DNA of 63,747 bases, the filler included, from Olpidium bornovanus S191 (taxonomy: Eukaryota > Fungi > Olpidiomycota), in the NCBI GenBank assembly GCA_017911155.1. It is 29 parts of 29 records of this genome, joined end to end, with 100 filler letters (N's around TTAATTAATTAA, not from the genome) between each part and the next. Parts side by side here need not be neighbours in the genome. Positions count along the whole stretch, not along the records: positions 58,960 to 60,343 come from JAEFCI010000869.1; 28 more parts are not named here. One strand, given 5' to 3'. Positions 1-63,747 of this stretch are shown here, one piece after another; the first letter of the stretch is position 1, and each line of letters opens with the position of its first letter. The position numbers and the translations under genes were made by a program. The notes beneath the pieces were generated by a model. The model was given only the letters and a program-made list of their open reading frames with translations. It searched no databases and was not told where the DNA came from.

Positions 1-295
1 AAGAAAAAGGTATTCTAACGGTCGCCAGAAAAAAAAAAAAACACCGAGTATCAGGGGCGCCCTGGCGCAATCTCCAAAAAAAAAGAGGAAGCGACACTCG
101 CTAGTGTGTAGCAGATGCATGGTGAGGGCAGCTGCAGGGTCCTTGCCGAGCAACACCACGACGGCGTGCCCGTTTTCCCCGGCGTCATGGCGTTTTCTCG
201 TGCTCAAACAGTAAAAATGGTTTCTGCGGAGAAACTCTTCTCCCGTCCTCCGCCGATTCCGCCCGCACACTTTCCCCCCCCCCCCCCCCCCCCCC

Positions 296-384
<89 letters not shown>

Positions 385-447
385 AGAAAGCGAGAGAGAG
401 AGAGAGAGACACGAGCTGCCCACAGAAAAAAAAACCTCCCAATTCCA

Positions 448-1514
448 ATGGCCGCCCGCGCTGCCAACTTCGTCCTCCGTGGAGTGGACGCCTTCTCGCG
501 CTTTGTGCATCACCTGCTCACAGCGCCGCTGGTCTTCGCGGGGCTGCTCCCGGCACCGCGGCCGCTCAAGCCTTTGGAAAGCCGTTACGTTGTTGTCACC
601 GGGGCATCCAGCGGGATCGGGAGAGACGCCGCCCGCACCTTGCGAAAGGCCGGCTTCTCCGTTTGGGCCGGCGTGCGCAAGGACGCCGACGCCGAAAGCG
701 TGCGCGCCGACGGCCTCCTGCCGCTGATGATCGACGTCGCGGACGACGACTCGGTTGCGCGCGCGTTCAACGAGGTCGCCGCCGCTCTCGCCAACCAGCC
801 CGGCTCGATGCTGGTGGCCGTCGTCTCTAACGCCGGCGTCATGGGGAAGGTCGGGCCCGTCGAGTGCCTCCCCTTGAAGAACGTGAAGGACACTTTCGAG
901 GTCAACGTTTTTGGGGCGCTCAGGACGGTCCAGGCTTTTCTGCCGCTAATCCGGGAGGCCAGGGGACGCGTTGTCGTTGTCGGGAGTGTGCTTGGCGTCG
1001 TCACGCAGCCCGGTTACGTTCAGTACTGTATGACGAAGTACGCGTTGGAGTCCTTGGCTGACGGCTTACGGCGCGAACTGGCCCCGCTTGGCGTTACGGT
1101 ATCGCTGCTGGAACCTGGACCGATCTTGACGGTGCGCGCCGAGCCCTTGTCTATTCCTGTCTGTTACAGAAAGAGAAGCTTTGAAACTATACTGATTTTG
1201 ACCTCCGCTTGCAGCCCATCACCGAAAAATACGAATCCGCCGAACTTGACGTCGACCCTTCGACTCGCAGCCTCTACAGTTACGTTTGGAAGTTTGGACG
1301 TGAGGTTTCGCCGCTGATGTTCAACACGTTCGGCGTACCCGTTTCCTTCACTTCCGACGCAATCGTTCACGCGATTACCGCGAGGTACCCTCTTGATCGC
1401 TACCGCGTCTCTTGGGCCGCGTACTTTGTCACCGAGGTTATGAACAGGCTCCCGACCCAGGTCGAAGACGTTGCGATGTACAAGATGTTTTCCTGGATGA
1501 GCAGGGGGTCATAA
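448..1514 (+). CDS. Classical short-chain dehydrogenase/reductase (RDH/17-beta-HSD-like), 2 exons (448-1131, 1215-1514), about 328 aa
   Basis: TGASSGIG cofactor motif, NAG and catalytic YCMTK. The GT-AG intron 1132-1214 (ACTGAT branch) joins ORF 115..1317 in phase to ORF 1209..1514. Confidence 0.9.
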
Positions 1515-2825
1515 ACCCCGCTGTTCCGCCCAAAATTCGGACACCAGCATTCTAAAGGTTTATCCACCGATTCCCAGTGGGTCAAGATGCCACACCGGAT
1601 CGATCAACTATTTGCCGGTAGCAAATGAATCGGCAGGGCGTGCAAGGCGAAGAATGGATTTTCATTTGTCACGTTAGCAAAATCAATCGCCAAAGGGAAA
1701 CAAAAGGGCTTTCTCATCTTTTGCAATACATTTCGCTCTACCTCGGTGGGCTCCGCTCCCTTAGGGATAGCCCGGGGTCACCTAGGGATAGATCGGGGTC
1801 ACTTTTTGAAGTTCTCATTTCGCCTGGCGTCTTCGTGAAATTTTCTTGAGTTGCTTGCATTTCGAACGCTGCGGAGAAAGCGAGGAGGTGGTATTATACG
1901 GGCGCCATCAGTGCGTGTAGTGTGTGTGCGGGCGGACCCGGAATCGAATCTCAACACCCGCTCTTGCACAGAGCACGAAACGCTTGAATGGGAATGAAAC
2001 GAAAAGGATTCGACAATCGGAACATTTTAGAACGAATTGTTAAGCAGAAAAATGAATTTCAGCCTGCAAGGAAACGTACCCGACTGTTGAGGGCAAATAA
2101 TGGTTGGCATCAACCTCTTAGTCTCTGTACTGTAGAAGCAAAAAGGATACTTGCGGATCTCATAGGGAAAAAAGGAAATTTGAGGATATCATGGAAAAAC
2201 GAGTCGAATACGAAGAGAAATAACGAGTCGAATACGAAGAGAAATGAGAGAAAAAACGAAATGCGTGGCAAGGCGCTCCACCGCGAATTTACCGCTTGCA
2301 ATTTCTCATAGGCTCGGCTGGCACCCTCAACGTAATTTTTTTGATGCCAATGTTTTATTTTTTTATTTTTCTATTTTTTTTTGTTTTATTTCATTTTTTT
2401 TTTTGGTGGCAAACGCGCGTATGCGGTGCCACCCGCAACTTTATTCCCGTTCACTCTGCTTTTCCGGCTGAACCGCCTTGTCAACGAAACTATTTACCTT
2501 TACAGTCGCGTGACCGGGAAAGCTATAAGAATAAGACGATGACGGGCGTGGGCGGAGCGGGCTGTAATTTTTTGTTGGTCTTTTTCTTTTCCGCGCCTGC
2601 GAACTCGCGTGTGATGTTCGAAGCGCCTCTGGGGAGGAGGAGCGCGGGCGTCGCGTTGCAACAAATTACAAGAAGTTCTTTCAAACCGGGCGAGTGGTCA
2701 ACGTACGGTGGAGGACGGCGGGGCGGTTGCATAATATGTAGAAGGTCCGTTTGCCACGGAAAACAAGAACACAAAAAGAAAGAAAGAAAGTCTATGTGGG
2801 GGGGGAAGTGGAAGTTTCCTGTCGG

Positions 2826-4400
2826 TCAGTACGGAAATGACGGCGGGTGCCGTTGATGATACTGCTGATCTGGAGCCGGCGAGCCGCCGTCGCCAAAGAA
2901 GCCGTGGTGCGGGCTTGGCGAAAGGCTCTGGCTCAGCAGCGCATGGCTTTGTCCGCCGTCGGCGGCGGGGCGGCCGTATTGGGGCCCTTCGGAAGCGGCC
3001 TGGGCCATCAGCGGCTGGACCGACGCCATCTCCACCGGGTAGCCGAACTGGGGGCTGGCGGAACCGCTGAGGTCCCCGCGCGGCACGCCCGGCGACACGT
3101 CAACCGGGTAGTCCAGCGGCACGTCGACGATGAAGCCGAAATGGGGGTTGGAAGTTGGCGGGCGCAGGTGCTGCTGGCCCGGGGAACCAAACGGCACGAC
3201 GTGCGGCGACACGCCGAGCGCGGCCGGTTCCGCGGGCGAGTTGTCGACGGCTGACGTGTGCGCGGCGAAGGCGAACTCCGAGCCGTAGTCCGAGACGAAA
3301 GATGGGGCGTAGGTCGTTGACGGGCGGCGATCGTGCCCGGGTGTCGCGCCGAACAGGAGGTTCTCGCGGACCTCCCAGGTGCTGGCGCCGCCGACGGCAA
3401 ACTCCAGGTCCTCCGTCGTGATCGAGTCCCAGTATTTGTAGACCATCAGGACGGCTCCAAGGTTGAACAGAGTGCCGAAAAAGATGGCGTCCACGTAGTG
3501 ATCGGTGAACGTGCAAATGCTGGTCCCGAACAGGAAGAGGCAGGCATACGAAATGGCAAAGAATACCGCGCCGATGAGGATATCGCCTGATCGGTAAAAA
3601 AGAGACGCGGGGGGCCGGCAAGCGCAGAGGTTAGTGTCCTCTCGGGTGTCGATGGCGAATGAACCGCTCTATGCGAACTCACCAACTGGCCACCTCGAGT
3701 CCAGCGTGTGAACAACCAAGACAATCTGCAGGACAACTGGACGTAAACCGAGGTCAACATGCAGGTAACAGGGAATGAGCGAATGGCCCCGGCGAAACTC
3801 CGACTTACTGTAAATGGCGAGGAAAGCCCCATTAAGAAAAAAGTAATACACCCACAACCCCGACGGGCTTGCCCGATTGAAGATGTTGAAGGTGCCGCTA
3901 AAAGTGTCTATGGCCACGAAGTAGCCTATGGCGCAAATGACGGCCGAAGATAGCCGCACGAGCCAGACGCTTTTTCTTGTCCCGTCCTCGATAATCTGGA
4001 AACTGACGAGGCCGTTGACAAACAGGCACCAGAATGTCGCGCTGATGAGGCCGATGTGAAGTGCAACACCGTGCTGTTTTTTTGCGAGTTTTCATCGGTT
4101 AGTATTCGCGGAGCGGCCCCAACCCCGCGCGGGCAGAACGACTGGCAGCACGGTCCCGTATACCGGGTATAGGCGATCGGAGGCTCGGATCGCGCCGGTA
4201 GTCAGGAAGAGCTCAACGAAATGGGTCAGTAGATACAGGTAGAAGAAGATGACCATTTCCTTCCGTCCTGTTTCGGTGGGCGTGAGAAGCTAGGCATTAG
4301 CGGGCAAAGGAGACCCGGGAGCGCATTCCGCGACATCCATCGGCGATCTCCTCTGACTTACCGACGGATGTGTACTTCGACTTAACGTGGAAGATCATGA
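2826..4400 (-). CDS. CHS7: Chitin synthase export chaperone Chs7, 5'-partial, multi-exon
   Basis: Spliced translation gives [60 protein letters not shown] and HYVDAIFFGTLFNLGAVLMVYKYWDSITTEDLEFAVG, all characteristic of Chs7. Intron 3587-3682 has canonical ends. Stop at 2826-2828. Confidence 0.9.
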
Positions 4401-5411
4401 NNNNNNNNNNNNNNNNNNNNNNNNNNNNNNNNNNNNNNNNNNNNTTAATTAATTAANNNNNNNNNNNNNNNNNNNNNNNNNNNNNNNNNNNNNNNNNNNN
4501 CATGCATATACACCCTGCTCCTTTACATAAATAATACAATGTTTCCACGTTATCCTTCGAAGTATAATTGCACTCTGTTTCATACGTGTATAATTTAAAA
4601 TTCACAATGAGCGGCCACGAAATCAGCGTACGGCGAACCCGCCGCGTGAACGCGCTCAGTGTCAACGACTCCTGGGTCGCTCACCCGGCCCTTGGCGGCT
4701 GTGAGAGGAGCTGGTATCCGCCGGGTAATTCGTCGCCGGCGGAACAAAAAAAAAAAAAAGGTTTCTCGCGGCCCTCGCAAGGTCGTTCGCGCAGGCGGTG
4801 TTCCGCGCGATTTCTGCGGCGTTCTCTTTTCCGTTTCCGTTTCCGTTTCCGTTTTTTTTTTCCCTTGGGAATCCGGACGAGCGGCGTGGAGGGGGGAGCC
4901 GCGAATTTCCTCCCCCTTCCGCCGCCCCCCCCCCCCCCCCACCCACCCCGCCCTCCGCCTTCTTTTCCCCGGAAATTCCGCAGATGCCCAGCTGCTGCGC
5001 ACCAGCAGCACCAGCAGCAGCTGCAGCAGCCGAAAAGCTTCGGCGCTTTTGAAAGGCGCGACCTACATGGCCGTCTCTCCCATCCGGACGGCCGCCGCCG
5101 CCGCGCGCCGGGCGGCTTCGGCGGCGACGGCCGCAGCGCGCTGCCGCCACTCCTCCTCCCTCGGCGGCGGCGGCGGCGGCGAAGGCGGCGCCGCTTCACG
5201 GCAGCGGCGCCGCGGGTGCGGCGGCAGCGGCAAGCTCTGGACGGCGGCCCCCGCCGCGCCTGCAGACGTCGTGGTCCCCCACAAGATGCTCAAAAGCAGC
5301 CCCGCCGCCGTCGACCTCGCGAACGGCCACGACGAGGCGAAAGAGGGCGGCGGCGGCGGCGGCAAACGCGCGCCCGCGCGCCGCCGGGCCGCGCGGCCGA
5401 CTACGGCCACG

Positions 5412-5455
5412 ATGGCGCTCTCGCTGCAGCGGGAGCTGAACCGCATGTTTGACGA
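5412..5455 (+). CDS. Possible first exon of a small heat-shock (Hsp20-like) protein; the rest is off the contig
   Basis: MALSLQRELNRMFD followed by a GTGGGT donor-like site resembles sHSP N-termini. No alpha-crystallin domain is visible, and an upstream in-frame ATG exists at 5067. Confidence 0.25.
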
Positions 5456-7927
5456 GTGGGTTTTCGTTTTTATGAAAAAAGAGGAAGCAAAACACCGGGT
5501 TTCCGGCGGAGGGGGAGTACAAAAAAAAAAAAAAAAAAAAAAAAAAAGGAAACGCGGGTTGTCNNNNNNNNNNNNNNNNNNNNNNNNNNNNNNNNNNNNN
5601 NNNNNNNTTAATTAATTAANNNNNNNNNNNNNNNNNNNNNNNNNNNNNNNNNNNNNNNNNNNNCGCAGACACTCTGCACCCGTACCGTCCGTGATAAAAT
5701 TCGCCGGATCTCTCGCTCGTGGAGACCCTACTCCATCACACGTATTTCCCGGTAACACGGAATGCAGTCGTGAGGTGCATGCTGTTGGCGACCAGGCCTC
5801 ATGAAAACAGGGCCACGCTTTTAGTCATTCCCGCATATCTCCTCTCCTCCTCGCACCCTTCCCCACACTTTCCTCCTCTACGGCTGGTGAATAATACCGT
5901 GACTTGCATTTATAGTTGGAAGCGTCCACACTGACGCTTGGAGCCAAAATGGCGTTTGGCACAACAATCCCTCATTCAATCAATTTCAAGGCGTGTCCAT
6001 GCGCATGAATAGGTTGGCCCACATTGCCGGTCTGGTGATTCATCCTCAAACCCATCTGTCCTCGGACACGGTTGCCCCGCCGCCGAATACCAGTTGGGAG
6101 TTCATTTTTATACTCCTCCTTCTGGCGGTGCATGCTGGCTTTATCAGAAGATGCCTGTCGCCTAGACTATTTGTTTTGCCGCGCCCGCGCGCAACCGATC
6201 ACAACGTTACTGTGTCAAAAACAAAGCGTTTACACTTTCGGATTTTTTTTTTAAATACGCACCATATCTTCAAGCTGAACGAAAAAGTTTTCGTAACATT
6301 TTTCGGATCGCACGTCGCTTCCCCTTCCGGCGATAAGGGTCCTTGAAATCAAAAGGCGCCGAGGCACGGCGGTTCGTGGAAGTTGAATTCGCCCGGTGCA
6401 AAGGGCGGGGAAACTGTGAGCCTCACGCGGCCCGTCGTCGTCTCGGCCGGGCGAACGCCGTGGGATGTTCATCGGCGGGTATACCCCGCTCGCCCCGGCG
6501 CGTTTGCGCATTCGAGCTTTGGCGAGAGGCGTCAGCATTCCTCGGGCCGTTGCTCCGCTTTCCTCCGAGGATGCTCACCCCCAAGTCCCCGAGTTGATGT
6601 ACACAATCGCGGTTTCACTCGAAGACATCATTACGGTCATTTTCGGGTCTTATTCTTTAGTCGTTTTATGATACATCAATAAGGGGGGTGGGAAACTGTC
6701 GAGGTGGTTGAGCTGAATTCAATTGATTTACGTATATATTAATGTTCCCCTTTATAAACTCGCCCTGCTTCCCCTTCTCCGCTTTTCTCCCAAACCTTCT
6801 CCTCAAACGGATAATAAAAAAGGCGCACTTCCTTCAAGAGGTTATGAGCCCAAGGGCGACTGCCCTGTCCCGACTCCTTCGCGCGCCGTCATCTGCCGCG
6901 CCGCCGCCGTGCCCTCCGCCGCCGCCCAGCCGTCGGCCGCCGCCTCCCGGTTATAAAAGCCGACCGCCGCCCGCCCAAACGTCCCCTCCTTCCCTAGACC
7001 CCAACGCGGCGCCGCTCGCCTTCCCCCAAACGCTCGACATGGACCCGCGCTCTCTCTCTCTCCCGGACAAACCCCTCTTCCGCCGCCCTCCCTTCTTGCC
7101 GCCGCTTTTTTACCTACGCGCTCTGGGGATAAGAACGCCTCGGCACAAACCGCTCCTCAAAAAGGGAAAGAAAAGCCCCCGCCCCGCCACCGGCTGCAGC
7201 CGGCCGACGGCGACGGTCGCCGCATCAGCGAGTGGATCGGCAAACGAAATTCGGAGGACAAAAGCGGGGGCATGAGGACAACGAAAGACAGTCACCCGAG
7301 GGCCGTACTCGACTAGCCTAAACAATCGATGAGAACCTCGTCTGCTTGGAGACGCTTAAAGCGTCCAAACCCAGGAATATTCGCCGTGGCGGGGGCAGCC
7401 TTCTGTACCACGATTGAGGGGGGCCGGTAAGGTGTGATCCGGGCAATGCGCATAACTATTGGGCGCTTTCATGTGCTGCTAGCACTTGCGATCACGTTTC
7501 ATTCCACTGAAACCAAGGCTGGTAAAAGCCCCATCCGCGCGACGGTGCATCGCATTCGACCATACCTAAATAACACAATTGGCGGTTCAAACCAATCACT
7601 TCAGCTACTATGGCAAGTTTACAGGACTTATCTCATCAAACATATTGTTCAACTTTCTTCGTCTGTGTTTTGGAACCGCCCGCAGTGTTTCCGGGCCGCG
7701 CCATTGCCATGGCCTGGTCACGAATTGCCTTATCTTTATTCAATAAAAACGTATCTTCTCTCGTTTTGCTTCCATATCTTGGTTTCCTCTGCGTTTGGGG
7801 CCCCCTCCCGTCCTCACCGGCGATTTCNNNNNNNNNNNNNNNNNNNNNNNNNNNNNNNNNNNNNNNNNNNNTTAATTAATTAANNNNNNNNNNNNNNNNN
7901 NNNNNNNNNNNNNNNNNNNNNNNNNNN

Positions 7928-8312
7928 GCGCGTGCCGCCGAGGATCGGAGAATGCCAAGGAGATCTGAGCAAGTCGGTCGAGTTGCTGAGAAGCTGAGGG
8001 ACAGAAAGACGCCGGATGAATGGAAGGCGAAGGGCTCGGCGAAGGAAAAGATCGCTGAAGAGTGCAAGAAGTTGCGTGAAAATGGGGCCTGTTTTTTTCT
8101 GCAAGCAACCTGGACACTTTCAATCCAACTGTCCTAAGAAGCCGGCAAAAACCGAAATGAGGGCACGCCAGCCGGCAAGGTGCACCCTCCGATCAGTCAA
8201 CCGAAAGAAGAAGTGGGACCCGTACGGATTCCGGAGGACACCTCTTTCAACGTAAGCATAGAAATTGACGGCACGCCAGGTATTGCCACAATCGACAGTG
8301 GGTGTACCAGCA
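7928..8312 (+). mobile_element. Ty3/gypsy-like retrotransposon fragment (gag zinc knuckle + start of aspartic protease), decayed and truncated
   Basis: KKLRENGACFFCKQPGHFQSNCP (CCHC knuckle, frameshift in a T run) followed by FNVSIEIDGTPGIATIDSGCTS (retropepsin DSG). Opposite strand to the adjacent copia element. Confidence 0.7.
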
Positions 8313-8451
8313 TGCTGTGTGGTCAAAAGCTCTTTATTTACGGGGTATGCGTGAAGGGCAGGAGAGAGGGAGAGAGGGGAAGAGCGTTCTACGGTATCCT
8401 CCGAGTCACGTGAATATGGTATAGTACAGGCCAATGGAGCACAGGACAACA
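8313..8451 (-). repeat. Putative 3' LTR (about 139 bp) of the copia element, preceded by a polypurine tract at 8452-8459
   Basis: On the minus strand, shortly after the RNase H stop, GCAGGGGGG is followed by TGTTGTCC...AATAAAG...CACACAGCA, giving TG..CA ends and a poly(A) signal. An alternative distal end at 8303 is possible. No second LTR is available to confirm. Confidence 0.65.
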
Positions 8452-11400
8452 CCCCCCTGCACTGCAAGGCGTCATTGACACTGCAGCAGCGAATCGCGAT
8501 TGCTACTGACGCCCATCGGCTCCGCGCGTTTCCTCCACAATCCCGAGAGCCGCGACATGCTTGCGGTGCTTGAGAATGCCGAGAGCCTTGGTGAACACAT
8601 CGGCAGTCTGGGCTTCGGTTGGTACGGTTGCGAGCGCAATTTCCTTCTGGGCGACACGCTCGCGGACAAGGTGATAGCGGATGTCGATGTGCTTAGTACG
8701 TCCATGATTGACCGGGTTGTTGGCGAGTAGAAGAGCGGCGCAATTATCCTCGTGGATGGTGATGGGTTGGCTGACTCCCACGCCAAGATCGCGGAGAAGA
8801 TTCCCAAGCCAAATTGCCTCCTTTGTCGCCTCGGCCAGCGCTATGTACTCGGCTTCCGTAGTTGAGGCTGCAACGACTTCTTGACGTTTGCTGCGCCAAA
8901 CGATTCCTCCGTCAGCGAGCAGGTAGACATGTCCGCTAGTGCTCCGGCGCGTGTCGCGGCCCTCCGCAAAGTCCGCGTCGCAGAAGCCGATTATTTCTGG
9001 GTTTCCAAACACGCGATACCGCAACTGCGCCGTCGTGGTGCCGGATAGGTATTTCAGGACTCGTAAGGCAGCCGTCCAGTCTAAGGCGCGCGGTTCGGAT
9101 TGCTTGCGGCCGAGGCACCCAACCACAAAGGCGATGTCGGGGCGGGTGCACATGGCGACGTATAGTAGTCCGCCGATGAGCTCACGGTACTATGTGGCAT
9201 CAACCAGGCTGCCCCGCGTTTCAAGCGGGGCCTTCTCAATGATCCCTCCGGGGGTCGACGGCGGCTTGGCATGTTCCTGGCCAAATTTCTTGACCATGAC
9301 AAGGATGTAGTCTTTCTGATCAAATGCAATGTGTCCCCGAGGACCGTGATAGCGGGAGATGCGGATTCCTATAATGCTCCTAGCCTCTCCATCATCCGTG
9401 AGGCCGAAATCTGCCGCCAAAGCCCTCTTGATTTGTTCGATCGTGTCACAGTTTTTGGCGAAAATCATCAGGTCGTCGACACAAGAGAGGATCCAGGAGC
9501 AATCGCCACTCGCTTCACGCCTGGTGTATGCGCCGTACTGCGGGTATGCGCCGAAAGCCTTGTGCCTCAAGGGCAGCTCGTAATCGAGCGTTCCAGGTGC
9601 GCCCAGCTTGTTTGAGTCCATATAGCGCTTATTGAAGTCGTAGTCCAGAACCCGCGTCTGCATGAACTTCGACGCCTTCAGGGACTTCCATATAAATCTC
9701 CTCGTCAAGGTTCCCGTTGAGATAGGCCGACTTGACGTCGACCACGCTAATCTCCATGTCCTGCTTGGCTGCGAGAGTGATGGCGATTCGGAGCGTTCCT
9801 AGGCGCATGACGGGAGCGAAGGTGTCGAAGAAGTCAACACCCGCCACTTGCGAGAAACCTTTTGCGACGAGTCTCACCTTCCTCTTCTTGATGCGACCGT
9901 CCGCGTCCCGCTGGGTACGAAATACCCAGCGGCAGCCTACGAGTTTTCTCCCCTCGGGTAGGCAAGTGGGCTCCTGATCCCACGTTCCATGGTGGCGGAG
10001 CGACGCCAATTCTGATCGCCTCCTTCCTCGCCTCACTCTTTGGGACCACCTATGGCTTCCTGATAATTGCGTGGATCCGCGGGCACCTCCGCGGCCACAA
10101 GACACTCCGCATCCTGCACGTCGGTGTCGTCGTTTGCAATGTCCGCCTCTGCAGTATCCTCAGGGTGGCTGTCTTGGTATCGGGAACTCCAGACGCGAGG
10201 GTGATTGCGATGCCTGGACGACCTGCGCGACTGCTGCTGCAGCCCCGTGTCGGATTCATATGCGGGTTCCCACGTCTCAGGCGCTCCATCAGTCGGTTCC
10301 TCATCGGGATCCACAATGTATGCGGGCTCCTCCGGCTTCGCATCCATGTCCCAAAACCCGCTGATCGCCTCGTGGAAGGTGACGTCCCGGCTCCAAAGGA
10401 TGCGCTTGGTTTGAGAATTCCACAGCCACCATCCCTTGCGCGACTGACTGTATCCAACCATGATGGCATCCTCCGTCCGATCTGCCAGCTTGCCTTTCCT
10501 ACGCGTCTCGGGCACAAGCGCTTGTGCGAGACATCCAAAAACGCGGAGGTGTTTAATGGCTGGCACTTTATCTGTCCACACTTCATGTGGCGTCTTGCCT
10601 TCGAGGGCGTGGTGGGGAAGACGATGATACAGGTAAGCAGCGGTCAACAGCGCCTCCCCCCAAAAGGAATCTGGGGCAGAGTGATGCTTCAATAGGGTCC
10701 GCGTTTTCTCAGTGAGAGTACGGTTTAGTCGCTCTGCGAGGCCGTTCTGCGATGGCGCATCCCGCACCGTCACCTGATGATTAATTCCCTTGCGCGCTAG
10801 GTATTCGCCCCATGCCGCCGTCAGGTACTCCCCCCCGCCATCCGTCTGCGAAATGCGAATCTCACCGCCATGGGCGGCACGCGCAAACGCGCGGAAGAGA
10901 CGGAATTTTTGAAAGCACTCAGACTTCTCTCGCATCAGGTACACATGGACGTAGCGGCTGCGCTCATCAACGCAAGTCGCAGCATAGCGGGCTCCCCCGA
11001 GTGATGCAACGGGGAAGGACATTACGTCGGAATGCACTTTCCCGAGTATTCTCCTGGCGGGGCTCCCCTCCTGGTCCCGTGGCCTTGGCTGGTTCGCGCC
11101 CTTGGCACGTGCGCAGATCGTACATGGCGTATTTCCCTCAGGGTCCCCGAACGAACCCATGGCCTTGTCAATGTCTCTGCGCGGGTGGCCAAAACGTGCA
11201 TGCCAAAGCGAACCCTTCTCAGGCGAGGAGGTCGCCGCGACAAGTGCAGTGTCGGTCGCCTTTCCGGCGGGCGCCTCAGTTGTTGGAATGATGTCCAGGG
11301 TGCAGAGGTTATTCTTTTTCTTTGTTCCCGTGCCCAAGAGTTGTCACTTGAAGATCAACTTGCACTTCGCGCCTTCCATCTCCATGCAGATGCCGCTGGC

Positions 11401-11823
11401 AGTAAGCTGACCAACGGAGATGAGATTTTTGATTATCCCAGGCACGATGCGGATGTTGCGGATGCACGCAGCTCTCTGGGTCCCAGCCAGCCGAATGTGC
11501 ATGTCTCCCATCCCGGTGACTGCGAGTTGGGCGTTGTTGCCGACACGGAGGGGACTCACGTTGCCCACGGTGCGGAAATTCTTGAGGCCTCCAGCAGAAG
11601 CCGTGACATGATATGAAGCACCAGTGTCAATGATCCACTCTCCGGCGGTCGCGGTCCCTGAGGCACCTGAGGCCACGAATGCGATGTCGCGACTCTCGCG
11701 GTCGACTTCCCTTTCCTCCAGAAGTAGGTTCACGGAACTGTCTTCAGAGTCGTCAGTCTCCTCACTTTTGGGCTGGCCTTTCTTCCCCTTTTCGCCTCGA
11801 GTACCTCGCTTGCGGCGGGGGTT

Positions 11824-11928
11824 GTCATTGCTGCTCTTGTCATTGCTGCTCTTGGCGCTGCTGCCCTTGGCGCTGCTGCCCTTGGCACTGCTGTCTTTGG
11901 CGCCGCTGCCCTTTGCGTTGCTGCCCTT
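11824..11928 (-). repeat. 7 x 15-bp imperfect tandem repeat inside copia gag, encoding KGSSA-type pentapeptides
   Basis: Units read directly: gtcattgctgctctt x2, ggcgctgctgccctt x2, ggcactgctgtcttt, ggcgccgctgccctt, tgcgttgctgccctt. Confidence 0.9.
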
Positions 11929-12708
11929 CTTAAAGCGGCATTCAGCAGCGAAATGCCCAGGCTTGCCACAGGAGAAACAGGCACCTTTCTTCCTTTCATC
12001 GGAAATCGACGTCTTCCGCGTTGTTGCAATGAGAGCTTTATCCCCCCCGCCGTCCTCCTTTTTCCTTCGGAGATCGGCCTCCCTCAGCACGGCGATCGTC
12101 TCCGAGAGGGACGGACGTATCCACCTGCCGGGCTCCTTGTCCCGCCGGGTCCCGCTCTCCAGCGCGTCGATCGTCGTGGGAATAAAGGTGGACGAAACCA
12201 GTAAGGACAATGTCACGTGTTACGTGTGGCCAGTCACCTTCTTCGCCAATGTCAACCAGGCGCTGGACTTGCCCCTTTACGCGCGCTACGAACTTGTCCA
12301 TGCTGTCAGATGTTTCAATTTTCATTGTGTATAAGTCTCGGATGAGGTCAAGTCTGGCGCATGAGCCTACGACCTAAAAGTTCGCGTAGAGAGCGTCCCA
12401 CGCATCCTTCGCGCTTTCCTTTCTCTTCAAGAGGTGTTTGCAAAAAATGCTCTCGTTGCCACTGGGGGCTTCGGTACAAATCGTCGACATCGATAATATC
12501 CGAACGCGGACGAGGTTTTTGTTGAGATTGGAGGTCTCCGTCGCAATTTTAGTGGTATCCGGAGAGGTGTTAATCGACGCGTTTCGCGCCTTGCAGAATC
12601 CCAATAAANNNNNNNNNNNNNNNNNNNNNNNNNNNNNNNNNNNNNNNNNNNNTTAATTAATTAANNNNNNNNNNNNNNNNNNNNNNNNNNNNNNNNNNNN
12701 NNNNNNNN

Positions 12709-14230
12709 CATGGTTCAGTAAGGAATACGCCGGCAGGCAATGTCGGCGGAGTAGCGTCCTGAGCAGCCGCAGAGCTGCCATCGCAACGGCGGTTTGATCG
12801 GAGTGAATCCAGCGGATAATGAACTGTTTGACAGTAAATGAAGCCACTAGCCTGCTCCTATCTTCGACATCCACGACGCCGCCGTCAGGATTCGCCAATA
12901 GCGACGTTGAGAGGGGCGGATCCGACACCGTGTTGCCGAGAAGGAAGTCCACGCCCAGCCTCGCCACGCCGGCGCCTGCCTCGGCGGCAGCCCGGAGGGA
13001 TGCCAGCATCGCCTCAAGGTACAAACACACCGCCGTCGCGCTGCCGTCGGCCTCGTTGGCCTCTGTGAGACTCGTGGCGACAACGTTCTCAAGGAAGACG
13101 GACCTCACCTTCCGCAGCACGGCACCGGTCACCGCGCCGCTCGGGCAGCGGGAGAGCGCATCCTCGCAAAAATCGAGGAGGTTGAGAAGAGCAGCGACCG
13201 GCTCTCGGTACGTCGCGGAAGTGATGTCGACCGGGCCGCCTGGGACGGAAGAAGGCCGCGGCGCGGCGGCTAGGGAGCCGGATCCGGGAGCGGCGGGGAG
13301 CGAGCGGATGGAGACTTGTCGCGGGAGTTGCGAGTAGAGCGCCCCCAGGGCGGCGGCAACGGTGACGGGAAAATCCGACTGCGTAAGAATATAATCCTGG
13401 ACGGGCTCGTCTGCCAGTTCAACCAGGTACAGCAGTCCTGTCCGGGCGAGATCACCGGGCCGACCCTGCAGGTGCACAAAACGCAAGAGATATTCCCACA
13501 GTAGAAACTCCCACCGAGGAGAGTGAGTCTCCTCCGTACTCGTCTCGATTGGAGGCGCACGGCCGTCGCTCTTCTCTGACGACAGAGGCGGCCCTTCAGT
13601 ACCTGTCGTGACCGTCCTCTGAGACGTCGGCGATAAAACCTCGCTTCTCAGCCACGTCTTATCGTGGAAAAAAATGTTGAGCAGAGGTGGATAACCTGGT
13701 GCGGCCCAGGGGGATAACGCGCAGTCAAGCAAACGCACCGGACAATCGTAATTTCTGCCGTGATAATGAAATCACGCTTTCTGTTTCCTGCCGACGCTTC
13801 CACACTCACGCGATATCACGGCGCAAATGTTGTACATCAGGTCGACAAGGTCATCTTGATACCTCTCACTACGCGTTCTATCGCTCACGGTCATTTTCAA
13901 GAGCTTTAGCACGGGCGCGTGCACAGCTGCATGGGCTAGAACCCTGTCGTCGAGCAACTGAACTATACTGGACATGGTTCGAACGGCTTCCCCTCGCAGC
14001 CCTAGAGGTATGTCCGGATCCGATACGTCGACCAGCACGCTCAGCACGTTGTTCTTGAGCAGGTATTCCAGGCACGGGCCCGTGGGCCCTAGCTCTCCGG
14101 TCGATGGCGACGCGGCGTGAAAGGAGTTCTGTTCGAGGACGAGAATGTCGACCATTGTGCGCAAGCAACTTGGAAAATCTGACCTGTGGACGACGTCGCT
14201 CGGTTTCCTTGTTTCTAGGAAACAGTCTCG
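12709..14230 (-). CDS. fhipA: FTS/Hook-interacting protein (FHIP/FAM160, RAI16-like domain), internal fragment
   Basis: TGPCLEYLLKNNVLSVLV, VHAPVLKLL, DLVDLMYNIC, LLNIFF, FLLWEYLLRFVH..GDLARTGLL and LGALYSQLP match this family. Intron 13696-13809 joins the two ORFs in phase. Confidence 0.85.
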
Positions 14231-14633
14231 CTGAAGCGGACGCCACAATGAGGTTGAGTCCCGGGGAAGGCCAAAAAAAAAAAAANNNNNNNNNNNNNNN
14301 NNNNNNNNNNNNNNNNNNNNNNNNNNNNNTTAATTAATTAANNNNNNNNNNNNNNNNNNNNNNNNNNNNNNNNNNNNNNNNNNNNCCGCCCCCCCCCCCC
14401 CCCCCGCGCGCGGGGGGGGGGGGGGGGGGGGGAGGAGGGGGGGGAGGGGGTGTGAGGGGGAAGGGGTGGGGGGACCGCGGGGGTTCCGTGTGTGAGGGGA
14501 AGTGTGTTTTTGGGCGTGACCAACGCTTTCAGCGTCGTAGTCGCTTTTCCTCGTAGCCCAAGAGTCTGACGTCGCACTGAGCGGGCTCTCCACCCCGGTT
14601 TTTTTTATTTTTTTTATTTAATTATTTTTTTTT

Positions 14634-14673
<40 letters not shown>

Positions 14674-14752
14674 CCTGACCGGGGTTTCTTCGATTTCTCT
14701 CAGCGGTCTTCTCCTGCAGCCCGGCGTACCGGAAACCATTTCGGAAACGACC

Positions 14753-16384
14753 ATGCGGACGCCGCCCTTGAACTTGAGTTGCCCGGCCCTCGTCAGCGCC
14801 GCCGGCCTCTCGCTTCCGGAGCTCAAGCACGCGGCGCTGGGCAGCCGTTCTGCGGCGCCGCAGGAGAACCAGGCCGCCCTGCGCCACCCTGCGGCGGACC
14901 AGAGCGCTGGCGCGGCACGCCCGGATGGCGCCTCGCCGGAGGCCGACGGCGATGGCGAAGCGGCAGCGCTGGCGTTGAACGCCACGATGCGAGCGATATC
15001 TTTAGAGGGGCGGTTCCAGGACGACATGCAGGCCGAGCAGCAGCGAGCTCTGGAGGCCCTGGCCAGCCACCGGAATCTGAAGGACACGGTGGAGCGAGTT
15101 GGGCCTGGGACGGAATCGTCTGATCGCCAACCGGCTGCCCCGACGCTTGAGGTCGCCACGGCCATAACGACCGGCCCGAGGTCAGCGCCGACTGTAGCCT
15201 CGCCGAACGTCAGCACCCGAAATGCTCCACCGCCCCCGCCGCCCCAAGCAGCCAGGAAGGGCGATTCCAAAGCGGCAAGGGAGCCGTCGGACCGAGAGCA
15301 GCTGTTTTCGCCGTCCCCCCACTCTGCGAACAAGAGAAGCGCCGCGCCTGGGGGCTTCGAAACGGAACAGCTCGCCGCAAGGAAGGATCCGCTTCCAGGG
15401 TCGAACAGCGCCCCGTCCTCCTCGGAGGCGCAACAGGCGAGCCCAGAAACGTCTGATCAGCCTCCACGCGTCATCCCGCCCTGGGAGCTCCCGCGGCCAC
15501 CGCCACAGTCCACGTCGCCCATGTTCCAGTGGAAGCCCGCAGCCTCCCTTGCCTTGCAGCCGAAGAAGAAGAAGACCGCTATGCCGGTGGAGGCAGAGCC
15601 CGGAAAGAAGACCACGTTCTGGGAGAAGCTGACCGGCCGGTCTGGCTACGCAAAGGAGGAGCCGTTGGAGAAGAAATTGACCGCAAAGGAGTTCAACGAC
15701 CGGTTTCGAACGAAGCCGGACGACACGGACGAAGAAGGGACCTCGGAGGAGGAAGAGGACAGCGACGGCGGCGAAACGGAGGGGAGCGATTCTGAGAGCG
15801 ACGGCAGAGGCGGGACAACGGCGAAGAAGCCGAAAAAGCTGAAGCGAAAGGACTGGAATCGTGCGGTCCGCAGGTCCAAGACCGATGCGGTGAGGCGGAG
15901 TCGCGATGAGAACACATCACGTAGGTCGAAGTCCGCCGGTCCCGAGCGCACTAGGCGGAGCAAGGGGAAGGAAAAGAGGCGGGAAGAGGATGAAAACCCA
16001 GAGGGGGGGCAACCCTCTCGAGTATCCGAACGGGATATGCCGGCTTCGACGTCGCCACCACATCCGCTCCAGCAGCAGCAGCAACAGGAGCAAATGCGAC
16101 AGCAGCAGCAAATGAGGCAGCACGCACGGGCCCCGCCGCCCGCCGAGCCTCCAATCGCTGAAAACGACCACCTGGAGGGCCTTGACGTCGAGGTGCTTGA
16201 AGTGCCGGACCAGGACCTTCAGGACCCGTCGCTGCTCCTGCTGCGCTCATGCTTCCCGGACGAAGACGCGTCCGTGCTGCACTCGGTTTTAGAGGGACAC
16301 GAATTTGACCTCGCGACGGCCGTTAAGGCCTGCCGGAGCTACGGGTTCCGGGAGGACCCCGCCGCGGTGGCAGAAGTGCTGCAC
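14753..16384 (+). CDS. Low-complexity protein with a CUE-like ubiquitin-binding domain near the end of the exon, 3'-partial
   Basis: 544 open codons up to a GTGGGT donor. Contains acidic, basic and polyQ tracts and LLLLRSCFPDEDASVLHSVLEGHEFDLATAV (FP..VL CUE pattern). Confidence 0.5.
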
Positions 16385-16619
16385 GTGGGTGCCCTGCCCC
16401 GCATTCGGTGGGAGGGGCGGAGAGCGCGACGGTCGGGCAGTTTTCTGGCCTTAAAACCTGTTCTTTTTTTTTTCTCTTTCTTTTTCATATTGCCGCGCTT
16501 TCTGTGCCCCCCCCCCCCNNNNNNNNNNNNNNNNNNNNNNNNNNNNNNNNNNNNNNNNNNNNTTAATTAATTAANNNNNNNNNNNNNNNNNNNNNNNNNN
16601 NNNNNNNNNNNNNNNNNNC

Positions 16620-16826
16620 ATGATTGAGGGATCGGTGCCGGAAAGGGAGGAGGACCTGGACAACGCGATCGAAATGATTGACGAGCGTCTCCAGCGTGGC
16701 GGCAGCGTGTTGGCGCACTGCCGGGGCGGTTAGTTTCTTGCCGGAGCAAGCGCATTGCCCCCCCCGGGCGGCACATTTAGGAGAAAAACAGATGTCCTTC
16801 TAACATCGGCACCGCACGGTCCTTCG

Positions 16827-16885
<59 letters not shown>

Positions 16886-17264
16886 CCTCTCCCCCTAACG
16901 TGGCCCAGGCGTAGGCCGAGCGGGTGTGGTGGCCTGCTGCTGGCTTATCCGACGAGGCTACGCCCGAACCGCCGTGCGCGCCATTCAGCTCGTGCGGGCC
17001 CGCCGGAGCTGGCGGGCCATCGAGACGCGGCGGCAGGAGGACTGCATCGCACAGTACGAGCAAAGGTGGAGGTTGCGTCGCGAATTCCTACCCGCCCCCG
17101 CGCCGCCGCCGCCCGCGCCGCCGCCGAACGGCGCGCCGAGCGTAAACATCACGGACGAGACTCAGATCGTCAGAATCGAGCCAGACGGCTCCTGCGAAGT
17201 ATCCGTCGAGCAGAAGAAGCTGTCCACTGCGGAGAGCGGTGTAGACGGCGAGGAGGAAGGATGA
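16620..17264 (+). CDS. Dual-specificity/tyrosine phosphatase (CDKN3-like), C-terminal part, 5'-partial
   Basis: Removing intron 16729-16908 (GTTAGT..CTAAC..CAG) rebuilds the CX5R loop VLAHCRGGVGRAG, followed by VRARRSWRAIETRRQE. Confidence 0.85.
16827..16883. repeat. (GCC)19 microsatellite inside the phosphatase intron
   Basis: Perfect trinucleotide run read directly. Confidence 0.95.
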
Positions 17265-19568
17265 AGGTCAAGAGAGGGAAGGGTCTTTCGTGATCCGGAT
17301 TTCGATATGTAACTTTTTTAAATCGCGTTTCCTTATGCCTCCCTTTTTTTCCCGGCGGTATAAATTATTTGTATCCCCTCCGCTGTCTCGCGAGCAACCG
17401 CTCCTTTTTCAGTTTTGCGACCCTTCCCCTTTCCCCCTCCCCTCCCGCCCCTTTGCCGTCTTCCAATACCCACGGACCTCGCTCTGTCGAGTAAGAGTAC
17501 GTCTTGCGAGAGTCGGGTTTCCTCGCAGTAGATACGGAAAGGGATTATATCGGGCCGTTGACGCAAGACGTTCGATATCGACCGGGTCGAGAGAACATGC
17601 GTGATCGCACGCCTTTCGTTTGGGGAGATCTGAACCACCGTGTGGAGTCTGTATTCCCTGTTCCGCTTTTTTTTTTGTTTGTTTTCTCTCGGCGCAAAGG
17701 GGAGCCAGCAAAAGCTCTGCCACAACAGGCTGGGTTTCCGTGGCCGCTGATAACGTGGACTCACCGTGCGCACAGGAAAGAAGAGCGCGCACGAATGTTT
17801 TCTCACGCACAACGCTGGCGTGCGGCTAGATGCCACACGCGGATCCCGCCCCCCCTACGGTGTTACCCGCTGGCGTGCCATAGCTTGTCGGCTTTAAACA
17901 CGCGGGGGGGAAGGGTGGGAGGGGGGGATGGAGACATACACGTCGCGTCGAAGAGAAACGAAATAACATTATACGTCGTGATAACGGCACGGCAGTAAAC
18001 GTGAATATAGTTCGACCAAAACAGTTCCCGGCCAGACCAAGAACTTTTTGCAGTTCAGTTCGAAAAGGGAATCCAAGCAAAGGTGGCGGGGACACTGCCA
18101 GGATTTTCGTCTCGCGTCAATCATGCCAGTCGGCCTTCAGGGCGAGGCTGAAGAAGCAGATTTTGTCCGTCGCCTCGTCAATCTGCGCAAGGTAAAACGC
18201 AGACACTTGGGACAATCAGAAATACGAGCTTCCCGCCTCCCCCCCCCCCCCCCCCCCCCNNNNNNNNNNNNNNNNNNNNNNNNNNNNNNNNNNNNNNNNN
18301 NNNTTAATTAATTAANNNNNNNNNNNNNNNNNNNNNNNNNNNNNNNNNNNNNNNNNNNNCATGATAAAGCCCTGCTTTCCGGTGGTTGGAAAAGCGGAGA
18401 ACAAAAAAGAAATAATAAAACCAAACGTTAATCATCACGCGATACGCCAAATCAATTCGTTCAAAATGATACATCAATCACAGGCGCAATAATACAGGGC
18501 TCTCTCTGCTCCGTTGATATTTTTGAGCTCCGGTTCCTTCAGGCCAAAAAGCCACACTGAAGACTGCAAGCGCGAGTGTCGCTGTCTTGAAAGGACGATG
18601 TCGTTTCCGCGCACGGCTTAAAAAAATCATTTTTTGCACAACGGTTGAGCCGGATTTGGGAAATCTGGCCGCCTCCCGTCAGTAATCGTCGTTTCCGTGC
18701 GCAGAATGACAATCATAGTGGCCCCACTTACCGACACATCCCGTGGCTGCTCAGAGGTTCCCGGGAATCCCTGCAAGTTAAACAGTCGGCTCTGTGCCTT
18801 GGAGCTCTCGCCGATGTCTGCGAGCGCAGCCGGTTTTCCGTGGTTTTGGTCGCTTGCGTGAGAGGCAAGTCCGCCAAGCTCGTTGCTCGCCGACGTCGCC
18901 TTGCAGCCTCCACACAGCTGAAACTCGTCTTCGACCGATCACACGGCTGCTCCGCCGCCGAAACTTGTCGTTCGACCGCCGGCACCATTCACGCAGCTGT
19001 TCTGGAAAAGCTTGTCCCATCCGCACAGGTGATCTCTCGGGCGAAGATCACCGCTCCAACTTCGTCGACCGGGGTAGTATCCACGCAGTTGCTCCGCAAT
19101 GTGAGACTCTGATCCGCAGCGTGTCGACATATCACCATAGCTAGCAGTTCCCTAACAACACACAGTTACTCCTCCGGCGAAGCTCGCCGAAAGTCGCAGT
19201 CGCAAATGAGTTGACTGACGAATAGCCGCAGCTCAATTTCAGGCAGCCCTCTCAGTAGCCCGCACACAGTTGCTCCTCCGAGAAAAAGCTAGCCGAAGCT
19301 TGCACCCTCTGTGGAGCAGCTGCTGCGCCGCAGCTCGACGAACCCATCGACGTATCCCCACGTCATCTCCGCTGCCGCGCGACGAGGTCGCCTTTTCGCT
19401 GCAACGCGTCGAAGCATCTCCGCCGTAACTTGACGAACCGCACTTTTCGCCGCTCCGCGTCAGAATCTTTTTTTTGGGGGGGGCGTAGATGTGGGAAGAC
19501 GTTCACGCCCTAGCCAATCAGAAAAGGAGTGAGGCACGCCAGACATACGGACGGGCAGAACACTATAT

Positions 19569-20007
19569 TCATTCAACAGGGCGCTTTTTCCGCTTCGACC
19601 TGGCCTCCAAAATTGCCTGGATGGCAGCGTATCTTTCGGCTGCCTTTTGGTCTGATCCGCCCCAGCACACAAAGAATCGCCAAACAAAAGATGAAGGGAA
19701 AAAGAAAGATTGAGTGCGAATTAACAACGCGAGTTGCGAAAAGAACGGAAACGAACGATGAATCACAACGAAATCAAACCAACAGGACCAAAACGAGGGA
19801 GGGATCAAGACAATGAAAAGGTTATATCACACACACCTTCCGCTATCCTCTTCGCCTCTTCCGTTGACCTTGCAAGCTCTGCCTCGCGCTCCTTCCTCCT
19901 TCTCTCGCCGTCGGCTTTCAGACGCTCAATTTTGCTGCGGACCATCGCGTCCGCCTCCTTCTCGTCCTGCTTCTGCTTCTTGAAATATGTTTCTCTTTCC
20001 AGGAGAT
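19569..20007 (-). CDS. Last two exons of a charged coiled-coil protein of unknown family
   Basis: DLLERETYFKKQKQDEKEADAMVRSKIERLK..RIAE splices in phase (GTGTGT..CAG) to DQKAAERYAAIQAILEARSKRKKRPVE-stop. Upstream exon phases are unresolved. Confidence 0.35.
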
Positions 20008-20289
20008 CTAAGGTAACAAAAGGGAAATCGCGGGGTGTTAGCGTTAGCCACGGCGCGGATATACGATGATAGCGCACCAGCATTTTCAGTTCCGTGGGAC
20101 AAATTGACTTTTCCTTCCAGCTCCTTTTGCCTCTTTATTTCTTTGTCCTTCTCAGTCAGCAACTGCCAGGGCTTCAATCAGCCGCCATGNNNNNNNNNNN
20201 NNNNNNNNNNNNNNNNNNNNNNNNNNNNNNNNNTTAATTAATTAANNNNNNNNNNNNNNNNNNNNNNNNNNNNNNNNNNNNNNNNNNNN

Positions 20290-21933
20290 ACATGACCTCA
20301 CCTGACTCTTTGTGTCACGCGACGCCAGAAGCTTCCTGGTTTGTACATTCCAGGTCTTTACGTGCCGGTCTGAACGCCCGCCGCCGGTGGCCAGGATATT
20401 TGCCTGGTGAGGGCTCCAATCGATGGCGCGGATGGCGGAACTGTGCGCGCGGATCCGCCACAGCGGCTTCTGCGTCTGCCTCTCGTCCCACACAATCAAG
20501 CGGTCGTCGTTTCCGCCTGAGGCCAGCATGCCTGTTCCCCACTTGAGCCCGCACACCTCCCCATGATGCCGCGCCAGCTGCATGGTGAAGTGCCGTGACT
20601 CCCGGACGTCGCGCTGCAGGATCGTGCAGTCGCGAGAGCCCGTCGTCAAAATGCAATTATTCCACGCCAAACACCCGACTCGCAGGATGTGCCCGCTCAT
20701 TTTCCGCACGCGGCGCTGACGGTTGACGTCCCAGATCTGCACAGAACCACTCGCCGTGCCCAGGGCGAGGTGGGTGCCCTGTCCGGAGCGTCCATCAGCC
20801 GATTTTCGTTGCAGGTGCGCCTGGTGTCTTACGCGGGACCCACCGATTCGGCACCTACCCCTTCCATCCAACTGATTGAGGTCACCAAGTCCGCGGGCCC
20901 CAAATCACATAAGGTGATCACCTGTTCGAGTATGTCCCATCAGCGTGCCGAGTGATTTCGCTAAATTTCTGGATAGCCACTTTTTTTTTCGTTGAACCGG
21001 CGCTTACCCGTGCCGAGGCTGCGCTCCAGAGATGTACCGTCGATTGAAGTCCAACCGCGAGAAGGCTCTCTCCCGCTGTCGGACGGCCTGGACCCCAGTC
21101 GACAAGGTGAGAATAAAAATCGGTCTATTCATTGAAATAGGAGAAAATTGACTCAGATTACTCTTCTTCGCTAGGCATTTTCGCTGGACCCCTCCTTCGT
21201 GCGTCGCAAGCCACGCACCCGAAGTCCTGGCGCATCAAGAACTTTGAACGCTGACTTGCTGAACGTTCGCTGGGCCTTTGGCGGCTGCAAGAAGATTGCA
21301 TGCGGTTGGTTGTTGTACGGCTTCGCACCGAGCACAAGGCTCCCAAGCTCGTCCCTTGGCGCGAACTTTCCCGTTGGGCTCCCGAACGCGCCTGGAGCAA
21401 ACAGTCTGGTTGGTTTGTAGCCGCTTGGAACTAGACGACCACTGGTGACCAGTGCCTGCTTGAGCTCGGCGTGCGATTCTGCAACCAAAGTGTTCCGTGA
21501 GTCTGCAACCCCGGACGTGTCTTGATTCTCACCCCGGTCACGGCGTACCATTCTCCTCGTCGTCGTCGTCCTCAGGTTTTCGCCTCTTCCGCGAGCTCTG
21601 ATGCATCTCAAATCGTTCCGCCATGCTCAAACCTGAGCTTCTGTCAGGGATAAACCTGTCGGCCATCGGCGTCTGACGCTTTGGCGTTTGAGACGCCGAG
21701 AAATAGCCCGTCCTTCTATTGCTGCCGTCCGGCAACCGGCTCTCTGGACCCGTCCTCAGCGGCGTCATGTACATGCACGGCGTCCCACTCCAGCTCTGCG
21801 TCGGTGTCCGCGGAAGTACATCCCTGCCGGACGTTGCCGGCGGCGGGGTCCTTCGCCCGGAGTCTACCGCCGGAGCGTCAGGCGCGGTTTCAAGCTCCTC
21901 AGAAAAGCCCTCCCGCGGGGCAGACATTGGCAC
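20290..21933 (-). CDS. CDH1: APC/C activator of the Cdc20/Fizzy family, most like Cdh1/Fzr1; multi-exon, 3'-partial
   Basis: C-box DRFIPDR, FKVLDAPGL, LCDLGPADLVTSISW, GHILRVGCLAW, EVCGLKW and LASGGNDD WD40 motifs. The Cdh1 call over Cdc20 rests mainly on KVLDAP and the start codon is uncertain. Confidence 0.85.
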
Positions 21934-22614
21934 GGGCCTCGGTGCGATGAGTGTTGAATAAAATAACCGCCCAAATAATATCCCCTCTAGACTTCGTCGC
22001 GGCTGAGATCAGGTTTTTGTCAGGTGTCAACGACTGCGATGAAAACGAACATGCGCGTCAGTCATGAGCTGCCTGACCGCCGAACCGCCCTGCCGTCCTG
22101 TAAAGTCGGTCTGCGTCACCGCTCCGTAGGCGGTTTCTTCGCAAACTCGAAAATCGCCAACGAACCACTGCTCTGCGTCGCGAGATCGCTGGCGTCCGAG
22201 AACAGCGCGATGCGCGGGCCGTCGCCGCTGCCCCTTCCGCTTTGGGTGGGTCCCCGCGCGCTCACCGGCGAGGAAGGCCGACGCGACTTGTGGGCCGGGG
22301 TCCACCACACGCGCCCTTACGGGCCTAAGCGGAGGGTGAACGAGGGGCTCCGGCGCTCGCTCCGCCTCTCCTGCTGCCGCGTCCCCTGTTTTGCTTCTCT
22401 TTCGTTTCCTGTCTTTCGTTCTCTGCTTCTCTTCGTTTTCCGGGACCTGGTCAACGACTGCGAGAGCGGAAGAGCAAAAGAGCGAGAGCGAGAAAGAGAC
22501 AAAGATAGGCTTCCNNNNNNNNNNNNNNNNNNNNNNNNNNNNNNNNNNNNNNNNNNNNTTAATTAATTAANNNNNNNNNNNNNNNNNNNNNNNNNNNNNN
22601 NNNNNNNNNNNNNN

Positions 22615-22703
22615 CATGAATCATTATAATAAACGACATATCCTGTGATGGAATGACGATCAACCGGATGATTCGCGTAGTCACTGTCGACAAATGCGGT
22701 CAG
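22615..22703 (-). mobile_element. Ty1/copia RNase H N-terminal fragment at a contig end
   Basis: LTAFVDSDYANHPVDRHSITGYVVYYN matches the copia RNase H start (compare FCDADFAEGRDTRRSTSGHVYLL at 8503..9153). Confidence 0.6.
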
Positions 22704-24779
22704 CTTGGCGGGGGCGGACGGGACCCCCCCTGCGGGAGGAGTCGGAGGCGGGCTTCGCCGGCGTGAACCGCGGGTCTGTCGATGGGGGCAGATTCGCGGG
22801 AATCGCCGGAGGGAAAAGTTCCCGCGCCCGGGCACCTTCGCACGCGTGCCAGCTCCCGGCGTGCCCGTCACAGACTGCGGCTGGCGGGGATCCTGTCGCA
22901 CCGGGCCCGGATGCCACCTGGGTAGCGGAGAGGATCTTCCGCCACTGCGGTTAGGCAACGCCGCGTGGGTCAAAATCCCGATCAAAAAAAAAAACGTTCA
23001 GCGGCAGACGCGGGGTTAGCGCCCCCCGCGCCTCAATTTGGTAGCTACGCGGCCGGTCTTTCCGTGCCGGCCGCGGGAGTACCGGCCTCTTCTCCGGTAA
23101 CCCGCATGGCCGAGGTGAGGTACCTTGGAGATGCAGTGTCGGCGCGGCCTGGTGGGGTGTTTTCGATCCATTTTTTGTTGAGATTTGGTCTTTTTTTTGT
23201 GGTCCCCCACTCCGTGCGCCTCCCAAATAAAGGGACGGTTGAGATTCAAGCCTCCAACTGGTGCGTTCGATCCCCACGGTTGCTCTGCGTTTCAAAAGCA
23301 TAGAGGTCTTTGACAATCAACTGCCGCAGAGGTTTCGATGCACGGCCGCCCGTCCGGGCCTCCTTTCCCACACAAGCAATCATTTTCGCTTTCTGTCGCC
23401 TTTTGTATTTAAGCCGCGCGGGGGGCAAACGGCGTTGGCGATAAAAAGTTTTTTTTTTTTTTTTTGCTTATCCCCGGTTAAATCAGCCGTGAAGGAGTGG
23501 CGGGATGGTTTTAATTTCCGCGTGTGTCGGTGGAGGTGCGGCCGGAAAGTTTCGCTTTGGTCAGCGGTGGCGTTGCAGCGGCGACGTTTTTTTTTTTTTT
23601 TTTTTTTTTGTTCACCTGCTCGGATAATGTTTGACCGGATTGTTGAAAGAGGCGTCGCGGTGGCGGTGCGGCGCGGACGGTTTTTTTTTTTTTGTTATTT
23701 GTTTTTCTTACCCGTTTGGATCATGTTGGGCCGTGTCGATTAATCGCAGGAGGGCTTTACAATCCATCACACACCCAGACGGATACGCCGGTGACGAAAC
23801 CGCAGATCCCAGTGCGCGCGGGCGAAAGCGGAAAGCGAGCTAGAGGGCAATGGCGGAAGGCCGGCAGGAACATTATCCTTTTTATACCCTGGTTCATGCT
23901 TGGCGCAATGGTAAAGTCCCGCCACGCCATAGGGACGGCAATTGTGCTTTTTTTATTATCTACTAGGATCATGGGCCGAAAGGAGAGTACAGAGGGGTCA
24001 CGGGTGGCGAAGACTTTTTTTTTCACTTGCGCGGATCACAGACCGTAGGGGTAAGAGGGCAACCGAGGCGGGCATGATTTTCATTAGCTTATAAAACGTA
24101 AATACAATCGACTTTGGAGACATTGACGTGCAGGTGAATGAGACTTCCGCATGCATGAATTTTCAATCGGCCCATTTCTTCCCCTGTTCGCCGGAATTTT
24201 GCTCCTCATGGGAGCCGGATCGCCGAGCTGGGGAGGGGACACCGGGGTCAGGACGGGGCACGCGCGCAAATTTACGGCTTTCTTTCCCCACCCGTCGGTG
24301 ACTAAAAAAGAGGGTGGTGGGGCCCAANNNNNNNNNNNNNNNNNNNNNNNNNNNNNNNNNNNNNNNNNNNNTTAATTAATTAANNNNNNNNNNNNNNNNN
24401 NNNNNNNNNNNNNNNNNNNNNNNNNNNCGTTTGAACTCATCAGAGTTTTTTCCGTTTTGACACCTTTTCCCGTCTTTTTTTTTTCTTTTTCTTTTCTTTT
24501 TTTTTCGTTTTTTTCTTTTTTTTCGTTTTTTCCTTTTTTTTTCTTTTTTTTTTTTTTTTTTTTTTTTTTTCTTTTTTTCTTTTTTCCATAATTTCCCTTT
24601 TCTTTCTTTCCTACCAAACACAAACAATGGCGGCGGCGATAACAGCAAACCCAAAACAAACAAACAAAAAAAAGGGGCGAAAAAGGAAAGAAATCACCCG
24701 CCCGGCCGGGGAGATGGGAGGAGGGGAGAGAGGCGCGTGGGGGATGGGGAGTGCCTGCGTTCGGCAATCAAATATTAGG

Positions 24780-24999
24780 TGTTATTCCCGAACCGTTATT
24801 AGGTTTTGGTCTACAGCAGTTCTTTCGCTTTCGCCGTCACGCCCGTGACTGTAGCGTCAAGCCACGTGACCGTAACCCTCGCGCCACGTGACCGTAACCA
24901 CCAGAAGCGGTTCAGGTCCGCCGCCGAAGTCGGCTTACACCTTCATATTTGTAACAAAGTCTTTTAGTGTCGTGCGCTTTCGGCGCGATCAGGACTACA
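24780..24999 (+). repeat. Possible solo-LTR-like unit with an internal 17-bp direct repeat
   Basis: TGTTATT...GACTACA ends and GCCACGTGACCGTAACC twice. No target-site duplication found. Confidence 0.25.
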
Positions 25000-25001
25000 A
25001 T

Positions 25002-25315
25002 TGTTGGGAAAAGACCAAGTCTAGCTCGAGGTTCGAGGACCGGATCGGGATCGGGATCGAGGTGTGAATTTTGGCTCTGGGGCTCTATCTAGAACTATGA
25101 GGTTCTGGGTCTTTTATAGGCGTGTCGGTGTGCAGCCCGCGCCCTATTGACGGCTTGTAGTCCTTTGCGTGAGCGCGGCGTGTCTGCGTGTGTGGCGTGT
25201 CTGCGTGTGTGGTGTGTCCGCGTGTGTGGTGTGCCCGCGGGTGTGTGGGTGAGCCGTTGTATTGGCTCACCCCTTGATCGTTGACGCAGTTGACGCAGTG
25301 CATTCGGGTTTGGCA
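25002..25315 (-). repeat. Probable solo-LTR-like element
   Basis: The minus strand reads CCAAT box, several short CACACACGC-type tandem units, TATAAAAG, and ends TTTTCCCAACA, a typical LTR 3' end. The start is uncertain and there is no TSD. Confidence 0.4.
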
Positions 25316-25634
25316 GGGGTTTCAGATTAAACGGCGCCGTCCCCCGGCAGTGCGTTTAGGCCCATTGTTATTGTTTGTGTGTTCTCGTCCCCTTCCCCCC
25401 CCTTTGCCGTCACCCGCACGCGCGCGGAACACACGCAAACGCGGAACACACGCAAAAAACGATTTTCCGCACTCGCTCTCGCACTCCCCACCCTTATTCC
25501 CCTCCCGCGGAAAAAAAAAAAAAAAAAAAAAAAANNNNNNNNNNNNNNNNNNNNNNNNNNNNNNNNNNNNNNNNNNNNTTAATTAATTAANNNNNNNNNN
25601 NNNNNNNNNNNNNNNNNNNNNNNNNNNNNNNNNN

Positions 25635-26765
25635 CATGCCAGGAGCATTGGCTGCAGGTACGTCGGAGTTGGATTGGTAGGACTTGACGTCTGCCGCTAT
25701 CGACGCCGCTTCGTTGATCCTGTCGATGGGATGATTGTAAATCGCCAGCACTGCGGGATCGGGAGAATTCGATCGTCCCGGCCCGGTCAGGCCGTCACTG
25801 GTGTTGGCATCCGAGGAGAAAGCATAAACGTTTTCGGCCGCCTTGGGATGCAGGACGCTGTGGGCAGACGGGGGGCGGAAAGCCACCACCTCCTCCAACA
25901 GGCCAGGGATCTGTTGCCGCGCCTCCTCGACCAGCCGCTTTTCTTCCGCCAGCGTTCGGCCGGAGATGTAGCTGCGTATGCCGAGCCAGAGCGCGTCAGC
26001 GTACTCTTTCTCCGAATCCGTCGTCCTCGAAATCCTTGTCGTCTCCGACTTGATCACGTCCCCGTTGAGTACGGACGAAAGCATCCCCTGCCACTCTATC
26101 CGCTCGTTGCTCGCCTCCGCCCGCGGGGACGGGAGTTCCGCGCAGTGCGGGGCGACGAGCCCGTGCAGCTGGCCTCCGCAAACCCTGCCCGGCTTCCCCG
26201 CCGCCTGCGCCGCCGCCCCTCCGGCCTCCGCCGCTTCGGCCTGGGGCGACGGCAGCGCGTCCATCGCCGTGGTGAGCTTCCTCCGCACGGCCGACAACGG
26301 CGGCGCGGCCGCGGGATCGGCCGCGGCGGGGAACCGGGCGGCGGCGTCGCCCCGCGCGGGCGTCCTCGCCGACGGCGACGCGGAACCCGCGCACCCGCGC
26401 CCGAAACCGCGCCGGAAGCGCGGCTTTCCGGCGGCGCCCTCGAGCGTCCGCTGCTTTCCCCGCCGTCCGCGCGCCGCCCCCTCCTCCTCCCCGCCGCTGT
26501 TGACCCCGGCGGCGGGGTCGCCGGCCCACAACGGCTCGCGCCGGCCCGGCCGCGCGCGGCAGCAGCAGCTTTCGCCCTCGCGCTCGGTCTCGGACCCGCC
26601 GGTGTCGGTGTCTTCGTCGTCGCAAGCGTCGGGCGTCCCCGCGCACGCGCACGCGCCGCCGCCCGACCAGTGCGCGTACGGCAGGAAGAGGCCCTCCACC
26701 CACAGCGTCGGGTTGGTCGGCGGGAGTTCCATACTCAAATTCGGCTTCCGGTGAAAGGACGACAT
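25635..26765 (-). CDS. SSK2: Stress MAP kinase kinase kinase (Ssk2/Wis4/SskB family), N-terminal region, 3'-partial
   Basis: RIEWQGMLSSVLNGDVIKSETTRI and LWLGIRSYISGRTLAEEKRLVEEAR match the conserved non-catalytic block of Ssk2-type kinases. The kinase domain is off the contig. Confidence 0.8.
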
Positions 26766-26831
26766 CCTGGGGGAGGGGGAGCGGGGGGGAAGGGGGGAGA
26801 GACCCTGCGGTAATCGCGCGCGCAATGGGGT

Positions 26832-26877
<46 letters not shown>

Positions 26878-26890
26878 CGGCGGGGCGGGG

Positions 26891-26924
<34 letters not shown>

Positions 26925-27153
26925 GGAGAACCGGGAGGCGCGGGGGAAGGGGCCAGGAAGCACAGACGACAGCCGGTCCAGAGACCGCTTGCGAACAACG
27001 CCTCCCTCCTCGCCGGAAGCCCGCGCGAGTGCCGCGCGTTGAGAGGTCCTCCCGACGTCGGGCTGGTGTGGGGGAGGTCGACGCCGGGGTGGCGTGTGCG
27101 TGGGGCGAAGCGAGAGAGTGGGCGGGCGGGGGGGGGGGGGGGGGGGGGGAGGG

Positions 27154-27169
27154 CTCTCTCTCTCTCTCT

Positions 27170-27202
<33 letters not shown>
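27154..27202. repeat. (TC)n microsatellite at a contig end, next to a G run
   Basis: Read directly, with one AG interruption. Confidence 0.95.
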
Positions 27203-28842
27203 NNNNNNNNNNNNNNNNNNNNNNNNNNNNNNNNNNNNNNNNNNNNTTAATTAATTAANNNNNNNNNNNNNNNNNNNNNNNNNNNNNNNNNNNNNNNNNN
27301 NNATCCCCCCGTCCCTTCCCGCGCCCGCGACTCGCGTTTGGAATCTGTGAAACCCCGACGCAAAAAGAAATTCGACGTAAAAAAGAAAATGACTCCGGTT
27401 TCAAACCCTCCTATATCCTCATGTATTTGTTGTGCCGTTCTTCCTAACCTCCCCCCTCCCCCCCTATTCTCCCTCCCCGCCCCTTTCCTCTCGGATGCTG
27501 AGGATGAGCGACAGGCCACCGCCATCTGCCGTCTTGAATCTTCTCCTTGAACATTTTCCGCCAGGTCTTTGCCCGGGTTTGCTACCAGCGTGGGCGGTTA
27601 TGATGACCTTGGCACTTCAAAATTCTCCGCGTTCTCGTTCGCCTTGCCGAGAAAATACACGCACGGTCCGCTGGGAAGTTGCGTCAGGCCGAGTCGGATG
27701 AGTAAGTGAAACGCGCGACCTTCGACTCCGGACGTGACCTCTCTGCTTCGGCTCGTTCGAGAGCACGCTGCGGGCGGCAGACGGGGCTTAACCTTCAGGC
27801 TGTCCCGTGGGCAGTATCTTTCTTTAATCCGCGGCTGAGATAGGCGGGGATGACATCTCGCTGGCGAATTGCGCACGGAACCGTCCGTGGACCGCCGGTC
27901 TCCAGTTGCATTTGCTCGCGCCACCGCCATCAATTTGCTGAGCTGCGTTGCCCTCAATTGTTTCCTGGTATGTCCGCGGTGTTCCGGCCCGTCGTAGGTT
28001 TTGCAGTCGCGGCGCTCTCGTCCGACGGGTCCTGCGATTGCGCGTGCGATTTCGGGCCGGACGGCCAGGCCCGTCTTTCTATGTACTAAGCGACCGCGGG
28101 CAGCCCCCTCCTGCGAGTGCCGACGCGTGCTCCCAGGTCGTGGCGACGGTGTGGCCTGCCCGTCGGATTTTTGATTTGAGGGTCCCTCTCTCGGTATAAT
28201 TGGTGCGATCGTATCCGGCCGACGGGGCGTTCGGGCTCCCGTGTCGCTTGCTGCTTCGCCCGAACATCGGCCGTTGGGGCGTCGCCTTTTGGATGCCTCA
28301 CGGTCCCAAAACTCATCTATAACGACGCCATACCGTTCGATGACGTTTTCGTTGGTCGAGTCCCCGGTTAGACATTTTAGTCTGGTCCACTACTTTGGTA
28401 GACAGCTCCGGAAGTAATGCTTAATGCTAAATGCTATACATCAGTTTAAATCTGATTAAAATAATTAGAGTCGATGCGCCTTGCTCGTTTGTTAATATCC
28501 GATCGACGTCAGCTTCTAGGAGGGGGGAGCGAGCTTTCCATCGTCGTTTTCTTCAAATCCAGGGCAGACGCGCGTACGGGACATTCCCAATGGCCTCCTC
28601 AAGCGGTCCATCCTATGTTATCCTCTGCGATGACAATCGAGGGGAGGCAGGCCGCCGTCGAGGCGAGGGAGGGGTGAGCAGTTTCAGAGGCAACAGACCG
28701 TATCTCGGACCACAGCTTCATAGAATTCACAGAATCCACATGNNNNNNNNNNNNNNNNNNNNNNNNNNNNNNNNNNNNNNNNNNNNTTAATTAATTAANN
28801 NNNNNNNNNNNNNNNNNNNNNNNNNNNNNNNNNNNNNNNNNN

Positions 28843-30455
28843 AGCGCGTTCCTGAACTGACGCTGTAGTATTAACGCAGACACCAGCTGATTCGTCTCAT
28901 CTCGTGTGAATTCGACGCCCAAGCGTTTGAGAACGTCGGAAATCTGCAGCACCGCCAGGCATGTCTGTCGCACAGCCTCACGATTTCTCAAGTCTTCCAC
29001 CCGTTGCAGGTTCCGCAGTATCCACCGCAGGCATTCAAGGTCGAAGAAACCTTTTGAAAGGCACTTGGCGACGTTGCTGAAAGCTCGCAGCGCGTACCGG
29101 TGGTCAACGCGGACCGGAGATGTGTCGATGGGACCGCCAGGTTGGGTTACGGCGGCCTGCGAAAAATTGCAGCTCAGGCCGCATGATGCAAGAATCGCGT
29201 ACGAATTGTCGCGGCGGTTTACCACGTCCAACACGGCCAGCATGAGCTCATCCAAAACCTTGGCGTCGTCATAGCTCTGCTGCGCTTTCTTAATACTGCG
29301 TATCAGCTTAACGGCCACCTCCATTGTCCAAACGGTGCCTCGAGCCTCCATCTCCGCAACCAGGATAGCCGCCAACGTGGCATTTTCCAACACCTCTTCG
29401 CCATTGCCGGCCCCTTCCCGAATCATGAGATGGAACGGAAGCTCATCTTCGATTCCCGGGGCGCTTTCCCAAAGGGACATGATCGTGGTGTCCGCCTCCG
29501 CAAACTGTCCCAGCGCGGCATACGCGTATGCGTGCTGAAGGGTCTCGTGGTTGTTGAAAAACGTGCTTTTCAGCCGATCCGCGCCCCGCTCCCGCCTCCT
29601 CTGGAATCTCATGTCGTCGCTGATCTTAATAATAAGCTCCGCTGCGCTCCTGTCGCAAGGGATGCCCAGGTCGCGGAGCAGGCACCGCAGCCCCTGGAGG
29701 TCAAGGAATGTGTCGTACCTCTGCCACGCTTCCGTGCTCGACAGAGCCGGTCGGTTTTTCAGCAAAAGTTCTGAAGGGAAGTGGGAAACGAGCGTCACCC
29801 CCGGCAACCCGCAGCGCTCCAGATCGTCAGCTGCAGACACTGGTCCGGCGAGGATGGCGGCGAACAGTGCCTCGTATTCCGCGCTCTCCAGTGGAACACC
29901 GCGCTGCCTCGTCCTCAGCAGTTGTGTAAGCACTTCACGGACGTCCCCAAGTAAAGCGAGATCAGAAAGTGACACGGTTTCCGCACCGGCGACACTTTCC
30001 TCTGCTCGTCGAAATGATTCGTTTCGCCACTTCGATTCTCGGTCACCGGCAAAGCGTTCTTCCGGCTCTTTCAAGAGCTCCGCAAAAAAGAACTCCAACG
30101 GTTGAATCGGACGAACTCGTAATTCCGCCGCCAAAAGTTCGTCCGCGCTCGCGCTGCTCCCGCAAATAGCCGCGTTCGCCGCTCGCCGGACGCCTCCTGG
30201 CGCGAACAACCTCGGCGGTTGAGGCCCGGAACGTGTACGTATCGGAGCCCCCTTCTTGGCCTTCGCGCACGGCCCGTCGGTGTCGTCCCACTGCGCGGCG
30301 TGCAGCGCACCGTGTCTTCGGCTCGCGGAGACGCAATCCCGCCGCGCGGCGGACAGAGACCGTACGACCGTGGAACCCGCAGGGAAAGCAAGGGCGGCTT
30401 TTTGCGCAGCAGCTCCGGGGACTTTAACGCGGCCGCGTCCGACTCGCCCCAACAT
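28843..30455 (-). CDS. Putative mitochondrial helical-repeat (PPR-like) protein, 3'-partial
   Basis: More than 530 open codons from MLGRVGRGRVK, an Arg/Ala/Ser-rich presequence-like start. Helical segments such as HAYAYAALGQFAEADTTIMSLWE and VAEMEARGTVWTMEVAVKLIRS are PPR-like. The family call is inference. Confidence 0.45.
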
Positions 30456-31916
30456 GTCGGGTTGGCCTTTGAAGCGGGGTCGGCGCAGCGGCCGAAGACC
30501 CGCGGAGGCGGGGTTTGTTTCCGCCAAGCGGATGTTACGTATGTATATTCTATGTGTGTGTGTGTGTGTGTCTTGTGTCTGTGTGTGGGCATTTATCGAC
30601 GCCGTTTGGAACCGCCCATGGGAACACGGTCCGACCCGGAAGTTTGCGCCGGACACCCAACAGGAGGAACATCTCCACGACACAGGCGCAAGCGCACGCA
30701 GCCGTTTCGTCGCGGTATCTGCGCGATGTTAGCGGCGCTTTAAGCTCGCTCAAAGTCTCTGCGCGACATCAAGGCGACGTTGCGGCATGCACAGGTGAGG
30801 CGAGGCGGGGGATTTTGGTATTTCAGGCCAGTATGACGTCAATTTAATTTCAAGCCGCGAGAGGCAAAAGCCAACAGAGGCACCACCATGCCTCATTTCT
30901 TGATGTTGTGATGACACCAAAGCGTCAAGGAGGGGTAACAGCCCTGCCGTGCGCTTGACATCAATCGTGCAGACACCATGTGAGTGCCATTCCAAAAGAA
31001 CCCAGTGCAACATCCCAAAAAAGTGGATGAATAATATTTTGTAATATCTGGCCTTAACGCACGGACTGCCGTGGTAATGTGAAGCAAGATATGTACGNNN
31101 NNNNNNNNNNNNNNNNNNNNNNNNNNNNNNNNNNNNNNNNNTTAATTAATTAANNNNNNNNNNNNNNNNNNNNNNNNNNNNNNNNNNNNNNNNNNNNAGG
31201 GGGAAACGTTCTGATTGGCTGAGCTCGATGACAGACGGACGGACGTTTTTTCACGCCAGACACTGGGTTTCACCCTAACGGGCTCACCCAGCATTAATCG
31301 TAAGGCGGAGATGGAGGGAGGAGGCGTGTGTGGGGATCTGCCGTGCAGTCGGCTTATCCCCCCACCACCATCACCACATTTTGCTCCCTCAGGACCAAAA
31401 TCTGGCGGGCCGGGGACGAGTCGACGTGACTCGTTCCTCTAGGAAGAGTTTGCGTTGGCGAGGTGTGACATATTCGCTTGTTTGGGGGGGTGGGGTGCTC
31501 GTTGCTATGGCACCGGAATCGACGCGTTTTTGCTTACACCTTGGACCAGCACCGTTTACAACACGCCTCTCACATCTTTGAAAGGATGTTACAAAACACG
31601 ATCGTCTGCCAATTTCCGACCTTGTGCGCGACACGCCCAAAAAAGCCCTTCTCCCCCGTTCCCAACGCAACCGAACTCCGCGCGGGCTTCTCGCGACAAG
31701 ACGTGCGTCCGCTGATCTCTCTCCCTTTCTCCTTCCCCGTTTAAGACTCCGCTCGAAAAAAGGACCCCGCAAAAGAAAATCCTTGGCGAAATCCCTTCTC
31801 CTTCCAACACCTCGTTTCGCTGTCGCTCCAAGCCGCCTGCGACAAGCCGTCGTTTTCTGGCCCCGTTGGCAATTCCCAGTGTCCGCCAAAGCAGAGTAGA
31901 TTTTTCCCGGTTGAAC

Positions 31917-32636
31917 ATGCCTTTCAAGCTCGTCTTAAGCCTCCACCGCCACAACCACGTCGGCGCCAGCGAATGGAACGACGGGGACCAGCCGAGCGGG
32001 GGCTCTCGCGAGAAAAAGCTCGCTCGCAAATCCCGTGGCGGCGCGCACCGCAGCGGGAACCCCGTCGCCGCTCTCTTCGCGCGCGCCCTCAGGCGCGACA
32101 CCAGCAACCACAACAGCAACTGCGGCGCCGAGGGCCGCGAGGACCGTCCTGAGGCCGGGGGGGAGCAGGCGCAGCAGCAGCGGGCGGAAGGGTGCGGGTC
32201 TTCTCAGACGCTCCACGACGGCGCCGGGCGGCGCCGGGAGGAGGACGCGGAGGGCAAACAGGAGGAGGAGCACGGGGGATCGAAGAAAAAGGGCGGCGAG
32301 TTCCGCAAGATCTTCGCCAAGCTTCAAAAGCTGCTCGGGCGCAAGGAGAAGAGGATGCCCCCCGCCAACAAGCGCTTCGAGCCGGGACCCATCTACTGGC
32401 GCCGCAGCGTAGAAACGGTGACAGAGTCGCTGGAGGACTTGCCGGGCGACCGCCGCGCTTTGGGCGGGTCCCTGGAATCGGTGAGGTCGGCAGAAAGGTT
32501 GGGGGTTGTGAGCAACAACGCGATTGCGGTACGCACTTCCCCAGGCCCCCTCCGCCCCCACGCCCCCCTGCATCTCTCCCCTCCCCCGTTTTGGAAGAGA
32601 GAAGAACAAAAAAGCGAACGGGTTCGCCTGCAGTAA
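31917..32636 (+). CDS. Hypothetical charged/disordered protein (may be an exon or spurious)
   Basis: 240-codon open frame only, with no recognisable domain and long overlapping ORFs on the other strand. Confidence 0.25.
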   Translation: MPFKLVLSLHRHNHVGASEWNDGDQPSGGSREKKLARKSRGGAHRSGNPVAALFARALRRDTSNHNSNCGAEGREDRPEAGGEQAQQQRAEGCGSSQTLHDGAGRRREEDAEGKQEEEHGGSKKKGGEFRKIFAKLQKLLGRKEKRMPPANKRFEPGPIYWRRSVETVTESLEDLPGDRRALGGSLESVRSAERLGVVSNNAIAVRTSPGPLRPHAPLHLSPPPFWKREEQKSERVRLQ

Positions 32637-34660
32637 AAAAGAAAGGGTGAACAAATCTCCCCTCACCAGCCAAAAAGTTCAACTTGCTGGCGAGCCGGCT
32701 TCCTCACCTACCTCCTTCCCCCCCCCCCCCCCCCCCCCCCCTCTTCCACCTCTTTCTTTTATCTCACAAATTTGCAGGTGCGCGACGTCGACGGTCATAT
32801 AATCAAAGTTCTTCGTCCATTCAGCGACAAAGAGCTGAAAGTCGGGCGGGCCGCCAAGGTCGAGATGGTATGAATCACGGCGCGGAGGACAAGATCCCCG
32901 TGTTCCCGACAGATACGAAACCGAGCGTGGTTGGCTGAATATCCCTCTCTCTTCCCCCCCTCTCTTTTCCGCTTACTCTCTTTCTCTCTTCTTCTCTCCA
33001 CCTCTCTCGCTGTCGCACTGTCTCCCCTACCCCGCAGACTGAGACCGAGCGCGACCGTAACTCTGTATGCGGTAGGGTTAACGTTCCGGGAAAAATTTCA
33101 AACAGCCTTGAAAAGGTAAACTGTGGGAGTGAATTTACATTTAGTTAGTAGTGTAAATGTTAATTCTATAGTTAAGATTCAAGTCTAATTCAGGCACCTG
33201 AAAAAGGAATATTAGTTGCACACCTTTTCGCTTTGTTTGGCAGCGAGACTCATCCCAGTTTTTGCAATTGTTCTTTAAAGATTACGGAACAGGAGCCGTT
33301 TGAGGAAGAGGATCCGCTCGAGGTCGCGGTGACCATTGAACAGGTACGGCCGCAAAAGCGTGGCGGAAAGCCTGTCGCTCCCTATCCGGAAACCTACGGG
33401 GCTGAATCTTTCGGGCGTTTATCTTGTTTGCAGGGAAAACACCGAGCAGCGCACCGCCGGTGCTCGCTGGAATCAGCCAACCTCAACACCGTGCGTCGAA
33501 ATCTCTCTTTTTGCGGGCAGCTTTCTGCTAAATCCCTCCCACGATGACAGATGTCTTGACGCGTTTTCACCTTGACCATCACAGATTTCCGAATAGACAG
33601 TTTTTTTTATTTTCACCTGGTCCGTTCGTTGTTACATTCATTTGGACCGTTTTGTTTTCGGCTGACAATTAGTTTCATCTTCGTTCGGACCGTTCGTATT
33701 CAAATCTTCGTATAGACCATTCGTATTTGTTCTTCGATTAAACCGTTCTTTTTCCATTAATCTCCATCATCGGGTGCTCCGTTAAGAATAAATGCGTCCT
33801 GCTTTCTCCAGCGCTGAAGTGGAGCACATTGGGGCATTGGGGGTGGGCGCGCCAATCATCTGGATCTGTCACATTTTGCCAGAACTCCTCAACTAGCACG
33901 CTTTGCGGATGCTTCCCCCCCCCTCTTCCCGCGCTGTCCGTGATTAACAACAGTTGCATCATGGAAACTCGTAATCATCAATGGCCATTTATATCTTCGT
34001 TCTTTGTCCATACTAGAGAAGGCCGGGGAATGTCCTAAAATTCATTCAAACCTGCTTTGGTGCGTTATGCCCTTCTGTGCAAGCGAAGGCGCTGGAATTT
34101 TATCTACCGCATGCGCATAATAATCCGCGTGCCCCGAGCCGACCCGTCGTAACACTAATTCGCGTTGGCGCCCTTTTCCTTGATGCTTTTTGCGATCTGA
34201 CGACGTTGATCGGCGTGGATACGCCCGCCTGACTTTTTTGGCCCCGACCTTTTCGCTCCGCCGCCGGTCGCCCGAATGCTCCAGGGGGGCGTACGTCGAG
34301 TTTTTCTGCGCTCCGAAAATCTTTTCTTGAGCCCGAAACCGGGGATGAAATTCTCAGACTTTTCCCGTCGTCGAAAGCGACCGCGGTTTCCGTAATCCCG
34401 GCGACAGAATTCCCTGGGAACGGCCGCCCTTCGGCAAAATGCCCACTCGTTGCACCCATCTCCCCTGCTCCCCGCCCTCCCCCGCACATCCTTCCTCCCC
34501 CGCTTCGGGGCCGCCCGGTCTTCTGCGTCTTCTCATTTCGCCTGCCAGCAAACGAAAATCGGCCGCTCGATCGACCGCTTTCCGCTTCGCAGAAAAGGAT
34601 CTCTTTTTGCCTCCGCACACGACCCCCACCCCCCTCCCCTCCCCCGGCCTCACTCGAAAA

Positions 34661-34978
34661 ATGCAGGTTCAAGCCACCTCGATAACCGTCGCGGCAACGG
34701 TAGCGCTGCTCCTCCTCGGCGCTGGCCCCGCGGCTTCGGACCTTGTCTATAATGCGGCCGATTGGCCCGAGATCAACGCCCCGGTGTTGACCGGCTCTGG
34801 CGCGCCCGTGCCCGCGGCGAATCAAGCGTTCAGCGCCGAGGTCGCCTTCACCGCCACTTCCAACCTGCCGGGCGTGGTGTCCGCGGCGAACAACCCGCAA
34901 TCCGGGGGCGTGTGCCCCACAACCGGCTCCTTCGGTGCGAACGGCTCCTGTTGGTGGACATGCGCTTACGGGTTGGAC
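34661..34978 (+). CDS. Secreted protein, first exon; resembles the N-terminus of fungal chitin deacetylases (CE4); 3'-partial
   Basis: Signal peptide (MQVQATSITVAATVALLLLGAGPAAS), then WPEINAP..VCP..GSCWWTC and a GTACGT donor at 34979. CWWTC precedes the NodB domain in Mucoromycota and basidiomycete deacetylases. The catalytic domain is not on the contig. Confidence 0.5.
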
Positions 34979-35125
34979 GTACGTTCTCTCTCCCTCCCCN
35001 NNNNNNNNNNNNNNNNNNNNNNNNNNNNNNNNNNNNNNNNNNNTTAATTAATTAANNNNNNNNNNNNNNNNNNNNNNNNNNNNNNNNNNNNNNNNNNNNA
35101 CATGACCAACACCCGCCCACACCGA

Positions 35126-35229
<104 letters not shown>

Positions 35230-35708
35230 GTAAGGGTGCGCGGGTAATAAATGTACACGGTTTCCTCAAGGGTTTCTCCCGAGGGGGGAAGGTGGCGGAA
35301 AAGAAACGGGCGGCGGGTTGTGGAAGGAATGGGCAACGGGGTGGGAGGGAAAAGGGTGGGGGAAAGGGAATACTTTACCAGAAAAGGGATATCCCGGCCA
35401 AAAAGCGCGAGCAGAAGCGCTCTCAGATCCGGATCGCGCTGCGCGGCGGCTTTGACCACCGTCTCATCACCACGAAAGCCAACACGAGGAGCAGCGCGAA
35501 CGCGACCCCCGCGACCTGTGAAAGACGGGGCAAAAAAAAAAACGCGAGGAGGGGGGGAGGAAATATCAGAACTAAACACGGACCGACCGAAGCACGTCGG
35601 CGGATGCAACCAAAAAAAAAAGGGAGAAGAGGGGGCGGGGTTGGTGGGGTGGGTCTCAGGGACCCGAAAAAAAATCGCATATTATCAAACTGCCGCCCCC
35701 GACCGCAC

Positions 35709-36584
35709 CTGGTGAGGAGAGCCGACCGTGGCGGCTCCCCGCTCCGAGGGGGCCGCCGCGGCGCCGGCGACGGTCCGCGGGACGAGTTTCGGCGGGAGCT
35801 CCGGCCCCGGGTGACCGGGAAGCGGGCCGGCGCCGAGGCTCGCGGCGGAACTGTCGCGCGGGCCCGAGGCCGGCCCGCCTGCAGTAATGATCGCCGCCAA
35901 CGTCGCCGGGGGCTCGTCGTCCCGCTCGCCGGTGCGGGCCCGCGATCCCGGAGGGTCGCCGGCGGCCGGGCCGGGGCAACCGGGCCCGGGCCCGGGCCCG
36001 CCGGGGGCGGCCGCGGGGTCCGACGCGCCGTCCGCCGGCGGCGCCCCCGGAGGGCCGGCGGGCTTTCCGCCGCCGGCGCCGCCGCGCTCCGGCTCGGCGG
36101 AGGTCGTCGGCCGCGGGGCGCCCGGGGTCCAGGGCGGAGCGCACACGGCACTCGTGCACGTCCACGCCGCGCCGCCCCCGCAGTCCGCGCGGGATCCGCA
36201 GCACCCCCCGCCGCCGGGCGCGGGCTCCCGGCCGGGAAACGCCTCCGCGGCGGCGGCGCCGGCCCCCGCGCACGGCGGGCACGGGTACTGGCAGTACCCC
36301 TCCAGGCAGGTCAGCCCCTGGGCGCAGCGCAGCTCGCCCGGGCCGACGGAGTAGTCCGTCTGCGGCGGGTCCCGGCAGTTCGCCCCCGCCGGCAGGCTGC
36401 CCCGCAGCGCCGCGCGGAGACACCGGAACGACCCGGCCGCGAAGAGCACGCAGTCGTGGCCGGGCGCGCACCGCAGGTTGCAGAAGCGCTGCTGCTGCGG
36501 CTGCGGCTGCGGCTGCTGCTGCTGCTGCTGCTGCTGCTCCTCCTCGCGGCCTGCGCCGAGGGGCGGCGTGGCAGGCTGGTCCAT
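35709..36584 (-). CDS. Cysteine-rich modular protein with polyQ and a Gly/Pro/Ala tail; one large exon, ends uncertain
   Basis: 292 open codons from MDQPAT to a GTGCGG donor, with three Cys clusters of disulfide-module spacing. Confidence 0.5.
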
Positions 36585-36753
36585 GTCCCGCGGGGATGTG
36601 CCCGAGGCGGTGCGGGGGGGGGCTGGGGTGTCGAGTGAGTGCCTCGGGAGAAGAAGAAGAGGAGGAGGGGGGGGCTCCTTTCCCTTTCTCTCTCTCTCTC
36701 TCTTTCTCTCTCTGCCCCAGGCCAATGTTGCACACATTCTCGCCGTCTTGAGG

Positions 36754-36786
<33 letters not shown>

Positions 36787-36833
36787 CCTTGGGTCCGGCA
36801 CGTCCCCCGCGGGGACGCCCGCGCTTTTGAAAA

Positions 36834-36927
36834 ACCGCCCTGGAAGTCTCTGCAGGCGCGCCCGATCATCCGCTCAGACGACCGCCCTGGAAGTCTCTGC
36901 AGGCGCGCCCGATCATCCGCTCAGACG
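36834..36927. repeat. Perfect 47-bp tandem duplication
   Basis: accgccctggaagtctctgcaggcgcgcccgatcatccgctcagacg at 36834-36880 and 36881-36927. Confidence 0.95.
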
Positions 36928-37518
36928 TCCGTTCCCGGAGAAGCCAAAGCGCGCGCCCCGATCCCTGTGAGAATTTTGGGTTATTTTTTATTTTATTTTT
37001 ATTTTTCTTTTTTTTTTTTTCTTGGCGGAAACAGAAACATGAAACAGGGAGCGAGGACCCCGGTCTGCGGCCGTTGCCCGCTCGCCCGCGCGGCCCGCCT
37101 CTTGGCGACGCCCAATGCCCCTCGCAACTCGCAACCTCCTCCCCTCGCCTCGCCAGGTCGCCGGCCCTAGTGCCTGCCCATTTCTGCTGCTGCGTGAACG
37201 GGGCGGGAGCGTTTGACTGCTTGCGTGGGCACTGCGCACTGCGCAAAAAAAAAGAAAAAAAAATAGGGAAAAAAGACGAAAAAAAAGTGCGATCGTCGTC
37301 TGCGGTCTAGCCCTGGCTATTCCGCATCCAACATCCGGGGCCCCCCGCAGTTGGGGTTACAGAGCAGTAGTCCGGGCAGCGGCCCACAGGGAGGGTGGCA
37401 CTAGTAACCACCTAGCCNNNNNNNNNNNNNNNNNNNNNNNNNNNNNNNNNNNNNNNNNNNNTTAATTAATTAANNNNNNNNNNNNNNNNNNNNNNNNNNN
37501 NNNNNNNNNNNNNNNNNC

Positions 37519-38472
37519 ATGGGTCTGATCGTTTATCAGCAGCCTTCGTCCTTTGGTCTTGGCGGTGGGGGACCAGCGAAGATGACTGTCGTGGAGCGGA
37601 TAGAGGGTTGGCAACCGCTGGACCACGTCGTACGGCTCCTTTCTGCGCGGTACGAACGGTGCAACCCTTCGATTATGAGCCTTCGTGCTGAACGGGCGGA
37701 GAGGGAGGCCGCGCGCCGCATTCGCGAGATGCAGGATGCGGCATACGCGGAGAGCCTTAAGGTAGACCGCGAGAAGGAGCGCCGCGCGGCCGAGGAGCGG
37801 GAACGGGTTCGGCTGGAAGAGGAGGCAGCTCGGATGGAGAAAATCGAGAGGACACAGTGGGAGGAGGTGGGTCAATTGTACCAGAAGGAATCATTGTGGT
37901 GCGTACCACCCAGTGGCCGTACATTAACGTGCTGACCGATGAACCTTGTGACTCCGTCCGCTCGTGATGCGAATTCACGACGAATGCAGGCAAAGCAGCG
38001 TCACCGTGTAAAATTATTGAGAGCCTTGCCATCGGAACCGACGGGGATCAACGGCGTCGCGCGGCTCAGTTTCAAGCTGCTTAGCGGAGAACGGGTCGTG
38101 CGGCGGTTTAGGCAGACTGAGCCCGTTGAGGTAGGCAAGTCTCGGTGGAGAGTTCGCCTGCGTTGTTTTGCCGATTGCCAAGCCTCACGCAGGTTCCGGA
38201 ATGATCGCGTGCAGAACCTATACATTTTCGTCGACACTCTCCCGCTCACCCGGTCTCCGCCGGACACGGGGGACACAGTAGAGGACGCGACGTCTGACAC
38301 GCTCACTGCGGGGGGAAAATTCTACGCACACTCGTACGACTTCGTTCTCGTTGCCCCGTTTCCCCGGAAGGAGTATGACCAACTGTCACTATCGCTCGAA
38401 GAGGCTGGAGGGCTTTGTCCTAGCGCGGGCCTGATTGTCGAGATGGCTGATACTGCCGAGGACGAGGGTTAA
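37519..38472 (+). CDS. UBX-domain Cdc48 adaptor (FAF2/Ubx2-like), C-terminal part, 3 exons, 5'-partial
   Basis: End of a UAS-like domain (MTVVERIEG), coiled coil with IREMQDAAYAESLKVDREKE, then UBX (ARLSFKLLSGERVVRRF, FVLVAPFPRKEY, LEEAGGLCPSAGLIVE). Two GT-AG introns. Confidence 0.85.
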
Positions 38473-38763
38473 AAGGAGTTTCTCTGGGCGTCGCTTTGCG
38501 TAATTAGAGAGTGAAGTGTAAGCGAAGGCGGCTGTAATTCCCAGTCGCTGGTATGTTTATTTTGTGGCCTAGTATTATACGAACCGTGCCGTGTCACCAG
38601 GTAACCTCGCGTGGGTCATATGACGGAGTAGAGCCAATTTTTGCGGGAGAGCCACGAACCATGNNNNNNNNNNNNNNNNNNNNNNNNNNNNNNNNNNNNN
38701 NNNNNNNTTAATTAATTAANNNNNNNNNNNNNNNNNNNNNNNNNNNNNNNNNNNNNNNNNNNN

Positions 38764-39495
38764 CATGTTGCTGGCGTCGCTGCCTTTGGCAAACCGAAGT
38801 GGCCGGGTGAACACAAACTGCGACAAATCGGGCATACCGGGCGCAAAATACACCGTTCGCCCAACATATACGCGGGTCTGGTCCACGCCTGCCGCTGTGT
38901 CAAAGCGCAAAGAATACAGCGGGTGCGACACCTGCCCGAACACGTCGAATATCTTAACCACGCGGCGGAGGTCGCGGCGGAAGTTGCCGAGGGTCATAGC
39001 AAAACGTCATCACAGGGAGAAACAAAAGACCGCGGTCAACCACGATATCTCGAGAGCAATGGGGAATCAAAACGTCACAGCAATCTCAACAAACCTTTCC
39101 CAGGCTAACCCGATCATCCAGGAAAAGTACGCTCTCAATGTCCAAAACTTTCTCTTCTCCTGACGTGGTGGCCCGGATGATAACGACTGACGCTACCACT
39201 CCCTGTATTACGCCAACAGGTTCCAGCGGAACGAATTCAGGGAGATGAATTTCCGGACACTCGAGAGGTGGCAAATCCTATAAGACGACGGAAGAACTGT
39301 GGTAAATAACACGGAACGCGATCGCTCCAGAGCAATCAACTGGCTCGCGGTTGCCCTTACTGCAAGCTCGTTCCTCGTTCGAGGTTGATTGCTGGACCCC
39401 CTGGAGTCCTGACCGTCAGCGTCATCTATGCCGTCAAATTCAACAAGAGCCTTTTCCCGCTCCTCCGCTGTCAATTTCTTCGCGGTCATATTGAG

Positions 39496-39547
<52 letters not shown>

Positions 39548-40700
39548 CTCACATCGTCGGACGAGTCGCTGGAGCCGCCGCTGCTAGTGCTGCCGGGATT
39601 AAGAAGCACGGAGTGAGAATAACAACGCGTTATCCCGACGTTTTCCCCCCACGCTGCGCGGCATACCTGACGTCAGCTTCGCCTTCGGTTCCCTTTCCGG
39701 CTTCCGCGGTGTCCACTCCTGTCGCTGGCACCTTCACAGCCAAACCGGTGGGAACGGCAGGCTCAGCCGGCCATACGCCGCCGGAGTCCACAGACGGTTG
39801 GACTGGGTGCGGTGGGTGCAACGGGGGCGACGCAGCCGCGGGGAAATTGTGCAACGGAAGCGGGACTGCAGTCGGCGGCAAAAGAGCTTCAAGCGACGCC
39901 GGCCACGTGTCGCACGGCGGAGCCTCCGGCGCTTCCGCGCGACCGGCGCGTGGCACGAGCGCCACAGGCGGTTGTCCTGGGTGCGGCGCGGGCGGCGCAG
40001 CCGAGAAAACGCGCAACGCGGGCGGGATTGGAGTGGCCGGCGCAGACGGAGCTTCGAGGAGCGACGGCGGAGCGGCGTACGGCAGATCCTCCAGCGGGGT
40101 AGGCCGGGCGGCGCTTGGCAAAACTGCCGACGGTTGTACTGGGTGCGGCGGGAGCAGCGCAGCCGGGGAAACGCGCAACGGACGCGGGACAGCAGTCGCT
40201 GGCGCGAACAGATCCTCGAGTGGTGCCGCCAAACCGGCGCAAGGCAGCGCCTCAGGTTCAGGAGGTGGCGCCGGCCAGCAACCGACGCGCGGCAGAGGCT
40301 CGAGTGGCGCTGGCCAACCGGCGAACGGCAGAGGCTCAAGCGGCGCTGGCCAACCGGCGCTCGACAGGGAAGGAAGGATCCCGTCGAAAACACCGCCTGT
40401 ACCGGAGGCGCAAAGAAGTGGCAGAACAGCCGGGACGTCGCAGACAGTCGCTGATGGCGGCGGGAGCACCGCAGGAGCAGCGGGGCCGACGAAGCCTGCG
40501 TCGTCGCCGTACAGGCTTCTCCCGATCATGTCGTCGTCGTCGTCGTCGGCGACGGCGTCGCCCCAAAGGCCGCCAGCAGTCCCGGGGAGAAGGCCGGGCG
40601 CAGGTCCGCCGGGGGGCGAACAAAGCGCGGCGTCAGGGCCGGTGGCCGGGAGAAGCGGCGGCGCTCGCGCGGGCGACGGAACGGCGCCGGAGTCGGCCAT
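38764..40700 (-). CDS. NAF1: H/ACA RNP assembly factor Naf1 (Gar1/Naf1 domain), multi-exon, 3'-partial
   Basis: Acidic SDD tract, PRTRNEL, LEPVGVIQGVVASVVIIRA, VLDIESVLFLDDR, IFDVFGQVSHPLYSLRF and KGSDASN. Confidence 0.9.
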
Positions 40701-40975
40701 TGCGGTGTTGGTTCGACCGGGACAGGATGGAGTTCTCGAGGAAAGAGAGAAGAGTCTTGCGCCGGTTTCGTCCTCTCCCTCCTCCCTTTACCCCCTTTGC
40801 CGCCTTTACTCCCTTTACCCGCACGTGACCGCACGTGACTTTTGCCTTTTCCTCATAACCCCCCCCCCTTCTTTTATTCTTCCGCCCCCCCGCGATCCCC
40901 CCCCCCCCCCCCATCAACCAAAAAAAAAAAAAACAAAATACTCAGAACCGCACCGAAAACGTCAGGCACGAAACG

Positions 40976-41731
40976 ATGCAGGACCCGAAGGCGGAGTTCG
41001 AGGGCTTCGTGGACGCCGTGATCAGCAAGCAGACGCCCAGCGGCGAGCTGAGGCGCCTGCTGCGGAGGTGTCTGGCGGAGGACGTCCTCTTCGACCACCC
41101 GCTGTTCATGTGCAAGGGCGTGGACGAGGTCTGCGGGCTGTACGAGTGGTGGAGGCTGCTGAACATCGAGGTCCGCGTGGCCAAGTTCAACCACGTCGGT
41201 GCGTGCTGCGGAGCAGCCCCGGTGTTGCCTGGTGCTTTTCGTCCGCGCTCGTGTCCTCCCCCCACCTCCCCACGCCGCTCCCGCTTTCCGCCGCCTCCTT
41301 GTTTTCCCGTCCGCCCCACCACCCCGTTACAAGGAACTGCGGCCGCTTCACTCTTTTTCAACCCCGGCTCACGATCTTCCGCGCGGCGGACCTCGCTCTC
41401 CCGGATGCCGCTCCGTTTGCGGGGGGGTGGGGGAGGGGCTCCAGTCGTCGACCTCGACCAGGCGGTCGTGTTCACGGACTTGAACGAATACGTCCACCTC
41501 TGGACGCTCCCGCTGCTACCGTTCGAACTGCGCATCATATCCCGCTTTGACCTCGCGCGCACGATCGAGGGGTGGGTGATCGCCCGGCAGACCGACTCGT
41601 ACTCGCTGCTGAACGTTTTCGAGGCCGCGTTCGGCGCGCGCCCCGTCGTCGTGGGGATGAAGCGCCTCGTTCTCAGGAGCTGCCTCTGGATGCTTTCCCT
41701 GCTCACCACGAGCGCGCAAAGGCCCGACTGA
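40976..41731 (+). CDS. NTF2/SnoaL-like fold protein, 2 exons (40976-41198, 41445-41731), about 169 aa
   Basis: LAEDVLFDHPLFMCKGVDEVCGLYEWW and FDLARTIEGWVIARQTDSY fit NTF2-like proteins. The GTGCGT..CAG intron removes a low-complexity insert in phase. Confidence 0.65.
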   Translation: MQDPKAEFEGFVDAVISKQTPSGELRRLLRRCLAEDVLFDHPLFMCKGVDEVCGLYEWWRLLNIEVRVAKFNHVGACCGAAPVLPGAFRPRSCPPPTSPRRSRFPPPPCFPVRPTTPLQGTAAASLFFNPGSRSSARRTSLSRMPLRLRGGGGGAPVVDLDQAVVFTDLNEYVHLWTLPLLPFELRIISRFDLARTIEGWVIARQTDSYSLLNVFEAAFGARPVVVGMKRLVLRSCLWMLSLLTTSAQRPD

Positions 41732-41767
41732 GAAGAGCCGGGCAGGAGCGTGCGCGGGAGGTGTGGG

Positions 41768-41805
<38 letters not shown>

Positions 41806-42771
41806 GAAGGGAGGGGGGNNNNNNNNNNNNNNNNNNNNNNNNNNNNNNNNNNNNNNNNNNNNTTAATTAATTAANNNNNNNNNNNNNNNNNNNNNNNNNN
41901 NNNNNNNNNNNNNNNNNNGGAAAATGGGGTTAGGAGCGCGCAGTGCTCGCCAGACTGCTTCTGGTCTGACCAAACATTCGGCGGCAATTTCGAAAGTGGA
42001 GGACCTCCATTCGAAACAAGGCCAGGTTTAGGCCTCATGGGGAGTGTTCGACTCTCGTTCATGTGTATCCTACAAGGTGCGCGAGATTCAACTTGTGGTC
42101 CCAGGGAATGTCTGAGAACACAAACGCGCGTACCAAAAGGGCCCGCGGTTGAACCGCTGGCCCTCCCTTTCATTTTCTACGGTGCTCTCCCGCCCTCCCT
42201 CCCCTTCCCCCTCCCCCCTTCTCCCCACGCGAGATCGCCGCCGACGGGCATCAATCGTGGCCCGGCGCAGCCGCCTCTTCTCGCACCCGCTCTGATCCCA
42301 GCAGGACACGGGCCTTAGGGCGCCCGCTCTCCTTTGTGACCGGGACCCGCGCGGGACGAGCGCGCGTCCCGGTCGGCGTTACCAGTCGCCCAAAGCTGCC
42401 GCCGGTTGCGAAGATTCAGTCCGCGCTCAGGTTTCGCAAAAGCCGTTGTGTGTAAACGAAGAGGCCTATGCGTTCCCGGGGGAAGGATGGGGAAACGGCG
42501 GAAGAATAAAAAAAAAACCGGCCGGTACGTGCGCTCGCGCGCCCGCGTGACATGTGTGTCTCTCTGTTTGTGTGTGACACGTTATCAGACCTCGATCCCG
42601 ATTGATTCCCTCGGCGGGGTGACACGTGCGCTCCTCTGTTATTCGCTCGGAACCACAGGGCGGAGAACGCAGCCCGGGGAAGGGGGGGGGGGGAGACAAA
42701 AAAAATTAATGAGGGGGCGTGTGTCGCCGGGAGTGGTGATAGAGTTGGTACATGTATTGGAGCGCGGCCGT

Positions 42772-44123
42772 TCATGGCGCGCCTTTGTTTTTCGGCCGCA
42801 ACATCCTGATCGCGTTTTTGCTGAAAACGTAACTTGCACCGGAGGCACAGGTAGTACCTGCCACGATCCATCTGCCGGCACCGTTTGCGCATGCGACCGG
42901 TGTGGGGGAGGGTGGTAAAGGGTGGGAGCGAAACGAGGAGCCAGGAAGGGTTGGAGGCAAGCCAAAAACGTCAGCACACGAGAAGGTTAAAAAAAACAAA
43001 ACCAGAAAATAAAAAATAAACCAAAAAACAAAGAGTACAAAAAGCAAAAAAAAAAAAAAAAAAACCAAAATATTACAAAAACAAAACAAAACTAAGAAAC
43101 AAAAAAATGCAAAAAAAAATAAAAAATTAAAAAAAGACAAAAAACCAAAAAACCAAAAACGAAAAACGGCAAAAAACTCTGAAGACTGACGTCCTCCGGG
43201 GTTTAATAATCAAAATATCGTACCGCAGCGCCTCCATAGTCGTCGAGTCGGTGTACCCGAACACCGGGGAACCCAGCGAAGCGGCGACGAGAAGGAGCTG
43301 CAGGGCAGTGTTTACCTGTACGCGGGACAAAATTTGCAGTTTTTGACACCGTGTCGCATTTTTGCGTCCGGCGGAAAAAAAATTAAGTAAATAAAGAGAG
43401 ACCGGCGCCGGTTTTCTTTTTGGTTGTTGTTTTGGTCAGGCGCGCGCGTGCGAGAGAGAAAGAAGGCGACATTTCCGTCGGAGCCGCGCGCATTCGAGGG
43501 GTTAAACGATAATGTTACCTTGCTTATCATTGTCGGCCTGACTTCGGCCGAGGGCAAGCTTAAGTCAAAGTAGCGCAACAGAGTCCTCTGGTACGGCAAG
43601 TTCATTCGACGACCAACAGAAAATAAAAGACCAAAAGGAAAAAAGAAAAAAAGAAGAAAAGGCAGCCGGACAAAAACCGTCAATCTCTGCGTGCGCGCGG
43701 GAATGGGTTTAAAAGAAAGGGGGGAAGAGGGGGGGGGGAAATCGATTGACCATCGGATTCGACTGGGGCTCACCGGTGGTTCCAGAGACACATATCGATA
43801 GTACGCGGCACCAACGACGAGCCCCACGTCCCGGGCAACTATGACCGCAACAAGCGGGACTGCCGTCGCAAGGGAAACGTTGGGGAAGGGGCGGAGGAAT
43901 CCGGGCGCACGTTTTGCACGCAGCAGACCAACGCGGGATGAAACCGAAACCGAGGGCATGAGGCGCTGTGGGACCTCAACAGGTCGTGGCTCGCACCTGG
44001 CAAGAGTCCTTTCATCGCAAGCGTCACCGTCAGGATCGTCACGAGGGTCTTGTCCGCCACGGGGTCGAGAACGGACCCGGCGAGGGTCCGCATCTGGTAA
44101 TTTCGGGCGATGTAGCCGTCTAC
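42772..44123 (-). CDS. CRD1: Cardiolipin synthase (CDP-alcohol phosphatidyltransferase), multi-exon, 5'-partial
   Basis: VDGYIARNYQMRTLAGSVLDPVADK (CDP-OH transferase motif), VIVARDVGLV, RYFDLSLPSAEVRPTMISK, VNTALQL, and a last exon WIVAGTTCASGASYVFSKNAIRML. Confidence 0.9.
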
Positions 44124-44262
44124 CTGACGACGTTCGGCAGGGGCGAGTCAAGGTTCCGCGAAACAGCTGACCCGAGATCGGACCCTGCTCCGTCGAGCCT
44201 TCGGGGTCTGGGCATCGACTCAAGACTGCCCTCCTTAATGATCCGCCCACCACCACGCCCCT

Positions 44263-44311
<49 letters not shown>

Positions 44312-44480
44312 NNNNNNNNNNNNNNNNNNNNNNNNNNNNNNNNNNNNNNNNNNNNTTAATTAATTAANNNNNNNNNNNNNNNNNNNNNNNNNNNNNNNNN
44401 NNNNNNNNNNNACATTTTTGTTCCGTCGACCTCAGGTGCACAACTGATCCCCGGGCGCTGGTGGCAAAGGAAATGAGAGA

Positions 44481-46362
44481 TTAAACGAGACAGGCGCCCT
44501 TGGCCTGCAGGACCCTCCGGATTGAATTCATGGAGCACGCCGAGAAATCGTCGACAGGCGGGCCGTCGCTTCGAACGGCAGCTGCCATGATATCCCGGTC
44601 GCCCGCACACGGAGTGGACTCGTCGTGGCTGCAGAAGAGCGTCCGGAGAGAAAGCAGCCGGTCAGGTGATGCGGTTTGCCGTCATAGACATACTTTTCCG
44701 GACAAAACGCACCCCCCCGCTTCCCCCCATCCCCGCCCATGCGATTGAAAAACCTACCTCGCCCCGAACCCGTGGCCGATTTCGTGCGCCACGGTCGCGA
44801 CCCACTGCACAAAAAAAAAACGAAGCGCGGAAAACTTTTACGTTAGCCTTTTGTGCCTTGGATGAGCACACGACCGAAATTTTGGGGGCCAATGAACCCT
44901 TACGAACCGCGGAAAGGGGAAGTGCGGTACCCCGGCTTCCAATGTGCGTGGAAACGCCGGTGTTGGAAGATTTCGAGCAGATGCCGCCGCGAACGTCCCT
45001 GTCCGGACTGCCGACGAATGCGACACCGAGCGTGGCACCGAAAGTCCTGCTGGTGAAGAGATGCGCAACGCAGATGTCATTATCGAGTGCAATCTGGCGT
45101 CTTGTGACCGCGCTGGTGAAGGTCTTCAAGACGTCGGACACAACGCCAATCGTGCCCTTCCCGTTGTTCCGGAGCTTGAGGTTGTCTTTCTTGTCAACGT
45201 AGACGGCGCCAATTCTAAAGCCGATGCCGAAGTTCCTCTGGTAGATGTCCTGTACGTCGGCCATGACCGAGACCATCTGTTTGACGGTCCTGTCGCCGAA
45301 CCGCGCAACGAAGGTGCTGTCGGCGACGAGCGCGACCTTGCAGTCCCTGTTTACTCGCAGGACGGTGCGGGAGCGCGCCTGGCGCTTGGTGAGATTGACG
45401 GCGGACTGTCCGTCTTGAGCATTCTCGGCGTCGACGATCATCAACCGCATGCCCGGGTCCTCCGGCGACACGCTTTGGGGTTGCGCGGCGAATTCTTTTG
45501 ATTTATGCCAGGTGACTGGTTCCGTGACGCTCTCCGTTTCCTCCATTTCCGACGAGCTTTCCACGCTCTGTTCGTTATTACCGCCAGTGTCGGGTATGTT
45601 TTTGTCGTTTTCGTCTAGCACATGTGCGGAACGCTTGGACATGTCGCCGGCGGTCCGTGGGAGAGCGGCGGTTTCGCTGGGGAACATATCGTCGTAATTG
45701 ACGTCGTCGCCTTCAAACGAAGGGAACTTCTCGGCCTTGCGGTCGGCTTTGTTGTAAAGCACTGTCTGATTGGTCCCGTCGAGTTTGTCGACGAAGATAG
45801 TCTGCTTTATTCCGTTCTCGCCCAGGAGAGTGATCTGACCAGTCAGACCGGTAGCCCAAAAAGTGAGCGATGCGCTGGACGTCGTCGGCTGTCCCACGAC
45901 AGTACCCGCAAAGAAATCGTCATCAAGCTCATTTAAACGGGGATACCTGATGCCATCGGCAAAAAAAAGTGAGAACGGGCGGGATTCAAGCAGCAGGAAA
46001 CTAATATACCGGCAAAAAGGCATGATCCGTAACCATACCCTTCGAAAAGTTTTTCGTTCAACTCCACTCTCAAAGTAATGCTTCGGCCGAAAGATTCCCA
46101 CGCGTCCAGAGTCAATGGCGGGATGTCTGCTCTGTTTTTGAAATGGGTTTTGTAGTCCAGATCAAGGAGGTCGTGCCTGGGGACCCAAGAATCCTAATGA
46201 CGAGAAGAATGGACCTCGTCAACCTCCGGCTGTCCTGCCGGTTACCGCGGCCATTAAGCGAAACCTTGCGGCTCTTACCAGTGTTTCTTGGGAGATGGCA
46301 TTCGCGCGGTCAACGACGCCCAAGACGGCCAACGCCAATGCGATCGTCAATGACACTTTCAT
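44481..46362 (-). CDS. Secreted zinc metalloprotease, M12B/reprolysin (ADAM-like) with signal peptide and prodomain, about 6 exons
   Basis: Signal MKVSLTIALALAVLG, prodomain FGRSITLRVELN and FFAGTVVG, catalytic domain CKVALVAD..CVAHLFT..GVAFVG..GGICS. Spliced zinc motif HEIGHGFGASHD (exons 44804-44758 and 44628-44481), Met-turn DIMA and FSACS. The junction of exon 1 to exon 2 is unresolved. Confidence 0.85.
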
Positions 46363-49230
46363 GATGAACAATATCCTAATGTCGGAGAACCTGCGATCAC
46401 TAAAAGATATAAAAACAGCCCCGGGCCGGCGAATATGGGAGAGGGAAAGGGAAAAGAGAAGCGTTTGACGGGAGGATGTCGTGCAGTATATGTGCTTGAG
46501 AGCGGCGGGGGAGAGTTCTCCAGGATCCTTCACCTTTGGCGCCACACGGCCGCGGGGAAAAGGGCCCGGGGGTTTATTATGCGAAACCGATGGGCCGGGA
46601 CCAACGGCATGTAGGTCCCAGTCTCTTCGAAGACCCCATCTATACAATATGGCTCAAACCATCGACGTGCGAACTTACGATGCGTTCCTAGCTCCGTTTC
46701 AATTTGTTCGTTTCTGCGCAGAACCCAANNNNNNNNNNNNNNNNNNNNNNNNNNNNNNNNNNNNNNNNNNNNTTAATTAATTAANNNNNNNNNNNNNNNN
46801 NNNNNNNNNNNNNNNNNNNNNNNNNNNNATATCGAAGGTGCGGACGCGCAAACCCGCGGCAAAGCGCGAAACCCGGGAACCCTGCGATCCTGCAAGTCTT
46901 GCGGATCTTCGAATCTACGCACCAGCGGGCAGCCCCGAGGCGTTGCATGTCAACAGGATTTTGAGGGTTAACGGTGGCCCCAAATTGGAGCACAAGTCCT
47001 GAGACGAAGGTGTGATCGGTGGATTGAGCCCAGTCGCTGTCGCTGGAAGCGAGCGGGCTTGGCTGGATGACGTCGGCGTTTTCGGCGCGGCGTGCGGTAT
47101 CAAAGGATGTGTGGCACGGATAGAGTACGCCGAAAATCTGGGGTCGAGGGTGCGAAGTCGAAGGTGCGAAAATGATGGATATCCGGGGATGTGTCGCCAG
47201 TAGCGCTGCGATCAAAAGGAACAACCCGACGGTTAATCGTGGGATGGTTGGACGCGGCGTTGACAGAAGAAGCGTTAAGTAAGACGGTTTCGCGATTGAG
47301 AACGGCATTGACAATTACAACCTAAGGCAGGTTTGAGGTCAGAGCCGGCGGTGTTTCGGTCTGGTTCGCTTGCGGGTTGGGTTGCCCGGTGCGACTGGTT
47401 CTGCTGTTGCTGTTGCTGGGTTTGGCGCTTTTGGTTGATTTTCGCTTTGTCGGCGTCAGCCATGAGTTCCGAGATGTGCGCGCTGCTCGCCGAAACAGCA
47501 GATGACCTCAGACCAAGGAGTGAGTTTACCAGCACGCGTTTTGTAATGGGTGTATGTGGGGTTAGTTGAATTCGAGGTTTTCAGGGCGTTCTGCGCGTTA
47601 CACTTTGTGGTATTGTTTTTCTTGTGTAGCTGATTCCCTAGTTTTCTTTGAGCACGATGTGAGTTTTGTATTTTTGCGACCAACCATTCTTGAAAACGCC
47701 ATCCAAGTCGGTGAATCGCGTTCTTTCTCATCGAGTTGATTGAAAAGATTGTTAAGGCATACTTAAAGGCTGATAGTCAGCCACTTTTTGAATTATTTGC
47801 ATGTTTCCTTTTCCAGGCCATTTTGTGCTGCTTCCTCCAGCAAGGCGTAGTCGATATCCGGGGCGGTCATCTTGAGAGGGAGAGGGAGAGGGAAACTTCT
47901 CAAAGAGAAGGAAAACAGGTTCTCTCCTTTCCTTCGTTTAGGCTCCTCGGCGGTGCGGAGCAGCAGCGGCAACGTCTCGTCGTCACCGCCTTTCTCCCTC
48001 TTCGGCGCCGCCGCTTCGAAACTGCTCCTCCACCTTGGACGCGGCGGAAGGAGGGATGTACACTCCACGCCTGGGACAGGAAACGAGACTGGGGCGCCGA
48101 ACGCCTTTTGGCAGTACCACGCGAACGAGCGGGTGATAAATCAGAGCTTTCCTAGACAGGAGCGAATCAATCATCGTGGGCTGGTACAGCACGAGTGCCA
48201 CCAGTACGGACCGGTGCACGACGAATTTTTGTTTTTTTCTTTTGGTTCGGGCGGACGAACGGGGGGGACTCTGCAAGGGTCGCCAGCCTGCGTCGACGGG
48301 ACCGGTCAGGGTCCACATGGACGATACTCTTATGCGGCAGAGTTTGCCACCGGATCCGTACCGAGGGTGGGGAAACGCGTGGAACGCGTGGTACAAGTGC
48401 ACCACCTTCGCGATTACGAAACAGCCGGGCCCCGGCTAGGACGGCGAGCGGAAAAGACGTTTGCGACGGTGAAGAGAAAAAGAGGCAGCTGAAACGGGGG
48501 AGAGGAGGGGGGGGGGAGGGAACTCTGGGGAACCGTCGGCGGATTTGCCCTCGGGGATTGGGAAAAGCGGCAGAAGGAGAAGACGGCCCAGGTTAGGAGT
48601 CCGTTTGGGCAGGAAGAGGTGAAAACCATAAGCTCTTTGACAACTGAACCGTATTAGCAAGGATGTGGCTCGGGATAGACAGATAGGTACAACAGGTGGC
48701 GTGACCGCAGCCGCGTCCGGCTTGCGCACAACGAATGCCCCCTCCGCCGCAGACAACTCGCGATCTACGAAATCGTCCGAGTGCGATGGACAGCAAAAGC
48801 AGGTCCCGTCGACGGGGAACCCGTTTTGTCGATCCGCTTACGGCGCCCGTGTTCGGGGCCGCCCTTTTTTCAAGAACTGCTTCTGCCGAGCGGGACGACC
48901 CCGTCACTCAATTCTGCTTGTGTTCCCCCCTTGCAAACGTCCTTCAGAGCGGCCGATGGACGTAACACGTCCCCATCGGCAACCCCGGCGTGCGGACGCT
49001 CAGGCGTGTTCGGCAATATGGACGATGAAAACGTGTTGGGGTTCACCTCCTGATTCCTCAGCCCGCAACACGGTGATCAGCACGCGCGGCGGACAGGTCC
49101 AAAGAGACCGGCGCGGAATTAACATCATGNNNNNNNNNNNNNNNNNNNNNNNNNNNNNNNNNNNNNNNNNNNNTTAATTAATTAANNNNNNNNNNNNNNN
49201 NNNNNNNNNNNNNNNNNNNNNNNNNNNNNC

Positions 49231-50085
49231 ATGGCTGCTGCGCGAACAGCGTTCGAGTCGAGTACGCCGGAGGTGGCGGAGCGAGAGGGCATATCGGCAG
49301 ACTCGCTCTCTGCGGCTCGATCCGTCCGCTCGTCTCCGCATAATCCGGACACGGAATCCCGCTCCCGCTCGTCGAAGGCAGTCGCAGTTGGGCAACCGCA
49401 GGATGACGTTATTGTGACAGCCGCAGGTTCTCGTTTCTCTCCGGCACCTGACGGAGTCGGTGGACCCGCTGCCGCATCGATTGGTCCCGGTGGTGATTCT
49501 CACGTCGATGCCGACGCAAGATACGACAGTTTGGCCTTATCAAATGTGTGGATCCAAAACAGGCCGAAGACACCCCCGGGTTCGGGGAGCACTGTGTACG
49601 AGACGGCGTCTTCCGCATCCCCGTCGCCGCCGTCGTCATCATCAAGCTGGCAAGAGTCGCCCTCACCGCCTTCGTCCTCGGCATCATTGTCATCCGAATA
49701 CTCGCTCGCGACCGCGCCCTCATCGATAACGGGGTCGCCCAGCGGCGGCCCCGAGACGCCGCCCCGGGTAACTTCCTCGTCGTTGGTCGCGACGCGAGAA
49801 ATTCCCGATGGCTCGGCCTTTGACAAGTTCCGGGACCCCTTCCGCGCTGCGTTCGCTTCCGCCCGGCAGCCGCACCTCTCAGGCATGCTGTCGGACGTCA
49901 CCACGGCCGCCATATCGATGGTTCTCCTGCCGATGCTGACCAGGTTTTACCTGGTGGTCGGCGGCCTCCGGACGGATGTTGCCGAAAGCGTAACGCCGCT
50001 GCCCGGAGGCGAAGACGCCGGCGAAGAGGGCGAGATGACGCCGGAAGTGCTTGCCGAGGAATTGGAGCAGCAGGAGGGAGGCTGA
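49231..50085 (+). CDS. Ser/Pro-rich hypothetical protein with one hydrophobic segment near the C-terminus, 5'-partial
   Basis: 284 open codons from the contig start with segment AAISMVLLPMLTRFYLVVGGL. No family recognised. Confidence 0.35.
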   Translation: MAAARTAFESSTPEVAEREGISADSLSAARSVRSSPHNPDTESRSRSSKAVAVGQPQDDVIVTAAGSRFSPAPDGVGGPAAASIGPGGDSHVDADARYDSLALSNVWIQNRPKTPPGSGSTVYETASSASPSPPSSSSSWQESPSPPSSSASLSSEYSLATAPSSITGSPSGGPETPPRVTSSSLVATREIPDGSAFDKFRDPFRAAFASARQPHLSGMLSDVTTAAISMVLLPMLTRFYLVVGGLRTDVAESVTPLPGGEDAGEEGEMTPEVLAEELEQQEGG

Positions 50086-50816
50086 GTGAAAAAAAAAATG
50101 TCGGAACGGCGCCCAAAAAGCCGCAGAGAAAGAAGGACGTTTTGCCCAGGGGGCGACACTTACCTGCGATTCAAACGGGTAAATGGGCCAAACCGGAAAA
50201 GGCGATCCGCCCCGCGTTCCCGCTTTGACGATTGGTCGGGGCGACTGCCGGGCGGTCGTCAAGTTCCAAAGCGGCGTCTGCGGACCGGCGTTTTTTTTTT
50301 CCCATTACGTTAGCATACCGACCGCCATTCGCGTCGCGTTCCCCGTCCTTTTTTTTTTTTTTTTTTTTTTTCATCGTACATTTTTTTTTTCATAGTAGCC
50401 GGATAGCAACCCGGTTCATTCACAGCTCACGACATTCGTCGGCGGGGCGCCGCAAACGTTTTTGGCATTCTTTTTAGGCAAGTAAGCAATCGTAAATTTT
50501 GTCTCATCGAGTCAATATAACATTGCAGGGGGGGCTGCGCTTGGGAGGAATGAGCCGGCTTTCGGGGTCGACTTCGATTCTCAGGCCGTCCCCTCTGCGC
50601 TTTTTGTCCTCCTCCGCTCTCTGCAAGCGAGACAGCAAAAATTCTGATGACGCCGGGGGGGGGGGGGGGGGGGGGGGGGGAAAGGGGGGGAGAAAAACAC
50701 NNNNNNNNNNNNNNNNNNNNNNNNNNNNNNNNNNNNNNNNNNNNTTAATTAATTAANNNNNNNNNNNNNNNNNNNNNNNNNNNNNNNNNNNNNNNNNNNN
50801 CCATGAATCACCGGGA

Positions 50817-51785
50817 TTACCGGGAATTTTTTTTTATACCTATCAGCAGTCGCTGCGCTTTCGGCTGTTCGGGAACCTCCTCGCGGTGCGGTCTTTTTCG
50901 GCGAGCGGTGCGTTTCGACCTGGGTGGCGCTGATTGACTGGCTTTCAGCACGCTTCTGCGCGAAGGCTTCGCCGGGGGGACCTTCGTCGTATTTGCCAAT
51001 GTGCGCAGAGTCGCGTCGTCGCGCCACCTCAGCAGCTGAGGCGGAAATCCGAGCGAGCCCAGGCCCTCCTTGAGCGCCGGCCGATTTTCCCTGCGCTTCC
51101 TGTCGCTCTGCTGCTGCGTTCGCGTGCCGCGGTCACCGGCGACGCGATGATCCGCACTCGGGTCGATGGCGGCGACCGTGTCGTCGACGAGAGCGTCTGC
51201 CGCCAGCAGAAGAGGAGAGGCCGGGCGAATCCGAGGGCTGGCCGCGCCGCGGCAAAAAACGCGCTCGCGATCTCTGCCGACGCGGCCGCCGTCGCCGTCC
51301 GAAACTTCCGCCTGCGCGCTCCCGCCGGGCGCCGGTGGCTCCTCATTCCCGTCTTCCTGCCTTCGTCTCTTGCGCCGCTTCTTCTTCCGGCCGCCCTGGC
51401 TGGCCGACGCCGCCGGGCTTCTTCGGTCCGAACCGTGTTTTCGTTCGACGGCGGACGAAGCCAGTTTCCGCTTGAACATGGGGTTTAGAGGAGGCTGCGG
51501 CGCGCTCGGGCTGCTGGAATCCAAGAATTCCCAGGTGAGCTGGTGCCACTCTTCGGCGGTGACGGGTGGAAGAGGTACTGCCGCGGCGATCTGAGCCGGG
51601 TTCGGCGGCGGCGGCGGCGGCGGCTGGACCGGAATTATCGTGTGCATTCCTGGGGCAGAGCGCAAGCTCGACCAGCTCGCGGTGGAGGCCCTGCTGTGCG
51701 GCAGCGAAAACGACGTGGAGGCATTATTGCTCCTCGGCGTCTGAGCCGGCATCGCTCGTCCCTGGGATATTCCCACGTTCGGCAC
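50817..51785 (-). CDS. Hypothetical basic/disordered protein
   Basis: 322-codon ORF with NLS-like RKKKRRKRRR. No domain recognised. Confidence 0.3.
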   Translation of the reverse strand: MPNVGISQGRAMPAQTPRSNNASTSFSLPHSRASTASWSSLRSAPGMHTIIPVQPPPPPPPNPAQIAAAVPLPPVTAEEWHQLTWEFLDSSSPSAPQPPLNPMFKRKLASSAVERKHGSDRRSPAASASQGGRKKKRRKRRRQEDGNEEPPAPGGSAQAEVSDGDGGRVGRDRERVFCRGAASPRIRPASPLLLAADALVDDTVAAIDPSADHRVAGDRGTRTQQQSDRKRRENRPALKEGLGSLGFPPQLLRWRDDATLRTLANTTKVPPAKPSRRSVLKASQSAPPRSKRTARRKRPHREEVPEQPKAQRLLIGIKKNSR

Positions 51786-52602
51786 GCGGAATGGCGTTGA
51801 AGGGCGGGGGGCTCTGCTTGACTGTTCGGCGCGAGGTGTTCGCGGTTTTGTGGGTGAAAAGAGCGGCGCGGGAGAAAGGCGAGGGGTGGCGGAGGGGGAT
51901 GTGTGGGGGGGTTTGCGGTTTTTTTTTTCTCTTTTTTATTTTGTTTTATTTTTTTTTTCTGCGACGCGAAACGAGCTACGTGGACGCGTCGTCGCCCGGC
52001 GGTCGAAGGAGGTTGCGCGAAACAACACAGAAGCAACAACAACAACAACAACAAAAAATCTCGTTTCGCGGCGTTTCGTTATTCCGGAGAATGATAAGCT
52101 GATGCCCCCCGTTCCAATCGCTCAACAGCGGCGAGCGAGCAGGACGGCTGAAGGAGGCAGCGCTCCAAATAAAAAGGCGTGCCGCCGACTTCACGGCGGT
52201 ATGGGCACAGCACCCAAACTGGCCTCGCCTCCGTGTGAAGGGCGGAGGTTGTGCGGAGCCCTTCCCCGTCGGAAGAGATTCCATCGCAGCGCACCATAGA
52301 ACGTTATACACTTCTTCCCCCCCCTCCCTTCCTGCTCTACCCGCAGAAACCGTGCTTTGTACCGTGATTTGCGCCATTGTGCCATGACGCAGAGCAACTG
52401 TTTTCCCCAGAGTCCGACGAGCGCCGGCACGGACACTTCGCAGAGCAGCAAGAGAACCGGACCGCCGCTGGTGAGCTCAGGCAGTCCGGAAGAGGCCGTG
52501 TANNNNNNNNNNNNNNNNNNNNNNNNNNNNNNNNNNNNNNNNNNNNTTAATTAATTAANNNNNNNNNNNNNNNNNNNNNNNNNNNNNNNNNNNNNNNNNN
52601 NN

Positions 52603-53744
52603 CATGCGATAAGAAATTCATAGATTCCCGACAATATCTCGATCCGCGTCTGAAACCGGCGTCGGCAAGCAGCAAATCATCCGATTCAGCCTCAACATCA
52701 ACAAGGGCAAACTTCAGCCGACGAAAACACGGGCTACCTTGTAGGACATCAGCTTTCCTTTTCCACTTCCGGTATCGCCGAACCCAGCTTGTCCGGGTGT
52801 CCAATTTTTGCCGCTGCCGTCCCCGCTTTTGGCACCGAGCAGGCAAAGATAATTTGGCAAAATCCTGTCGGCGTGAGCCACCACTGATTTCGGGGCCACC
52901 TCGATCCACAACGCCAAGAACTTTATTGCGTTCATGCGGATGCCTTCTTGAATGTGCGCCATCGCCGAAACGGTGCAAGTGACGAAAAGCGGGAGGAACG
53001 GCGACAGCGCGTGAGACGGCGCCTGTGGGAGAATGAACGAGAGCAAAGATAGAAGCGCGCGCCGTACGGACTCGTCCTGCGGTAGGCGCCGCAGTGGCGG
53101 CGGTTGCGGAAACCGTCATACCAAGGGAAACTCCGGCACGTCAGCCCCTCGCACGCGCACGGCTTTCGACGCAGGACGGCCAAAAAACTCCGCAACTACG
53201 CACTTCGTCCATGAGCAGCTTCGCCACAGACGTTGAGAGCGCTCCCAGGGACGGGACGAGAAGCTGAGGGTGTCGCTGAAAAAACTCCTTTATCCCTAAG
53301 ACAGCATCTGGAGAGAAGCGGGCGTTGAGCACGTCAACATAGGAGAAACGTGACGGTTACCCCAATTCCCATCCCCCCCCCCCACCCCCCCCCCTTTTCC
53401 CCCCCCCAGGCAGCACAGAGCAGGCGCGCCAGCGCGAGCGCCACACGACTTCCTATCTCTCCGTCACTCTTCCCGCGCTGACCTCTCCGCGTCCCCGCAC
53501 TGTAGTGTCTGGACTGCACCAGCAGGTCGGCGATGGTCTGGTTCTTCCTGTTCACGGGCTCTCTCGCGTCCCTGTCGAGCGCGGCCGTGATGGCAGACTG
53601 GTTCGGGAGGACGATCGCCTGCGACCGGAAGGAGGTGTCCGTGTAGTTGTCGGGCTTTCTCTTCTCCTTCGCGCCCAGTTTGAGCTTCTGCTTGCAAAAG
53701 TCGAGGTTCTTCTGCTTCTTCTTCTTCGAGCTGGACTTGGGCAT
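52603..53744 (-). CDS. IPI1: Pre-rRNA processing protein Ipi1 (TEX10), N-terminal part, 3 exons, 3'-partial
   Basis: MPKSSSKKKKQKNLDFCKQKLKLG..NYTDTSFRSQAIVLPNQS, RHYSAGTRR, DAVLGIKE, and SAMAHIQEGIRMNAIKFL. Two in-phase GT-AG introns. Confidence 0.9.
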
Positions 53745-53892
53745 GGCTGCAGACGCGCTGGTCTGGTGCCTGGCTCGCAGGAGAGCAGTTTCGTCCCTCT
53801 CGCAGTGAGAGCGCGCGGGGCGTTTCGTTGCGCTGCGCTTTGCGGCGCCGTAGCGAACCGGAAACGGGTTTCTGCTTTGGGGGAGAAGGCGG

Positions 53893-53944
<52 letters not shown>

Positions 53945-54187
53945 GGGGGGGAAGGGGAGAAGGGGGGAAGCGACGCAGAGAAGCTTCGGCGTCGACGCAA
54001 ATGGGGCAGGAACAGTCTACGTTGGTCTGCGACGCGGCAGCGATTGCGCGGNNNNNNNNNNNNNNNNNNNNNNNNNNNNNNNNNNNNNNNNNNNNTTAAT
54101 TAATTAANNNNNNNNNNNNNNNNNNNNNNNNNNNNNNNNNNNNNNNNNNNNCAACCTCCGGCCCAAGCTCCGCCCACCCCTCCGGGT

Positions 54188-55396
54188 TTGGCACGCGGGT
54201 TCGGCCTGCCTTCCGCCCCGGTAGGCGACGAGTACGGAGTTGGCCGGCTGACCGATAAAACGGGGAACATGCGGATATCGACGGAGCCCCCCTCCCAGTA
54301 CCCCTATGCGTCTCCGTCACCCTCGGCGTTTTCGGGCCAACCGCTCTGCGCGTCCGCTATCTCGCCGTCGCCGCTGCCTCCCGCGTCTGGACCATCTGGA
54401 CCATCGTACGCACCGGGCCAAACACAGCAGCAGCACTTACCTCCCCTTGCGCCTGCCGCCGGCTATAGACCGTCTGCAGCGTACAACTCTCCGGGATACC
54501 CTGTTCCTTATCAGCAGCCGCCGCCGCACGCGCAGTCCTATGTTCCGCATCAGCAACCGCCTCAGCACCAGGCCATGCAACAGCAGCAGACTCTCAACGG
54601 TCAAGCGTCGCATCTGCACAATTTCCAGCAGTATACGCCACCGGAGATTGTGCCGTCGCAGAATCTGACTCCGACCGCTCACCCCGCATCAATGACGGGA
54701 GGGGGAATCCCCTCGTCCGCCGGACCGTATTGGGGCCATCCCTCGTACACGCCTTCGCATGCGGGCGCGCTCCCGCCATCGTCTTCTCATCAACAACCTC
54801 CCCATCAATCAGGCCCTCGACCGCCCGCCGCCCCGCATTACGCGCAACAGCCGACGCCGTCAGGCCACCATACGCACCCGCGCATCCCGCCGGTGTCTCC
54901 TGTGCCCGGCGCACCGCATTATGCCCAGCCCGCGCCACCAAGTTCGCAGCCGAACGCCTGTTTTACGCCTGCGCCGGGCGCGACGCAATCGCACCTGGGG
55001 CCACAGCCCGCACCGTCTTCTGGGGATCAATGGGGAGGACACCTGGAACCGGTGCCTTGGGGAACGCACGCCGCGCCGGCACCATACAATAATCAGACCC
55101 AACCAGCACAGCAATACTACGATTATACGGTCGCATCATCATTCCCTCCTCCGGTCCAGCCGCCCTCGCACCCGCAGCAGGGCGGCTTTCCGCCGATGTC
55201 GTTGCCGTACGAGCATAGGCCCCTTCAGCCGCCAATGGACTCGTACCAACACTATCCCCCCGCGTCGGTGCCCCGCAGGGCGGCCCCGCCGCCTGCTTCT
55301 CACTCGCCAGGGCTGGGACCACCTCCCGTGCCCGCGCCGCCTCCGCGACCTCCATATCCCGGCGTTGGCGGCGATAACGGAAGTAGCCTACTCTAA
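54188..55396 (+). CDS. Pro/Gln/Tyr-rich C-terminal region of an unidentified protein, 5'-partial
   Basis: About 400 open codons with prion-like or ESCRT/endocytic-adaptor-type tail composition. No folded domain visible. Confidence 0.5.
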   Translation: MARGFGLPSAPVGDEYGVGRLTDKTGNMRISTEPPSQYPYASPSPSAFSGQPLCASAISPSPLPPASGPSGPSYAPGQTQQQHLPPLAPAAGYRPSAAYNSPGYPVPYQQPPPHAQSYVPHQQPPQHQAMQQQQTLNGQASHLHNFQQYTPPEIVPSQNLTPTAHPASMTGGGIPSSAGPYWGHPSYTPSHAGALPPSSSHQQPPHQSGPRPPAAPHYAQQPTPSGHHTHPRIPPVSPVPGAPHYAQPAPPSSQPNACFTPAPGATQSHLGPQPAPSSGDQWGGHLEPVPWGTHAAPAPYNNQTQPAQQYYDYTVASSFPPPVQPPSHPQQGGFPPMSLPYEHRPLQPPMDSYQHYPPASVPRRAAPPPASHSPGLGPPPVPAPPPRPPYPGVGGDNGSSLL

Positions 55397-57757
55397 CGCA
55401 GGTTTTAGCTTGCCCGGGCGCGTTAACATGAGAAAGCAGTAGTTAGCAAGGTGGGCATCAGCGCTTTTTCGCTTGAGCGGTGGCGATAAATAAGATTTTG
55501 GCTGGAACTCGCTAGGCCTGCTTTTTGGCATAACGCCAGCCAGCCAACGGTTGTGCGATGCTTGATTCGACGGCGGTCGGGATGTTTGGCTTTGCTAAGA
55601 GTTTTCCGCCCGTGGCAGAAGAATTACATCCCAAATCACGGCCGCCAACGGCGCCGTACACCCGCGCGCGCGTCACTGTATGTACAGGCAGTCAGCTCTC
55701 CCTACGACAGCGGCATTTGTCTGGCGACGCTGAAGAAGGAAAATCTCGGTGTTTTCACGTGATGTTGGGTTTCCCTTCAGCAAGGTGGATTGGATCAAGT
55801 CAAACTGCACGTGCCGGCGTGTGTCGCACAGCACGCGCGCGGCAGCCGCCGTCGCGAAGTACTGCGGGAAACCGCTTGCAACGATCCGCAGCAGACCCTC
55901 TTCCACAACTCCGAAAGAGAAAGCTGCCGGAGGCACGCGTTCGAAGCGTAGGAAGGGGGCCGAGAGACAGAGGGGAAGTAGACGAGCCGCCGAGGTGTGC
56001 TCCTCCACACGGGGGAAGAATTTCTTCGATTTCAAGAGAATTTCCCCGCGCCTGTTGTGCCTCCTCACCGGTCTGCCCTGAAAGGCAGAGACCAAAATCA
56101 GCCGAGGTACCGCATATTTGGAGAAGCGGTCGAAGAACGGAAAAAGGAGAAAAGCGCAGCGCGGCCAAGATTGAGAGGGGCGAGGGAGCTGTTTCCCGCA
56201 GGACATGACGTGTACACTGGCGTCCGTGCCGGCTCTGTCCGGTTTTCCTCTGGGGCCCAGCGGTTGGCAGCGGACCGGGCCCGGCCGGAGCCCCGCACGG
56301 GATGCCAGGTTCTCCCCTTTACACCAGTGCTACTCCGCATAGCGATCCCTCACCAAACTCCTCCGTCTTCTTGACTGAACGCCCTCGTTCGTCGCTTCAA
56401 CTGAGCGACTGACATCGGGAACTTCCTAGCGTAATGTGTGGTCTGCGCGTCGTCAGACCATGACGACGGCAAAGGGGGCGAGGTGGGCCCTGTCGATACG
56501 ACAGCGAACCTGCGTGGATCCTGCGGCGGATGAACAATGGCGCTGCCGCCTTCGGCTTTTGACTACTTGCTGGAGGAATGCAGATGCTCGCTTATGCAGT
56601 GTTGCGATTTTATATATGTGGCGGTTCTGGATGCGACCTACGCGCTCAATAACTCCAAGATTGCCGGTTGCCCCGTTTATCGTCATGAACAACCGTGCCC
56701 AAATCTCGGCGTTTCTGTTGTGCTCTGCTATTAGACGAGACGAAGGTACTATTTCAGTGATTCCCGAAAGTTCGTGCATTGTGAATTGTCATCACTGGGC
56801 CGCATGATTGTTACTACTGCCGCAGACTTGGAACGACGCAATCGGAGAATAGGCATCAGCTACCATCACGACTGGATTTGGCGGCGATAAACGCTGTGAA
56901 TGCAGAGCTGCCAGATGTGAAGCATGTTGTGTATAACAGTACAGTGCACAGAAATTTCCCTCACGTATTCATTTTATCTTGAAATATACTTGTAGTCAGT
57001 AGCCAGTAAGAGGTCTCACGGCCACACGCTTCTCTTTGACAGTCTTGATTTTCGAAGAGGTTAATGATGAAAATTCATAGATGATTTCAGCGCTTTCCAG
57101 AAGTGCACGGCGTTTGAAGGAGTCTAGAAACAAACGGTCAAAAACAACACTCTCGGGGAGAACCGCTAGCTACAAGTCCTATACGAGATCCACCCGATGT
57201 GCGCCCAGCCGTATTTCTTTGCCGGGCATGNNNNNNNNNNNNNNNNNNNNNNNNNNNNNNNNNNNNNNNNNNNNTTAATTAATTAANNNNNNNNNNNNNN
57301 NNNNNNNNNNNNNNNNNNNNNNNNNNNNNNACCATTCTCCCTCACCCCCAACTAATCCGCTTAGACCACTTTTAGACCGCACCAACGTTTAGATTATCTC
57401 CCATATATTCTTCGTCACTTCTGTTTTCTTTTTTTGGGTTGAGTACATGTTCAACCCGCAATTCGGTCAGTTTGCCGAACCACGCCTTTGTGTTCCCTCC
57501 CCCCCCTCCCCCCCCCCCGCCCCACCTCCCCCACCCTTGTCCCAACCACGCTCACCGGAGAACACGACGTATCTTTTACTTGCTGCACGGAAAAATTTGG
57601 CTCCGGCGGACGACGTGTTTGTCGTGCGCGACGTGTTTCGTTTCCGGGGGGCGGGGTCCCGGCTGCGGTTCAGTTGAGATTCACTTTTCCCGTTGGGGGG
57701 GCCCGTCATCATCGAGCGCAGCGCGCGGAAACATTTATGACGTCCGCGGGCCATCCA

Positions 57758-57770
<13 letters not shown>

Positions 57771-57840
<70 letters not shown>
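57771..57840. repeat. (CA)35 microsatellite with one TA interruption
   Basis: Read directly. Confidence 0.95.
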
Positions 57841-57845
<5 letters not shown>

Positions 57846-58959
57846 CGACAGCCCCGTTTCCTTGGAATTTCCGTAAAAGAAAAAAAAAATAAAAATAAAA
57901 AAGAGAAAAGGGGTGTTGGTCGGCGTTTCGGGGACGGACGGTCTCGAAGTGGCGCGCGGTTTTTTTTTTCTTTTTCTTTTTTCCCCCGCAGGCCCCGCGC
58001 GGGGGCGGCGTAAATTGTTATATTTTTTTTCCGGCCTCCCCGAAGGCCGCCGGGTGGAGAGAGCGGCGCGGGTAGGGGGGGGGGGGGGGGGGGGGGAGGG
58101 GGGGGAAGGGGTGCCTAAGGAAAGGGCGGGGGCAAGGCACCGGCAAGCGGACGGCTGGCAAAGGGAATGCTGATTGCGGGTATCTGCAGTAAAGCGACCG
58201 TTGGTCTTGGAATTCGCCGAGGGAACGTCGGAACGGTGAAAATTCGGTGGGGGGGGGGGGGATCGGTCCAGGCTTCCACCGCAGAAACCCGTGAGCGCAG
58301 TTCAGCCAGATCTGTGGCCCAGAGGAGGCGCCAAATCCTGCTGCCACACTGTCAGCAAAGCTGCTCAGGACTATCAGGAGGACGGGAGTTGCGAGATCGT
58401 GTCAAGAACGGGCAGTGCCGCTGCCCAAGACCTAAAAAATTACATTTAGCACTTTGCATCGATACAAATAATTTTGTAATCTGCTAATTGGCGAAACGGG
58501 CCGGCGGACCACGTGACCAGCGGAGCCCGGCGAACCCGAACGGCCTCTAAAAGCCGCTTGGTCCGCCCGGACAGGGGGAAACTGGGGCGGGGGGGGGGGG
58601 TGTTCCAAGCGGGGATGATATATAGCAGGGCCGGAAGGACAACCGGGGATCAGCACGCGGAGGGAGCCGTGGCGAGACCCGTGAAAAAGGAGAGCGGAAG
58701 GAGAACCGTGTTTCGTGGGCGTTACCGAAGCCTGTGTTTTTTTTTTTTTTTTTTTTTTTACAGGGCGGAGGTCTGTAAGGCCTCTCCACATCCAAAAAGG
58801 GAGGGGGGGGGGCGCCCTGCCTGTTGGACCAAGGGCGCGAGGGGGGGGGGGGGGGGGGGNNNNNNNNNNNNNNNNNNNNNNNNNNNNNNNNNNNNNNNNN
58901 NNNTTAATTAATTAANNNNNNNNNNNNNNNNNNNNNNNNNNNNNNNNNNNNNNNNNNNN

Positions 58960-60236
58960 CATGGAGTCCAACCATTTGGGCGGCGGGCGCCTGGTGATGA
59001 CCTCGGCGAGGAGAACGAGGACGACGGGCATCCAGCAGCACAAGGAGAGGGCGACGATCTGCGCCGACTTGAGCGCGATCTGGCCCTGTATCTGCCGGGC
59101 TTTGAGGTACGCGAGTTGCTGGCCCTTCGCGACGGCGCCGGTCGGCCCGTGTCCGTGGAGGGGCGCTCTGCTGCCGCCGAGAACGATATCCGACCCGCTG
59201 CTGGACGCTTCGGGCCGCGTCTGGGCGCTCTCGAGCCGCTTGGTATTCGCGCGGACCCTCTTGTAAATCTCCCAGTAGCCGTATCCCATCGCGAAGACCT
59301 GCGTTCTCGCCGTTGATTTTTCCGTTACGGGGTGAAGTGAGGAATGAAGGGGGCAGCAATTACTATATTGGCCCCAAAGTTTCATCCTCGCGCTACTGTC
59401 GTCCGAAACCCAAACCGGTTTTTTTTTTTTGGTTGCCCCCCCCCCCCCCCCCCCCTCCCCCCCCCGGCATCTGAAAGCATTTCCGGGCTCACCGTGGCGG
59501 TGATCCACGAAAGCGCAAGGAGGCTGAGCAGGATACTTTCAAGTTTCACAGAAATCCAATCGACCTGACAGTACCACCCGCTTAAAAACGGCGGGGAGGC
59601 GGCACCGAACGGGCGAAGCAGATGGGTCTTCAGCCTCAAACGCAAACCAAGAGTCGCCGAGGACCCGGTTCCCCACGGAGCCGCGGCTCTCACACTGGCA
59701 CGGGCGCACACAGTTCGCACCTCGGCTGCAAAACCATTCCCGAACCAAACCAAAACGGCATCGTCGAGCTGAGGATCGAAGCGATCCACGAGCCGAGCAG
59801 GGCGGCCTTGACGTTCCGTTCGGAAAGAGGCGTTTGGCGCACGATAGCCAGGTAGCGTTCGCCCGCAATCATAGCTTGGGCAGCGGGACGACGGGAAAAA
59901 GAGTAGGCGCAGAAAGCGCTCGTTTACTTTTCGGTTGGCAAAAACGGGCGGGTTGCAGGAAATGCGCGACCGCCGACTCCCCCGTACCTAGCGACATCGA
60001 CATCTCTGCGATGGATACGCTCGCTGACCACCCGAAGACCGTGCACCCAAATTTCCCGACAGACCAGCGTCCGTGCAGCGCGTTGCCGATGAGCCAGGGC
60101 AGACGCATGCCGTCGCAAAAGAGACCTGAAAAGTAACGGGGGCGAGTTGAGATTTCATGGCAAGCTTCTTTCTGTGTGCGTCGCTGAACGGGGGGGGGGA
60201 CGCCTTACTTGCGCATATCAAATTCATGAGACAAAT
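58960..60236 (-). CDS. Rhodopsin-family (class A, opsin-like) G-protein-coupled receptor, TM2 to ECL3; partial at both ends; exons 60236-60209, 60125-59988, 59874-59721, 59580-59493, 59298-58960
   Basis: All four introns are GT-AG and phase-consistent. The spliced protein has LMNLICASLF (TM2), GRWSVGKFGC (ECL1/TM3 Cys), AMIAGERYLAIV (ERY), SWIAS..MPFW (TM4), QPSGWYCQVDW (ECL2 Cys), GYWEIY (TM5) and CCWMP (TM6 CWxP). Confidence 0.85.
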
Positions 60237-60590
60237 CTGCGTCGGAAGAGCCGAAGCGTCGCACGAGCGGAGATCAGATGTGCCACTCTCCCAGCGTTAG
60301 ACGCGCAACGCCAGACGCAATCCAACGGACGACACTTGCAAAGNNNNNNNNNNNNNNNNNNNNNNNNNNNNNNNNNNNNNNNNNNNNTTAATTAATTAAN
60401 NNNNNNNNNNNNNNNNNNNNNNNNNNNNNNNNNNNNNNNNNNNCATGAATTAAACGTCCGACGAGAAGTGGTGTGTCGTTCCGGCTGGCCGAGCATGCGA
60501 TCCCATCCTTCGTCGGCTCTCGTTAACCGTCGTGCACGCGTACGCTTCTTTTCGCCCTCTCTCCCGCTCCCGCAACGATGGCCCTCCAAG

Positions 60591-61421
60591 GCGTTCGGGC
60601 TTTTAGCGCAGAAGGTGGTGGACGAGACGTCAACGCCGGAAAGCCGGATAGACAGCACGTCTGTCCGGATCCTGGCCCCGCACAACGTGATAGGCCCGTT
60701 AATAGGCAAGGGCGGAGGAAAGATCAAGGAGATGCAGGAGGCGTCCGGGGCGTGTATCATGGCGTCGGAGGCGGTCGTGCCGGATTCTATGGAGCAGACG
60801 GTGACGGTGTCGGGCGCGCCCGAGGCGATACAGTCCGCGCTGTACCAGATCGGCCGGATCCTGCAGGAGCAACCGTCGGTGCCGACGGTACCGTACCGGC
60901 CGTCGGCAAGTCGACCGCCAGCCCTCCCGGCCTACCCTCCCATCCCACCGCCAGCGGGATTGCAGCAGGCGCCGGGGCACCACCAGCCGCAGGCTCAGCC
61001 GGTGTACGCGGATCCCTACGCCACAGTCGGCCCGTACGGCTACCCGGTGCAGCCGTCCGTCCCGCACGCAGCCGGGCCCTTCCATCACCTCGGTCACCCG
61101 CCCGCCCCCGGATCGGTGGTACATCACCCGCGCGCAGCCGCCGCCAGCCCGCAGGCCGCAGCGGCAGCGCCGGCGGGCACGCAGGCGCAGCAGATCTTCG
61201 TTCCGAACGAAATGGTCGGGTGCATCATCGGCAAGGGCGGAGCGCGCATCAACGAGATCAGGCAGCTTTCTGGCTGCACGATCAAGATCGCCGAGCCGAA
61301 CGCTTGGGCCAGCGAGCGGCTCGTCACCATTACCGGCACCCCTGAGGCCAACCAGATGGCGCTTTACCTGCTGTACAGCCGCATCGAACTCGAGAAGAGC
61401 AGGGCCCCGGCCGGGTACTGA
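60591..61421 (+). CDS. KH-domain RNA-binding protein (Pbp2/Rnc1/PCBP type), last exon with KH2 and KH3, 5'-partial
   Basis: VIGPLIGKGGGKIKEMQEASGA and MVGCIIGKGGARINEIRQLSG (GxxG loops), ERLVTITGTPEANQMALYLLY. AAG acceptor at 60588-60590. Confidence 0.9.
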   Translation, partial: AFGLLAQKVVDETSTPESRIDSTSVRILAPHNVIGPLIGKGGGKIKEMQEASGACIMASEAVVPDSMEQTVTVSGAPEAIQSALYQIGRILQEQPSVPTVPYRPSASRPPALPAYPPIPPPAGLQQAPGHHQPQAQPVYADPYATVGPYGYPVQPSVPHAAGPFHHLGHPPAPGSVVHHPRAAAASPQAAAAAPAGTQAQQIFVPNEMVGCIIGKGGARINEIRQLSGCTIKIAEPNAWASERLVTITGTPEANQMALYLLYSRIELEKSRAPAGY

Positions 61422-62667
61422 CGCCCGCGCGTCGGAGGGGTTGGGTGGGGGGAGCAGGGAACCGCTGCTGCTCGTTGGGGAAGAGAGGGGGGAAGGAGGG
61501 TTGGGGGTGGGGGAGTGGGGGGATGGGGAGGGAAGAGAGAGAGGAGGGAGAGGGTGCTCCCTTTGTTCTTAGTCTTACTCGGACGACCAGAAGCAATGTT
61601 GCAGTAGGTTGTAAACCGCAGGAGTTCTATCTTACCCTGTTCGGCCGTTCCTAGTGCAGTACTATTCCGTTCCTAGTACAGTTCTACTCCGTTCCATTCT
61701 TTAACCGCGGACTGTGCGTCCGTTTGCTCGGCTCTACGCGTTAGACTGGTGTCACCGTTCATTTTGCAACTCCGCCTTTCTCCAAACGGCTGTTTCTCCC
61801 CCTCCGCGCCCGGCAACAGGTGTAGGCGGAGTCTCCGGCTGACATGGATCAGGACGGGGTAAGGTCCCTTCCCCACTTCCGACTCCCTCGGCCTTCTGAC
61901 CTTCTTCCAGCGGGCGCAAAGCAGAGCGGACGATGAAAAAGGTTTTGCTGGCTTTTGCGGAAGTCCCCGCCAACCGAAAGAGCATGAACCGAAAGGGGGG
62001 GGGGAAGCCGCGAGGATTTGACCGCGGCAGGCGCCGAAACCACTTGCTACGGAGCCGCAGCACGGCGCAATCCGTAACGCCGTTATTCAAAATCCTTTTT
62101 TGCGAAGTCCGCCGCGCCCCCCCCCCCCGGCACATTTGCGGTTTGTCGGTCGCCTCCTGCGTTGGCTACTTCCCCAAGGGATCGGTGCGGCCGGGAAAAA
62201 AGCACGCGGCCGGGAAAAAGCACGCGCCGTCCCCGCAAGCGAACTTCCCGGCTCTGCGCAACGAACGCACGTTTTGGAACGGGCGGGCGCGAACTTCAGC
62301 GTCCTGCGGTTGCAGCGAGAGGGTTTTCCCCGGGAAAACATCGGCCTCCCCCTCCCCTCGTTTTTAGGACGAAAAGCGCATCCTCAAGAGAAACGAAAAT
62401 GAAGTAAAAAACCCGGGGCGAGCGTCCCTGCCGCGAAACCCCGGCACATGTAATGGATCCCCCGCGACGTGGAGCAATACAACCAAAAGGGTTTCAATGC
62501 CGAGATTGAAAAAAAAACCCCCTAGACCACGGGAAGTAAGCAACATCAACCGCGGAAAACCGGAGGGNNNNNNNNNNNNNNNNNNNNNNNNNNNNNNNNN
62601 NNNNNNNNNNNTTAATTAATTAANNNNNNNNNNNNNNNNNNNNNNNNNNNNNNNNNNNNNNNNNNNN

Positions 62668-63709
62668 CATGAGGCTCACAAGGTCGGGGGATTTGCGACC
62701 GCCCCGGGAAAAGCTGCTACATCACGCGAGCGTCGCTGCGTGCCGGGCAGGCCGGCCGACCTTGAAACGTGCCTTCCTGCCGAGCTTGGCACAACGAACA
62801 CCGTTGAAAAGTTCGCTACACTCGCAATGTTCGAAGAGGAGTCGAACAGATCAGCAAATCTCGCTATGGAGGTGAGTCGGCCGGTGACATACGATAGGAC
62901 GCGAAAGCAGCGGTGACTTCCGACAAAATTTACTGACACGCTAACGGGAAGGTCACCGAGGACGTTGGGCGCGAGAACGACACGCCGGAAACGTACGGTT
63001 CCAACCAGGAGTTTTTCTCGAAGATAGCGACAACGACTGGCTCTGACGTGATGAGCCGAACACGTGGTTTCGACCCGGACCTGAACAGTATACTGAGCCG
63101 TGTTATCAATGCGGGCAGCGGCAACGCCGGCGAACGCGGAATCTGCAAAGCCGCAAGTACCCCCGAAGCACCGGACGTCGTTTCTGCGAACGCCGACAAA
63201 TCGAAGTCGGAAACCCGCACTGGTCTAAATTCGCCGGCAGTACCGAACCAACGCGGAATATCTCCTCTGCCTCTCGCTTTTGATATTCCAAGCCCGTCCG
63301 TGGCCCCAGCAGTCTTTTCCTCCCGGGCGTTTGCCAATCACGTCATACCTTTGGAGGGGCACATGAGCCCAGGGCGGACAGTTCCAGATGTTCTCGGCAG
63401 ACGCGAAAACGACGAAACGGCGCCCCAATTTCCGCCTACCTTGTCTACCACGGCGTTTGCGTCGCCGTCCCCGGCGGCCGACTCTGGGCCCTGTCGACCG
63501 ACCGAAGAGACAGAAGAAGCGTTGCCGCGTCCCGACGTCCCGACGGGAAGTTTCACGGATTGGACGTCGGAACTGTCATACCACGCGGAATACAGCCGGT
63601 GCATATGCGTGGACGCTGTGTGCTCGCCCTGCGCCCCCATCGTCGAAAGCCGTCGCTCGGGCCGGAAAAAGCCTCGCTCCCTGCCTTCTTCGCCGGAGCT
63701 TCTTCCGCA
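62668..63709 (+). CDS. Internal exons of a Ser/Pro-rich hypothetical protein
   Basis: Open frame from the contig start to a GTGAGT donor near 62870, CAG acceptor near 63009, then open frame to CAG|GTGAGC at about 63710. No family recognised. Confidence 0.35.
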
Positions 63710-63747
63710 GGTGAGCCTTCCTTGCGCGGCGTGAGAACCGGGCCATG

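Follow-up and report, generated by a model that had tools for sequence, protein, structure and literature searches.

A partial class A GPCR gene in Olpidium bornovanus S191, very probably from the zoosporic-fungal clade and for a chemical cue

The window analyzed here is a stretch of 63,747 nucleotides from Olpidium bornovanus S191, in which the contig JAEFCI010000869.1 (positions 58960–60343) carries, on the minus strand, the partial receptor gene that we shall call the fragment. It consists of five exons totaling 747 nt that read in frame and without a stop codon into 249 amino acids, and all four introns are of the GT..AG type (Table 1). The first-pass annotation had proposed five exons splicing in phase from TM2 to ECL3, and this is borne out by the open 249-residue frame, the splice sites, and the 7tm_1 match given below: the fragment is genuinely part of a class A GPCR gene and runs from TM2 to ECL3. 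It does not include TM1, TM7, helix 8, or the C-tail, the contig being too short to take in TM1 and TM7. As had also been remarked, one sees the gene in an ORF listing merely as four separate minus-strand ORFs, and its division into small exons caused gene callers to overlook it. Plus-strand ORFs at the locus, which had no family match, were taken as antisense noise in GC-rich DNA, and scans of the fragment for bacterial promoters, for terminators, and against Rfam returned nothing relevant.

Table 1. Features of the partial receptor gene, listed in the direction of transcription; positions are those of the window.
Feature	Position	Strand	Remarks
Upstream stretch	60237..60343	-	probably intronic; may include about 50 nt that code for ICL1
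Exon 1 (28 nt, minimal version)	60236..60209	-	start of TM2, ICLMNLICA; acceptor cag, donor gtaagg
Intron 1, 83 nt	60126..60208	-	gtaagg...ttttcag
G10 run in intron 1	60190-60199	+	
Exon 2, 138 nt	60125..59988	-	rest of TM2, ECL1 HGRWSVGKFGC, first half of TM3
C3.25 in GKFGC	60057-60043 (C3.25 codon 60045-60043)	-	aligns to C110 of bovine rhodopsin
Intron 2, 113 nt, phase 1	59875..59987	-	gtacgg...cccaag
Exon 3, 154 nt	59874..59721	-	acceptor aag; end of TM3 with ERY, ICL2, TM4, start of ECL2
ERY (3.49-3.51)	59860-59852	-	exon 3
W4.50 in GSWIAS	exon 3	-	TM4
ECL2 Cys in QPSGWYCQVDW	exons 3/4	-	aligns to C187 of bovine rhodopsin
Intron 3, 140 nt	59581..59720	-	gtgcga...ttttaag; absent in L001
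Exon 4, 88 nt	59580..59493	-	acceptor aag; ECL2 hairpin SGWYCQVDW, first half of TM5
Intron 4, 194 nt	59299..59492	-	gtgagc...acgcag; absent in L001
C20 and C9 runs in intron 4	59436-59465	+	
T12 run in intron 4	59419-59430	+	
Exon 5, 339 nt	59298..58960	-	rest of TM5, long ICL3, TM6, ECL3; still open at the edge
CWxP as CCWMP	59040-59026	-	TM6, exon 5
RRPPPKWLDSM	58992-58960	-	ECL3 end of the fragment, at the edge of the contig

A search of Pfam, which the first-pass annotation had recommended, matched the fragment to 7tm_1 (PF00001) with E=9e-23 and 81.5 bits, against a gathering cut-off of 30.5 bits, over profile positions 23–228 of 260, which places the match well outside what chance would give. 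The motifs by which the receptor had first been recognized (the TM3 and ECL2 cysteines, ERY, and CWxP) are all found in the spliced fragment, and their spacing is canonical, with 27 residues from position 2.50 to C3.25 and 25 from C3.25 to R3.50. One departure is at D2.50, which is replaced by Ser (TM2 reads NLICAS). Asp at 2.50 is a common, non-obligatory feature of class A receptors, and in our alignment of 134 sequences this column holds 110 D, 7 gaps, 7 N, 3 S, 3 E, 2 G, 1 Q, and 1 other. The AlphaFold model of the fragment (mean pLDDT 83.8, pTM 0.77) shows five long helices together with a hairpin in ECL2, the beta strands of which fall at model residues 119–121 and 128–130.

The one close homologue, P0001, is an unnamed protein on contig Ga0181325_11820256 (hereafter L001) of JGI metagenome 3300013895. 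It shares 66% identity with the fragment over 194 residues (BLASTP, E=1e-92), or 70% in the MAFFT alignment, and the segments identical in the two include ERYLAIVRQTP, MVLQPSGWYC, MGYGYWEIYK, LSLCCW, and LVLLAEVITRRPPPKWLDS; over the final 19 aligned residues up to the edge of the fragment, the two do not differ. P0001 is cut at its N-terminal side, yet it has the TM7, helix 8, and tail that the fragment lacks, continuing past that edge as ...PPPKWLDSLGALMTCMNGVVNTTAFLLVDRRF. Position 7.43 is a Cys in P0001, its TM7 is devoid of Lys, and its NPxxY motif reads NTTAF. The ICL3 of the fragment exceeds that of P0001 by 12 residues. The two were sisters in 100/100 bootstraps of our tree, which is a neighbor-joining (NJ) tree of 131 sequences, based on distance only. 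Beyond P0001, no orthologue with more than 50% identity to the fragment was found in the annotated genomes searched. Using EVITRRPPPKWLD as a protein pattern and as a degenerate DNA pattern, we found neither an extension nor a second copy in metagenome contigs, and the pattern had no match in prokaryotic genome contigs; a protein-pattern scan of viral contigs for this gene was likewise negative, and an exact look-up of three ORFs of the fragment did not find the same gene elsewhere.

Splice junctions were scored with an HMM of the relatives, from the build of which the fragment was left out, and all open in-frame GT..AG alternatives were compared. The chosen junction was the best at all four introns, with margins of 4.5–4.7, 0.3–0.5, 14, and 12–13 bits for introns 1 to 4, respectively. 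An alternative intron 2 (donor after 60032, acceptor before 59918) lay within 0.5 bits of the chosen junction; it was rejected because it would place SRRP in TM3 and because conservation with L001 is poor there, the alternative sequence having 35% identity to L001 versus 72–75% in the exon. L001 possesses an aag acceptor at the codon homologous to the end of intron 2, with no TM3 coding sequence upstream, and so seems to share this intron position, which precedes A(M/L)I(A/S)GERY. Introns 3 and 4 are missing from L001, and P0001 is colinear with the fragment, with no interruption or gap, across both the junction of exons 3 and 4 (VLQPSGWYC) and that of exons 4 and 5.

Doubt attaches to one boundary only, the 5′ edge of exon 1. 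An exon of 28 nt, as annotated at first, may be right but is insecure. The AG acceptors available nearby allow exon starts at 60334, 60287, 60285, and 60236 only, and with the in-frame upstream extension SGTSDLRSCDASALPTQ (...SALPTQ) the 7tm_1 score climbs from 81.5 bits to 84.8, the PTQ of the extension aligning to the "ptn" of the consensus "rtptn". Because of this gain, exon 1 may begin at 60287 or 60285 rather than at 60236, that is, about 50 nt further upstream. A CTAAC sequence is located at 60300–60296 and an in-frame TAA at 60299–60297, both upstream of exon 1. We also sought a TM1-like helix in the six-frame translation of 60237–60343, where no frame fits.

The coding signature of the fragment is pronounced, with a GC3 of 0.79 versus 0.55 and 0.50 for GC1 and GC2, and L001 has the same GC and codon-position profile. 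Over 182 codons, dN/dS between the fragment and L001 is 0.27 with a dS of 0.80, which shows purifying selection on the fragment, measured against its one close homologue; a dS of this size also means that P0001 comes from another species or is a paralogue. These figures bear on whether the gene could be a decaying or non-signaling relic, either a pseudogene or a receptor that no longer activates a G protein. Such a relic would account for a Ser at 2.50 that is rare among the aligned sequences (3 S versus 110 D) and for the NTTAF of P0001, and the small size of the contig (1.4 kb) and its long homopolymer runs might raise the same suspicion. We nevertheless consider it improbable, since there are no stops or frameshifts in 747 nt spread over five exons, the splice sites are all canonical, the strong third-position GC bias is identical in L001, the dN/dS is low at that dS, and ERY, CWxP, W4.50, and both cysteines are intact.

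After P0001, the nearest named relatives all belong to the Chytridiomycota or Blastocladiomycota, with none from Metazoa or Dikarya. They include Boothiomyces KAJ3318892, Spizellomyces punctatus SPPG_03814, and proteins of Sorochytrium, Powellomyces, Gaertneriomyces, and Blastocladiella, and further ones are found in Allomyces, Coelomomyces, Kappamyces, and Globomyces. Among the first eleven matches of an exhaustive search (E 6e-23 to 4e-16), every named one is a zoosporic fungus; the animal matches whose names were looked up start at rank 43 (E 3e-10), and animal opsins at rank 65 (E 3e-8). When the family profile was used in a further, word-indexed search of proteins, just five matches came back, and these contributed little. 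A clade of Rhodopsin-family GPCRs in zoosporic fungi was described by Krishnan et al. in 2012, characterized by ERY, a D in TM2, and NPxxx in TM7 (PMC3251606), and our nearest relatives agree with that study as well as with the first-pass annotation, which had pointed to reports of such receptors in these fungi.

The clade motifs present in the fragment are ERY, QPSxxYCxxDW in ECL2, and PxPxW(L/Y)D before TM7, whereas the helix 8 signature LDxR(F/W) can be read in P0001 only, as VDRRF. Like the fragment, SPPG_03814 (XP_016608732.1, P0003) and its clade possess the 7tm_1 domain, ERY, the ECL1 and ECL2 cysteines, and CWxP, and receptors of the SPPG_03814 type share the ECL2 signature and RPxPxWLDS before TM7 with it, at an overall identity between zoosporic-fungal receptors and the fragment of 22–31%. 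The fragment differs from the clade in having Ser for D2.50, and P0001 in having NTTAF for N/DPxxx; with Ser2.50 in the one and NT for NP in the other, the pair would form a divergent branch. Judged by its sequence, then, the fragment is a member of a receptor clade specific to zoosporic fungi (Chytridiomycota, Blastocladiomycota). Its place within that clade is less clear, the sister placement with SPPG_03814 having a bootstrap of only 25/100. The contig carries no gene besides this one, and a zoosporic fungus as its source would be read from the relatives. One could take the weakly resolved position, together with the environmental origin of the sole close homologue, as a sign of contamination, the contig then coming from some animal or other protist with a class A receptor of its own. 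We regard this as very unlikely in view of the named matches among the first eleven, all from zoosporic fungi with animals appearing only from rank 43, the family signatures QPSxxYCxxDW and PxPxWxD common to the fragment and its relatives, the short introns (83–194 nt), and the lack of any match in the viral or prokaryotic collections.

The first-pass annotation had called the receptor opsin-like and had left it undecided whether this was a true type-2 opsin. The label is fair insofar as it describes an overall resemblance. When the family profile was run against the PDB, cone opsins scored 150.6 bits, rhodopsin 138.5, and the beta2 adrenergic receptor 134.9, and the 13 best Foldseek hits for the AlphaFold model were all opsins, with query-normalized TM-scores of 0.61–0.73; animal type-2 opsins (e.g., bovine rhodopsin 1F88, jumping-spider rhodopsin-1 6I9K, and squid rhodopsin 2Z73) provide the best profile and fold matches, at 15–19% identity to the fragment (Foldseek). 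With the single fragment sequence as the query, GPR84, M3, and CXCR1 score above opsins. On profile and predicted fold, the family resembles animal opsins slightly more than it does other class A receptors.

Key positions were read from an alignment to bovine rhodopsin (the sequence being identical to 1F88_A). The fragment has Phe at 3.28 (E113) and Gln in the E181 column, and therefore neither opsin counterion is present. A gapless alignment would put the K296 equivalent at the sixth codon beyond the edge, in agreement with the earlier estimate of about five codons. Since TM7 lies outside the fragment, the absence of the lysine is read from P0001 (66% identity by BLASTP, 70% by MAFFT), where K296 of opsins is replaced by Cys. 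Lys at 7.43 occurs in none of the 38 nearest relatives that we tabulated, the zoosporic-fungal receptors among them. The matches that do carry Lys7.43 are animal opsins, and these form a separate clade in the NJ tree, away from the fragment; the median size of the smallest split containing the fragment and an opsin was 87.5 of the 131 sequences.

The ECL2 of the fragment had been described as opsin-style, its CQVDW being compared with the CGIDY of bovine rhodopsin. The fragment and rhodopsin do share the length of ECL2 up to the Cys, the Asp at D190, and ERY. As an opsin-specific motif, however, CQVDW was rejected, for it is part of the family signature QPSxxYCxxDW, which is found clade-wide in receptors that lack the lysine.

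For the gene to encode a true type-2 opsin, one would have to suppose that the unseen TM7 carries a Schiff-base Lys7.43 and that the protein binds retinal and serves zoospore phototaxis. The lead of cone opsins and rhodopsin among solved structures, the 13 of 13 opsins in the Foldseek ranking, an ECL2 hairpin as long as that of rhodopsin with D190 kept, the names "Opsin-5" and "Melanopsin" given to fungal relatives by automated annotation, and a Spizellomyces homologue published as a lysine-bearing opsin (PMC5410147) would all fit. Nevertheless, the relatives with opsin names sit in the same clade without the lysine (Ser7.43 in both P0012 and P0020, the latter the representative of the "Melanopsin" cluster), the lysine published for Spizellomyces depends on a contested gene model, and the NCBI model SPPG_00350 has Ile7.43. 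Taken with Phe and Gln at the counterion sites, no pocket-facing Lys in TM2–TM6 as read from the sequence, the Cys7.43 and lysine-free TM7 of P0001, the 0/38 count, and the separate clade of animal opsins, this leaves the fragment unlikely to be an opsin, and we would give a retinal-binding phototaxis receptor very little credence. Were it one nonetheless, it would be the first fungal type-2 opsin with sound sequence support, because the Spizellomyces case depends on a doubtful model.

The fragment is, in our view, very probably a genuine, expressed-looking, incomplete class A GPCR gene of the zoosporic-fungal clade, the product of which would respond to a chemical cue rather than to light through retinal. 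The complete protein would be a ligand-activated, seven-helix receptor that signals to a heterotrimeric G protein by way of the ERY/TM6 switch. That the cue would be chemical, and not light sensed through a retinal Schiff base, we infer from the absence of the counterion sites in the fragment and from P0001, with Cys7.43 and no Lys in TM7. A putative chemical-ligand receptor is thus the most likely reading by exclusion, so that, of the light or chemical sensor first suggested, the chemical half is favored, whereas the light half is opposed by the missing counterions and by Cys7.43 in P0001. Given the Ser2.50 of the fragment and the NTTAF of P0001, the activation network may be atypical. With D2.50 gone from the fragment and NPxxY from P0001, signaling could be non-canonical or lost; a milder alternative is that this branch may be a new signaling variant of the opsin-like fungal clade. 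Class A receptors have been known in zoosporic fungi since 2012, and the fragment adds a divergent member to them. Its main value is negative, in that it adds no fungal type-2 opsin.

A side result concerns the Spizellomyces protein, and we consider it weightier for the field than the fragment itself. SPPG_00350T0L of S. punctatus, published as an opsin with a lysine by Ahrendt et al. in 2017 (PMC5410147), is the only chytrid receptor published with the retinal lysine. In that model, where Lys320 falls at 7.43, one base has been added and a 65-nt GTAAGT...CAG stretch is read through; in the NCBI model SPPG_00350 (XP_016612672.1), the same stretch is spliced out as an intron and Ile occupies 7.43. 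The full-sequence score against the family HMM is 295.1 for the NCBI model versus 259.4 for the published one, that is, 36 bits better, and Lys320 is probably owed to the added base and the read-through of the intron. The published model served as a search seed in work that inferred that the ancestor of fungi had a type-2 rhodopsin (PMC9616733), a conclusion that needs another look if Lys320 is an artefact. SPPG_00350 (P0027) was match 27 of our exhaustive search (E=2.8e-12) and, like the fragment, belongs to the fungal class A clade, with which it shares ERY, the ECL2 motif LYCTGDW, and LDNRW in helix 8; the fragment is not its orthologue in the NJ tree, and the intron positions of the two genes differ.

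Receptor-like sequence in this 1384-nt piece (58960-60343; G+C 60.5%) is present in the mechanical ORF list only as four separate minus-strand ORFs, which the first-pass annotation had read as the fragments of one spliced, five-exon class A G protein-coupled receptor (GPCR) gene. The rebuilt model confirms this reading. The exons (see table) join into 747 nt, in frame and without a stop, across introns of 83, 113, 140, and 194 nt, all four bounded by GT..AG, and the product starts ICLMNLICASLFCDG and has RRPPPKWLDSM as its last residues. The Pfam 7tm_1 search that had been suggested as a check returned a match to the spliced protein that spans positions 23-228 of the 260-position profile, at 81.5 bits (cut-off 30.5; E=9e-23), and the exon assembly is therefore not a product of chance. 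The class A core is present: the cysteines of the TM3-ECL2 disulfide are intact, ERY stands at the ionic lock and CWxP at the toggle, and ICL3 is long.

Exons of the Olpidium bornovanus receptor gene
Exon	Position	Strand	Length	Remark
1	60236..60209	minus	28 nt	
2	60125..59988	minus	138 nt	
3	59874..59721	minus	154 nt	
4	59580..59493	minus	88 nt	
5	59298..58960	minus	339 nt	open at piece edge

One close homologue was found among 5.8 billion proteins: P0001, 266 aa, encoded on a 1091-nt JGI metagenome contig (L001). It is 66% identical to the Olpidium receptor (129/194 residues, E=1e-92), and is colinear and gapless over the E3/E4 (VLQPSGWYC) and E4/E5 junctions. Each junction was also scored against all open in-frame GT..AG alternatives within 45 nt, using an HMM of 16-17 relatives from which the Olpidium sequence was left out; the chosen junction was best at 4/4 introns, with margins of 4.5-4.7, 0.3-0.5, 14, and 12-13 bits for introns 1 to 4. 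The near-tie at intron 2 was rejected: it would place SRRP inside TM3, and the DNA it uses is 35% identical to L001, as against 72-75% in the exon. The chosen splice gives the canonical C3.25-R3.50 spacing of 25 residues, as read from the sequence. At the codon homologous to the end of intron 2, L001 carries an aag acceptor, and upstream of it no TM3 coding sequence, so this intron position appears to be common to both genes. Although L001 (1-1091, compared with 59299-59987) retains the intron ahead of A(M/L)I(A/S)GERY, it lacks introns 3 and 4, a case of intron gain or loss between genes at dS ~0.8.

The single weak point of the gene model is the 28-nt exon, whose 5' edge may lie at 60236 or at 60287/60285: the frame upstream of its "cag" is still open, the extension (...SALPTQ) matches the "rtptn" of the 7tm_1 profile ahead of TM2 and raises the score to 84.8 bits, and the only other acceptors give starts at 60287 or 60285, directly past a CTAAC. 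No TM1-like reading was found in any frame of 60237-60343.

G+C at the three codon positions is 0.55, 0.50, and 0.79, values that L001 matches. Over 182 codons, dN/dS between the two genes is 0.27 (dN 0.217, dS 0.80; Nei-Gojobori), from which we conclude that purifying selection has acted on both; with the frame intact as well, a relic or pseudogene is the less likely explanation.

To place the receptor, 1.84 billion cluster representatives were searched exhaustively with HMMER, which gave 346 matches with E up to 0.001. P0001 is the top match (E=1.5e-167), and the next tier begins at 6e-23. Its named members are without exception zoosporic fungi, in support of the affinity first proposed: Boothiomyces sp. 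JEL0866, Spizellomyces punctatus (SPPG_03814), Sorochytrium milnesiophthora, Powellomyces hirtus, Gaertneriomyces, Blastocladiella emersonii, Allomyces arbusculus, Coelomomyces, Kappamyces, and Globomyces. In the alignment, the Olpidium receptor shares the clade signatures ERYLAIV, QPSxxYCxxDW in ECL2, and RPxPxWLDS ahead of TM7; the helix 8 signature LDxR(F/W) is readable only in P0001, as VDRRF. The first report of this fungal Rhodopsin-family clade dates from 2012, covers Allomyces, Batrachochytrium, and Spizellomyces, and gives ERY and NPxxx as motifs (PMC3251606); the Olpidium receptor is a new and somewhat divergent addition to it. Viral, prokaryotic, and RNA-family signals were looked for and none was found. 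Two relatives, P0002 (Boothiomyces, 625 aa) and P0010 (Sorochytrium, 817 aa), carry two complete tandem receptor units per predicted protein, being either neighboring duplicates in fused gene models or genuine double receptors.

A neighbor-joining tree (131 sequences, 229 columns, 100 bootstraps), another of the checks proposed at the outset, pairs the receptor with P0001 (100/100), and the pair adjoins SPPG_03814 weakly (25/100); matches with the retinal lysine (7.43; K296 of bovine rhodopsin) form a clade of their own. The overall likeness to opsins is genuine, though slight. A PDB search with the single sequence ranks GPR84, M3, and CXCR1 above opsins; the family profile gives its top scores to cone opsins, at 150.6 bits, and to bovine rhodopsin, at 138.5, closely followed by the beta2 adrenergic receptor (134.9) and M3. 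An AlphaFold model based solely on fungal sequences (mean pLDDT 83.8, pTM 0.77; helices TM2-TM6 and an ECL2 beta hairpin) has spider, squid, bovine, and cone opsins as its best 13 Foldseek matches.

Despite these first-ranked matches, the type-2 opsin hypothesis is unsupported at the defining positions, and we consider a true opsin highly improbable. In an alignment of 134 sequences with bovine rhodopsin (reference copy identical to 1F88_A), ERY, W161, C110, C187, and CWxP are retained and Ser stands at D83, but both counterions are absent, E113 being replaced by Phe and E181 by Gln. The last residue aligns to I290, six codons short of K296. P0001, identical over the final 19 aligned residues, continues with LGALMTCMNGVVNTTAFLLVDRRF, which places Cys at 7.43, is free of lysine throughout TM7, and reads NTTAF at the NPxxY site. 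Lys at 7.43 occurs in 0/38 of the nearest relatives tabulated; in the exhaustive search it appears in eleven matches, at rank 65 and lower. Ten of these were looked up: seven carry animal opsin names (peropsin, UV opsin, pinopsin-like, opsin-5-like, Gq rhodopsin, and parapinopsin-like among them), one is an unnamed mollusc protein, and two are nameless. The CQVDW of ECL2, initially likened to CGIDY as an opsin sign, is the clade-wide motif of Lys-less receptors. Public names such as "Opsin-5" (P0012, Allomyces arbusculus KAJ3366878.1), "Melanopsin" (P0163, Coelomomyces KAJ1511234.1), and "Trace amine-associated receptor 8" (P0153, Gaertneriomyces KAJ3184843.1) are evidently automated best-hit labels; P0012 has Ser at 7.43, so such names are no evidence for opsins.

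The receptor would instead be ligand-activated and coupled to a heterotrimeric G protein, and the cue that it senses for a zoosporic fungus would presumably be chemical. The near-universal D2.50 is Ser here (60224-60124; TM2, over intron 1), and because this change and the NTTAF of P0001 both touch the polar network of D2.50 and N7.49, activation may be atypical in this branch and the two changes may have evolved together.

In the literature, only one fungal type-2 opsin comes with a lysine: SPPG_00350T0L of S. punctatus, a "truncated" model that its authors repaired through one added base (PMC5410147). In their supplementary files, the original protein stops at ...LGAIVK*, precisely where GTAAGT starts, and K320 of the repaired model sits within a 65-nt stretch, GTAAGT...CTAAT...CAG. 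The added base and the 65 read-through bases sum to 66, which restores the frame; the TM7 lysine is owed to these two events. When the stretch is spliced out of the unaltered genome, the product reads ...VPMLLDCLAFLGAIVNSAFNPVLFIVL, which occurs exactly as such in the current NCBI entry XP_016612672.1 (P0027), whose residue at 7.43 is Ile. With the SPPG_00350 protein kept out of the HMM of relatives, the NCBI model reaches 295.1 bits with TM7 gapless and the 2017 model 259.4 bits with insertions, a full-sequence difference of 36 bits. No discussion of the discrepancy was found in the literature searched, and the 2017 sequence has served as seed in work inferring that the fungal ancestor had a type-2 rhodopsin (PMC9616733).

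Repeats in the Olpidium piece include, on the plus strand of intron 4 (59419-59465), a T12 run and after it C20 and C9 runs, together ~30 C and a single T, and a G10 run in intron 1 (60190-60199). Homopolymer runs are error-prone in sequencing, and may be the reason that the assembly broke into a short contig. Tandem Repeats Finder also reports a 20-nt unit in exon 5 (59201-59239; 1.9 copies, score 57), which lies in the variable ICL3 coding region and is probably insignificant.
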